64,000 bases of DNA, taken from NCBI GenBank assembly GCA_010356995.1, contig ML996689.1, positions 293,873 to 357,872 on the forward strand, read 5' to 3'. The notes below the pieces were generated by a model. It had not been told where the DNA came from and did not search any database. It saw nothing but the letters and a program-made list of their open reading frames with translations. Shown one piece after another: positions 1-64,000 of this stretch. Source of the stretch: Trichodelitschia bisporula. Lineage: Eukaryota. The position numbers were made by a program, and so were the translations under genes. Position 1 is the first letter of the stretch. Every line of letters starts with the position of its first letter.

Positions 1-309
1 GCGGTGTATCTCGCGGCCGGGGCGTACATACACCGCGTGTGTGTTGAGGACGGCGCTGTGCCGGTTACACCTAGGACGGTGCATAGATTGGTATTAGCGG
101 CGCTGCGGGTCGCGGTTAAGGCGCTAGAGGATGATAAGTGTAGCCAGGGGAAGTTTGCGGGGGTGGGGGGGATGAGGGGGGAGGATCTTGGGAGATTGGA
201 GGGCGCGTTGTGTTGGTTGCTGGAGTATGATTGTCAGGTTTCTGTGGAGGAGTTGAGGGTTAGGATGGGACGGTTGTTGGAGGCGGGGAGGGGGTGTGAG
301 GGGAGATGA
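1..309 (+). CDS. Pho85-type (PHO80/PCL family) cyclin, 3' part only; the gene starts before the window
   Basis: AGAYIHR..VTPRTVHRLVLAALRVAVKALED..FAGVGG..L.RLE..L..LL.YD matches the cyclin-box pattern of Pho80/Pcl6/Pcl7 cyclins; stop TGA at 307-309. Confidence 0.8.
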   Translation, partial: AVYLAAGAYIHRVCVEDGAVPVTPRTVHRLVLAALRVAVKALEDDKCSQGKFAGVGGMRGEDLGRLEGALCWLLEYDCQVSVEELRVRMGRLLEAGRGCEGR

Positions 310-668
310 GTCGATGAGAGGAGGGTTAGGGTTAGCGGGTGTTTTGGGCGTTACAGGCTGATGCTGGGGATTTTTTGAGAGGGCGTGAGGCGAAGTATGC
401 GGCTGCGAGGCTGGCACTTCATGCCGCGGCGTATTAAGGCCGATATCGGATTCGGGACGGGGCGAGGCCCCCTTGGTCCTCGAGGGAAGCACGGGCCGGC
501 GCCGTACATACATTCCCAGGCCGGAGCACACACAATGATGTGAATAAAGTTCTTTTTTTCTGCTCGCCCGCTGCTAGTTATCTGCAAGTGACCACTGATC
601 CATGTATCCCAATGTCCAACCACAGTCCCACCCCATTTCCGTCGCCTCCGTCCCTCCACCCTGTCCCT

Positions 669-1134
669 CTAGGCCTTGTCCTTCTCAATCCCATCCAGCA
701 CCTCCGGCACCGTCTCAACAAGATGCTCAAACACACCCTCCGTCCCCTTCGCAGCATGCAGGCCTTGTGGGATGGCGTAGATCGCTACATCGGGTTTTTC
801 GCGGGAGGCGATGGCCTTCACTTCGCTGACTTCTTCGGGGGTCCACATTGAGGCGCAGAACTGCGAGCGGGCGTTAGCGAGCTTCAGCGAGCGTGGCAGC
901 GAGCGCCAGTTGAAGGAGATGTGGGAGGGTGGGGGAGGGGGGGGGTAAGGGAGGACGGACGAGCAGGTCAGGCTGATGCTCCTTCAGCGCACCCGGGACG
1001 GCATCCACGGTATCGCAATTCGCGGCGTGGATGATCGTGTATTTATCTTTGAGAGCCTCAGCGACCCGACCGATGATGTGCCGCGCCCGGTCGGGGACTT
1101 TGTTCACCGTCACCAGCTTATACGTCTGAGGCAT
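669..1134 (-). CDS. Small fungal hypothetical protein (~121 aa), 2 exons (1134-961, 860-669)
   Basis: MPQTYKLVTVNKVPDRARHIIGR..EHQPDLL, then intron 960-861 (GT..GCTAAC..CAG), then FCASMWTPEEV..AIPQGL..LDGIEKDKA*; splicing restores a clean frame. Confidence 0.75.
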
Positions 1135-1615
1135 GGTGTCGTAGTTCCGTGCAAACGAGGCTGGAGGGGAATCGGTGACGATGGGAGATGATACAAACTT
1201 AGGAAGAGGAATTCAAACTTAGGGAGAAGAGACAGGAGCAATGCTTGTCTTTTCCCAAGCTCCCCCCAAAAGCTTAAACCGAATATCTTGATGTCACTTC
1301 CCTTCCCCCAGCCTGGTCCCCACAAACGCCGCCGCCGCACATCGGGATGGCGCGAGTGGCGCGCGTGGGGCGCGGGGATCACCCCCCCGCCAACCTGCGC
1401 TGTGGGGCTGACGTCGGATCGGCTATCCACATCCCCACGTCTCCACGCGCGGCAATGGGGACGGGATTAGGTACGGGAGTGCGCGACGGCTTGCGTTGGA
1501 ATGGCGGCGGTGGCATGATCGATTGGTTGTGTATGGAGATGACCCCTCTGCTCAATTGCTGAAACCACCGCCCTCAAAGCACAGCGACAAGCGACGCGAA
1601 GCAAAAGACAGAGCA
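1135..1615. promoter_or_regulatory. Bidirectional promoter region with dense SYGGRG (CreA/Mig1-type) hexamers
   Basis: Lies between divergent ATGs (1134 and 1616); SYGGRG matches on either strand at about 1306, 1365, 1372, 1385, 1402, 1433 and 1441; high GC inflates chance matches. Confidence 0.35.
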
Positions 1616-2921
1616 ATGACACCCATCCCCTCCTTCCGCGCGCACCTCCCCGATCTCAATTCGCCGCGCTTCGTGACCGCGCGCGAGCAGAGCCCATATG
1701 AGTATGCGGCGTACTTCCGTGCAAACCAACGTCCACCGTGGCTGTTTGCGCTCACGCAGGCGTGGGAGGAGTTGTACACTGAGCCCTTCAAGGGTATAAC
1801 AACAGATGGTGCGGATGTACCCCCTTCCTTCATAGCGCCGCTTGACGAAGATAGGGAATGTGATCCTCGGCCTCTACCCGGAAGAAGACGACGGTGTCCC
1901 AATCGAGGAGATGGTTGAGGCAGCGAACGCACTCCTGGACGGATTGACGCAAGAGCAGAAGGCAGCCCTGACATTCCCCCTCGCCGCCCGCGAATGGCGC
2001 GCCTGGTCGAATCCGGAGGTGCTGCTGCGGCCGCTGGGGCTGCGTCTCGAAGAACAACCCGCCCCCACAGTCACCGCCGTACACACCCTCCTCCGCCGCA
2101 CCTTCTCCGCGCGAGGCTACGCGCGCGCCCTGGCGGCCATGCGGATAAACCATTTCCTCGGGGAACTCGTCTCGCTGCCGCGCATCATGAACGCAGACTC
2201 GTACAACATCCTTCTATTTGGAACACCGTCTACGGAGCAAGCATGGGGTTTCCTGCTGTACGGGCACCATTTGTGCGTGAGTGTGTTTTTGAGGGGGAGA
2301 CAGGTGGTGGTTAGTCCTGTGTTTACGGGGGCGGAGCCGAATGGGATTGATGAGGGGCCTTGGGAGGGGACGGCCATTCTGCGGGATGAGGGGGAGTGGG
2401 GGTTGAGGGTGATGCAGAGCCTGAGTGATGAGGAGAAGGGGAGGGCGAGGATATATGAGCATTTGCATGATGCGCGGATGCGCCAGACGGGGGATCTGAA
2501 GAGTGATCGGTGGAATAAGGATGATCAGCGGCATGTATGCGGTGCGTTTCGGGATAACCGCGCTGTGCCGTATGAGGGCGTTAACTGCGGGCGTTTCTCG
2601 AGCGAGCAGAAGGACTTGATCCTGAAGATTGCGGATGAGATGCTATGCTACCTACCTGACCGGGCGAGGGAGAGGAGACTAGAGCGGATCGGGGAGTTTT
2701 GGGATAAGACGTGGTTTTGTTGGATTGGGGGGTGGGGCGATGAGGATGCGTTTTATTATCGGATCCAGAGTCCGGTGGTATTGTTGGAGTTTGATCATCA
2801 TTCGGGGGTTTTCTTGGGGAATGAGGAGCCGGCGAAGTTTCATACGCATACCATTGTTAGGATGCCGAATGGGGGGGATTATGGGGCTGCGTTGAGGGGG
2901 AAGGGGGAGGAGGTGCCGTAG
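1616..2921 (+). CDS. DUF3500-domain protein (possible metal-dependent dioxygenase-like), intron 1809-1854
   Basis: Motifs REWRAWSNPE, FGTPS..WG..YGHHLC, SPVFTGAEP, FYYRIQSPVVLLEFDHHSGVFL..HTHTIVRMPNGGDYG are typical of DUF3500. Confidence 0.85.
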
Positions 2922-2948
2922 GGGGGGAGGAGGTGCCCTAGGGGGGAG
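2905..2948 (+). repeat. ~20 bp tandem duplication spanning the DUF3500 stop codon
   Basis: GGGGAGGAGGTGCCGTAGGGG is followed by GGGGAGGAGGTGCCCTAGGGG. Confidence 0.7.
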
Positions 2949-3162
2949 GCGGATGGTGGCACGAGTTGGGTTGATGGGCGGATGCTCCTTCTTTCCATCA
3001 TGAGCACATTACATCATGTGCCCTCCCAAGGGCAAAAAATGCTCCTGCCTCATGTCTACTACCTCATCCTAGAGGACTTGCCATATCTCAGCCGTCCAGC
3101 GTCACTCATCCCCAACACACAGACCCACAGCGTCCACCCAACCCCACCCAACCCCAGCCCAT

Positions 3163-4145
3163 CTACTCCTCATACTCAAACCTATTAACCAACGTCCCAA
3201 CAAGCGGCACAATCTCCACCCTAAACTCATCCCCCCCCCGTATCCTCACAGCCGGCTTCTTACTAATCCCCACCCCCGCCGGCGTTCCCGTCATAATACA
3301 CGTGCCAGGCGGGAGCGTCGTGCCCTGGCTCAGGAAGCTCACGAGCTTCGCGACGCTGAAGACCATATCACTGCACCACCACATTAGCCTACCCTCAAAC
3401 ACCCTGAGGCCTGGGCGTCACATACTCGATCCCACAGTCCTGCATAACCTCCCCGTTCAGCAGCCCCCGCATGCGGAGCTTGCTTGGGTCGGGTACTTCG
3501 CGTGCGCTGACGAGGGCGGGGCCAATGGGTGCGGACCCGTCGAACCCCTTCGAGTAGCACCACTGGCTCTGCGCGAATTGGGCTCCGCGGCTGCTGACGT
3601 CGTTGCCGGCTGTGTAGCCTAGGACGTAGTCTAGCGCCTCTGCCTCACTCACGTTCCGCGCCTCTTTCCCTATCACGACCACGAGCTCGGACTCGAAATC
3701 CCCGGTATCGTCCTCACGCGTCACATGCGGCAGAAGCGCCCTGCCGGGCCCGGCCAGGCTCGTCGAGGGTTTGAGAAACACGGTTGGCACGGTGGGCAGG
3801 TCCATGCCTACCTCAGCGGCGTGCTGCTTGTAGTTCAGGCCGATGCAGCGGATGGTGCCGACTTCGCTGGGTGCGAGGGGGGAGAGGAGCGTGTGCAGGG
3901 TTTCGATGGCGCCGGTGGGGGTGCCCGGGGAGAGGATTGAGGACCCGGAGTACACGGAGATGGGCTCGGGGCTGCCGGCGTGGAAGGCGAGGCCGATGTC
4001 GGTGTGGTCGGAGGTGGGTTGGCCGATTAGGGGGGTTGTGGGGGAGGAGTGCGGGGTGAAGCGGATTAGGCCTGCGGGGAGTTTAGCTTGGTGGGAGTGA
4101 TTGGGAGGGGGGTGAGGTACGCTTGAAGGTTGTGGTTGCGGCCAT
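3163..4145 (-). CDS. Fumarylacetoacetate hydrolase (FAH) family protein, introns 4120-4072 and 3425-3371
   Basis: IRCIGLNYKQH, VFLKP, DFESELVVVIGK, GYTAGNDVSSR, SKGFDGSAPIG, GTCIMTGTPAGVG; ATG at 4145 (MAATTTFKR). Confidence 0.92.
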
Positions 4146-4474
4146 GGTGGTGCGGAGCATTGGGTTCTGGTACTGGTACTGGGGGATTGGAGGCGCGGAT
4201 CGCGGTTGCTTATCAACTAAGATGTGCTGTGGTCGCAAGGTTGCAGGGTCGTCGTACTGGCGGCATCGGAGCTGGGGCGCGGCTTACACAGCCCCGCGTT
4301 AAGGTGCATAGTCCCCGCACGGGAAGATAGCGCGGGTGTGGGACGGGCGGGGAAGCGGGTACGTACCAGTTCGTTGTCACGATCACTCAGCAGGCTCCCA
4401 CAAAAAGTGGTCACAAAGCTAGCATTTCAATTTTAACACTATACACAAAGCATCAAACTCCGCCTCCCTCACAC

Positions 4475-5762
4475 TCAAACCCGGCTCTTGCTCACAATGA
4501 GCCCATTGCCCTTCTGCAACCAGTCTACGGCGCCATTGACCATGTCATCCATGATGACCTTGGCGGGGAGGCGCTCGTTGGTGACCGCCGCCGCCTTGCC
4601 CATAAGGAAGGGCCGCGCGTTGTCCAGGGTGTCGTCGTCGATGTCGTCGCCCAGCGTCTCCATGTCGTGCTCTACGGGGATCTTGCCCCGGCTCGTCAGG
4701 TCCTTGATTTCCTTCGCGCGGTTCTCCTCCCAGTTGCTGATGTACGGGTTGTTGCGGACGCGGAGGGGACGGCCCTGTGGGGGTTAGCTTGCTGTTGTGC
4801 TAGGATGGGGTTTTTATGGGGGGGTGGGGGGCAAACGCACGGTGAAGATAATAGTCCGGATATTGTCATCAAACCCAGACGTGCGCACCGCCTCCTGATG
4901 CGCCTTACTCGCACCCGCCTCCTCGCTCAACACAAACCGCGTGCCAATCCACACCGCGCTCGCACCCAACATCAGCGCCGCCGCGAGGCTCTGCCCGTTG
5001 AACAAACCGCCCGCGGCGATGACCTGCACCTCCTGGCCTGTGAGCGGGCTCTTGTGGCCCTTGACCAGCGACACAACCGTGGGGATGAGGATCGTGGTAG
5101 GGACGTCGCCGGTGTGCCCGCCGCCCTCGCCGCCCTGCGCGCAGATCAGATCCACGCCGCGCTCGAGGCACTTCTTGACGTGCTTCGGGTGGCCGATCAT
5201 GTTCATGTACAGGATGCCGGCCTTGTGGATGCGGTCGACGACGTGCTGGGGCGGGACGCCGACGGCGGAGACGAAGAGCTTGGCGCCGGATTCGATGATT
5301 ATGTCGACGAGTTGGTCGAGTTTGCCTTTTGTGTAGTCGTAGCTGGGTTGCGCGTCAGCGCAACTCATGCGGAGAAAGGGAAGAGAGGGGTAGAGAGGGA
5401 GGTAGCCTACTTGGTCTTGCGCGCGTTGCCGCCCACCTGCGGCAGCAGCAGGTCCACGCCGAACGGCGCGTTCTTGTCGTTCAGATACCCCTTCAGCTCG
5501 GCGATCTGCTCGCGCAGCATGTCGGGCGTGTAGCCGACGCCGCCGATGACGCCGAGGCCGCCGGCGTTGGTGACGGCGGCGGCGAGGCGCGGGCCGGCGG
5601 CGACGTTCATGCCGGCGAGCAGGATGGGGTGGTTGATGCCGAGGAGGTCGGTGGTGACGGTGCGGAGCTGCTCTGGGCGGGGGTCAGACGGGAGGGCGGG
5701 GGAGAAAGGGAGATGCTGGGGAAGGGGGGGGGGGGTGCTGGGGACTTACGGGGAGAGGCCAT
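4475..5762 (-). CDS. Nitronate monooxygenase / 2-nitropropane dioxygenase family flavoprotein, 3 introns
   Basis: HPILLAGMNVAAGPRLAAAVTNAGGLGVIGG, PFGVDLLLPQ, AQGGEGGGHTG, IAAGG..GASAVWIGTRF; ATG at 5762 followed by a GTAAGT donor. Confidence 0.92.
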
Positions 5763-6830
5763 TGTGACGGCGTGGGGTGGGATGAAGGGGAGTAAGTGGT
5801 GGGTGAAGTGAAGGTAGAGTGTGGAGAGTGAAGTTGTGCGACAAGAACAGAGCGCGATGGGCGAGCCCTTTTGAGAGAGGAATGTGCCTGTGTCGGCGGG
5901 TGCTCAGCCTCGGCTGATCACGCAGCCGGGGGCGGGCGCTGTGGTGTGGGCGTCGATTTCGCCCTCGGCTCCAGCTGCGGCCACCTTGCCTGGAGTGGAG
6001 TGGCCGGATGCGGGCCTTGTACAGTGGGCCGCTTAGGGCCGTTCGAAGAGAGGGGGGGGTTGCGGCGAACGGCTGCAGTTAATTACTGGAATTGGCATGG
6101 CTCGGTCCAGACGGCACATCTGTTTGGGAGAGGGAGAGGGGAGAGAAGGCTTTGACCGCTGGTTTACCGGGCAATTCATTGTCGATATCTGAAGTACTTT
6201 GTCTCCAGATGCATTCGTGCAGTTACCGGCCGCGTGTGCATTCTTTGAGGTGAGACGGGATAGCTACAGATACATCTGCTCGTACGGCATCACCAATTGC
6301 ACACCACTCCCCCATCTCTCCTCTTGACCTTCTCACGCTTCTTCTCCCTTCCCCCTCGTGTTTCTCTCGTGTTACCCCGCGCGCTTCTCCGCATGTGCCA
6401 ATGTACGCCAATCAACCAATCTCACCCACCCGCCGGCCCAACCGATTGCCCGCCACCCGACTACGCCACGCGACCACCCGCCACTGGCGGCATGCGCCAA
6501 GTCTCATCACGTTTTCTCGGGCCGAGAAGTATCGGAACTTGCCTGGACTTGGCACTCAGCGTCGTCGCTTCCGCTTTGGGAATTTTTTATAGAATCACGT
6601 GAGAAGCCAGGATATCAACGACAGGAAGCTGCGATGGACCGGGGGAAATAAAAGATGACGAGCCGAAGCCCACAAACTCAGAACTGTAACTTTACACTCT
6701 CATCTTCACTCTCAGATCAGCAAATCTACCTATGTAGCTTGATTCAACCCTTGATCTACGATAACGTTACGTGACAAAGACGAAGATCGTGTGCGATATC
6801 ATCGAGCTCCTCTGCCGCCGCCATCCGCCC

Positions 6831-8651
6831 ATGACGTCTGTTCCGAAGCTCCTACGGCCGACACGGTACGCGCTGGAGCGCGGGTTCAATCGGCGTCTTT
6901 GTAGTAGTACGAGATTTGAAGGTAGGTAGCCCGTTTGCTTAGCTCGTTTCGCGTATCCCTTGGTCCATGACCCCCGCAATCGCTTCAACTTCGTCTCCTT
7001 CTCGTGTACCTCCCCCCGCCTCAATTGACCATTCCAACTCACCCTTTAGTACCCCGCGCACGCACCTCGCTCACCAGGACGCGACTACACGCCCAGCAAC
7101 AACCTCCCACCTTCCCCCCGCTCCACCTCACCCGCACAATGTCCACCTCACGTTCTCCCGACGACGACAGGCTCCCCCATCGCGCTTTCATCGCGCTCGG
7201 CAGCAACGAAGGCGACCGCCTATACGCCATTGAGTCCGCTTGCAACTTTATAGAGCAGCGATCAGACCTAATCATTCAGCGCACAAGCGGTTTGTGGGAG
7301 ACTAAGGCCATGTACGTTGAGGACCAGGCCGACTTCCTGAACGCCGTGATCGAGGTGAGCCGCCCCCCCTCCCCCCCCCCTGCTTTCAGCCTCGCGCCCT
7401 CAGCCGCTCATATGACGGTTCTGATGGTCCAAGGTCGAGACAAGCCTTTCGCCCCTCGAACTGCTGGATTGCTTGCAAAGAATCGAGAACAAACACGGCC
7501 GGCGGAGAACCGTGGCTAAAGGCCCGCGAACGCTGGACCTGGACATCCTGCTGTACGACGATGTCAGACTGGCTAGCGAGCGGCTCACACTCCCACACCC
7601 GCTGATGCTGGAGCGCGCCTTTGTCCTCGAGCCGCTGTGCGAACTCATCCCCGAAACACTACATCCTTACTCCCGGCAGTCCTACGCGACCCATCTCGCG
7701 GCCCTCCCCCCAACGCCACACCCACCCACTACCATCACTCCCCTCTCTGAATCCCTTCCCCCCTTAACACCCCTCTCCCCCACCCGCCGCACCATGGTAA
7801 TGGGCATCGCAAACCTAACACCAGACTCCTTCTCACGCGATCCCCTCACATCCGAGACTCTTCTTCCCGCGCTGACCGCGCAACTCGCCGCGGGTGCCCA
7901 CATCCTCGACATAGGCGCGCAATCCACCCGGCCCAACAGCACCCCACTCTCCGCCTCCTCCGAAATCGACCGCCTAACCGGCGTCCCGCACGCCCTCCAC
8001 TCCCTGCGCGGCCCGCATGCCACAAGCATAGACACGTACCATGTGGACGTCGCAAGGACCGCACTGCCGCACTTCGACATCATTAACGACGTATCCGGGG
8101 GCCTCTGGTCCGACAACGAACTTTTCAACGCTGTCTGGCGCTCAGATAAAATCGCCACCGTGATCATCGGACACACGCGCGGCTTACCTGGCGCCATGTC
8201 CGGGCCCCCACACACGCACTATAACGACCTCATCCCGGACATTGCCGCCGAGCTGCGTGATCGCGTCGACGAGGCGGTAGGGAGGGGCGTGCGCCGCTGG
8301 CGCGTGATCCTCGACCCCGGCATCGGGTTCTCGAAGACGCATGCACAGAACTTGGAGATCCTACGGCGGTTACCCGAGCTGAGGGCCGCTAAGGGCCTGC
8401 GCGGCCTGCCGTGGTGTGTGGGAGTTAGTCGGAAGGGGTTCATTGGGGCGCTGCTGGGGGGCCGGGAGGTTGGGCAGCGGACGTATGGTGGGGCGGCGGC
8501 AGTGGCGGCTGCTGTTGCGGGGGGCGCGGATGTGGTGCGTGTGCATGATGTGGCGGAGATGAGGGATGTGGTTGCTGTTGCGGATGGGATTTGGAGGACG
8601 GGGGCTGTGGGTCAGGCGTACGGGACACCTAAGACAGGTGTTGTGGGTTAG
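6831..8651 (+). CDS. fol1: Folate synthesis protein, HPPK-DHPS bifunctional; introns 6922-7049 (inferred) and 7355-7433; second in-frame ATG at 7139
   Basis: HPPK motifs FIALGSNEGDR, FLNAVIEV, GPRTLDLDILLY, PHPLMLERAFVLEPL; DHPS motifs MGIANLTPDSFS, DIGAQSTRP, INDVSGG, ILDPGIGF, SRKGFIG, VRVHDV. Confidence 0.92.
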
Positions 8652-8922
8652 GTGTCAGGATGCGATGTGTGTACCTGAGTCTGTGTACATAAAACAGTCC
8701 ACTGGTATCGCATCGCTGTCTCGCCGGGGCCGCTCAATCTGATCCGAACAACAAACGCCTCGCTCTGCCTTGACATTGTGCATGTGCATCCGGCCGTGAC
8801 GTCAAAAGCTCAACAACGCCACACACAGCCCCCTCAGATACTCCATAACGCCATGCAAACCCCTTCCTCTCCCTTCCCATTACCCACCCCCTTTTCCCCC
8901 TTCCCCCTTCCCCCTTCCCCAT

Positions 8923-11145
8923 TCACCGAAATCCAATCCCCGCCATCCCCCTCCTCCCCCCAAGATCAACAGAGAACTCAAATATCCCCCTCTGACAAGC
9001 AGCCCACACCCTTCCCCCATCCTGGCTAACCGCCAGTCCCGCCGTCCGTACCCCGGCCGACGGGTGCTCACTCACCCACCGGTGCTGCGCCCGCGCCATC
9101 GCCGTAACCTCGTATCTACCCAGCCGCTGCGCATCCCGCATGCTGAGAGCCCTTTCCCGCGCGCGGACTATGGCCCGCCTGCGCCGGATCTCGTTGATGT
9201 CGGGGTGCGTGTCCATGCCTGGGGGCGGGGGTGACGGGCGCCGCGCGTGTGAGGAGTCCTCCCGGCCTCGGCGCGTGTCGGTGGAGGTGGGGGCCCGGTG
9301 GGGGGGCATGGGGGGGTGGCGCGAGGTGCTGAGCGCGCCGGCGGGCGGGGGAGGCGGGGAGGATGCGCCGTTCGTGGCACCGTTGGACGCGCCGACTACG
9401 CCGTTCGCAGCCAGGAACCCTTCGAACTCAGCCTGCAGTCCGCGCAACGTCTCCGCGCGCTCTTCGCCTAACCCCCCGCGCGAGGCGTGCGCTGGCGTGT
9501 CGGAGTCCCAGGTGGGCATGCGGGTGCGCGTGTTTATGGGTGGGAAGGGGGGGTTGTCGGCGAGGGAGAGGGCGCTGGGGTGGGGGTGGGTGTCGCTGTC
9601 GGTTGCTCCGTCGGTCGCTCCGTTGGTCGCTCCGTTGGTCGCTGCGCTCCCACCCGGCCTCTGGCTGCCCATCCCGAGCCCGAGGGAGGGGACGCGTGGC
9701 CGCGGACCCAGGCCCGCGCGGAGGGTGGCTAGGATGCGCCGCTCGTTGGGGGAGAGGCCGATTGATTCATCGGGGAAGGAGAGGCTGCCGATGAGTTGAA
9801 GTGCGCGGGTGCGGTCTGGCGCTGCGGAACCGTCGGCGGCGGGGGGCGGGGGCGGGGCGTCGGGGTAGTCGGACATGTGGCTGTGGCGGATTTGGGTTAT
9901 TAATTCGTCCTCGGGCAGGGCCGTGAGGGCGGTTTCGTCGTCTTCTGGGATGACCTTGCGGAGGCCCTCCTCGTCTGGGTCGAGATTGAGGATCTGGCGC
10001 ACGCGTAGCCCCGTGCGGAGGTCGGCGACGCAGACCCGGCCTTGGTCTTCGGACCATAGGAGGAGGTCCCAGGGCTGGGGGGCGAAGCACATGGCGCGCA
10101 CGGCGCCGGGGCCGGGTTGGACGTCGGGGCGGGTGGAGGGGATGACGGCGGCGATGGCTTCGGTGCCGTCTTCGAATTCGCGGAGGATGTCGACGTCGAG
10201 GATTGTTATGTAGCCGCATTCGGAGGCTACGGCGCAGAGACGGCCGGAGGGGGACCAGGCGGTTGAGAAGTAGGCTGCTACTACGGCGGGTTTGGGGACG
10301 TGGAGGAGTACGATGTTTAATAGCGCCCATGTGCAGAGGTTCGTGACGAATCTATCCGCGGACCGTTTCCGACTGCCTGTCGCGCCGTCTATGCGCTCGT
10401 AGATATACGCCTGCTGGAAGTCGCCGACCGCAATGAGGAGCTGTCCGTCCGGGGAGATGGTAGCATGATTAACCGGGAACGGCAGCGATAACTCCGCCAC
10501 CTCCGCGTCCTGCAGCAACGAGTATAGCCGAATCGCCTTGTCGTTGTTTGTGAGCACCGCCAGCACGTCATCCTTGATTCCCGCGTCCGAATCGCCGTGG
10601 ATCTTGTGGATGGATATGGAATTGACAATCTCCTTGCCCAGCTGCACGACCCTGACGCGTGGAACCGACTGCGTGCTGCGGTGAAACTCTACCGGCAGCG
10701 GCGCGTCGACTTCGCCGGCGGGAGTCGCGGAACCGTCGAGGCGGATGACGGCAAACTGGCCGTACTCGCCGCCGCCGGCGCAAATCCAGCCGTGGCCCGA
10801 GGCGGTGCAGCGTATGGAGAAAGGGAGACGCGCGACTTGGGTCAGAGCCTTGGTAGTGGTGTTCAGACGGCAGATATCGCGATCGCTTGCGTAGTATATC
10901 ACGTCGGGTTCGGGTGAGCTGATGAGATGTCGCAGTTGCCAGTGTCTGGGTGAGTCAGTCAGCGGAAGCGCAAGCGGGGTGTGGGGAAGACTGACGATAT
11001 GGGGATTGCAGCGGGATAGAAGGTCTTGTCCTTGAGGACCAGTGATTGCGTGTCCAGGGCTCTACTTGGTGTTAGTAACGCTTAGGCGACGGGGTGGGGA
11101 CGACGCGGTAGCGGCGCGGACTAACAGGAACGTGTCGACCGTCAT
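8923..11145 (-). CDS. DUF2415 / WD40-like repeat protein, two short 5' introns
   Basis: HWQLRHLIS, IVNSISIH, LTNND, VNHATISPDG, FSTAWSPSGRLCAVASE, GAVRAMCFAPQPWDLLLWSEDQGRVCVADLR; low-complexity C-terminal half. Confidence 0.8.
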
Positions 11146-11983
11146 GGCGGCGACGGCGGATGTGCGTAACGGTTCTTCTTTCAAGAGCGGATGGAACGCG
11201 CTGCTTAGAGAGGCGATGATATTGGTTATTGAAGGAGATTGTCGGGGTGGATTTATGGGTGGTTTATGTGAGTGCGCGCCTTTGCGTGATGGGTGAAGCG
11301 GAGGGATCCGAGGCAGTGAGGCGGTGATGAGGCAGGAATGGAGAGTGAGGGAAACAGAGGTACGTCAGAGGTGGTTCCGGTCCACGCGAATGGCAGCGCG
11401 GGGAGGGAAAAGGCGATCGCTGCAGACAACAGCCTGACTTTTTTTTTTACAGGCAAGAGAACCTTCTGGCCTGTCAATGCAATTTATTCTCCTCTCGTCT
11501 GCTTTGACAACACTTGACACTACTACAGAGGACTAGGAGGAGCAATAGGAATGGTATGCAAGGAAGTATATAATGCGGAGAGAAAGGGTATGAGAGCCAT
11601 GTGAGCCTTCTCCGCCCATCACGCATGCCCACGCGCTTAATTAAGCCATTCTAGCCAACGGATCGTGCCGCAATCGATAGGATAGGTAGGGAGTCGTGTG
11701 GCAGGTGGGCTTGTGGGAAACAATGTGAGAGCCACGCCCTCGACCGTTGGGGGCGCCGGACTGTGGATAATACGGGTAGCCGATGGGCGAGAACATGGAT
11801 CGAGACCTCAACGTAAATTCAACGACACTCTGATATCCCGCTTGCTACACATCTAAATCTGAACCTAGGTACGCGATCCCTATAACGTAGATGCGAAAAA
11901 GCTGAACGTCCTAGAGAAACGAGCTGTTGGCGTTTTGTGGCAATGAATTGATGCTGCGAACCTCCACCACAGCGATGATCAGA

Positions 11984-12007
11984 GCTGTCCCTGCATTCAG
12001 GGACAGC
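11984..12007. repeat. Perfect 10 bp inverted repeat with a 4 nt loop
   Basis: GCTGTCCCTG-CATT-CAGGGACAGC. Confidence 0.7.
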
Positions 12008-12627
12008 AACCGGCAAACAGGAGTTGTAGGTCAATGTGAGGTACTGTCAGATGCAATGCAAAGACCCTACTGAAGGGTAAAGAGCTCACTAGCTCAATTA
12101 TCGATGCCATTGGAGTAGAATGGCAAACAGTTCTCCACCACAGCAGATGAGGTTTGCTGAGGGTGAGAAGAGGTCTCTATCGCATGAGAAATGCTGTGCT
12201 GCTCAAGAAAAAGCTCCAATCTTTGGTTTCGGCCCAGCATCTTAAGGTCCGGTCTTCCGGGTACTGTCTACAAGCGCTTTAACGGCAAAGCCTAACGGGC
12301 TCATCGGCTACGCGGAATAGAATTGCCTCTTTCCTCTCAGCAAAAAGGTCGATGGACGAGAGGATGACCGCAAAACTTCCCGCCCCGGCCCGACGCCTCG
12401 ACCGCTCCCCTGTCCGTGCACACTCCGAAAAACCGGCGCACGTGCCTCCCTTGGCACGCCGGCCTATGGAACTTCACAGAACTTCCTGTCCAATTTTTCA
12501 GTGCCACCCTTCATAACATCATCACCTTTCCCTCCACTTCTCTCCACGCCTCCAATCCTCGATTCTCTCCCTGATTCTCCCTTAGTCTCTTTACAGCGTG
12601 TTCTTTTCAGCTCGTCACACATTAATC

Positions 12628-14748
<2,121 letters not shown>

Positions 14749-15702
14749 GCGATTGTCTATACCTGTTTGCACAAAAGCATCTTCTCTTCCGCGATTGTAC
14801 ATGTAAGGTTATAGATGCGGCTTGGTTTGTCACATTTGAGGATTTACGGTTTTGCGACGCCTGGCGCTCTCTAACGGCTGTTTCTGCGGGATTGTGACTT
14901 TAACGGCGATGTGGGGGCGGGTGCATTCTGGGCGGTCAAAGGGCTATGGCAGTTGTACAGTACCGTAGTCTACAAAGACGACGATGATAATGCATGATTC
15001 TCCTCTCTCAAGACAAAAGTATGTGACTCGTTGTATTTTGAACCGCTGAGACTTGCTTGACAGTGAGCAAGTCAAGGCCGCTACTATGGTACAGAGTTCC
15101 GGCTGGTTATAGTGGCATTCAAAGAGGAAATCACTGTTGTTGATAGCTGCACCTGCAAGAGTGCACAGTGTACATGCAGACATGCTGTCCGATTCCATGC
15201 CACGCAGTCGTGACGCACAGTGAAAGTGGAATAGAACGAGTGGACGTCATTCACCGCCGTGGCGCGCCGAGGTCTTCCGTCTCATTTTATTTGCTCACTT
15301 CATTTTCCCTCCCTCCCCCGCTGCGCTGGTCGTCCATGAGCACGTGACATGCCGCCAATGGAGCCAAAGCCTTCGGGCTTCACTCAAGCTCATGCAACTC
15401 ACATCCACCACCGTTGTCTTGCTCTCTCTTTCCAACGCCCCTCCGACTCCCTCTGTCTTCCCACTTTCTCACTCCCTGTTGACATTTTGCTCTCTGCTCT
15501 TGAATCGGTTCCGCTCACACTCATACTTTACCACCCTCCTTGCATCTAGCGCTGTCCCTATAAACGTCACCAGCGGGGTTTTGCATCGGGCGACAAGCGC
15601 TACCCACCCACTTCGGCGCTTGACAGCACACCACACCGCATCCTTTTCTAAACATCCGCGTACACCACAACGGCGCCAACCACGAACTCGAACACTACCA
15701 CC

Positions 15703-17390
15703 ATGCGCTCCGAGTCGCCTGAACCCGCGGCTGGGAGCGAAGTCGCTCGCAAGGACATTCAACGCACCTCCCCTTCCTCGGCGGGTAGTGGCTCCGACAA
15801 CGAAAGCAAACCAGTGCGCCAGAAGCTTGAAGAAACCACGATTGCCGGGCGCAACGCGGGCGATCAAACCCACAAGTCAAATGGCAGCGGCAGTGCTACC
15901 GGCAGCGAGAGCGGAGTTGAGAAGCCTGAACCGGGTCGGTTGCGCAAGAAGCGGTCGATCGATGAAGTAGACGGCAAGGAAGAGGCTGGTCATCCTGAGA
16001 AGCACGTGCGCAAGCGGTCGCGCGACAGTCCTCTCACCGACGACGACGAGGTCATGCAGGCTGGAACACCGGAGCGCGTTGAGACTGGCGAGGTCCCGAA
16101 CGGACTGAAGAGCCCGAAGGGCAAGCGCGGTATCGATGAGGTTCAGGACGGTGAAACTGAGAAGAAGGAAATCAAGCGCCAGAAGGACGTTGCGCAGGAG
16201 TCCAGGAACAAGAATGATAAAGATGAAGAGAACGTCACTACCAACAAAGTACACACATGGCCATCTTCATTTGTTCTAGATACTGACTGCCTTAGATCCC
16301 CCCGAGCTCAGGCTTTGCAAACTCCTCTGCTATCTCTCCCTTTGCCTCTCTGGCATCCACGTCTTCCCCTAAGCCGCAGACATCGGCCTCAGCATTTGCA
16401 GCCTCCGGCTTCGGCGCGTTGGCTAGTTCATCGTCTCCCTTCGGCGCCCTCGCCGGCAAGAAGAGTCCCTCTCCCTTCGGCGGCTTTGGTGGCACCTCCT
16501 CCTTTGGCAAGCCCGCAACGGAAGGAACTTCTACTACCTCGACCTCTGTTTTCGGTGGTGCTCTCGGGAGCAAGTCTGCGTTTTCGACGACTGGCTCTGC
16601 CTTTAGTAGTAGCAGTGGCAGCGCGTTCGGCGGTAGCAGTGGCGGCGCGTTCGGTGGCAGCTTCCTTAGCGCCAAGCTCACGGGCGAGAAACTGTCGACG
16701 TTTGGATCAGGCGACAAGATTGAAGGGCTCAGCAGCAAGCCCGCGAAGCCGTTTGGCGCTGCTGAGGATGAATCGGAGGAGGAGGAGACCGACGATGATG
16801 AGGCAAAGGAGGCCGAGGAGGAATCCAAGAAAGAAGAACCTAAGAAAGCGGTCGAGGATGGGAAGCGTGATAAGCGCTTTGTTGAGCAGCACAGTAATCT
16901 CCTCTCTTCTCGTAGCTTTGCTGGAACGCTAACCGTTGGAGTTGAGACGGGTGAGGAGGGCGAGGAGACGCTCTTCACAGCGCGCGCTCGCCTGTACAGC
17001 TTTATCGACCGCGAATGGAAGGAGCGCGGCGCTGGCATGATGAAACTGAACACCCGGGAGGTGGTAGTTGAAGACGACAAGGTCGATGAAGCCACTCCTC
17101 GCAAAGTCGTCAAGGCTCGCTTCGTCATGCGCGCCGAGGGTAGCCACCGCCTCATCCTCAACTCGCAGATCATTCCCGAAACGAACTATGGCGAAACGAC
17201 TGGTGCGAAGCCGAAGGGTGGGACGGGGAGCTTCCTGGGCACGTTGGAGGGTCCGCGGCTGCAGCCGCTTCTCTTCCGGGTATGTCCTTTGGTTTATCAT
17301 TTTTGAGCGAGAAACTAATGTTTGCAGATGCGGCCTGAGATGAACGCTAAACTCTGGGAGGTCTTTCAAGAGGTTAAGAAGGAATTGTAG
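15703..17390 (+). CDS. RanBD1-domain FG nucleoporin-like protein (Yrb2/Nup2/Nup56-like); introns about 16249-16296, 16894-16941 and 17280-17327
   Basis: Basic NLS-like clusters, FG/FGG repeats, then ETGEEGEETLFTARARLY..WKERGAG.MKLN..ARFVMRAEGSHRLILN (Ran-binding domain). Confidence 0.85.
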
Positions 17391-17800
17391 GGCTGCTGCT
17401 AGGTTTCGGTCACGATTCGTGTTTGATGCGCACGCCTTATGATATCCTCTCTGCCTTTAGCCTGATGATAGGTCTATGACTATGGTGGACTTTTCGAGTT
17501 GGTGTTGTTCGACGATGGTTGCTTGTGGACATACGCCGCATTGTTTTTGACCAAACGGCGGACGGCGGACGACGACGCACAATACTTGCTTATATATAGC
17601 GAGGCGGGGCGGATTGGATGGTCGGTTCTTGATGTTTTACGGAGCACAGAAGCGGTCGAGATAGATAGATGCATGGGGATCATGGGATGAGGGGTGATTC
17701 AGATAGGGGTACAACTGTGTTTATTTGTTTGCGGGAGTGGCTGCTTTCTTGGTATGGCGGTATGGCAACGTGTTATGCGGATAGAGAAAATGGACCTTAT

Positions 17801-17830
17801 GAGATGACAGAGAGATGACAGAGAGATGAT
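17801..17830 (+). repeat. 12 bp tandem repeat x2.5
   Basis: (GAGATGACAGA[G])-type unit: gagatgacagagagatgacagagagatgat. Confidence 0.6.
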
Positions 17831-19163
17831 GAGGTGCGTGTCATCCTTTGCAAAATAGAGAGTTGTGTATGCGTTTGTGGAGTGATATGAGAACTTGTGG
17901 TGTGCTGTTTTGCAACTGTAGTGATGTCCCCAATGTTGCGGGCTATGGTTGACCTGGAGAATTAACTACATCATGGATTACAAGTCTCGATGCGGTGATA
18001 TGAGAACAGATCACTGTACTCGGACTTGTAAAGGGTGGGTTTTCTCTACAAGGCTTAGTTAACTACGTCGGGAAACGTGGTCGCGATTTCATCCACACTC
18101 TTCTTGGGCCGACGAATCTTGGGTGTACATTTTGGACACGATTGGGGGATTACGTAGATTTCGATCAGAGAGGTGTCTAGGGGTTTGTATTTGAGATGTC
18201 CAATGGTCCGACGGCTGGATTATGTTCGATGCATTGAGGTTTTTGAAGGCGTCATCCGTTTCCTCAGCGTTCATGTGCAAGGCGTTGGATAAGCCCCAAG
18301 TGAATGAACAGCATTGGTGCGGAGGAATGCGAGGCTCTCAAGAACATTGAACGAAGTAAGTAGATATACTCTCAGCTGTTTGGCACTGGTCTTTTTTTGG
18401 TTACCGCTACTCTCTGAAAAGTGTTACTTCTTTCAGAGGCCACGGCAAATCTTCTCGGCTAGCAGGATAAATATCTCTTGAAGGCAGCACTCAACACGTT
18501 TGAGAAGACGAGGAAGAAAGGGAAGCGGAATTTAGTAGGCGGGGTCAGACTCCTCATTTTATCATTCTACGATCATCCAGTTTTGCAAAAAGTATGCTGA
18601 AGTCATTTCATTTACTATGGGTCGTGATCATTTCCCAGTTTGGAAGGTCTTGGCAGCCTAGACCGTCTCAGCCTTGCGAGAACGTGGCTCCCATGTCTTC
18701 GGCACACGATGTAGCAGCGCCAGTGTGGTATTTTGAGGTGTGGTTGCTTCAATTTGGAAATGCATGTGGGGGATGTCACTTTTAGCAAAATGCAAGTTTA
18801 ATGAGTCCCTGTCGACAGTGGAGCTTCTGGGCTGAACTTTGCGGGCTTGCGGGGAAGGCGGAGGTGGTGGGCAATGGGCAATCCAAGAGCGGTATCAGGG
18901 GCACGCAGTGATGTGGGAAAGTGAGTTGCAGACTTATATTTGGGAACTGTGGTTCTGGTATCAAAGCCATAAGGGCATTGCAAACATAACCCCCAATGAC
19001 AAAGTGAGTATCCTACAGTCCAGGACACTCTAGAACTAGGAATCTCATGAGCGCATGCCATTATCCATCGTTACCATCAATCATTGCCATTCATCATTGC
19101 CATCCATCAGATTCAAACATTTTGTTGATCAATCGTAACAATCATCCTCCATTTCCCATCCAT

Positions 19164-19340
19164 CTACTTGCCGCGGGTGGAGGTGGGCTTCTGATTCTCT
19201 TTGTTGGAATCTTGAACCTTGGCCAGCTCCGTCCACTTGCCGCGGGTCGAAGTCGGGTTGTGGTTCTCCTTTTTGGGGTCATGAATCTTAGCCACCTCGG
19301 TCCATTTGCCGCAGCTTGAGGTCGGCTTCTGGTTTTCATC
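19164..19340 (-). repeat. 69 bp (23 aa) coding tandem repeat x2.5
   Basis: ENQKPTSSCGKWTEVAKIHDPKK / ENHNPTSTRGKWTELAKVQDSNK / ENQKPTSTRGK*. Confidence 0.85.
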
Positions 19341-22300
19341 GTTTCTGTCGTGCTTCAAAATCATCGCTGTGGTGGCGGAAGGCTGAACTACATTGGTCTC
19401 TTGCATGGGAGCACGAGCTTTCGTCTTTGGCGCAGTGGTATTCGGAGTTGGGATGTTCTTTCCAGGCTGAGAAACGTTGGATTTGCTGACCGAGGCGGAG
19501 GTGGCGGTGTTGGGAGCAGTCTTTGAAGAAGGGAGCCCAAACCACTCTGGGTATGCCGCAACGATCTCCGCTGCGCACGCGGTGGAACTAAGCCCGTCGA
19601 CATGCATTTTCTTCAGAACGGGAGGAGCAGCGCTCTGTCGAGTAGAGGGTTTGGTCGCAGGTGGAATGACGGTTGGCTGCTCAACCGGAGCAGAAATGGC
19701 AGTTTGCGGAGGAGGAATCTGCGGTGAAGTAATCTTTGGGACCGAGGATTCTTTGTCGCCAGCCTGAAGCATCTTTGGCTTTTCGAGCGAGGCGGAGGTG
19801 CTAGACTTAAGTGGAGTCTTGGTGGGCTGCGGAGAGCCAAAGAAGCTTGGGTAAGCTGCGGCGATTTCATCCAAGCTGGCATTGAGGCAGTCGATGTGCT
19901 TCTTCTGCGAGGTAGGTGGAGAGTCCTTCTTCGAAGAGGAAGTCTTGCTGTGAACTGGAGCAATGTTGACTTTCGCAATCGAAGCTGTGGTGGCAGACTC
20001 TGGAAGTGACATCTCAGAATTCGAATGGTTATTCCCACTCAGCTGAGAATCGCTCAGCCTTTTGATGGGAATGGGAACAGCGTCGTTCTTTTCCGAGGCC
20101 GTGGGAATCGAGGCTGATGCCGTGGTGAGAGGGACATCCTTGGTCGTTTCGACTAGAGCGGGTGCGTCTTTCTTCGGAGGAGTGTCCTGGATGCCATGGG
20201 CGATAAACTCCTCAGTCTGGATAACGCGGCGCGGGCACCCAGGCATGCGGCTCGATGTCGTCTTGTGGGCATACTTGACAGGTGCGATCTCGACAGGCTG
20301 AATCTTGGCATCACCGGGCTTGACCCATACGATGTGGCCATCTGCAGTGTCGACAGGCTTCCCATAAAGTTGCTCCCTACGTTTTTGAGAAGCGATAGCG
20401 CCCGCGACTTTGTCAATTGCAAGTTGCTTTGGAAGCGTCTCTGTGGCATCAAGCCACGCTTGAAGCTCAGGGGAGGACTCGACGTCCGTCGGTGGCTTGC
20501 GGACGCGCGTAGCGCGGTTCGTCTTGTTGTAGGGGGCGCGGAATGCCGAATTGCGAGGAGCAGACCTAGGAGCCGGGGCACGGAATGCTGAATTGTGCGG
20601 AGCAGGCCTAGGAGCTGGGTTGGATGAGGATTTGGCGTGCGCATAGCTGATGTTGGTGACACTCGTCTTGATCGTGCCAACAGGCTTGGGAGGCAAATTG
20701 GGGGCGGATTTAGCTTGAGAATCTTCACTCTCAGTGACACTCGCATCGGAGATATCAGCTGGCTTGGGGGCCGTGCTGGGAGAGGATTTGGCTTGAGAAT
20801 CGCCCATCTCGTTGGCACTCGTATTGACGGTATCAGAAGGCTTGGGAGCCGTGTTAGAAGAGGATTCGGCTTGAGAATTGTCGATCTCAGCGACAATCGT
20901 CTTCGAGGTACCAGGAAGCTCGGGAACCGGGTTGACAGAGGGTTGAGTATGTGAGTCGCCGATTTTGGGGACGCTGGTCTTGGAGGCATCAGCAGCCGGG
21001 TTGGTGCCAGATTTGGCGCAAGCATCACCGATCTTGTTAGGACTCGCCGCGAGGCTACCAGCAGGCTTGAAAGCCGGATTGGTAGAGGGTATAATATGAG
21101 AACTGCCAATCTTGGGGACACTTGTCTTCAGGGTGCCAGCAGGCTTCTTGACAGAGGCGGGAGCCAGCGCCAAAGTGTGGGGAGGTGTCCAGATCTCGGC
21201 ATCCGGCCCATGAACTTCCCAGACGCGCTCCACATAAGCTTGAAAGCTCGCGATTGTGTTGACTCGGCTCTGCTCTGCAAAAGTCTTTCTGACTTTCTTC
21301 CAATCCTCAAGGTTGCAGACTGCACCGGGAACAGTTTCCTGCTCGTTATCGGTAGCGCACAAAGGAGTCTCATCCTGAATCCCCTTGGGGGCATCGGAGG
21401 CTTCCGCCTTTATTGCCGGCTGGTCGATGACTGCCGTGGGAGCTACAGTATTCTTTCCTGAAGCAGAAGATGGGGAGATTGCTTTAGCTTCGTTTGGATT
21501 GATGGCAGCAACCTGCTTGAGAGAATCGGAGGCCTTATCCTCGTCAGACTTGATGTAAGTGATGATGAACTCCTCGGTCTTTACGACAGTGCGGCTACGC
21601 CCAGACAACTTGCTAGACGTCGTCTTGTGGATCTGCTTGATCTCTATAGTCTTGTGCCGAATCTGCTCTGGAGCCGGGGTTGAAGAGGATTTGATGCACG
21701 CATCGCCAATCTCGGTGGCAGTCGTGTTGGAGGGACCAACTGGCTTCTGAACAGAAGCAGGCTCCGACAATGAAGGGTCGGGAGATGTGGTGATTTTCGT
21801 CGATTTGAAGATATGACGTAAAGGCTCCTTAGGAGCAGCGGTCTGTGTGGCAGGAGCGAAGACACTCGGGAACAACTTGCAAAGCTCATCGGCATTCAGC
21901 TCAAGAGTAGACACCGCCTTAGTAGAAGAAGGAGGAGTCGGAGCAGTGCTCATGTCAGATGTAGGAGTGGCCTTGGAGGCTGAAGCAATGTCCATCTCCA
22001 TGGTGGCGGGGGACTGAGTCTCTGCAGGCGCCATCTTTTCTTGCTCATCCGAGGCTTGAGGCTTTGAAATCGGTTCACCGTCGTCGGCGTTAGCATCCGA
22101 GGGCGAGTCGTCAATGACTTCAGGGATGTATGGCTCCGCAAAGTAATGAGCGAAGTCGCCAGTGCAGAAGTTGGCATCGCGGATGGCGCGCGGAATGGCC
22201 GGCTTTGTGGACTCCTTTGATGGGTGGAAAACCGGGGCCTTGGGGCACAGAGGCGGAGATGGGGGATCAGAGCCGGCCGCATTTGGGTTGACAATGGGTA

Positions 22301-23132
22301 TGGCATGACTAACCCGCTTGCGCACCACGGGCGCAATCTTCGGGAGATCCAACATAAATGTGACGCTCTCATCATCATCGCTCTCCTCGGACTTGGTCTC
22401 CGTGGTGTCGTATCCGCAGCACTTGAGCCACTCCTGCTGGAGCTTTGTCGCATTCTCCTGAGCGCAGAAGCCGCTCATTTTGAGCTCATTGTCGACCAGC
22501 TTCTCCATAAGCTTCTCCAACTTCTTCCAGCGGGGGAGGAAGAGACGACGAGGGACGAACCCGCTCTCCAAGTCCTCGGGGAAGACAACCGCATCCGGGT
22601 GCTCGAAGTGGAACACCCGGGCCGCTTGAAGGAAGTCAAAGCCCCACTCCTTGATGTAGTTGATGGCGGCCTCGTCGCTGAGACCAGAGAACTTCTTGAA
22701 TAAAGAAGTCTCCACGGCGTCGAGCCAATGGTCCCGAGAGACTTTGGCCGTCTGGCTCAGCAGGAACCACTGTTCCGCCTCTGCGATGCCCATGCTGCCG
22801 TTGGCAAACATAAACGTCTCCAGGCTATTTAGCCGCGAGGCATGCGCCATCCACACGGTTTGATCATGATCGGTCAGCTTGATGCTGACCTTCTCGAGAT
22901 CACAGCGACGAAGCCAAGCTTCATCGCCGATAACGGCGATCAGGCGAGCCTGCTGGTCCTTCCAGCGACGATTCTGGACGAGCAGAGCCGCTGCGTCTTC
23001 TGACCCGCAGGTACAGGCCACGCATTGCTGGATGAGATCCATGTTGGTCTCACCCGTGAGCAGCTGTACCTGCATGGCAGCCAGGTACGACAACGGCTCC
23101 CCGTTGAAATCCATAATGATGGACGAAGACAT
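19164..23132 (-). CDS. Intronless 1322-aa orphan: possible UBA-like N-terminus plus S/T/P/A/K-rich internal repeats
   Basis: 3.97 kb open frame; pyrimidine tract on the coding strand at about 23325-23365 upstream, typical of fungal transcription start regions; no recognisable family overall. Confidence 0.7.
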   Translation of the reverse strand: MSSSIIMDFNGEPLSYLAAMQVQLLTGETNMDLIQQCVACTCGSEDAAALLVQNRRWKDQQARLIAVIGDEAWLRRCDLEKVSIKLTDHDQTVWMAHASRLNSLETFMFANGSMGIAEAEQWFLLSQTAKVSRDHWLDAVETSLFKKFSGLSDEAAINYIKEWGFDFLQAARVFHFEHPDAVVFPEDLESGFVPRRLFLPRWKKLEKLMEKLVDNELKMSGFCAQENATKLQQEWLKCCGYDTTETKSEESDDDESVTFMLDLPKIAPVVRKRVSHAIPIVNPNAAGSDPPSPPLCPKAPVFHPSKESTKPAIPRAIRDANFCTGDFAHYFAEPYIPEVIDDSPSDANADDGEPISKPQASDEQEKMAPAETQSPATMEMDIASASKATPTSDMSTAPTPPSSTKAVSTLELNADELCKLFPSVFAPATQTAAPKEPLRHIFKSTKITTSPDPSLSEPASVQKPVGPSNTTATEIGDACIKSSSTPAPEQIRHKTIEIKQIHKTTSSKLSGRSRTVVKTEEFIITYIKSDEDKASDSLKQVAAINPNEAKAISPSSASGKNTVAPTAVIDQPAIKAEASDAPKGIQDETPLCATDNEQETVPGAVCNLEDWKKVRKTFAEQSRVNTIASFQAYVERVWEVHGPDAEIWTPPHTLALAPASVKKPAGTLKTSVPKIGSSHIIPSTNPAFKPAGSLAASPNKIGDACAKSGTNPAADASKTSVPKIGDSHTQPSVNPVPELPGTSKTIVAEIDNSQAESSSNTAPKPSDTVNTSANEMGDSQAKSSPSTAPKPADISDASVTESEDSQAKSAPNLPPKPVGTIKTSVTNISYAHAKSSSNPAPRPAPHNSAFRAPAPRSAPRNSAFRAPYNKTNRATRVRKPPTDVESSPELQAWLDATETLPKQLAIDKVAGAIASQKRREQLYGKPVDTADGHIVWVKPGDAKIQPVEIAPVKYAHKTTSSRMPGCPRRVIQTEEFIAHGIQDTPPKKDAPALVETTKDVPLTTASASIPTASEKNDAVPIPIKRLSDSQLSGNNHSNSEMSLPESATTASIAKVNIAPVHSKTSSSKKDSPPTSQKKHIDCLNASLDEIAAAYPSFFGSPQPTKTPLKSSTSASLEKPKMLQAGDKESSVPKITSPQIPPPQTAISAPVEQPTVIPPATKPSTRQSAAPPVLKKMHVDGLSSTACAAEIVAAYPEWFGLPSSKTAPNTATSASVSKSNVSQPGKNIPTPNTTAPKTKARAPMQETNVVQPSATTAMILKHDRNDENQKPTSSCGKWTEVAKIHDPKKENHNPTSTRGKWTELAKVQDSNKENQKPTSTRGK
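20600..21130 (-). repeat. ~78 bp (26 aa) degenerate coding tandem repeat, about 7 units
   Basis: KTSVPKIGSSHIIPSTNPAFKPAGSL / KTSVPKIGDSHTQPSVNPVPELPGTS / KTIVAEIDNSQAESSSNTAPKPSDTV / NTSANEMGDSQAKSSPSTAPKPADIS etc. Confidence 0.8.
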
Positions 23133-23923
23133 TTCTCTGTTGACGGTCAGTGTAAAGCTGGAGATGTTGAAAAGCGTTACTTACTCAATGAGAAGAAAGA
23201 GATACTGGTAATGGGGGGGAGAGAATTTGATGGTTTGTGATTGAGGTTGTTGGAAACAGTAAGAACTGAGAATGTGGTGGTTGCGGTGAACAAAAACAAT
23301 CTCTGTGAATACTGAGGATGTGGTGGAGAGGAAGAGGAAGAAGAAGAAGAGAAAGAGGAAGAAGTGAAAGGGGTTGTCATTCACTGAGGCCCGTCGCCAA
23401 GGACTGAGCTCCTCTAGCAATCACTTCCGGAAGGTACTTGCACGCAGGCAGTTGCTCCTTCCTCCACTGTGAGCCGTTGCTCGGGCGATTGATCTTCCCA
23501 TTGTGTCCGGATTAAACTCCTGACAGTTAGCAAAAACAATGGAGGAACCAATAGCCGAAGACTGAGTGCTTCATGGAGCCAAGCCAGCAAGATCCTCAAG
23601 CAATTACTTCTGGAAGGCTCTTTAACGCATGCTGATTGTTCTTTCCTCCCGTGTGAGCCCATTTCTTGGGCGGTTGATCTTCCTATTGTGATCTGATCAT
23701 TGTTGCGACACTTGCCGATATCACCGAGTCTGGATTCCACGGTGAGGAGAACACTGCGGCGAAGACATGAGTTCAAGCTGATGATAGTATATCCTAATTG
23801 CATAATCAACTTCTCCAACGGCAGGTTTGGGAGGAGACATAATGGCGTTATGTACCATTTCCATCATCTATTACCGCTTTCGGCATCCCTGTCACAATGA
23901 GACGTCGTCAAATGCATCTCGGT

Positions 23924-23952
23924 GCCTTGACGCCTTGACGCCTTGACACCTT
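23924..23952 (+). repeat. 8 bp tandem repeat (GCCTTGAC) x3.5
   Basis: gccttgacgccttgacgccttgacacctt. Confidence 0.7.
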
Positions 23953-24114
23953 ATTGCCCCTGACGCCTCGATACCTCAGCATTAATTCGACACCAACACC
24001 AACACAATCGCGTTTCATCTCAGCTTTGCGGAAACGGCCACGATTCTCCATTTCACTACTTCACGTCGCCTTGCATGCAAAAGACTGTGAGAGTCACAGC
24101 GGTCAGGCTTCGTA

Positions 24115-25382
24115 ATGTCTAAAGGTTGTTCCGCCGTTCGCCTCATAATCGTTGCTGCCTCGCTCCTCAGTCATGTGCTCTGCCTCAACATCATCCTGAA
24201 CAATGATGACGGCTTTACTTCAGTTCACATCCGCGAGGTGAGTACTTTGGATCGTAACAGAATTAATTTAACACTTGCCCAGCTCTATCGTGCTCTGAAT
24301 GCTGCCGGCCATAATGGTACTGAATACCGTCTCACTACCCTCCATCCCTAACCTCGCTAGCCTGGATCGCAGCTCCAGCATACGACCAGTCTGGCCGCGG
24401 AGGCACTCTCTCTTTCACCAGCAAAGCCAATCTGACCTCCGCCAGCGATGCGGACGTCATACCCAAAGGTGCCGCATCCTACGGCCACGATCCCTCTGAC
24501 CCCAAGATTTGGTACTACGACGGCACCCCCGTGACATGCACCCTGTTTGCACTGGACTACCTCGCCCCCACGCATATGGGCATTGCAGCCCCGGATCTTG
24601 TCATTACCGGCCCCAACTTTGGCACCAACCCTGGCCCCTTCATGTACACCATGTCCGGCACCATGGGCGCCGCGTACTCGGCCATCGGCCGCGGCGTGCC
24701 TGCCCTGGCGCTCAGCGCCGACTCTTACGGCCCCGGGCGCAACTTCAAGGGTCTGGTTGCGCACACCCAGAGCGGGTGGCCTGATCCTGCGACTATCATC
24801 GCGAATCTTTCAACCACGCTTGTGAACCAGCTTGCTGCTGGTTCCAAGCCGCTCCTCCCGCCTGGGTATGGCCTCACGGTTAACTATCCGAAGGTCACCA
24901 GCCTCAAAGATACGGGCTGCCTTTATCCACCTTTTATTCGCACGCGTCTCACTGGTGGCGCACCGATCCAAAAGGCGATCTTCGATCCCAAGACTGGGCT
25001 CTTCAGGGGTGCCGACACCATACCTGCAACCGGAGTTGGTGTGAACACTTGCAACGTGGGCAACTGCACCTTACCAGGTGAAACCAACGTGGTCAACAAC
25101 GGGCAATGCCAAACCAGCGTGTCAGTCTTCGTAGTCGATTACGATGCGCCGGACAACCCAGCGACGCAGGGCGTGGATTCGCGACTGGGGAACCTGGTTA
25201 CTGGGGAGAATGAGGCGCGCAACTACAGCGCGGCGTCAGTAGGCGCGCCGCCGGAGCAGCCAGCGGTGTCGGCAGCAGCAAGTACGACGCCTCCAGCTGT
25301 CAAGTCCGGAGCCGGGACAAATCTGCCCCAGCACTTGAGGGTGCTTGCTGCTGTTGGCAGTGTTCTTGGTGTTTTGCATTGA
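24115..25382 (+). CDS. Secreted SurE-family phosphatase/nucleotidase with GPI-like C-terminus; introns about 24238-24281 and 24316-24360
   Basis: Signal peptide then LNIILNNDDG, APAYDQSGRG, YYDGTPVTC, PDLVITGPNFGTN, SGTMGAA; S/T/A/P tail and hydrophobic C-terminus. Confidence 0.9.
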
Positions 25383-25502
25383 AGTTTTATGGTGCGGAGT
25401 GGTATTTACTGGTAACATTTGAATTGCATGTATGGAGTTTAGGAGAAAGGGAATCATGTAGGGCTTGAGAGATGCCCTTCTTACTTGATATACGAAGTAT
25501 AT

Positions 25503-25551
25503 GTACTTGTCAGTGTACTTGTTAGCGTACTTGTTAGCGTACTTGTTAGCG
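25503..25551 (+). repeat. 12 bp tandem repeat (GTACTTGTTAGC) x4
   Basis: gtacttgtcagt gtacttgttagc gtacttgttagc gtacttgttagc. Confidence 0.8.
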
Positions 25552-26151
25552 AAGCAGAGGCGGTGTAAAACATATGGGTTAGGCCTGCATCACCATAATT
25601 CGATCGTATTCGCGTGAGCAATGCTCAATGCTGTGCCCCATTGTCTCTCAAACATATCCCGAAATATCCACTGTCATGACATGCAGCATTCTAGGCACCC
25701 AAATTATTGATGTTACGAGGTACTCCACACCGCACGTCCACGAGACAGCCTCATGCAGCCAAGACGCACATGCAGCCCCTCAAACGTGCTCATTGCCGAG
25801 TTGGGCCTTCCAAAACCTCGCATCGCCTACTGATAGGCCGAGGCGTCAAAGCATTGATCGAAGGCGGGGAAAATGGGAGCTCCGAGCTCCAAACTCTAAC
25901 CCGCCGGACAGTTGCTCTTCTAGGCAGCACAATTCTTTGGCCCCGGAATCCGATATCCTAGGATAAATACCCCACTTTCAAACCGCTAGTTCTAATCTCA
26001 AAACCTAACTTCAACTTCAACCTCGCATCCCTCCCGCGATCAGTCACCACATCCCCCTTCAATTGCTCCTCCAACCCCCTCAATTGCCCTCCAACGGAAC
26101 CAATTCCGCACATCGCATCCTAAACGCCACCCCTCCCCACCACAACCCCAA

Positions 26152-26580
26152 ATGCCTTCTCCCATCATCGGCCCCGTTGTCGGCCTCACCCTCTGGACCT
26201 TCCTCGTCGAAGGCTGGATGTACGCCACGCGCCTCCCCGCGCTGGCAGGCAAGCCCATGCCACCCACCACCACCATCGAAGACATCAACAAAATCGTCCC
26301 GCCGTCCACGCGCTGGAAGGCCGACAACTACAACCATCTGCACGAGCAGCCGACGGTATTCTACGCGCTCGCGCTCTCGCTCGCGCACGTCGGCGCATCG
26401 CAGACGGATGTGCGCCTGGCATGGACCTACGTCGGCATCCGCGTGCTGCACACCTTGGTGCAGTGCTTGGGGAACAAGATCATTCTGCGCTTTCAGGTTT
26501 TCATTTCCAGCAGCGCTGTGCTGCTTGCGATTGCGGCTAAGCTGGGTCTGGCGCTCTACAAGCAGAAGCTTCTCTTCTAA
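26152..26580 (+). CDS. MAPEG-family membrane protein
   Basis: 142 aa with about 4 hydrophobic helices; WMYATR, ADNYNHLHEQPTVFY, LAWTYVGIRVLHTLV, RF..F. Confidence 0.85.
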   Translation: MPSPIIGPVVGLTLWTFLVEGWMYATRLPALAGKPMPPTTTIEDINKIVPPSTRWKADNYNHLHEQPTVFYALALSLAHVGASQTDVRLAWTYVGIRVLHTLVQCLGNKIILRFQVFISSSAVLLAIAAKLGLALYKQKLLF

Positions 26581-26879
26581 GTGGGATGTTGGTGTGCGCA
26601 GATATTAGGCCCGCGAGACATGTGAAAAGCGATGCCCTTTGTTGTTCGCCATTCGAAGAAAGTTTTAGTAATTGTACATGCCATAGGCGCCTCGACGCTT
26701 TTCCCTAAAATAGCTTGGAGTCCCCGTTCCAGTGATGCCACGCCCCAAACCTGCCCCGCTGTACTGGACATATCATAACTAATTAGCCGTCGAACGGGCT
26801 GCCGCAGCAACTGCTGTTAGACTTTCGACTGTGATTGTCGTTAGATAAACAGTCCAATGTCATATGCAGAGTGCTTAGA

Positions 26880-29332
26880 TCAACCGGACAGTCCACGCTT
26901 CTCGCTCTCCGAAAAGAAGATGATCATGCGCCACAACTTCCGAACAAGATCCTCTGCCATCTCGTCGAGAGCCTGTAGTCAGGTTAGCAAGTGCACGCAA
27001 TTAAGAGTCGGGACACCTACCCCCTCGAGCTCGCCAACAAGGGCCTCCGGCCGCTTCTTGTTCCGCAAGTGCTCCTCCACGACATCCACCAGCATCTGCT
27101 CCTGCACACCCAGATACTCCACAATCTTCTTCTCCACAAACGGCTTCAGCTGCTCGTTGATGACCGTCGCGTCCACAAACTCCCACTTGACATTCCAATC
27201 CCACAGCGCCTGCGTCTCCGTCGGAATCTCCTGCGCCAACCGCCTCTGCGCCTCCAGCCGCTCCTCGTCCGTCAAAGCCGCCGCCTCGGCAGCGGAGTCG
27301 AACTGGATCGGCACAAGCTGCCGTTTGACGTTCGTGTCAACATCTTCTTCGTCCTCGAGCAAGCCCTCGACTTCGGCAACAGTGCGCCGCTTCGGCGCAG
27401 CCGCCGCCTGAGCCTTCTGCGCCGCAGCGCCGAGAGACATCTTGAAGTGCTGCGGCTCGCGAGCGGGCTGGACGCCACGCGCACCCAGTTCCTCAGCCTG
27501 GCGCTGCAAGAACGAGTCCGCGGCGTCGCGCGCGATGTCTTGCTTCTCACGCTCGCGGGCCAGTTCGCGCTCCTCTTGGGCACGGTCGCGGCCGTCGCGC
27601 TCGGCCTCTTGGGCGCGGAAGGCGGCGCGGTTGCGGATCCACTGGCTGCGGTCGGCATAGTACTCCTCGCTTTTGCGACTAGCCTCCAAGTCATCATTCC
27701 AGTTCTTGAGCCGCAGGGCCATAGTTTCCTTCTCGCGCGCGTGATTGCTGATTTCATCTCTCTCGCGAGCCTTCTCGCGCTCAATGGCGGCTGTACGTGA
27801 GCGCTCGCGGCTAAGCCAGCGGCGCTCCATGTCGTGAAACACCTTCTCCAGCTCAGCGTCCTTCTTTGCGCGACGCCGATGTTCAAGCTCCTCGTCTGAT
27901 GCATCCGATTCCTCCTCTTCCCTTGAGATGTAAGTGTGAACCGTGGGGCCACCGTTGACAAAAGTAACGCCGTTTTGGTGATCCTTGTGCATTCCCTTTG
28001 GCCCACTAGGCGCGCCTTGCACACCACGTTCCCGCGGACCAAGAGGAATGCCGTTGGCACCTCCCATAGGACCAGCGGGCGTAGACGCAGGAGGAGTGGT
28101 CTGACGATTGCCGCGGTTGTTTCGCTCCTTCGCTTCCATTTCCTCTTCCCGCCTCAGGCGCTCCAAGTCTCTCCGGGTACTCCGATCTCGAAAGGCCGCG
28201 ATCTCTGCTGCAACGGTTTCCCGCATTTCGGCAGGAATGTCAGCAAGCTCGTCTTCGGTGCTTAGGGGAATCGTGATGACTTCTCCGGTGATAGGATCCG
28301 CCGCCCGGTCCTCCTGCATCCTGATGTCCCCGCCATGGTCGTGATCATTCGCAGATGGGTTGAAAAGGCTTGCGAGAACACCTTCAAGCTGTTCTTTCGC
28401 TGTGTCGATCCGGAACTGCGTGTCGGACGCTTGGTCTCCGCGCTTCTCATGCCATTCCGCCGCGTACTGCTTAGAGGCTTCATCGACAATGACCTGGCAT
28501 GTCAGCAGAGCAGCGAGAAACAATGTCACGACTTACCAAAAGAGTTGCTTTTTCCACCTCTTCATCTTCGGTTTTGGTCCCAGGTTCTCTCCTCTTCAGA
28601 GGAACTTGCACGTCCTTCAACACCTCAGCGGCCGTCTCCAAACTCTCCGCATCTTCGTACTCGGCGAAGCCAAACTTGCACCACTTGCCATCGGCGTCAC
28701 TGGCGCGGGTCCACTTCCTAAGATTGCCCGCCGAACGCAGAATCCGCTCCATACCAACATCGCCACCAACACCTTCAGTAATGTTTCCAACAAAGATGGT
28801 CCGGAAAATCTCCTCGCGCGTCGGCGGGGTAAGGACCTGCATACTCTCACGAGGCTGTTGTATCCCGCCACGACTATCCCCAAGACCGCGCCGGGCTCCC
28901 ATAGGATCTGCGGCGCGCGACGCATCCTTTCCGGGGCCGGCGGTGCCGAGGCGGATGACGGGCGCGTTGAAGTTGATGTTCGGCATGTTGGTAGGTGGCT
29001 GGAAGTTCGGGGGAAGACCGCCGGGGCGGCCGGGGAGCGAGTGCTGAGCTTGGTTCATGCCTGGAGGGAAGGATGCGCCGGGCGGGGCCATGCCGGGAGG
29101 AGCTGCCAGTGTCAGTTATCACTTTTGCGCATGTTTGTAAGAGTGCTGAAGCCTACCGGACATGCCTGGGGGTGCCATCATGCCAGGCGGTGGCATGCCT
29201 GGAGCTCCCATCCCAGGGGCCTGACCGCCGGGAGGAGCATAACCTGAAAAGCCGGGAGGCTGGCCGTATGCTGCGATTGTCAGTGGACGAGGCAGAAGAC
29301 GGGGAGGCTTAGTTACCCGGATAGTTGTACAT
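26880..29332 (-). CDS. snu71: U1 snRNP-associated RRM + PWI protein (Snu71/RBM25-like), 4 introns
   Basis: Pro/Gly/Met-rich N-terminus, RTIFVGNI..KFGFAEYED (RRM), Arg/Glu-rich coil, PWI-like LKPFVEKKIVEYLGVQE..LVRKLWRMIIF. Confidence 0.88.
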
Positions 29333-29643
29333 AATGGAGCAAGATTTCGCGACAGGTTGCGGGGGCGAATATGAGAAGAGGAAGCCAAGGATGACAATGT
29401 ACGTGGTGGGAAGTGGAGGAAAGGCGGGCGCATGTATCACAGAGAGGCTTCGCGGGCGCGTCGAGTGAAGCTCCACGAAACTTTAGGGTTTGACCTGGAA
29501 AATCATTGTTCCGGGCATGGAAACTCGAGTTGTGCAGACTCTCCACCACAAGTTGCGCTTCCGCCGTCTGGACATGTCCGCCTCTCCTCCTTTACACTCA
29601 ATCAAATCCTCTGAACACGCTCTAAAAGCTCCAGGCAACACCA

Positions 29644-30462
29644 ATGGAGCTCATTAGAGCTGGGGAGGCGCTCCTGCGCTCCGCCTCCAGCCTCTCCGCA
29701 GCCGCCGCACCTTTCCAAAACAGATCCACTTTCTCCGCTTCACGACGCTTATACCGGCCAACACTTTGCCGTGTCGCTAGACAATTCTCCGCGAGCGCAT
29801 CCACCCTCCAGGAGTCTCAGTCAGGCAGCGATTCCTCTCCTCGCACCCTGGACGTCGCCGGGAATATCACGTCCAAACCCGCCGCACCCGAAAAACCCCA
29901 GTCGAGCGCGCTCAGCGATTACGACCGGATGGTCTTCGACCGGGCCCTAGAGTTCGGAAACGACCCGCTCTCCGCGCGTCACACGCACCACTTCAAGAAT
30001 CCCGGCGCCGCGGTCGACAACGTGCGCGCTCGCGAGCGCTCCTCGGCCGACGAAGTGCAGCGTCATTTCAGCGCGTGGGGGCAGGGCCGGACTGGCATCA
30101 ATCGTACACATGACAAGACGGGTGGCAAAGCGGACGTTGGCAGTCTCAAGTTCCCTAAGGTGGAATTGATGGCTAAGAAGAAGGCCGCTCCAGACGAGGT
30201 CCCGGCCCGGTTGTCGGTTCGGACCGGGCGCATGCTGGAGGTGGATCCGACGAAGCCGACGGATCTGGGCGCGAAGCTTAAGACCCTGTCGAGGGTCGTG
30301 ACGGCGAACAGGGTCAAGGCTACGTTGAATGCGCAAAAAACATACGAGCGGTTGGGCCTGAAGAAGAAGCGGTTGCGGATGATGAGGTGGAGACGGCGCT
30401 TCAAGGCGCAGTTCGTGAAGACTGTGGACAGGGTCATGGAATTGAAGGAGAAGGGATGGTAG
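29644..30462 (+). CDS. mrp21: Mitochondrial ribosomal protein bS21m
   Basis: Arg/Ser-rich presequence; C-terminal GRMLEV..NRVK..QKTYERLGLKKKRLRMMRWRRRFK fits the S21 family. Confidence 0.8.
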   Translation: MELIRAGEALLRSASSLSAAAAPFQNRSTFSASRRLYRPTLCRVARQFSASASTLQESQSGSDSSPRTLDVAGNITSKPAAPEKPQSSALSDYDRMVFDRALEFGNDPLSARHTHHFKNPGAAVDNVRARERSSADEVQRHFSAWGQGRTGINRTHDKTGGKADVGSLKFPKVELMAKKKAAPDEVPARLSVRTGRMLEVDPTKPTDLGAKLKTLSRVVTANRVKATLNAQKTYERLGLKKKRLRMMRWRRRFKAQFVKTVDRVMELKEKGW

Positions 30463-30912
30463 ATCCTTTGAGAATACAGCGAGTCTCGTGTTAGAGGGGC
30501 AGCGTTGCCTATGTACATAGGATTTAGGTCTGCATGATAAGGTGACACTGCAGCTCGAGATCTGGAGAACCGTATGGATTAAATCCACCAAATTAACCCA
30601 ACTCAATAATCCGTAAGAGTCTCTTGATCCCAGTTAGTATTCCCAAAGTGAGCCTCACGGCATCCAGTAGTAGAAAGGCGAAATCCAGACCACACGGTAA
30701 CCCCGCCGGAATTCTCTGTATCTAACCCCTGAGGCTAGCCATTCCGCCTTACAGAAAACGCCAACTTGCATCTCCGCGTCGCGCTCCGCAACCGCGCAAC
30801 CTCAACCCACACTGCCCACCACTCCACCATCACCGCAGTTCTGGTGACGATTATGACTTTGACGGCCATATAACTTCCTATTGCTCCTCTATCTTTCCCT
30901 CTCTCCAAAACC

Positions 30913-31890
30913 ATGTCTCCTCGCTCAGCGCTGCGCATCGCGCTCGCCGCATCGTGCGCTTTCTTCGCCGCGCTCACTTCCGCCGTATCAGACGACGTGC
31001 CCGCCTCCTACAAATACGGCGATCTGATACCAGTAACCTGTCTAAACCGAACAATGTGCACTCCCCCTCCTATATAAACCCCTCAAACTAACTCCCCCAG
31101 CGACACCGGCGAACACGTAACCCCCCCCCTCCCAGCACACCACCACGTCTAACAACCCCAGATCACCGACCCCACGGGCAACCTGCAATACATCCCCTTC
31201 CCCTCCTGCCTCGAAACACAGGCCCCCCTCTCCCTCCCCTACCTTCACTCTACCCCGCAACGCTGCACCATAACCCTAACCGACCCCCTCTTCCACCTCC
31301 TCGAATTCTACATCCACAACGACGCGCCCCTAACATGCCGCATCGCGTCCAGTCCCCCCGCTGGGTCTAGCACAACCTACACGCCCCTAACATTGGCCCT
31401 AGCCGGCACCCTCCAACTTTCCCACCTACACGTCGCGCAATCCCTGAATCTCGCCGTGCACATCGCGCCACGGTCGTCCTCCGCCCCAGCACCCGGCGCC
31501 ATCACCGCGGCGGCGGGGTATAGCATCGCGCCGACGGCGAACAATACGCGTGTCGTCATTGGTGACGAGTTACCACTCACGTTCCACGTGCGCTGGTACA
31601 CGAGCCCGACACTGCCGGTGGGCGGAGCGGGGACGCGCTCGACGGGCGGGTGGGCGACGCTCGCGTACTGCGTGTTCAGCGCGGCGGCGAGTGCGGCTGT
31701 ATGCGTGGTTTACTTCCGGGGCGTGGAGTTGCCGCGGCGGTTGAGGTGGCATGGACGGGAGAGGATGGGGGGTGGGGGCGGACTGCCGAAGTATAATGGA
31801 TATGGATATGGGGTTGCCGGGGCTGCGAATGGGGCGAGTGGGAATGGTTATGGAGGGTATGGATTTGGGGTCACAGGGAAGAGGGATTAG
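30913..31890 (+). CDS. Fungal type I membrane protein of unknown function; two short introns flanking a micro-exon (about 31101-31116)
   Basis: Signal peptide; YGDLIPVTCLNRT|IDTGEH|ITD..LQYIPFPSC; LEFYIHNDAPLTCR; TM helix; GYG-rich tail ending GKRD. Confidence 0.75.
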
Positions 31891-32077
31891 AGTTTAGAAG
31901 ATTTGGATAGCTGTGTTGGGTGCATCTGGAGCGATCTGTGGCATTAAGTACTCAAGCATTCTTGATGTTATCAGAGGTATGCTAATCGACATCGTGCGTT
32001 AGACCAGTCATACGCAACCATAATCCGTTTTGTCTAGCCCTTTCCACTCCACATCAACCGCAGCTGTCTTAACCAAT

Positions 32078-33914
<1,837 letters not shown>

Positions 33915-34760
33915 GATTGCTCCGGTGCTGACAATGTGTAGGTGAAGTCCAGAGTAGTAGTGGGAGTATGCGTGAAATGCAGGTTTTGAAGATGCAGAGG
34001 TGATCGTGGTGCTGGGAGTCGAGGAACAGGAAGTAGAGGAGTATCAGGAGAGTGGGGGTATGGTGTCATTAAGTTTGCTGCCCCACGTTCCCCTCACTCT
34101 GGTGGGGCAGGGAAGCTGCAACCCGGCCATCTTGCCCCGCCCAGCCTGGGCATCATTACGTGAACCGGTTTGGCTCTCAGTAAGCCATTACTGACTGCTT
34201 CACTATGACGACACCAGTGAAAGGGGAGGGAAGATCGCTGGACAAACATGTGATGATTTCCTCTGAGGATGAGAATGTCTACAAAAGGCCAACACCTGCG
34301 ACAATGTCTTCATGGTCTGGTCGGCTTGTAATTGCCGAGCTTTACCTATCGCCCGGGAATCTGCGGCAGTTCAAAAGTCCAAATCGCGCAGCTGCGCTAG
34401 GTGATGCCAAGTATAAACCAGCAGCACTACAGTACGAAAAGCTATATGCGCCTAGTGTCACCATCCGGCGCAAGCCGTGCCAGCAGGTTTAGCTGCTTCT
34501 CGGGACCCATAGGGGTGGGATACTACACAGCATAGCTTACCACCGTCAACAAGCAGCTAGGCTCAAGTCACATCAAGAGGCCTCCGCCTGCCTTAAAGCA
34601 GACATACGGACATTGGAAAAGATAGGAGGAAGGCAAAATGCCCAATTCAGTATCAAACATCGCCTATAACAACGCCCGGCCTTTGTGTAGATAGAATGAC
34701 GTCCTTAAGAATCAAAATCCGTCCATGCTGAATCCGATCCGGATTCCTATCTCGCAAAAA

Positions 34761-36921
34761 TCAACCAGACACGCCCTCAAACGATGGATCCTTGACGCTG
34801 CCACCCGCATCTCCCAGCCCAGCAACAGGGCGGTTATACGACCAGCCGGCGAACTGCTGCTGCATGGTCTGCGACAGCATGGGCCCCTCAACGTACGAGT
34901 CCGCCGGAGCCTCCGACGTGAACTCGCGGTCAAAGTTCGCCGTGTCACGCTGGTCGACCTAAAGAAGTTAGCTTGAGGTCGAAGCACAGCCAGTGGTGCA
35001 CTTACCACACTCGGCTTGAAGCTCGGCTCGTACTTCCGCTCGAGCAGCTTGCGCCAGTCGATGCTGTGGAAGAAGTAGTGCGACTTAATCTCCACAGCGC
35101 CATTCGCCCCGAGGCGCCGCTCCGCGTTGCGGTCCAAGAGCCGGGTGAGCAAATCACGAGCAGCAGGCGGGACAAACTCAGGGGAGGGAAACGTCAGCGG
35201 CTCCGTGAGAATCTTGCGGTACATCTCGTTGGTGTTCTCGTCGTAGAACGGCGGAAGCCCCGTAAGCATCTCGTAGAGCAGAACGCCGAGGGTCCACCAG
35301 TCGACTGTCTTGGTGTAGCCGCCGCCGGTGAGAAGCTCGGGTGCCAGGTACTCAGGTGTGCCACAGAAAGCTAGCAAGGTTAGCGGAGTCGGCAATGAAC
35401 TAAATAAGCTTACTGTTGGTCCTATCCTCGTCCTTCATGTCCAGCTTGCAGAGCCCAAAGTCACAGAGGGCTATGTGGCCGGTGTAGTCGAGCAAAATGT
35501 TCTCAGGCTTCAGATCACGGTAAATGACGTTAAAACCGTGGAGGCACTCAAGAGCGCAGAGGAGTTCGGCAGTGTAGAAGCGTGCACGGTTGACGTCGAA
35601 GCGCTGTTCCTTCTGAAGGTGGTGGAACAGCTCACCGCCGTTGACAAAGGCGAGGACAAGGTAGAGCTTCTCAGGCGATTGGAATGAGAACTTGAGAGGA
35701 ACGATGAATGGGTTGTTAATCTGCGCCAGAACGGAGCGTTCAGCGAGGGTGTGTGCCACTTCAGAGCGGGAGATGATGTGGGCCTTGCGGATCGTCTTCA
35801 GGGCGTAGATCCGGTGGGTATCCTTCTTTCTGTAGAATGTTAGAAACAGCACCGTGCAGTCTGACAGCACACATACTGAACCTGCATGACCTTCCCAAAG
35901 CTGCCCTTGCCAACAACCTTGAGAAGCTCAAAGTCTTCGATCTTGAGGGACGACTGTCGGTTCTCGACAAACTGAACGCCAACCTTCACAGATCCAGACC
36001 CATAGGTCACATCCAACCACTCAGCACCCGCCTGTCCCAGGGTCTTGTTCTGCTCATTCCAGGCGGCCGAGGCTTTGTCCTGCTCCTTTTTGCTGAGCTT
36101 GGGGTCCTTGGTGTGAAGCTCAACTTCCTCAAAGCGTGGGTTAACCTTGAAGGTCCCGAGGAAGATATCCCCACTGCGTCCGCTATTGGGCGGGTTCTTG
36201 GGGTTGCGAATAAACAGAGAGATGGTGATATCACTCGTGCGAGACACATCAAACTTGTACTGGGTGTTGTCACCGGCCCACACAGGCGCCTCTGGAGTAC
36301 CGGAGACAGCATTGATGAACACCTGCTGCTTGTCAAAGTCGATGAGCGCGTACGGGAGATGCTTGGAAGAATATCGCCCATGGATGGTAGGAGCGGCGTT
36401 GATAGACCCCGCAGCAGACGAGGGCCGACCGGAACGATATGACCCGGGAACACCTTGGGCAGATGACGACCCGGGTCTCATGGAGCCCATGACTGAGAAG
36501 GCACCACCCGTAGACAGCGACCCTGAGGTGTGAGTTGTTTTGAACGCCTCTTCCGCCCCTGCAGGGAGCGCAAGGCCACGACCTTCATGGAGGGTGACAA
36601 TGAGGATGCCGGGCTTGAGCGGGGGGGGCGGAGGAACGGCATTGGCCTCGGAATAGCCTATACTGTTGTCAACGGGGAGCCCACTGCAGAACAGGATATT
36701 AACGTACCGATGTTACCGGGATCTTTAGAGTCTGCGGACGTCGCTGGCGTAGGGGCAGTATTGGCGGGCCGAGGGGAATCTGGGACAATGGTAGACGTAG
36801 ACGACGAGCGACTGAAGGTGTTGGCGAGGGGGGCGAGGTGGGTCTCTTTCAGTTCTATGCTGCTTAGTACTTCGCTCTGCTAGGAAAAGAGGAACTTACT
36901 CTTCGTGATCTTCCACGACAT
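34761..36921 (-). CDS. ypk1: AGC Ser/Thr kinase Ypk1/Gad8, 5 introns
   Basis: MSWKITKK start, C2-like region, VVGKGSFGKV, YRDLKPEN, DFGLCK, TFCGTPEYLAPE, hydrophobic motif QFAGWSY. Confidence 0.95.
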
Positions 36922-37935
36922 CTTTACAGACTGGTATCCGGACGCTGCCTCAGCGGGCTTTTCGGAGAGGAGAGGGGTGGGGTTGAAGTTGACGGAGAAG
37001 GGAGGCTGCGGATGCCAGAGTGAGGAGCGGTCAATGAGCGGGGGGGCCGGGGCTCGTTACGCAAGTCGAGGTAAATGCCAGGAACTGAAAGCGGAGCGTG
37101 ACGTGCCAAGGAGGTACTAGATCTAAAGGCACGGTGCGCAGGAGCAGATCGAAGCGGTGCACATGAAAATTGTTAGAGACCGGCGAGTCCAGGAGATGTA
37201 GAGCCGTCAACCACTGGAGGTTGAGTGAGAGTTCGTACTGTAGGAGGGATATGGAGGGGGTGGGTGGCTTGGGTTTAGGGTGGACTGTGCACGGGTGGGC
37301 AGCTGCAGCCAATGACTGAGCGGCATCCCCCTGGCTGATTGATAGGTGAGGGCTTGGCTTTAGAAGCTTGGCGTTCTCAGGGGACCTGACTGCCACCTTC
37401 TTTTGCACCGCCACACATCAACGAACACCCGCCACACTTCCATCACTACCGCCACACTCCTGTTAACTGTACACAATTGTGCCTCCCAAAAGGTGCTACT
37501 CGCGCCATAAGGAGCTTTTGCTGTGACGACATAGGCTGAAAGCTCCAGGAAACTTCATTCAGTAAATAAAATGCGCTACTGTTTCACAGCCCAACAGAGA
37601 TTAGTGCTCGCTGAACGCCGCCACAGTTGCTCGTACTGTTACGGTAAGTGAAGGTGGTCCGTGCTTCTGTCGCGACTTCACTTCCCAACGTCCTCTCATC
37701 TGGAGCGTTGCCGAAAAGGTAACTGCATCCATCAACGCGCCTTCCCATTTTGCGGCTTCCCGCTTGGGGCACAATACTATCGTCCCATCACACCTGCTAT
37801 CCAAAGTTGCGAGCTTTGTTAGGGACGCTTACGTTTACGTCTCATGTCCTAGGTGCGCATCGCCGCCCAACCCCCCGCGATCAGGACAACAGCCACCGGT
37901 CTGCGCAAGCGCGGTGCATCACCTTTGCCGCGATC

Positions 37936-39589
37936 ATGGGGATTATTCGGAAGAAGAATTCGCGTGGGCAAGAGGGCGGAGTGAAATACGTGTGCGATGT
38001 CTGCTCCTCTGACATCACGTCAACCGTGAGTGCTGCCCCACCCTCTTACCCCACGTTTTGAGTGAAGCAGATGCCAAGCCTGATGTCGCTCAAATGTCAA
38101 TATCAGAACAACCCCCGCTAACCTCCCATCCCGTCCACAGGTTCGCATCTCATGTGAAGCGTGTAACACCATTCTTTGTGTTTCTTGCTTCGCCCAAGGC
38201 AAATCGACGCGGGATCATGACCCAGCCACCCATCCGTACCATGTCATCGAGCAGCATTCCATCCCAATCTTCATGGATGATTGGGGTGCCGACGAGGAAC
38301 TTTTGCTGCTCGAGGGCGCGGAGATGTACGGGCTTGGCTCTTGGGTGGACATAGCTGACCACATCGGCGGCTGCCGCAACAAGGATGAGGTCCGCGACCA
38401 TTATATCAAAACCTACATTGACAGTCCAAACTTCCCACTTCCTGTACACGCAAGCAAAGATGACCGCTCGTTAATCGACGAAATTCCTCGCGAAACTTTC
38501 CAAGCAAACAAAAAGCGTCGCATTGAAGAACGCAAAGAGATGGCTAAGAACGCCTCACCCGCTGCTCCGAAGCAGAAGCCCACGGCCAGCCACCCCGCTT
38601 GTCACGAAGTCCAGGGATACATGCCCGGACGTCTGGAATTCGAAACCGAATACTTCAACGAGGCCGAGGAGGCGGTTCAACACATGCAATTCGAGCCCGG
38701 TGACGGAGTTCTGCCCATGACTCCGGAACAGGAACAGGAGTTCAATCTCAAGATGACCATTATGGCGATTTACAACGAACGCCTCACTGCGCGTGTCGAG
38801 CGCAAGAAGATCATATTCGAGCACAACCTGTTGGAGTACAAGAAGGCGCAAGCTGCGGACAAGAAGCGCAACAAGGAGGAGCGGGAGCTGATCAACCGTG
38901 CCAAACCTTTTGCCCGCATGATGAAGAATGAAGACTTTCAGACCTTTACCAAGGGTCTTGAGCTCGAACACTCTCTTCGTACGGCGATTGCGCAGATGCA
39001 GGAGTGGCGCGCCATGGGAATCACGGACCTCAAGTCGGCCGAAAAGTACGAGACGGAGAAGGCTCAACGCATTTCTCGAGGGCTTCCTACTCTCGGTGCC
39101 TTTGATCGACTCACTTCCAGCCGTCTCAACAAGCCTACACCGCCAGTTGAAGCCTCATCCACCGTATCTGCACTCGTCAGCTCGGATTTGACACTCCCAC
39201 CTTACAACGGCGACCCGTCGGCGCCCTCTCTCAACGAAAGCGAGTGGCCGTTGTCCAATGGTCACAGCAACGGTCGGAGCAACGGGCACGCCGTCAACTT
39301 CAACAAGAAGTACCAGATCCAGCCTCTTCCGAATCAGCCTCCGATCACGTTTGATGAGAATGTCCCTGATCTGCATCTCCTCACGCCGGAGGAGCGTGAG
39401 CTTTGTCGCGTGATCCGCGTCCAGCCCAAGCCGTATTTGATCATCAAGGACACCATTCTTCGGGAAGCAGTGGCTCAGGGTGGCGCTCTGAAGAAGAAGC
39501 AGGTTCGTGACCTCTGCAAGATTGATGTTTTGAAAGGGAGCCGGATCTTCGACTTCTTCGTTCAGAGTGGATGGATTCAGAAGGCTTAA
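37936..39589 (+). CDS. ada2: SAGA subunit Ada2 (ZZ zinc finger, SANT, SWIRM); intron 38026-38140
   Basis: [48 protein letters not shown]-terminal [18 protein letters not shown]. Confidence 0.96.
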
Positions 39590-40765
39590 GCACGACTTTT
39601 ACGGCATCTCTGAACGGCGGGCTGTACGACACTACTGTTCAGTCTACTTGCGGCCCGATAATACCCCTGATAGAAGCCTCGGTGGCTCCTTCCACAAATG
39701 ATTTTCACGGCGCATGTGGAGCGAATCGACGGTTTTTGTACGGCGTCTCGGTCATACTCCCAAAAGGAGGGTTCAAGGCGTGATGGGCACGGGGTTCGAT
39801 CTTTGCACATGCCTTCGATCTGCGGGGAGGTATCGGGAACATTCTGCTGACGACATATTCTGACCCTGCTGAAAGGATAGGACGTGTTTGCAGTCTGTTT
39901 CAACATCTCTAGTGCAGGTTTGGGGTCATACATAGGAACACAATGCTCAAAACTACACATTAATCACCGTGGCATGCGTGAGTGACATATGGGTTGGAGC
40001 AAACTGAGGTACAGAGTCAGCGGCCAGACTAGCCACCTTTCGCTCCATACGGTACATGAGGGCGGTATGCCGGGCGAAAGAGATGCGAGGAGTCAGGTAA
40101 GGCTGGACGTGCCAGCTCAGAGGCTCGCCTTGCGGAGCGCCACATGTCGTTCAAGCGTTGGGCTGCATATGGGAGACGTTGGATTGTGGCGATGCTTTTT
40201 TCCATACAGCCTCACGATTCTCAGATAGCAAAAGAGAGTTTAGGTAGGTCCGGAGACGGTCTGATACTGCTCTCCGAGGGAGCCGCGGCCAGAGGCACGA
40301 AAGGTGGCGAGGCAAGCAGAGATGTAAGTTGTGCTGTTGTGGTCGTGTGATGGTTCATCAGCTTGGTGTTGGATCTGGCTGGGGTAGGATGGGGAGCGCG
40401 AACCCCAATTGGACAAGCGTGGCTCCAAACAAGCCCAACTCTTCACACCCCCGCCCACTGAAGAGTCGTCAGCAACACTCACCCACTCCCCAGCTCCATA
40501 TTATCCCCAAACACCACGTCCAAGGCCTCCTATTAACACCTCATCATTCATCCACCTTGTCGCCTGACAACAAGCCTAGGCGACGATAGTTCGTTGTACA
40601 ATTTCACTGTTTAAGTCTTGCCCATTTTCTCTGCCATATTTCCGAATCTTGTCTGCACTCTTGTCCTCTCGACTCTTCACCGCTTCTACAATCCCAACTC
40701 TTTCTGCCTAGGTTCCCTCTCAAGCGCGTCGTTTGCTGTGTCGTAAACCAGCACTCACCTACGCC

Positions 40766-42250
40766 ATGGCTGTCTCTCTGCATGAACGCCAACCATCTCC
40801 CTCCCTCTTCTCTCCCAAACCACCCTTCCGTACCGGTGCACACGCGAACTTCTATCGCCCACCAACAACCCCCGTCCTCCGATCCTCGAAGCATCGGCCC
40901 CTCACACCAAGCGGGGCCTCGAGCCGGAAGCGCGTCCGCCGCGGCTCAACCACAACTACACCTCTTCACTTCACACCACTGTCGACCTCTCCACCCACCA
41001 CAGCCACCTCATCGACCACGGCGTGGAGTTTCACAACCGATACTCCAGCCGACGATCCTATCCTCCGCTCCGCCGCCGCCAGCCCACCCCCTTTCGTCAA
41101 CACATATTACAACCTCGCCGGCGGGCTCGACACACCGACCGCCCTGCGCGCGAAGGCCACGGACGAAGACCGTAACGAATTCCGTCGCGACGCTGGTTTC
41201 CGCTCCAGCTGGGACCTCAACGCCGGCTCCCTAGACACCAGCGCCATGCGCCCCTCCACACCCCCACCCCGTCACAGCTCCGTCGCCCTGGGCCCGACCA
41301 CCCCGCCCCGAGAGCGGCACTCACGCCGCCGCTCGTGCACGCCCTCCGGCCCGCGCAGTCCGGGCGGGTGGACAGCGCTCATGGCTGCCATCGCGGGCCG
41401 CATGTGGGAATTCTGCAAGACCAGCGCGTTCCGCGGCTTCTACGCTGGGGGCGGGCGGGGCTACGCACTCAAGCCCGGCGCCAATGATTCGGCTGTCAGT
41501 TGGCAGGATCTTGCCGATAGCTCGACGTCGCTTCTACCCCTCGTGCCGCGCGAGGTTCCCGTCGAGATCAACTCCCGCTCCACGCCGATCCCCGGCCACT
41601 ACCCATCCAGCTCGCCTACGGCGCCCTCACCGGACTCTCGCCCTGCACCGAAGCGCATCCATACCGACTCGTCGCAGGGGTGGGTCGTCGTGTCACACGA
41701 GGGGAAGGACGACAGGCGGTCCCGCGAGTCGACACCCCGGTTAGCCTCACGGCGCACGCCGGGCTTCCAGGCCGTGAATGCTGCGGCCGCCATCCCGCGC
41801 CCCGTTTCTCGCGGGGGCAGCCGGCGCTCCCTAGTGCCGGTGTCGCGTCGCGGCGCGGCTGCTGCCACCGGTGGCTCGCGGCCCGGGTCTCGCGCCGGGC
41901 TCGTGAAGAAGGGGAGTCCGGGCCTGTCGCGCCCGTCGTCACGGCAGTCCAGTGTGCCCCGTGGGGAGCCCGCATCCCCGGCTAAGGCTGAGGCGCAGAA
42001 GTGGCAGGCGAGGCTGAGGCGGGAGGAACGGGCTCAGGATGCGAGTATTCGGAGGCTGAATGAGCAGCTTAAGGCGATGATCAAGGAGGGGAAGGAGGCG
42101 CTGGGTACGAAGATTGAGGTTGAGGCGTGGTGTGAGGGGGATGGGGCGATGGATGTTGATGAGGGGGTTGGGCGGGGAGGGGAGCTGGAGGATGAGGGGT
42201 TTGGGGAGGGGAGTTGGACTGAGGGTGCGGAGCGGAGGGATAGATGGTAG
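40766..42250 (+). CDS. Hypothetical, largely disordered S/P/R-rich protein with a C-terminal coiled coil
   Basis: First ATG at 40766 in a 1.5 kb ORF; ordered-looking blocks YNLAGGLDTP, MWEFCKTSAFRGFYAGGGRGY, SIRRLNEQLKAMIKEGKEALGTKIEV. Confidence 0.75.
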   Translation: MAVSLHERQPSPSLFSPKPPFRTGAHANFYRPPTTPVLRSSKHRPLTPSGASSRKRVRRGSTTTTPLHFTPLSTSPPTTATSSTTAWSFTTDTPADDPILRSAAASPPPFVNTYYNLAGGLDTPTALRAKATDEDRNEFRRDAGFRSSWDLNAGSLDTSAMRPSTPPPRHSSVALGPTTPPRERHSRRRSCTPSGPRSPGGWTALMAAIAGRMWEFCKTSAFRGFYAGGGRGYALKPGANDSAVSWQDLADSSTSLLPLVPREVPVEINSRSTPIPGHYPSSSPTAPSPDSRPAPKRIHTDSSQGWVVVSHEGKDDRRSRESTPRLASRRTPGFQAVNAAAAIPRPVSRGGSRRSLVPVSRRGAAAATGGSRPGSRAGLVKKGSPGLSRPSSRQSSVPRGEPASPAKAEAQKWQARLRREERAQDASIRRLNEQLKAMIKEGKEALGTKIEVEAWCEGDGAMDVDEGVGRGGELEDEGFGEGSWTEGAERRDRW

Positions 42251-43728
42251 TGTGGGTGCTTGCTTCTTGTGATGGGCTTTGCGGGTTGGCGTTTATTCTG
42301 GGTGGGGCGCTCCTGCTGGGCGTCGGTTTGTGGGTTATGTAGATTGCGATGGTCGCGAGACATGTGTATATGGCTTCTGAGATACGGCTGCGAGGCCTTA
42401 ATGGAATCTTTCACCTTGACTGCCATGGCTTCTTTGCCTTTTTCGAACGGCGTGATGGGACTTTTCTCTTCACACCCTCGCTCCGGAGCCCGTGGTCTAG
42501 CTTATCTCCACGTCAAAGCGCAAAATGAGTTTTGACTTCTTCGTGACTATCGCGGACAACAAAACTTGCGTAACCTCACATCAAGTCGCATATGGCGCCT
42601 GCTATTCCCGCCATGTTGCCGATTCTGCGCAACCTGAGACCATTAGAACTAATCGGAGAGTTTCTCTCTCATATATGCCACCCACGTGCTCTTGCATCGT
42701 GTAACAGCGGCCCTCGCAGGCGAATCGCCGATGTACAATTGTTCAACACAGGATAACAGGTTTCGAGGAGCCAGTTTAGAAGGCGACAGACGTGAGATGT
42801 AGTTCTAGTCATTTCGTATCTAATCCTAGTTACTACAGTCCTTGAGTCGGTCAGATTTATGACCTGCATCGTCGAGTAACATACAACTCTGTGCTACGAA
42901 GCTTTAAACAAGCCATGCCGTCATGCCGGTTGGCAATGCAGCCCACATAGCAGGTTTCTGCTTCCCACTACTCCAAAGGGGTCAACTGGGTAAATACGTA
43001 GCTGAAGCTTTGATCAGTAGCGAGAAAATGGTGGACTAGCGGTAACCTACGGATCGATTTGATTTTTCTCCAGATCACACGTTCACCGGTTCGTGGAAGG
43101 TACAACATCGTCATGTTCGATGACCCGAACTTTCGGTATGACGCGACTCAACCGCTCCTTATCTTCTTCGCTAGGAACCATACCAAACTTCTCTTCGGCT
43201 TTGTCGGAGAGAAGCAGTCCAATACCAGCGTAGGCCATGATGCCGACGCCGAGCAAAACTCGTGTACGGGGTGCGAGTCCTCGGTACTTCCTAGCTTCAT
43301 CTCAGCTGCAGCCTTTTCGAGTTGGCAGGAGATAAGTAGCCGTGAGCGCCAGTCCCACTTACTCCCAGATAGACATCTTCACCAAGAAAACAGTAGAGAT
43401 TTCGCAAGCACAAATAGAAGGTCAAGATAAAGTTGCGCCAGTCCAACGGGGTCTCCACAGATCGACGCACGGACAGGGTTCCGCCGGAAGAGGACAAGCT
43501 CGCTGGATACTCCGCAACTCCTTGTCGTCTCGACGGTACGTTTGCACCCCACCCCCCTCGAGTCCTCAACTATCAACATCATGACAGACTGATATCAGCA
43601 GACTGCCTCCATACCACTCACCAACCTGTCGTTAGCTTCAAAAGGCGTCATGCCATTCATGGACACGGATTCTCCACCGTAGCCCCCGACTTATTCCCTC
43701 CATCACTCCTCCTCTTCGAACAGGCACC

Positions 43729-45474
43729 ATGGCACGCTGGCGCCGCAGCAGTGCTATCACCGTCTCCAAGTTCCTCTGCGCCGCCATCATCATCGCATTC
43801 TACCTCCTCTACACCGCATTTCACCGGCCAGCCCCCTCTCCCCGCAAGCTTCCTCTACCAAAACGCCCCTCCATACAACTCGAATCTTGGAAGAATGGCA
43901 CAGGCCGAGCAGACGAGGACCGCCGCGAGGAAGTGCGCAGGGCAATGCAGCACACATTCTGGGGCTATCGCAAACGGGCTTGGGGCCACGACGACCTCAA
44001 ACCCGTCTCGGGCGGTTTCCAGGATACGCGCAACGGATGGGGAGCTTTCATAGTCGATTCAAGCACAACACTCGCCCTCATGGGACTCTGGGATGAGCTG
44101 GACCTGGCTTTGGACTTCATAGTCAACGATGTCGATTTCTCGTCGCCCAAAGGGCTCGTCGATCCTTTCGAAACCACTATTCGCTACTTGGGCGCTCTGG
44201 TCTCCTTGGTTGACCTCGCTGACGCCCGTATCATTCCTCCGTCCATTTTTGGTCTCTCACGTCGCTCCGCTCTCATACACAAAGCCACCGTGCTTGGTAC
44301 AAGCCTTCTTCCAGCGTACGATTCACCTACGGGATTGCCTTGGCCACGCGTAAACTTTACAACGAAGCAGGGCGAAGCTGACCCGCCTGAGGTGTACGAA
44401 CTCGACCCCTCGAAGCCCCGTCGCAAGAATCCAGCCATAGGACCTGCCCGTGCGGGATCCAGCATACTCGAGAACTGCGTTCTCTCGCGCCTCACTGGCA
44501 ACCAACAGTTTTGCAAGAGCGCCTCCCTGGCATGGGCCCCCCTCATCTGGAGCAAATTCTTCGTCAAAGACGCGCCGGGACTGGTTGATTCTCCAGTCGA
44601 CATTGTCACCGGAGAGCCAGTGGGCCGTGACAAGCAGTGGGATGCCGGGCACGATAGCTACTACGAATATCTCCTGAAGGCTTCGCTGCTCCTATCCGGC
44701 ACGCCGGAGGCAAAGACGTACACCGAGCGCTGGACGCAAGCCGCTTCTGCCCTGCGCCACAATCTCAGTTCTCGCGCTTCAGCCTCCGAGCATGAGCTTG
44801 AGAGCCATCTCTACGCTGGCAAGCTCCACGGCCCGTGGTTTGTCAATGAGATGTCTCATCTGGCGTGCTTCGCCCCCGGCAACGTGCTCCTCGGCGCGCG
44901 CGCCCTCAAGCGGCCCGATCTCGTCCCGCTCGGTCTCGCGTTACTGGATGGATGTCGGCACGTGTACGCCGCATCGCCGCTGGGTATCGGGCCCGAATCC
45001 TGGTCGTGGATACCTTCCGGCGGTCAGCGAGCTGGGGCGTTTGAGCCGAAGTCGCAGAGGGCGAAGGATGAGCTGGCGCAGCATGGCTTTTGGACGGCTA
45101 AGGCGTATTACAAGCTTCGACCTGAATACGTTGAGAGTTTGTTTTATGCTTGGCGGATTACCGGGCAGAGCAGATATAGGGAATGGGCTTGGGAAGCTTT
45201 CCAGGCGTGGGAACGGTGGTGTCGGACGGAATTGGGTTATGCCGGGGTGCAGGACGTTATGGCTAAAGAGGGCGAGGTTCGGCTTGATGATGAGGCGGAG
45301 AGTTTTTGGGCGGCGGAGACGCTAAAGTATGCGTTTCTGATTTTTGAAGATGTGAAGGTTGCGAGTTTGGATGATTGGATATTCAGCACGGAGGGGCACT
45401 TGTTCTGGCGTGGAGCGGGAAGAAAGGGGAAGAATTCAAAGGACAAAACTAGGGAGAAGGAGAGGGAGGTGTAA
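43729..45474 (+). CDS. Glycoside hydrolase family 47 alpha-1,2-mannosidase, type II membrane anchor, intronless
   Basis: AWGHDDLKPVS, FETTIRYLG, DSYYEYLLK, HLACF, LRPEYVES, ESFWAAETLKY, STEGH. Confidence 0.93.
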   Translation: MARWRRSSAITVSKFLCAAIIIAFYLLYTAFHRPAPSPRKLPLPKRPSIQLESWKNGTGRADEDRREEVRRAMQHTFWGYRKRAWGHDDLKPVSGGFQDTRNGWGAFIVDSSTTLALMGLWDELDLALDFIVNDVDFSSPKGLVDPFETTIRYLGALVSLVDLADARIIPPSIFGLSRRSALIHKATVLGTSLLPAYDSPTGLPWPRVNFTTKQGEADPPEVYELDPSKPRRKNPAIGPARAGSSILENCVLSRLTGNQQFCKSASLAWAPLIWSKFFVKDAPGLVDSPVDIVTGEPVGRDKQWDAGHDSYYEYLLKASLLLSGTPEAKTYTERWTQAASALRHNLSSRASASEHELESHLYAGKLHGPWFVNEMSHLACFAPGNVLLGARALKRPDLVPLGLALLDGCRHVYAASPLGIGPESWSWIPSGGQRAGAFEPKSQRAKDELAQHGFWTAKAYYKLRPEYVESLFYAWRITGQSRYREWAWEAFQAWERWCRTELGYAGVQDVMAKEGEVRLDDEAESFWAAETLKYAFLIFEDVKVASLDDWIFSTEGHLFWRGAGRKGKNSKDKTREKEREV

Positions 45475-46271
45475 CGAGGCCGGATGTTGTTGATGTTGGA
45501 TGTGCTATGTATATATCTTGTCTCTGAACTTGGGGTGCATGGCTTGGCGCTAGGACGAGGGCTCATGGGAAAATTCAAGGTGCTGTCGTGGATGATATGA
45601 ACGGGTATGATGGTATCCGAATGGCATTGTGAAATTGCAGTCGAACTCCGACCTGTCGAATCATGATACGCGGGTGAGGAGTTCCGAGGCGTGTTGTGAT
45701 ACATTGCGGGGTACTTACGACGGCGTGGCTTGGAAAGTCGTGCTTAACGATAGGCGCAACTTCCCCACGCCGCTAAACTCGCACTTGTGGGAATGGCGCG
45801 CGGATTCAAGGCGGCGAAATGTTGATTATCAACCGCGTCTCCATAACTTTAGCGAAGATGTTACTTCGCGGTAGAGACTTGCGGCAAAAGGAAGGGTTCT
45901 AGACGCAAGCTAAACGCGAAGTTGAAATTCGCTCATTCGCATGATCAGTCGGGCTCAACAAGTCACTAAAATAGCGCGGAAGAAAAAGGGGGCTAAGCAT
46001 AGCGGAGTGGCGTCTGGATCTGGCCTTACAGGGAGAGAACGAGTGGCCTTTCCCGCTACAATAGGCTGGACCCGCCCCCGGATTTCGCTCTCGAATTGTG
46101 ACTTGCAAACACTCACTCCACCGCGCAGACCGAAATCCTTTCGCTTTCAAAATTTTCCTAGCGTTAACACCGGGCCGTCGTCTTCTTTTAAAAGCATCAT
46201 CGTTCACCTCGGTTTTCTGTTTGAAGATACCCAACGAAAACTTCAGCATTCCACTTGCATCCTCAGGAAAA

Positions 46272-46637
46272 ATGTCGATCATGAAGATTGTCGCTATGCG
46301 CACCGCTGCTCGTCGCGTTTTGAGCGTGAGTCAACACCAACGCCGGCCACGCGACATTGGTGCAATGTCTCGGTCTCAAATGCGCTGTTCTAACTCCGAT
46401 CAGACACCTCGTTCCTTCGCTACCACGCCTCTGCGCGCCGACTTCACGCGCGAACCTACGCAGCGCATCGGCGCCACCATCTCCCACCTCGCTGAGACTG
46501 CCCAATATCAGGTTGCCGACGCTTCGTTCAAGGCCGGTGTTGTGTACACTTTGCTTGGAGTCACTGTCCTTGGTGGTGGCTTCCTCGTCGCTACAGCTGG
46601 CCCTGAGAAGACCGTAAAGGCTGGGGACCTGCTCTGA
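46272..46637 (+). CDS. Small (~95 aa) putative mitochondrial single-pass membrane protein; intron 46326-46403
   Basis: MSIMKIVAMRTAARRVLS|TPRSFATTPLRA (presequence-like), GTGAGT..CTAAC..CAG intron, hydrophobic GVVYTLLGVTVLGGGFLVATA, C/T-ending codon bias. Confidence 0.6.
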   Translation: MSIMKIVAMRTAARRVLSVSQHQRRPRDIGAMSRSQMRCSNSDQTPRSFATTPLRADFTREPTQRIGATISHLAETAQYQVADASFKAGVVYTLLGVTVLGGGFLVATAGPEKTVKAGDLL

Positions 46638-47209
46638 GCGATACAGGAATGTGCATCGGGATCGGTATGGCGGGACTGGAGTTATCGGTGGGGGTTCATG
46701 GGCGGCGGAGGGATACGGAGGTAATGGGAACGGGACCGCATTGATTTCGCTCGAGGGCGGATTGAGCTTGTTTTTCCTCTGTATGCACATCTAGACTAGG
46801 CGGTGTGACATTGCCGAGCATCTGCGTAGACCTAGAGGCATAGATTTTCTGCTCTACACTGTTTGACTGCATCATGAGAAATATGAGATGGTCAATATCT
46901 ACTGAAATTTCTTCATGTATATTGCTTGCCACTCGTACCACTCACGATAAATGATCTACGGTAGGTATTCAACGCAAGGCAGCAACAAGGCGTCAGGCAC
47001 CAGCCCGCCTTGTGCTTACATAACTGCATCAAAGCTTGGCGGCAAGCTTTACACGCGCCAGTCACTGGTCGACACAACAGAGGATCAGACAATACACCGG
47101 CCCCAAGGACCCAGTCGTGATACCACCATAAATACAGCGCGCCGCCCCGCCTTACGCCAGACGTCGTCGCCCTGGATGCACCGCATATACGCAGTACTCA
47201 AACTTTCGA

Positions 47210-49165
47210 ATGGCGCGCGTCAGGAGCACAAAATCGGCGGCGCATCCCGCGCGCGTCACGTCCAACCCTAAATCCGCACCCCACAACCCGCCCTCCGATA
47301 ATGAGACCATTGCGGTCGTAATGCCTCCCCGCGAACCTGGCCCTAAGACGAGCGAGAAGAAACAAGACGCACCTGATGCGCCGCCTGCGACTAGGCAAAC
47401 GCGCGGGCGGAAGGCAAACACCGCGCCTGTGCCCAAACCTAAACCGGTGGAGGAGGATGTCGCGACGGAGGATGGGCCGGAGCAACCGGTTGCTAAAGCT
47501 CGTACGCGGGTGCGCAGAGCTCAGGCTCCTAAGAAGGTTACCACGACTGCGGAACAGAAGGCCGCGCTTGAGAAACTGCAGGCGCAGATGCGTGCGGCCC
47601 AGGCTGCGAGGGAAGGAGCGAAGGAGTCTGGTCGAGTGACGGCATCGACGCGTCAGATACAACGTGCTCGTTCTCAGCAGGGATCGCCTCCCGCAAAATC
47701 AATGCCTCCGAAGTCGACACCTGTCGAAGAGGCCCCAAAGAGCAGTAGTACTGTGCTTGTACGGGGTACTGCAGAAGAGCAAGTTGAAGAGCCGTCAACG
47801 CCTGAAGCTACACAGCTAGTACGGGGTACTGCAGAACCGGAAGCTGAAGAACCAGCAACACCAGAGCCTACACAGCATACCGTTCGTGTGCCAAATACGC
47901 CCGATATGCTTGCTGCGGCACCACCGGCTGCTCTACCTGAGCGTACGCTCGTTGAGAACACGCCTCCTCCTCCGGACGACGATGACGACCTGTACGGCCT
48001 CTCCCCTAGTGGGCATACCACGCAGCTGCTCATCGAGCAGCGGCGACAAAGCGCTGTCGCTGTGCCCCAATCGACGCTTCGTGCACGAGGGACTCCCCAC
48101 ATCGAATCTTCCGTACTCCCTCTAGCGAAGTTCAAGCGACGGCCCCGGCAAGGCAGTGTGATTCATATGGTGGCACCGCAGGATACGCTGATGGATGTGG
48201 ACAACTCTGAGCTCGATGCCCAGGTTGACAACTACCTTGACTTGTTCCAAAACTTCAACCCGGAAGATGAGTCTACGCCTCTGAATCTGAATAAGAGGCT
48301 TCGGGACGCACAGAGCACGAAGGAAAAGGAAAAGGACGTCTCCCCAGAGGAGCCCATGCGCAGCTCGAGCACTGGCAAGAGGAAACGCGGCTCTGATGTG
48401 GTTGTCCATCACATTGAACCGACACCGTCTCCGAGCATCCCTTCGTCCCCGCCTCCAGATGTTCATCGCGAACCCTCGGTCCCCCGTTCTGATGTCTCGC
48501 TCCCGGATGCAAGCATCACCCCAGTTGCCCAACATAGTGCCATCCCTGACATCGATTCCGACACCATGGCTCCGCCGCATTCGACTTCATCACTCTCTCC
48601 ACAGTCACCCCGAACAACCACGGTCGTTTCACCACTCAGTGCCAAATCCCGCAAGCCGGGAAAGCCGGGAAAGCAGAAAAATAAGCCACAGAAAAAGCAA
48701 CCGAAACTCGATACCGCCACCCTGCAATCTCTCCTCCCCCTCCCTCGGACGCGGGCTCAGCGGAAAACCCACAAGGACGCATACGAGATATCATCAGATA
48801 ACCTGAATGATGAGAGCATGATGGATGCACCTTCCGACAGCCCGGACGATGACAGCGAAATCTACTCACCAAAGGGCGCTAGGCGACCGAAGAAGGCGCC
48901 GCCGAAGCGGGGCCGTAAGGCTCCGGAGAAGACGACGTCTAAAGGAGCGGGCGGGAAGACAACCTACGGCAAGCGGGGAGCGCATGCTGAAGACACGGAT
49001 AAGGAAAATGGTGCGGGACGACGGACTAGTGGGGATTCCGATTTGACGACTGATGGCCGCGATCTCGAAGCTGCGAGGCAGAAGTTCAAGGAGGTTGATG
49101 CGTGGGAGATGGAGTTTGAGAGTGTGGAATCGGGGGGTGGGGAGATGTCGAGTCCGTGGCGTTAA
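47210..49165 (+). CDS. Disordered nuclear protein with KEN box and sororin-like C-terminal motif
   Basis: 651 aa; DKEN followed by LEAARQKFKEVDAWEMEFESV, resembling the sororin C-terminal helix; many S/T-P sites. Confidence 0.7.
   Translation: MARVRSTKSAAHPARVTSNPKSAPHNPPSDNETIAVVMPPREPGPKTSEKKQDAPDAPPATRQTRGRKANTAPVPKPKPVEEDVATEDGPEQPVAKARTRVRRAQAPKKVTTTAEQKAALEKLQAQMRAAQAAREGAKESGRVTASTRQIQRARSQQGSPPAKSMPPKSTPVEEAPKSSSTVLVRGTAEEQVEEPSTPEATQLVRGTAEPEAEEPATPEPTQHTVRVPNTPDMLAAAPPAALPERTLVENTPPPPDDDDDLYGLSPSGHTTQLLIEQRRQSAVAVPQSTLRARGTPHIESSVLPLAKFKRRPRQGSVIHMVAPQDTLMDVDNSELDAQVDNYLDLFQNFNPEDESTPLNLNKRLRDAQSTKEKEKDVSPEEPMRSSSTGKRKRGSDVVVHHIEPTPSPSIPSSPPPDVHREPSVPRSDVSLPDASITPVAQHSAIPDIDSDTMAPPHSTSSLSPQSPRTTTVVSPLSAKSRKPGKPGKQKNKPQKKQPKLDTATLQSLLPLPRTRAQRKTHKDAYEISSDNLNDESMMDAPSDSPDDDSEIYSPKGARRPKKAPPKRGRKAPEKTTSKGAGGKTTYGKRGAHAEDTDKENGAGRRTSGDSDLTTDGRDLEAARQKFKEVDAWEMEFESVESGGGEMSSPWR
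47756..47875 (+). repeat. 60 bp (20 aa) coding tandem duplication
   Basis: LVRGTAEEQVEEPSTPEATQ / LVRGTAEPEAEEPATPEPTQ. Confidence 0.85.
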
Positions 49166-49554
49166 GGAGGTTTATGTTGGATGAGTTATGAATGGGCGCA
49201 TGTTCATGGGAGGGGATCTGGCGTTGAATCAACGGAGGGAGGACATACGGGCGTGGGTTAGGGATGTATAATACTTGGTTCTGAAGTTTGTCACACGGAT
49301 CAGGTCAGTTCGGAGGCAAGATACCGTCTGAGGTTCTCGTACGAATGCGAAATGTTCCTCTAATCTCAAGATGTGAATGCTCGTCACTTCATGAATGTGG
49401 TTTGTCTCGTATGCCTCAGGCAGAACGGCACGCGTGAACTTTATTCCGACGTCGCGTCTCCCGTTCCAAGCAGCCGCGCGCGTCTTCCACCAACATTCAA
49501 TGTTTAGACCCGACGTCAAACTACTGCGCTGGCGGATATCAAAGAGCAGTAAAG

Positions 49555-50769
49555 ATGGCGTCAAATTTGCATAGCTGGATGGACCGAAAGGTGCCCGATA
49601 GTCAATTCGAGCAGCAACGAGGAACGACTCCGACCCCGCTTCCAGACAGAGCTCATGCAGCGTCGCTGAAAATCCCCACGCGCCCGATGGCAGGCGCGCC
49701 TGCAAAGGGAATAGATCCATTCGACACTGACTACGAGGGTTCCACGACTGCTCCTACCGCCGCACAAATTCAAGCACATGACAACCATCCGCCAAACTAT
49801 GCTATTCCCCATCGCGCAACTCCCGAGCCGCGCAATGACATGTACCAGTACGGCGTAAGAGAAGAAAGTGCCGAAATTTTGCCCGAAAGCTCAGACGTGG
49901 AAGAAGTGGGAGATCCGGAAGATAGCCAGAAGGTTCGAATGGATAGTTTGTTCATGGCCGCCAAACAGGCGAAAGATGAAGCCGAAGCGCAACGCCAGGG
50001 CTGGGCCAGTTCGTATCCGCCTTCAACACCTGGTCCGGCCGATGCTGAACACATCGCAGTTGAGAATGTCGAAGCACCGCTGGTTGTAGAACCGGTCACC
50101 GAGGCCAATATGGGATACAACACCCAATATGCCGGCCCGCATGCGATAGACGGAACTCAGAACAAGGCGCCTTTCGCATCCCGTCCTAGGGCCGCACGGC
50201 GCTTTCCTACTACCTTTGCTCCTCAACCTCGCACCCTGCAGCCTGAGATCCAGCGCCCGTCAACTACACCGGTGGTCCGGCAACATGTTGCCCCAGTAGC
50301 CCTGCCGTCAAACTCGCGGAAGCGGGACCGAAGCCCTGCTGCGCAGCTGGACTACACTCCCGCAGAGCTCGATAAAATGACATACGAAGAGCTTCAAACT
50401 CAGAAATTTGACTACGACCCGAACCCACCTCAGCTTGACGACTACGATGCCTCTCAGCCTCTGCCCATGCGTATGAAGGCCTTTATGAAGCGACCTGAGG
50501 ACGACAAGAGGAAGTTTTTTGTGTCTCTCAGCGCTGATGAACAAAAGGAGGCTGAAGCATGGTTTATGGACCAGTTCCGCGGGATAGAGGATAAGTTCAG
50601 CGGCATCCGGGAGATGAGGCGCAAGCAGACTGAGAAGCTGGAGGGCGATATGAAGGCCCGGCATGACCAGGTGGTTGCGCGCAAGGAACTGATCGACGAG
50701 GAGCTCGTGCGGATCCGCACGCAGGGCCAGGGTGTCCTCAGATCACCTTCCCGCAGACCTAATAACTGA
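49555..50769 (+). CDS. ECM11 C-terminal-domain protein
   Basis: LDYTPAELDKMTYEELQTQKFDYDP..FFVSLS..E..EAEAWFMDQF followed by a coiled coil ending GQGVL. Confidence 0.75.
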   Translation: MASNLHSWMDRKVPDSQFEQQRGTTPTPLPDRAHAASLKIPTRPMAGAPAKGIDPFDTDYEGSTTAPTAAQIQAHDNHPPNYAIPHRATPEPRNDMYQYGVREESAEILPESSDVEEVGDPEDSQKVRMDSLFMAAKQAKDEAEAQRQGWASSYPPSTPGPADAEHIAVENVEAPLVVEPVTEANMGYNTQYAGPHAIDGTQNKAPFASRPRAARRFPTTFAPQPRTLQPEIQRPSTTPVVRQHVAPVALPSNSRKRDRSPAAQLDYTPAELDKMTYEELQTQKFDYDPNPPQLDDYDASQPLPMRMKAFMKRPEDDKRKFFVSLSADEQKEAEAWFMDQFRGIEDKFSGIREMRRKQTEKLEGDMKARHDQVVARKELIDEELVRIRTQGQGVLRSPSRRPNN

Positions 50770-51587
50770 GCATTTGACTACGTTTACGAGATCTACGAGA
50801 TTTCTTAAGGGGCTACGGTTAGGCGCTGGGAGCGCGGCTATGTGGGAACTTGGCATGGTTCGGCGTCATATATTCTCCTGAGAGGCGTTAGAGAGCTGTT
50901 TATGGTGTATTGCGATAGTCTTTTCTATCATTGGCATCTCAATTCCCAGCGGATGTTTACCCGTCCACCAAACGACCCTCTTGTCGGGAATTGCAAGGTG
51001 TGTAAAGTGGCAGATGCTTGGCTCTCATATCCCACCACTCTATGAAGATACCCTGTGGGACCAGAATGAACCGCCGCAAGTCCCTAGGACGATACTTTGA
51101 GTGTCTATGGTGTGCTGAACATTCCAACGGCCCGTGATAAGATCTCATGCTGCCAAGAGCCCTCTGCATTCAGACGCGACGTGTCTCCCCAAACCAGCTG
51201 AGTGCAACCACCCGAGGACAAACTAAGCGGCCTGCAGCAACCCCCTCCTTCCCGTAGGCAGCTTACAGTGCTGTGCCCCGCTACACGCAGCTTCCCGCCC
51301 GCTTTGTATCGTCCGTGGTCCTCGTCGGGCCCCGAGGTACGCGTACCGGTACAGCCCCCACCTCCGCCTTTCCAGCCGCTTGGCTCTGCTCCCCTCCCGA
51401 CACCGGCAAACTGGCGCCCCTCATCCGCTCCAAGCTGTTCCTCACGAGCCTCGTACTGTTTGCGAGCATCTTCTTCATCCTGGCTTCCACGAGGATCGGC
51501 GCACGTGTAAAGCTTTTATTCAACCAGCTCGCTCCGCCGCGCTTTTCGTCGCCGCCGCTTAGTTACCGCCCGCTTACTTCCTCTGTC

Positions 51588-54040
51588 ATGGCGCCCCCGC
51601 AGTACCAGAAGCCACCGCAGGCGCCGCCGCTGTTTACGGCTACCACGCAGTCTATTGCGGCGGATTCGAAGCGCTTGGTGGGGTCTTCACCCGCGTTTTG
51701 TGCAGCGCTGACGTGTGCAGATTGCGGAGAACAAGGCTCTGGAGGATGAACTTGTCAAGGACATCAAGCCCGAGGACGCTACCTTTGCGAACGTATGCCT
51801 TCCCCAGGCGCGCCACGAGAACGAGGCTGCCCTTGAGGACCACATCCTGGGCTTCTACCAATCGGTAGCTACTGATGCGGCGCTGCGCGATGCATCCACG
51901 GCAGCGCTCAAGGAGATGGATGAGTCTTCCATCGAGTCGGCCATGCGCGAGGACATCTTCAAGTTGGTGGCTGGTGTAGCGAACAGGAAGGAGGCACTTG
52001 ACCCCGAGAGCCAGCGGTGGCTGGAGAAGGTTCACAAGAGCTACCTGCGCAACGGGCTGGGGTTGCCGGCGGGGGAGAAGCGGGACCGGTTCAAGGCCAT
52101 CAAGAAGAAGCTCAGCGAACTCTCGATTGAGTTTTCCCGCACGCTCAATGAGGAGAATGGTGGGCTGTGGTTCACGGAAGAGGAGCTTGACAGTGTGCCC
52201 AAGGATCTCGTCGCGACGTGGCCTAAGGGCGAGGGCGAGAATGCTGGCAAGGTCTTCATGAGCTTCAAGTACCCTGACCTTTTTCCCACACTCAAGTATG
52301 CGACGAACTCGAAGACGCGCCAGAAGGTGTTCGTGGCCAACGAGAACAAGTGCCCGAGTAATGTGCCGTTGTTCAAGGAAGCTATTACCCTGCGCGACGA
52401 GGCGGCGCGCCTGCTTGGCTACAATAACCATGCCGAATTCCGCCTGGAGGACAAAATGGCCAAGGTTCCTAAGACGGTGAACGACTTCCTAGGAGACCTC
52501 CGCGAGCGACTTGCTCCGGGCGGTATCACGGAGATCAAGGCGCTGCTGGAGCTCAAGAAGGCGGACCTCGAATCGCACGCGAAGAGCAGCGATTACGATG
52601 GCAACTACTACCTCTGGGACCACCGCTACTACGACCGCCTCATGCTGGAGAAGAACTTTGCGCTTGATCAAGAGAAGATTGCCGAGTACTTCCCTCTCGA
52701 CAGCACCATTCGCGGCATGCTCCACATCTTCGAGGAGCTGTTCGGTCTCGTGTTCGTTGAAATCACCGGAGAGGCCCGCGATAAGATCTCCCCGACTGGT
52801 AAGGGCAGGGATATTGTCTGGCACGATGAGGTGCAGGTCTTCAGCGTTTGGGATGATGAGGGCGAGGGCAGCGGCTTCGTTGGCTATCTGTACCTGGATC
52901 TCTTCCCCCGCCCCGGCAAGTATGGCCACGCAGCGAACTTCAACCTGCAGCCCGGCTTCATCTCGGCAAATGGTACGCGGCGCTACCCGGCCACGGCGCT
53001 GGTGTGCAACTTCAGCAAGCCGACGCCGAAGAAGCCGAGCCTCCTCAAGCACGACGAGGTTGTTACACTTTTCCACGAACTCGGCCACGGGATTCACGAT
53101 CTCGTGTCGCGCACCACGTTCTCGCGCTTCCACGGCACCAACACGGTGCGCGACTTCGTCGAGGCCCCGAGCCAAATGTTGGAGAATTGGTGCTGGACGC
53201 CCTCGCAATTGAGGGCGCTGAGCAAGCACTACTCGACCGTGTCACCCGAGTACGCGGCGGCATACGCCGAGGATTCGAAAAATAGCGCGAAGCCGTCTGA
53301 TGTCATCCCCGACGATCTGATTGACAGCATCGTCAAGACGAAGCACGTCAACGACGCGCTCTTCAACCTGCGGCAGCTGCACTTCGGCATCTTCGACATG
53401 ACAATACACTCGCCCGCGAGCCACGCCGAGGTCGAGAACCTGGCCGTCTCGGAGTTGTATAACCGTCTACGCAAGGAGATTTCTAAGATTGACGGCCCCG
53501 AAGCCGTCGATCCCAGCTCCGGTTTCGCGTGGGGCAATGGCCAGTCGACCTTTGGTCATCTGATGGGCGGCTATGATGTTGGGTACTACGGCTACTTAAG
53601 GTGAGTTCGTCCCCTGTACACCGCCCTCGAGACCGCTTCCCGTCATTCGCCACTCCGCGCCTCGCCGCGGAGGACCGTCCGTCGGCACGGCCGGGCGGAG
53701 GACTGTCCGGCTGTGGTGGCGAAAACGCGGGTTCCGGATCGGCGGTTCTTTAGCGAGCTGTCTTTCCTATCTCCGAAGGGAATATGCGCTCATTATTCAC
53801 ATGTCATTGCACATGCTAACGTGTAATGTCCGAACACACAGCTCGCAGGTCTATTCGACGGACATGTTCTACAGCGTCTTCAAAGCCGACCCCATGAACG
53901 GCAAGGAGGGGCGCCGTTACCGGCATACGGTGTTGGAGCGCGGGGGGAGCCAGGATGAGATGCAGACGCTCAAGGACTTTTTGGGGCGGGCTCCGAGCAC
54001 GGAAGCGTTTTACGAGGAGCTCGGGATTACGAAGGCCTAG
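51588..54040 (+). CDS. prd1: M3A metallo-oligopeptidase (thimet oligopeptidase/saccharolysin-like); introns 51678-51720 and 53601-53841
   Basis: YLDLFPRPGKYGHAA, HDEVVTLFHELGHGIH (HEXXH), DFVEAPSQMLENW, FGHLMGGYDVGYYGYL, FLGRAPS. Confidence 0.95.
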
Positions 54041-56087
54041 TCAAAGAACTCATGTCACTGGTTCGGTAGCTAGAATTGACTCCTTTTCGGTGTCACGATG
54101 TGATCAGCATGTCCGTCTTTACTCAAAGCGCAAGGTACAATTGCTGCTGCCTGCTATGCACCGCATCTCGTGCCGTTTAGCAGATTATCTCCGGCCATGG
54201 CCGTCTCCCTAATGCCTGTACGGTCCTGATTCCCAATCCTCGAGGATCGCGTTGCCCCCAACATCGGAATCATCATCGATCGGCATCCCAGTCAAGCCTC
54301 GCCACACCAACAACTCCAATCCCCATCTCACTCACCCCAAGTTACCGGTCCTAGTCCCCCTCACCATCGGCGTCCCCGACACCCCCCCCCCACCCCGCGG
54401 CACTCCAGCGGAGCAACTGCCGCCGCCGCAAAAAAAAACATAGCCCGTTGTTGGGACTCCGGCGCCGTCAACGTGGGCCGGCCGGTCGGGGGTCCAGATC
54501 GGCTTGGCAAGTGCCGATCGGCACGCGGCTGGTCTGTGCGGAGAACGGGGGGTCCCACACGCAGGGCGTTTTGCGGAGGGAGGGGCGCGGGACAGGGCTG
54601 GGCGGGGGAGGGGGATACTGTACGGATTACGGAGTACCGATTGCGAAAGGGGGATACGATACCGTAGCGGTGTCGCCAGGCGTGATGGTGATGTCAGGCC
54701 TGCGGCAGTGCGGCATGCCATGGCCCGATGAGCGTTTGCCGCATCGGCTCGGAAAACATGCGCGTACGTAGTACGACCGCGACAGGACGAGACCAACGGT
54801 TGGGAAGTGCTAGCGTAGGGCTTGCGGCGTCACCGCCACACAATCGCCGCGCGCCCATGCGGCGCCCCCCGGGCTCGGCCAGCCCCTGGCGGGAGCGCGG
54901 CAGGGGATGTAGATGGGCAATTTGTACTTCCCGATGGGCAATGTGGCGAAATGCCATGGTGGACGGGACGGCATTTGGGGCCGGCTTTGGTCGGATTTGA
55001 GTGTGGCCCGCGCGGACTGGCCCTTCAGGGGTTTATGGCGGGCGCGGCGGCTGACCTTTTGTTGAGCCGTGCGCGTGGCGGTGCTTGAACCCTTGGTGGG
55101 TGTGGCGAGGTGGGGTGGGTGGGGTGAGCGGGACGGCTTTTTGAGCTTGTTTGCACGGAGGGGTTTGGGCGGATGGGGTGGTGTATCGCGTTTTCTGTTG
55201 AACTGGGTGCGGAAGTGACAAATTTGATGCTATCAGATGCTGGATTCCTGTGCAATGCAATTGCCGTTGTGGAATGCCTCAGGAGCATCACTACCGCAAA
55301 GCGCATTTTCGCCCCTCGACACGCCCATCCAAATCCCCGTCGAAACCGGTCCTTCCTCCGGCCCCCCCAATACGGAATAAACTCCACACGCCCAGCGTGC
55401 ACCACGCGTGGCGAACCCGTAGGAAGCCACGCGCAGTGCATAATCCCTCCCTCTGCATGGAAGCCCCCATCCAAACTTCCGCCCTAACAAACCGCATCCC
55501 TGCGCTACGTCGGAATCGACTCCAACCGCACGCCAACAAACTGTGCGCTCAACCACCGGGCGCACCCCCGGGCGCGATATGGCATTTGCGTCCAACTTCG
55601 CCATGGCCCCGCAGGCAGGCAACCCTAAACCGTCCGGCGTGTTTCGTTGTCGTAGTTTAGTTGACGCGGCCCCCACTCCCATCGGCCAGGCTAGATTCCG
55701 CAGGCGAGGTGGCGACTTTTCGTAGGGCCAACCTCCGCCGCACGGACCGGGGGTGCAATTCGCCGGGTCGGAGGGTAATCGACAAAGGATTGAGTCTCAA
55801 CAATGCTGTACCCAATCAATTCCACACTGTCTGCGAACGTGCAGTGCTGTTCGTGAAGACGCCGCGGCTGACGATCGAGAGATATCATGTGTTCGCATAG
55901 TAAACCGACAATCCTGCCCCTGCGAGGCTGCCCATGTTCAGTGCCCCGTGCGGCTAATCCGGGATTTAGGGTTGACGTTGACGTTCACCGATCGGCCGGC
56001 CCGCAGTGTCTTACCATTTCTCCACCGAATCCGTCCCCTACCTACGTGAGCGGCGTTTCTCTTTTCGGCCTCCTTGCTGGGATGTAA

Positions 56088-57733
56088 ACTTTTAGTCTGT
56101 ACGCGCTGTCACCTGGCTGATAAAAGACCTCTCAATCGACGTTGTCTTCCAAAAACCCATTCTGTACGAAAACAGCTTAGGCGCCCGTCCCCATTTTGAT
56201 ATCCCCCTCCTCTCCCCGCGAAACACCTTCCCCGCCACCCCGAAGCGAAAAATAACAGCACTTCAGCGCCCAAAGCTCACTTACCAGAACTACTTTACCT
56301 TGAATTCGGCCGATAGACGTTACGTGGTTATCGTCTTCTCACCAAACCTTCACCTCTTCCCTAATTAGGTAACCTTCCACGCGCGCCCCACACCGCCACC
56401 CGCCGCACCCCCTCACGCTTCGAAACGACACCCAAAACGCGACTCACGTGGGGCAACCCACCCGCCCTGCCGGGCTCCCGCGCGAGCTACCTGGCAAGCA
56501 AGCCAGCATCAAAGCGCGCCAGCGGCGAAAAGCCCCCCCCAACTCCTCGCTACGAGCCGCGTGCACCGACTCCATCCTTAGCGACAAGCTATCCCGGCCC
56601 AGCCAGACAGCCAACCGACGTCCTCGGAAATCCAACTTAGTCTCGGGAGTAGCGTCCGGGCCCGCGAGAATATTCTGTTAGTCGCGCTGGCAGCGGAGAA
56701 AACGACATAAAGTTGAAAAATAAATTCCTTTTCACAAGCGCAAGCCACTTACCCGCACCACCTTCCCCCCACCGCCGCACTCTGGGCGACGATCTCCCGG
56801 AACCACGGCCAGTCTCCAGCACGCACTGTCTCAACCAGCCACCCAGGTCGCAGAGGTAAAGATTGCAAAGACATCTGTACCCCGGTCCAGCACTCTCCAG
56901 CCACCACGCGTCCCTACCAAGCACCCTGACTCCCTCTGTCCCCCCGTCTTCGCTCCACTCAACCCCTCGGCCCCACCCGTCACATCTCCCACCAGGTCCA
57001 GCCCCCACGGACACCAACCCAGTGTCGCGTTAATTCCTTAGGAAGCGCCTGGGACCGTGCAGGTGGCGTTGAGGCGTGGGAGCGCCTCAGGCGGCAGAAT
57101 AAAACCGCGGGTAGGGATAAGATATTTGTGCTGGCGAGGGTCGGTGACAAGAGGTGCCTGAAAAAGGCAAAATTTCTTGCGTTCCAGAGCTTGATTGAAC
57201 TGTCCTGACTTTTGCTGTTAATTGGATATTTGAGCCTGTCCTGATTGTTTTTCCTTTCTTTCTCATTTTTTCTTTCCAACGGGAGGCTTTGGCTAAAAGT
57301 TCGCCTTCGTTGTGTTGTTCCCGCAGCCCTGACCGCAAAAGCCGACGACGGTCGGAGATCGCTTGACCGACTAGGGTACATAGCACGCCGCCTACCGAGA
57401 GGGCACAGGATTACGATCGGAAGCCATAAAAAAACCGTAAAAGAGACGAAAGGCGATCGGATCTGTTCGTTAGATCATCGGCTAGAAAAAGGGTTCGAAG
57501 GGGAGGACGATAACGAGAGCAGCTGGCCTGGAAAGCCAGTTGCCCCTCCTGGTTACTCACCACCAGCAGAAACCCCCTCTATCAACCCCCCTCCCCCCTC
57601 CAACTTTTTAGTTTCCACCTGCTCCACGGTCCAACTGGCGACTTCATTTCCTCACCACCAACCCCTGCGGCGGTCGAGCGCCCCACGTAGGACTCGCAAA
57701 ACGAGAGATCCATACTTCACCAGCACCACTGCC
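56088..57733 (+). promoter_or_regulatory. Putative very long ATG-free 5' leader of the Zn2Cys6 gene
   Basis: No ATG found on the + strand over 1646 nt by manual reading; several local hairpins. Confidence 0.55.
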
Positions 57734-60028
57734 ATGTCGGCTTTTCGTCCTATCCGGCCCTCAGCGTCTCAGGACCCACACGAGTCTGACGCCGCACCGA
57801 CCGGTCCCGAGGGCACCACGGGCGCCACGACGCCGGGTCAGCAATCGTCGCTTGCCGACACAGCCGTGGCCATCGGCAAACAGCGAAAACGCAAGGCGCC
57901 GACACACGTTTCGCAGAATGCTTGCACCAACTGCAAAAAGGCGCGAGCAAAGGTTTGTCCTGCGAATCCTTGCTCTCCCCTTCGTGCTCTGTTCTCGCGG
58001 GCCTCAGAGCTGACGCTCTCAGTGCGACGGCGAAGACCCCGCACCGTGCACGCGCTGCATCAGCCGTGCCGTGGCAGATCAGTGCCACTATGAAGTGCAC
58101 GTCAAGACGGCCAAGGAAGAGCTAGTGCGCAAGATCCGCGACTTAGAGCACACCAACGCTCAGCTCAAGGCTTCTGCTCGCGCCAAAGATCGTTGGATCG
58201 AGTCCATCATGCAGCTGGTGGGCGAACGCAGTGCCAGCAGTATCCCGACTGGTGAACTCCTCGAAGTGCTGCGCAGCCCGCCACTGGGTTCGTCGGAACC
58301 TTCACGGCCGCCCAGACCAGACGTCAACATGGTCGACAGCGCATCCGGGCTGATGTACGACCTTGCCATGGTGGATTCGCGGTCCGATGATGGCAGCGTT
58401 GCCTTTTGGACCAGCGTAACGGCAGACGAAGGATTGGTTCACCACCTGATGGCACTATACTTCGCATGGATACACCCTGTACACATGCTTTTCAGTGAGG
58501 TCCATTTCGTGCGTAGCTTTCGCAACAAGGACTACACCTACTGCACACCAGGGATGGTGAATGCCATGTGTGCCTTGGGGTGCTGTTTGATGACCGATCC
58601 GACGGAAGGTGGCGGGAGTGGAACCAATATCCAGGCGCAGAAACTCGGTGAGCGTTTCTACCAGCAGGTCAAGCTTGATGAACGGGCCGATGAGCACTCA
58701 ACGCCCGTCTTCGCCATCACGTACGCCATACTTTTTCTCGTTGAACTGAGTATGTGTCAGGCTCGCAAGGCGACATCACATTTGCGTCTAGCGGTCGAGT
58801 CGTTGCGCAGCGTTGACAAGGCGGAGTGGACCGAGGAAGCTTTTGAAATCGTATTGTGGGGAATCCATACTCTGAACACGTTAGTTTGGTTTTCGTCCCG
58901 CTTTCATTGTTGGCCAACTACTGACGAATCCAGCGGTTGGGCTGCTTTCACCTACCAGAAACCATCTGCACCTGTCTCTCCACGCGCTCCCGTCTTTACT
59001 CACGTTCGTCTCGATGGGCCAGATCCGGCCAACTGGCTACCGTACCGCTTTCAAGGCGATGCGGGCGACAAACCACTGGCCAGCCACGCGATCGCGACGG
59101 CACGTGAGTTCGCATTGCTGATGCAAATCGTCCACGAGACCATAAATGTCTACTGCGGTAGCCGGGGAAAGGTTACGGCGCATGCCGTCGTGTCGCTACA
59201 CCGTCGCTATGTCTCGTGGAAGGACAGTTTGCCAGCGCATCTCTCGGACCACGCTGTGGAGTCGCCGGAGTACGAATCGAAGGCCCTACCGCATGTTTTG
59301 GCGCTACAGTAAGATCCTATTTCGCCAATCAGCGAAAATCTAACGTTGGCAGCATTCACTATTGCGTCGCTTTATGTCAGCTCTTCACGCCACTCCTCTC
59401 GATCTCCAACCTTCCGCCAGCCACAGCCGCCCACATAAAATCTGAAGCCCTTGCTTACGCACAGCACGGGCTGCTCCTTGCACGCCGATATTACGATATC
59501 TTCCGGACACGATACCAACCGCCCTTCCTCGCCTTCTGCCTCGTGCACCTCTCGGACGTTATGCTGCGGCACGGCCAGCCGTTGACGGCAAATGATGTCA
59601 TCACCTTCACGTTGACTGCGTTGGCGGACTCATTGCAAGGTTTCCCTGTTGTTGGTCCGCTAGCAGCCATGTTTCGCGACTCGGTGCTCGAGACTGGCTA
59701 TATGCTGCCCAAGGATGTGATCTCTATTCTGGGGATAGCATGGAGCAACTGGGGCCGGGAAGATAGGCTGGAATGTTGCGGACGGTTAACTTACGCGCAA
59801 CCGGTGGATCTCCTGGCAGAAAGGGTGGACGAGAGTCTGGTAAGGCAGTGGGAGGAAGTATGGCGCACCGGAGGGATCGATGGCAGCAGCGGAGTTGGAC
59901 GCAAAGACGGGAGGAGAGTAGGGCTGGATGGGCGGAGAACGTCGGAAGAAGAGCGAAGGGATGAACGGAACGGGGATGAAAGCGGGGCGGCGAGGTATAT
60001 GGATATCAATACCATCATGAATCCGTGA
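57734..60028 (+). CDS. Zn(II)2Cys6 transcription factor with fungal-specific TF domain (NirA-like annotation class); introns about 57953-58022, 58880-58933 and 59309-59352
   Basis: NACTNCKKARAK|CDGEDPAPCTRC..QCHY binuclear cluster; WTSVT.D..LVHHLMALYFAWIHP; YCTPGMVNAMCALGC; ends MDINTIMNP. Confidence 0.92.
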
Positions 60029-61149
60029 TGGAGAGTATCGGCCGGTAGGCTGCTGCTTCCTCCATCGGGTCTCAAGTTTGCGCAGAGCACGCCGGGCTAA
60101 GATTTACGGCGGAGAGGGGTCAAGCCCGTCATTCGGTGCTGTATTGCCGTAGGGGATTAGGCGGGTTGCAGTTGGTTACTCAGAAGGCGCGACGCTGTAA
60201 TGACGACACTTTGAAACGAGGGCATTAGCTTGGGGGAAACGGCGTTTGGAGCATCTCTTCTCAGGCTAGGATGCAAGTGAAGAGGTGGATGACTTCTCTT
60301 CGAAAAGCACATGTATTTCAGGCGCCATGAACAGCGATGGATTTTGGAGACGAGAAGTGGGAGGCGATAGATACACCCTATTCCTCTTCAACTTCACCGT
60401 CATCAATGGCGTTGGAAGCATTTTCCTAGGAGGCTTGAAATTGACCAACAAAAAGCGTTCGTCTCGAGAGGTACTTTGGGTGCATTTTTGACGATGTGAG
60501 AATGACGGAGTGACGTTGATGAGGGTTTTAAGACGGCTGTCGACGGTGTGGCTGATTGGCGGACGTTGCTCCGGAGATGGTCCGAAGTGGGGGGATATTT
60601 GGGGGAGGTGCGGTCGAACAGGGTTCTAGGATGATGGGGGTGTAAACATCACTTTGGAAAGCTGCAAGACGACTTACTATCCGCGAAAAGTGGCATTGGA
60701 ATCGTTGGATCCTCACGTCATCAGACCCAGAGGCATTCGAACGTCAATACGAGCACGAATCGATTGCGGCGGTCCAAATGCAGTAAAAAAAGAAAGTAGA
60801 AGCGTTAAGCCGGAGGAAAAAGTACTTTAAGATTGCGGGGGTGGGGGGCTTGCCAGAGATGAAGCCCTCCATCGAAGGTAGTGTCGTCTTATCCTTTATG
60901 CCCGTGACATGTGGCAGCCTATGGCCTGATGTGCGTCGCATTCGCCTTATAAGCATGCCCCGTGCATGCCGCTCGCCCTTTTGCCTCACCGTCTCAACCT
61001 ATAGTTCGCCCCCTCTGGGCTTGTTATTTGCAGGTACGGCATCGTCAAGCTTTAAGTATGGGGCTCTTTGACCGCAACTGCGAACTATCTTACTTAAAAG
61101 GTGCAATGTCATACGTCATGCCGAACGGTACACTCCGCACTTACTAGTC

Positions 61150-62943
61150 CTACCGACCCAACAGGACAATCATCCCATAGTCACCAACCGCGACGCACCA
61201 CTCCCCGCCCGTGCTGAACGCCACCTGTCTCACGGTAAAATCGACTTTTTTCACAACGAGGCTCTTCATCGCCTGGATCGGTTGCAGTGCGTCGGCAGCG
61301 TCCCACTTCGGGTAGCCTAAGCTGGTGGGAGTGATGAGGTTACTGCTCGCAGTACTCATGATGCTGCCTTCGCGTTGCACCGACCGAGACTTGCTCTTGG
61401 GCCGCGAGCCACCGCGCCGAGAAGCCGGAACGCGGAACTCCGCTTCGCGGTCCGGCTCCGATTCGAGCCGCTCGAGATCCCAGAATAAAATCTTCGAGCC
61501 ACTCGTGCCCATTGCAAGAACAGGATGAAGGCTTGGCACGCCGGTGAAGAGCCCGAAGCGCATATAGAAGAGGGGTGCGTTGGGTGTCTCGAAGGTTAGC
61601 AACCGTGTGAAGCCCTTGCCAAAAGCTGACCGCGTCAGACCCGTGGAGTCGGGTCCCGTCGGCGCAACGTCGGGTGATGGAGGATCACTGTCGCTGTCAA
61701 AGCCGTCGATTTTCCAGAGCAGGATACGATTTTCTTTGGAGGCACGAGAGACGATCAAGTCGCCATAGAATTTAACACTGGAAGGTGAGTAGACGAAACA
61801 CAGATACAGGCAGATATTTACCAGTCAACATAGTCGGAGTGTATCTCTGCGGACGAAAAATGCGGGAAATGAACTCGCTTCATGAGTTCTCGATTACCCC
61901 GCTCTTCTGATGGCGGCTTGGGCAGTTTGTGGATATCCTCTGGCAGTACCCACTGGTGCATTTCGTTCAGCTTGACCCGAGGACGACCCAGCAATGTACT
62001 CACCATGTTGATGATGGTATCCATTCCACTGGATAGCAGGTATTGCCCAGTGCGATGGAAACCCTGCAGTTGTGAGGATTAGTCGAATTATGCGAGCATG
62101 ATGCCTACAACGGATGCAACGGAAGATTTGTGGCCTTGACCATCTAGCAGTGTACTGCAAGGGAACATGGCACAATCGGGGTGCAGATTCCATGTCCTTA
62201 TGGAATGGTCCATAGAACACGAGGCCAGGAGGTGTGGGTTCGTTGGACAGACAGCAAGATCGTTAACGAGCTTGCCGGTCAGTAAGCCTACCGCTCAGTC
62301 CCGAAGGTAGAGCACTTACTCCTCCATGGCCCACCAGGCTCTGGTCTAATTAGCAATGGACCGCACATTGGGTAACGGCGAGACTGACCCGCACCAGCTT
62401 TCCTGTGACGACATTGAACACTCTGATACTGGGATGCGTACCAGCATAACAAATCAGCGGGTCCCTGGTTACGGGATCCTCGGCCCAGGCGATACTATTG
62501 AATATAACCGTAGGCTCGAAATGTTAGACGTCGCAAATGACGCTGGCGCGACTTACATCTTCATCCGTGATCCAACGGATGATTTGGACATGGTACTGGT
62601 AGTCGTCTTTCACTCCACGACATATGATGACCTGCACTACGCCTCAGTATCGGAACACTGCATACTTCCATGGCTATCTCACATGATTGCCACCTGTGAC
62701 GGCAAATATGGGATCAACTCCACGCGGCACTGAGGGGCAGAATTTGACGTCATAGATAGCGACTATAAAGGTCAGAGGAAGGCCAGTCGAGCAAGCATCG
62801 GCTAAAGTAAAACCTACGGTCTTTGTCTTTGCCCTAAGATGCCGTCAATATACGAGCACGAGATACGTAAAACAAATATCAGCTGAACCTACACACAACC
62901 GAAGCGACGCCCGAAAGCCAGGCAGCTCTCCCGTACCCTGCAT
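61150..62943 (-). CDS. eed: Polycomb PRC2 WD40 subunit EED/ESC, about 10 exons
   Basis: Spliced peptide IYDVKFCP..PIFAVTGG, LVGHG..VNDLAVCPTNPHLLASCSMDHSIRTW, HFPHFSSAEIHSDYVDCVKFYGDLIVSRA, FYMRFGL, VRQVAFSTGGEWCVAVGD. Confidence 0.88.
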
Positions 62944-64000
62944 ACTCGAGGGCGGGGGTGCAAAAGGCGGTGGTCGAATCGGATCAATCTCCAAAGGGGT
63001 AACGTCGCTAAATGACGTTGCTCAAGCACAGTCGAGGATTTTTCTATTCCAAGGTTGCAGAGGCGCAAAGGTCGGCCGAACTGCGAATGCGGTGGTATGC
63101 GGGAAGGGGGACGGGTGTTTGGGGTGGGGGGTTGGTTGGCCGGAAGGCGAGTAGCTGGCAGCACTTCAACCCAGCGACATGAAAACGATCGACGATCAAA
63201 AACAGCCACCTTTCTGGGGGAGGTAAATGTATGGTTAACTATGCTCGTACAGAGACAGTGGAGAAGAGACTCGAAGGAGCCGAATTAGTGATGGGGCTTC
63301 AAGAAGCGTGGATGGTGTTGTTACACAGCACGCTAACGGAGCATAAACCCATGCAACTTGTGCATTGCGCCAAGCCAGGCCTCCCTCGACCTTCCCCAGT
63401 GCAAAAAGTCCAAACAAACCCCAGCCGAGCGGGGGCACGGCTTTTTCCCCAACGGTCGGAGTTTGGCGCCGACACATGTACAAAGCCGGTTTGGGAGGTT
63501 ATGTCCATGAATTTCTTTGGTTTACTAATAGCGCCCTGCCTTGTTGTGCGAGTGTCCAGAAGCGCCAGAGAATGGCGTTGGTCGGGATGGCCGCTGCGGC
63601 TGCGGCTACGGCGCTGGCAGCAACACTGGCTGCAGCAAGCACGCAGCAGTGACGTCGCACAAAACTACGCCAGAAGCCAGACATTGGACGGACTGGCGCG
63701 GAGTGATTGAGAGGCGGGGGGATAAACGAAAAAATGGATGATCTGGAGGATAGATTGGGCGGTGAACTGAAGCTACGGTACTTGTCACTAATGGGGAACG
63801 AGATCAGATGGGATCTAAGCACGCGAAGATGAAGGCAAGGAGACTCGTCTATATCAAAAAAGCCATGTCGTCCAGCCTTCAGATCCCGTGATTTCTAGTT
63901 TCGACCACACTTCGTCAATGCTCAACCTTAACCGCAACTTCAACTTCTACCTCCCTCTCTTCCCTCTCCTTAAGGCATACTATAGTACACAATAGAGCTT

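What the first reader, a model, noticed from the sequence alone, without database searches (positions are those of the whole stretch)
56088..57733. 1.65 kb with no ATG upstream of a Zn2Cys6 transcription factor: candidate giant AUG-purged 5' leader
Seen: reading base by base, I found no ATG on the + strand between the ATG-TAA at 56082-56087 and the TF start at 57734 (1646 nt). The reverse-complement triplet CAT occurs about 13 times there, and ATGs are common in the preceding 2 kb. Equal base frequencies would give about 25. The stretch also holds local hairpins (GAGGCG..CGCCTC at 57071-57088; CGAT..GATCT..AGATC-ATCG at about 57454-57480; CAGCTGGC..GCCAGTTG at 57520-57542). Inference: strand-specific AUG depletion is expected if the region is transcribed and scanned by ribosomes, so this may be an exceptionally long structured leader under translational control. 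Knowledge: long regulatory leaders are known for fungal TFs such as GCN4/cpc-1, but those use AUG uORFs.
Basis: partly seen in the sequence, partly recalled or inferred. Interest (0 to 1): 0.75.

Follow-up and report, generated by a model that had tools for sequence, protein, structure and literature searches.

The report
Long ATG-free leader before fungal regulator
A 1.65-kb stretch with no ATG on the gene's strand runs right up to the start codon of a fungal zinc-cluster regulator gene; it most likely marks an unusually long messenger leader kept free of false start codons, but no RNA data could be consulted to prove it.

Summary
There is no ATG on the + strand between 56082 and 57734, a gap of 1652 nt; the next longest gap in the window is 607 nt. 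CAT occurs 13 times in the stretch. None of 20000 dinucleotide shuffles lacks ATG, and the expected count is 9.4-16.8.

The run ends at the conserved start codon (MSAFRPIRPS) of a Zn2Cys6 factor identical to Trichodelitschia bisporula EJ06DRAFT_278042. The stretch shows no coding signal, repeat or Rfam family.

Calibration tempers the statistics. Gaps this improbable occur for other trinucleotides, 12 of them in 553 kb of fungal contigs.

In homologues the complete purge is not conserved: 39 of 40 loci have an upstream ATG within 520 nt. The family does show strand-specific ATG depletion out to about -750 to -1000 nt: O/E 0.65-0.84 for ATG against about 1.0 for CAT, with ATG below 1 in 24 of 27 loci.

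Best reading, at confidence 0.5: a long, G-poor, weakly folded 5' leader purged of uAUGs. No transcript evidence was obtainable. I file it as an extreme member of a known kind, of moderate interest.

The parts
56082..56087 (+). Last upstream ATG, immediately followed by TAA (a possible start-stop element if it lies inside the transcript)
   Evidence: context GCTGGGATGTAA. Whether it is transcribed is unknown.
56088..57733 (+). ATG-free run of 1646 nt; candidate 5' leader of the Zn2Cys6 gene
   Evidence: 0 ATG against 9.4-16.8 expected; 13 CAT; 0 of 20000 shuffles reach zero.
56119..56217 (+). TATA-like GATAAAA (56119) followed by a pyrimidine tract (56188-56217); candidate distal core promoter or TSS zone
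   Evidence: Pattern scan. It lies inside the 95% change-point bound of 192 nt after the last ATG. Its role is inferred from the recalled architecture of filamentous-fungal promoters and was not tested.
56088..57050 (+). C-rich, G-poor segment (40% C, 19% G; 14 runs of C4 or longer against 1 of G4 or longer) with very weak predicted folding
   Evidence: MFE -17 to -24 kcal/mol per 150 nt at 56088-56462.
57051..57330 (+). T/G-rich island (31% T, 29% G) holding the GAGGCG hairpin, AATAAAA (57098) and a CT tract (57235-57281); either a candidate proximal promoter or part of an intron, yet it also has no ATG
   Evidence: The overlapping segment 56855-57326 has an expected ATG count of 3.9-5.9.
57331..57733 (+). 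A/C-rich proximal leader. The factor's reading frame is open from 57245 (163 codons) but shows no coding signature
   Evidence: GC3 0.52 against 0.65-0.67 in coding DNA; no conservation.
57734..60028 (+). Zn2Cys6 transcription factor gene. Exons 57734-57952, 58023-58879, 58934-59308 and 59353-60028; introns of 70, 54 and 44 nt
   Evidence: The spliced translation is identical to P0001 (708 aa). Zn_clus 24.4 bits and Fungal_trans 23.8 bits, both above cut-off.
51588..54040 (+). Upstream neighbour, a Peptidase_M3 gene on the same strand; it leaves about 3.7 kb of non-coding DNA before the factor's start
   Evidence: Pfam E 1.6e-119; ORFs; no family in the intergenic ORFs. The start at 51588 and the end near 54040 are read from ORFs, not from a verified model.

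Best explanation
Most or all of 56088-57733 is transcribed as the 5' leader of the Zn2Cys6 factor's mRNA, from a distal start site shortly downstream of the last ATG. The prediction is 56085-56276 if the purge is complete. Scanning ribosomes must cross the whole leader, so any AUG that arises diverts initiation from the true start and is removed by purifying selection. That leaves a leader of about 1.5 kb with no uAUG. The leader is G-poor and C/A-rich, so it folds weakly and can be scanned. Shown here: the ATG absence, its strand specificity, its end on the conserved start codon, the lack of coding, repeat or known RNA, and a milder form of the same depletion in homologues. Inferred, not shown: transcription, the TSS position, the absence of splicing and any regulatory use.
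For: - 0 ATG against 9.4-16.8 expected, 13 CAT, 0 of 20000 shuffles.
- ATG is the most depleted of 64 trinucleotides in the stretch and gives the most extreme relative gap in the window.
- The run ends on a start codon whose N-terminus MSAFRPIRPS is shared by orthologues.
- No GC-normal ATG-free run longer than 763 nt occurs in 855 kb of other fungal contigs, both strands, or longer than 607 nt elsewhere in the window.
- Family trend: pooled ATG O/E is 0.71, 0.78, 0.65 and 0.84 in 250-nt bins to -1000, and 0.90-1.05 beyond. CAT O/E scatters around 1.0 (0.80-1.23).
- ATG O/E is below 1 in 24 of 27 loci, and below the CAT O/E in 22 of 27.
- The only ATG gap with local expectation of 9 or more in 553 kb of fungal loci lies -1379 to -616 upstream of a homologue of this factor, on the same strand (L053). 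That region has no ORF longer than 134 aa.
- No Pfam family, repeat or Rfam match in the stretch.
- Even the T/G-rich island, where ATG is most expected, has none. This argues that it too is exposed to scanning.
- uAUG depletion in 5' UTRs is established for all 242 fungi examined in PMC7889888 (passages read).
Against: - No RNA evidence of any kind was obtained.
- Typical fungal leaders are about ten times shorter: C. neoformans median 105 nt, S. cerevisiae mean 84 nt (PMC7049704, passages read).
- Long fungal leaders are usually AUG-rich (same paper).
- The purge is not conserved: 39 of 40 homologue loci have an upstream ATG 14-520 nt from the start, and there is no DNA similarity to orthologue upstream regions.
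- Equally improbable trinucleotide gaps occur by ordinary sequence heterogeneity: 12 in 553 kb across 64 trinucleotides, and AAA and CTA in this window. A genome of tens of Mb could therefore hold several such ATG gaps.
- A second TATA-like motif and CT tract at 57098 and 57235-57281 would fit a proximal TSS and a leader of only about 450 nt.
- The family test ignores relatedness of the loci. Its control with 42 ORF first-ATGs showed O/E of about 1 even next to the ATG, so that control is a poor proxy for true gene starts.
Confidence: 0.5

Rival explanations
1. Proximal promoter. Transcription starts near the CT tract at 57235-57281 or 57330 and gives a leader of about 400-500 nt. Only that part is under selection against AUG. 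The upstream 1.16 kb is C-rich promoter DNA that lacks ATG through composition plus chance.
For: AATAAAA at 57098 and a 47-nt pyrimidine tract at 57235-57281. The C-rich segment has few T and G, so its first-order expectation is only 7.2 for 56088-57250 (P about 8e-4). The calibration shows such tails are fatter than Poisson. Leaders of a few hundred nt are far commoner than 1.5 kb (PMC7049704).
Against: It still needs an event of about 1e-3 directly adjoining the leader on the same strand. The composition-only expectation there is 11.2. CAT is not depleted. The homologue L053 shows the same kind of distal ATG-free run.
Confidence: 0.25
2. Distal start but a spliced leader. One or more 5' UTR introns remove much of the stretch, for example the T/G-rich island, so the mature leader is much shorter and the ATG absence inside the intron is chance.
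For: The closest homologue clade (L002-L005) has a conserved GTACGA..CTAAC..AG module just upstream of the ATG that looks like a 5' UTR intron. The island 57051-57330 ends in a pyrimidine tract plus CAG at 57326.
Against: A consensus scan that recovers all three real introns of this gene finds only six weak candidates in the leader, none with a good branch-to-acceptor geometry. The real introns are 44-70 nt, against the 472-958 nt needed. Introns are not under selection against ATG, yet the putative intron 56855-57326 has none where 3.9-5.9 are expected.
Confidence: 0.1
3. Typical short leader, with the whole run a compositional or chance event without function.
For: The calibration gives about 12 gaps of comparable improbability per 553 kb across 64 trinucleotides. 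The scan that produced this finding looked at very many windows. The purge is absent in homologues.
Against: 0 of 20000 shuffles. It is the most extreme gap of all trinucleotides in the window. The other extreme gaps in this window lie in long ORFs, where codon usage explains them, whereas this stretch is non-coding. The run abuts the start codon on the sense strand. The family shows sense-strand depletion.
Confidence: 0.1
4. Non-AUG N-terminal extension. Translation begins at a near-cognate codon in the 163-codon stretch (57245-57733) that is open in frame with the factor. AUGs are excluded upstream so that ribosomes reach that codon.
For: The factor's frame has 0 stops over 163 codons upstream, while the other two frames have 12 and 6 stops in 200 codons. 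Eight in-frame near-cognate codons have a purine at -3. Non-AUG extensions are documented for N. crassa cpc-1 (PMC5487733, abstract seen).
Against: GC3 is 0.52 against 0.65-0.67 in coding DNA, and the codon score is 0.005 against 0.18-0.22. There is no Pfam hit. In-frame openness is not conserved: it is under 50 codons in 22 of 28 homologue loci, and the best blastp E is 0.012. Orthologue proteins begin at the MSAFRP motif.
Confidence: 0.05

Closest known systems
General uAUG depletion of eukaryotic 5' UTRs by purifying selection (PMC7889888; passages read)
   Same: Strand-specific lack of ATG upstream of a start codon. This is the explanation I favour.
   Different: Depletion is normally partial (O/E below 1, not 0) and acts on leaders of about 100-200 nt. 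Here it is total over 1646 nt, and transcription is unproven.
Long uORF-controlled leaders of fungal regulators: GCN4 and N. crassa cpc-1 (PMC5487733, abstract: leader over 700 nt with two uORFs)
   Same: A long leader in front of a fungal transcription factor.
   Different: Those work through AUG uORFs. This stretch has none, so the defining feature is not met.
Start-stop elements, an AUG directly followed by a stop codon in a 5' UTR (PMC13338717; title and abstract seen in the listing)
   Same: ATGTAA at 56082-56087 is the last ATG before the run.
   Different: It is not known to lie inside the transcript. One in about 20 ATGs is followed by a stop by chance (my estimate).
Alternative-TSS long-leader isoforms in fungi (review PMC9604717, one passage read; Histoplasma preprint 10.64898/2026.08.26.747414, listing only)
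   Same: Two promoter-like motif pairs (56119/56188 and 57098/57235) would allow a long and a short isoform.
   Different: In the one example I read (Mr-OPY2, PMC9604717) the long isoform carries two repressive uORFs. Here the long form would be AUG-free. No isoform data are available.
Homologues of the same factor in metagenome contigs (L001-L077)
   Same: The N-terminus and Zn cluster are conserved. Sense-strand ATG depletion reaches about -750 to -1000 nt, and L005, L053 and L061 are strongly depleted.
   Different: They keep some uAUGs. One clade has a tiny uORF about 26 nt upstream (16 of 20 loci). The nearest clade has a probable 5' UTR intron. Neither feature is present here.

Membership tests
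uAUG-purged 5' leader (scanned mRNA leader) | ATG depleted on the sense strand only, relative to a local background | tested here: met
   0 against 9.4-16.8 expected for ATG; 13 against 15.7 for CAT; 0 of 20000 shuffles.
uAUG-purged 5' leader (scanned mRNA leader) | The depleted stretch ends at the authentic start codon | tested here: met
   The run ends at 57734. The model translates to P0001 exactly, and the N-terminus is shared by orthologues.
uAUG-purged 5' leader (scanned mRNA leader) | The stretch is transcribed as part of the mRNA (TSS upstream of it, not spliced out) | not testable with these tools
uAUG-purged 5' leader (scanned mRNA leader) | The property recurs in orthologous leaders | tested here: inconclusive
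   The complete purge is not conserved (39 of 40 loci have a uATG within 520 nt). Partial sense-strand depletion to about -1000 is seen in 24 of 27 loci. No close relative is available; the next homologue is 48% identical.
GCN4/cpc-1-type uORF-controlled leader | One or more AUG-initiated uORFs in the leader | tested here: not met
   No ATG in 56088-57733.
Structured regulatory leader (IRES-like or thermosensor-like) | Folding more stable than shuffled controls and/or covariation | tested here: not met
   Mean z 0.06 over 20 windows. One window reaches z -3.1, or -2.46 by strand folding. Covariation cannot be tested, as there are no alignable relatives. No Rfam hit reaches a gathering score.
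Start-stop (AUG-stop) element | AUG directly followed by a stop codon, inside the 5' UTR | tested here: inconclusive
   ATGTAA is present at 56082-56087. Whether it lies in the transcript is unknown.
5' UTR intron | Donor, CTRAC branch and YAG acceptor with the geometry of this genome's introns | tested here: inconclusive
   Six weak candidates, while the control scan recovers the three real introns of 44-70 nt.
Non-AUG N-terminal extension | In-frame open stretch with a coding signature and conservation | tested here: not met
   The frame is open for 163 codons, but GC3 is 0.52, there is no conservation and no Pfam hit.
Zn2Cys6 (Gal4-type) fungal transcription factor | Zn_clus and Fungal_trans domains above Pfam cut-offs | tested here: met
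   PF00172 scores 24.4 bits (cut-off 21) and PF04082 scores 23.8 bits (cut-off 23) on P0001. The C-X2-C-X6-C-X7-C-X2-C-X8-C motif is read from the sequence.
RIP-mutated AT-rich DNA (which also lacks ATG) | Low GC, with both ATG and CAT nearly absent | tested here: not met
   The stretch is 57% GC with 13 CAT and 122 CA. The RIP-like runs in other loci have GC 15-29% and 0-5 CAT.

The most novel reading that the evidence does not exclude
This Zn2Cys6 regulator is made from an essentially unspliced leader of about 1.5 kb that has been purged of every AUG. The leader is G-poor and unfolded, and may be gated at its 5' end by an AUG-UAA start-stop element. On this reading, long AUG-poor leaders are a trait of this whole factor family (which one source labels 'fluffy'-like). 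Different lineages would then use different devices on the same leader: a total purge here, a 2-8-codon uORF about 26 nt upstream in one clade, and a 5' UTR intron in another. Leader length itself, or near-cognate initiation, would set the translation rate.
Probability: 0.25. Interest if true: 0.55.

Novelty: new member of a known kind. Interest (0 to 1): 0.35.

Why it matters
If the whole stretch is leader, it would be one of the longest AUG-free leaders reported for a fungus, about ten times the usual leader length. It would show in a natural mRNA how far a ribosome can scan, and how strongly selection removes upstream AUGs from a regulator's mRNA. It would also give a sequence-only way to predict distant start sites: the point where ATG density drops. 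If it is not leader, it shows that trinucleotide-free runs with naive P values near 1e-4 arise from ordinary sequence heterogeneity.

Tried and rejected
- RNA evidence.
- Known RNA families. Only a sub-threshold HSR-omega hit outside the stretch.
- Repeats and tandem repeats. Only short chance-level matches.
- Bacterial-type promoter and terminator scan. At shuffle level and not applicable to a fungus.
- Coding potential. 12 intergenic ORFs have no Pfam family above threshold, and codon scores are near zero.
- Structured leader. Rejected.
- N-terminal extension. Rejected as unlikely.
- RIP. Rejected.
- DNA conservation with the eight nearest homologue loci. None.
- Control for generic gene starts, using the first ATG of 42 long ORFs. 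O/E is about 1 in every bin. This shows the measure is unbiased, but many of these are probably internal exons, so it is not a true gene-start control.
- Earlier findings of this scan. Nothing relevant.
- Papers on N. crassa fluffy (PMC1460068, PMC1470807, PMC2845335). Not held, so I make no claim about that gene's leader. The 'fluffy' label comes only from a source name on homologue P0023.
- Literature searches for AUG-free long leaders and for Trichodelitschia. No description of this locus or of a comparable fungal case was found. These searches cover only the held library.
Full report
**Observation**

On the + strand the ATG at 56082 is followed by the next ATG only at 57734. The ATG-free stretch 56088-57733 is 1646 nt (A 389, C 572, G 360, T 325) and holds 13 CAT. 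The preceding 2047 nt hold 32 ATG and 32 CAT, as expected from their dinucleotides (33.7 and 33.9).

**Is it more than chance?**

- The expected number of ATG is 16.8 from base composition and 9.4 from dinucleotide content. Summing over 200-nt tiles gives 16.9 and 9.2.
- None of 20000 dinucleotide-preserving shuffles had zero ATG (mean 9.36, sd 2.55, minimum 1).
- Of 50 AT dinucleotides, none is followed by G (15 A, 18 C, 17 T).
- ATG is the only trinucleotide with five or fewer occurrences, and it is the strongest deficit in the stretch (z -3.06; the next is ACA at -2.13).
- In the window, the 1980 gaps between ATGs on the two strands have a median of 40 nt and a 99.9th percentile of 575 nt. 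The five next-longest are 464-607 nt.
- Relative to its mean spacing, the ATG gap (26.5 times) is the most extreme of all 64 trinucleotides. AAA (19.9), GGA (18.5) and AAG (18.1) follow.

I then calibrated the simple model.

- Ranking every trinucleotide gap in the window by its local dinucleotide expectation gives AAA 11.0, ATG 9.6, CTA 9.4, ATT 8.9 and TCT 8.8. The non-ATG gaps lie in long open reading frames, where codon usage explains them.
- In 55 non-redundant fungal loci (553,514 nt; only segments of GC 40% or more), 12 gaps reach an expectation of 9 or more.
- So the Poisson P of about 1e-4 overstates rarity. A genome of tens of Mb could hold several such ATG gaps from heterogeneity alone.
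- By raw length the run is still unmatched. In 855,001 nt of fungal loci, both strands, every ATG-free run above 763 nt lies in DNA of 15-29% GC that also nearly lacks CAT (0-5 per run). I read those as RIP-type AT-rich blocks; that is my knowledge, as RIP destroys both CA and TG.
- The stretch here is 57% GC with 122 CA and 13 CAT, so that explanation fails.

**What surrounds it**

- The gene downstream has four exons (57734-57952, 58023-58879, 58934-59308, 59353-60028) and introns of 70, 54 and 44 nt. Its translation is identical to P0001, Trichodelitschia bisporula EJ06DRAFT_278042, 708 aa.
- It carries Zn_clus and Fungal_trans above the Pfam cut-offs.
- Orthologues at 44-48% identity begin MSAYRSIAPS, MSAFRPIAPS, MSDYRPLRPA and MSSAFRELRPS, so 57734 is the authentic start.
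- One homologue bears the source name 'Conidial development protein fluffy'. That is an automatic label that I did not test.
- Upstream, on the same strand, lies a Peptidase_M3 gene ending near 54040. This leaves about 3.7 kb without a gene in a window that otherwise holds about 22 genes.
- Twelve ORFs of 90-187 aa in this spacer, on both strands, have no Pfam family. The one match, HrpJ at E 0.083, is below its cut-off.
- There are no meaningful repeats and no Rfam family.

**Anatomy of the run**

1. 56088-57050: 40% C and 19% G, with 14 runs of C4 or longer against one of G4 or longer.
2. 57051-57330: a T/G-rich island (31% T, 29% G).
3. 57331-57733: A/C-rich.

Folding in 150-nt windows gives a mean z of 0.06 over the 20 windows inside the run. 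The first four windows fold at only -17 to -24 kcal/mol, against -45 to -56 in the flanks. One window (57063-57212) reaches z -3.1. Strand folding on 57050-57215 gives -60.4 kcal/mol and z -2.46, with 4 of 200 shuffles as good. That is unremarkable among 20 windows. The leader, if it is one, is unstructured rather than structured.

Two pairs of promoter-like motifs exist: GATAAAA at 56119 with a pyrimidine tract at 56188-56217, and AATAAAA at 57098 with a tract at 57235-57281. Their meaning rests on my recall of filamentous-fungal promoters.

A simple donor-branch-acceptor scan that recovers all three real introns finds six weak candidates in the leader. None resembles the gene's short introns.

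The factor's frame is open for 163 codons upstream (0 stops, against 12 and 6 in the other frames over 200 codons). However, GC3 is 0.52 against 0.65-0.67, the codon score is 0.005 against 0.18-0.22, and there is no conservation. I treat this as a curiosity.

**Relatives**

No close relative exists in the protein collection; the next hit is 48% identical. A metagenome scan gave 77 loci.

My pattern for the N-terminus plus zinc cluster found a start in 40 of them. 39 have an upstream ATG 14-520 nt from the start, and L006 has none in the 239 nt available. The complete purge is therefore not a family trait, and the upstream DNA is not alignable to the window.

The family does show a milder form. 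I dropped 8 duplicates and 5 loci with under 250 nt upstream, which left 27 loci.

- Pooled ATG O/E in 250-nt bins is 0.71, 0.78, 0.65 and 0.84 out to -1000.
- Beyond that it is 0.90-1.05, out to -3000.
- CAT O/E is 0.80-1.23, centred on 1.0.
- Per locus over -1000 to -1, ATG O/E is below 1 in 24 of 27 and below the CAT O/E in 22 of 27. The medians are 0.73 and 1.01, and Wilcoxon P is 8e-6, which ignores relatedness.
- The strongest loci are L005 (2 against 10.3 in 798 nt), L004 (0.37), L053 (0.37, and 0.51 for -3000 to -1000) and L061 (0.51).
- The single ATG gap with expectation of 9 or more in the 553-kb calibration is in L053, -1379 to -616 from the homologue's start on its strand. That upstream region has no ORF above 134 aa, and it holds 17 ATG (18 listed, less the start codon) against 66 CAT.
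- My control, the first ATG of 42 long ORFs, gave O/E of about 1 in all bins, including the nearest. It shows the statistic is unbiased but is a poor stand-in for real gene starts.
- Published leader lengths (C. neoformans median 105 nt, S. cerevisiae mean 84 nt; PMC7049704, passages) are the reason I read depletion out to -750 as unusually long leaders.

**What could not be done**

There is no genome for this window. Everything about the RNA is inference.

**Explanation**

uAUGs are depleted from 5' UTRs in all 242 fungi examined in PMC7889888 (passages). The simplest cause of a sense-strand-only, ATG-only absence that stops at a start codon is that ribosomes scan this stretch.

- Taking the upstream ATG density (1 per 64 nt), the boundary of the purge should lie within 192 nt of the last ATG, that is at 56085-56276. 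With the local rate the bound is 525 nt. The distal TATA-like motif and pyrimidine tract fall inside the tighter bound.
- Weighing rough priors, which are my estimates: leaders above 1 kb in a few per cent of regulator genes, and partial depletion halving the expected count. I put the long-leader reading at about 0.5, a proximal start with a chance-empty promoter at 0.25, a largely spliced leader at 0.1, pure chance with a short leader at 0.1, and a non-AUG extension at 0.05.
- The ATG absence in the T/G-rich island, where ATG is most expected (3.9-5.9 for 56855-57326), favours an unspliced leader over an intron or a proximal promoter, but only weakly.

**Comparison and verdict**

It works like any uAUG-depleted leader; what is unusual is the length and the completeness. 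It is not a GCN4/cpc-1-type leader, because it has no AUG uORF. It is not shown to be structured. The ATGTAA at its 5' edge resembles a start-stop element (PMC13338717, title and abstract only) but may lie outside the transcript.

I file it as a probable extreme member of a known kind, with moderate interest. The decisive data are a TSS map or RNA-seq coverage and a genome-wide count of such runs.

Noticed in passing
L014-L017, L023, L026, L032, L046, L047, L049, L053, L061-L064, L073 (about 14-32 nt upstream of the homologue's ATG): In the homologue clade whose proteins begin MSFRKIRPS, 16 of 20 loci have an upstream ATG at -14 to -32, mostly ATGGC or ATGGT. In 14 loci it opens a 2-8-codon uORF; in 2 loci the uORF overlaps the main ORF. 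This looks like a conserved mini-uORF just before the start codon. It is absent in the window.
   Followed up: partly
L002:1860-1936, L004:520-594, L005:725-801, L003:5030-5094 (approximate): The four nearest homologue loci share an invariant AGGTACGA, then CTAAC, then AG within about 60 nt, directly upstream of the ATG. This is probably a conserved 5' UTR intron. Three of L002's nearest uATGs and one of L004's lie inside it.
   Followed up: partly
L053:1-2717: The non-coding upstream region of a distant homologue holds 17 ATG (18 listed, less the start codon) against 66 CAT on the gene's strand, with ATG-free runs of 763 and 651 nt. This is a second, independent case of a long ATG-poor upstream region for this factor family.
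   Followed up: partly
L027:15206-21563, L042:1617-7492, L024:2805-6301: Blocks of 3.5-6.4 kb at 15-26% GC have almost no ATG or CAT on either strand. They look like RIP-mutated AT-rich regions in fungal metagenome contigs. They are the main source of very long ATG-free runs in fungal DNA, and a trap for this kind of scan.
   Followed up: no
window 57245-57733 (+): The transcription factor's reading frame stays open for 163 codons upstream of its ATG, while the other frames have 12 and 6 stops in 200 codons. There is no coding signature and no conservation.
   Followed up: yes
window 56082-56087 (+): The last ATG before the run is ATGTAA, a start codon directly followed by a stop, with G at -3.
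   Followed up: no
window 13393-14310 (-): A 306-aa ORF antisense to the Hsp70 gene matches Pfam NAD-GH (PF10712) at E 4e-86. From my knowledge, this family is built on the long antisense frame of Hsp70 genes, so the hit is probably not a separate gene.
   Followed up: no
window 54041-57733: The 3.7-kb spacer between the Peptidase_M3 gene and the transcription factor is the longest gene-free stretch I saw in a window of about 22 genes. Its GC skew alternates in blocks of about 0.5-1 kb.
   Followed up: partly
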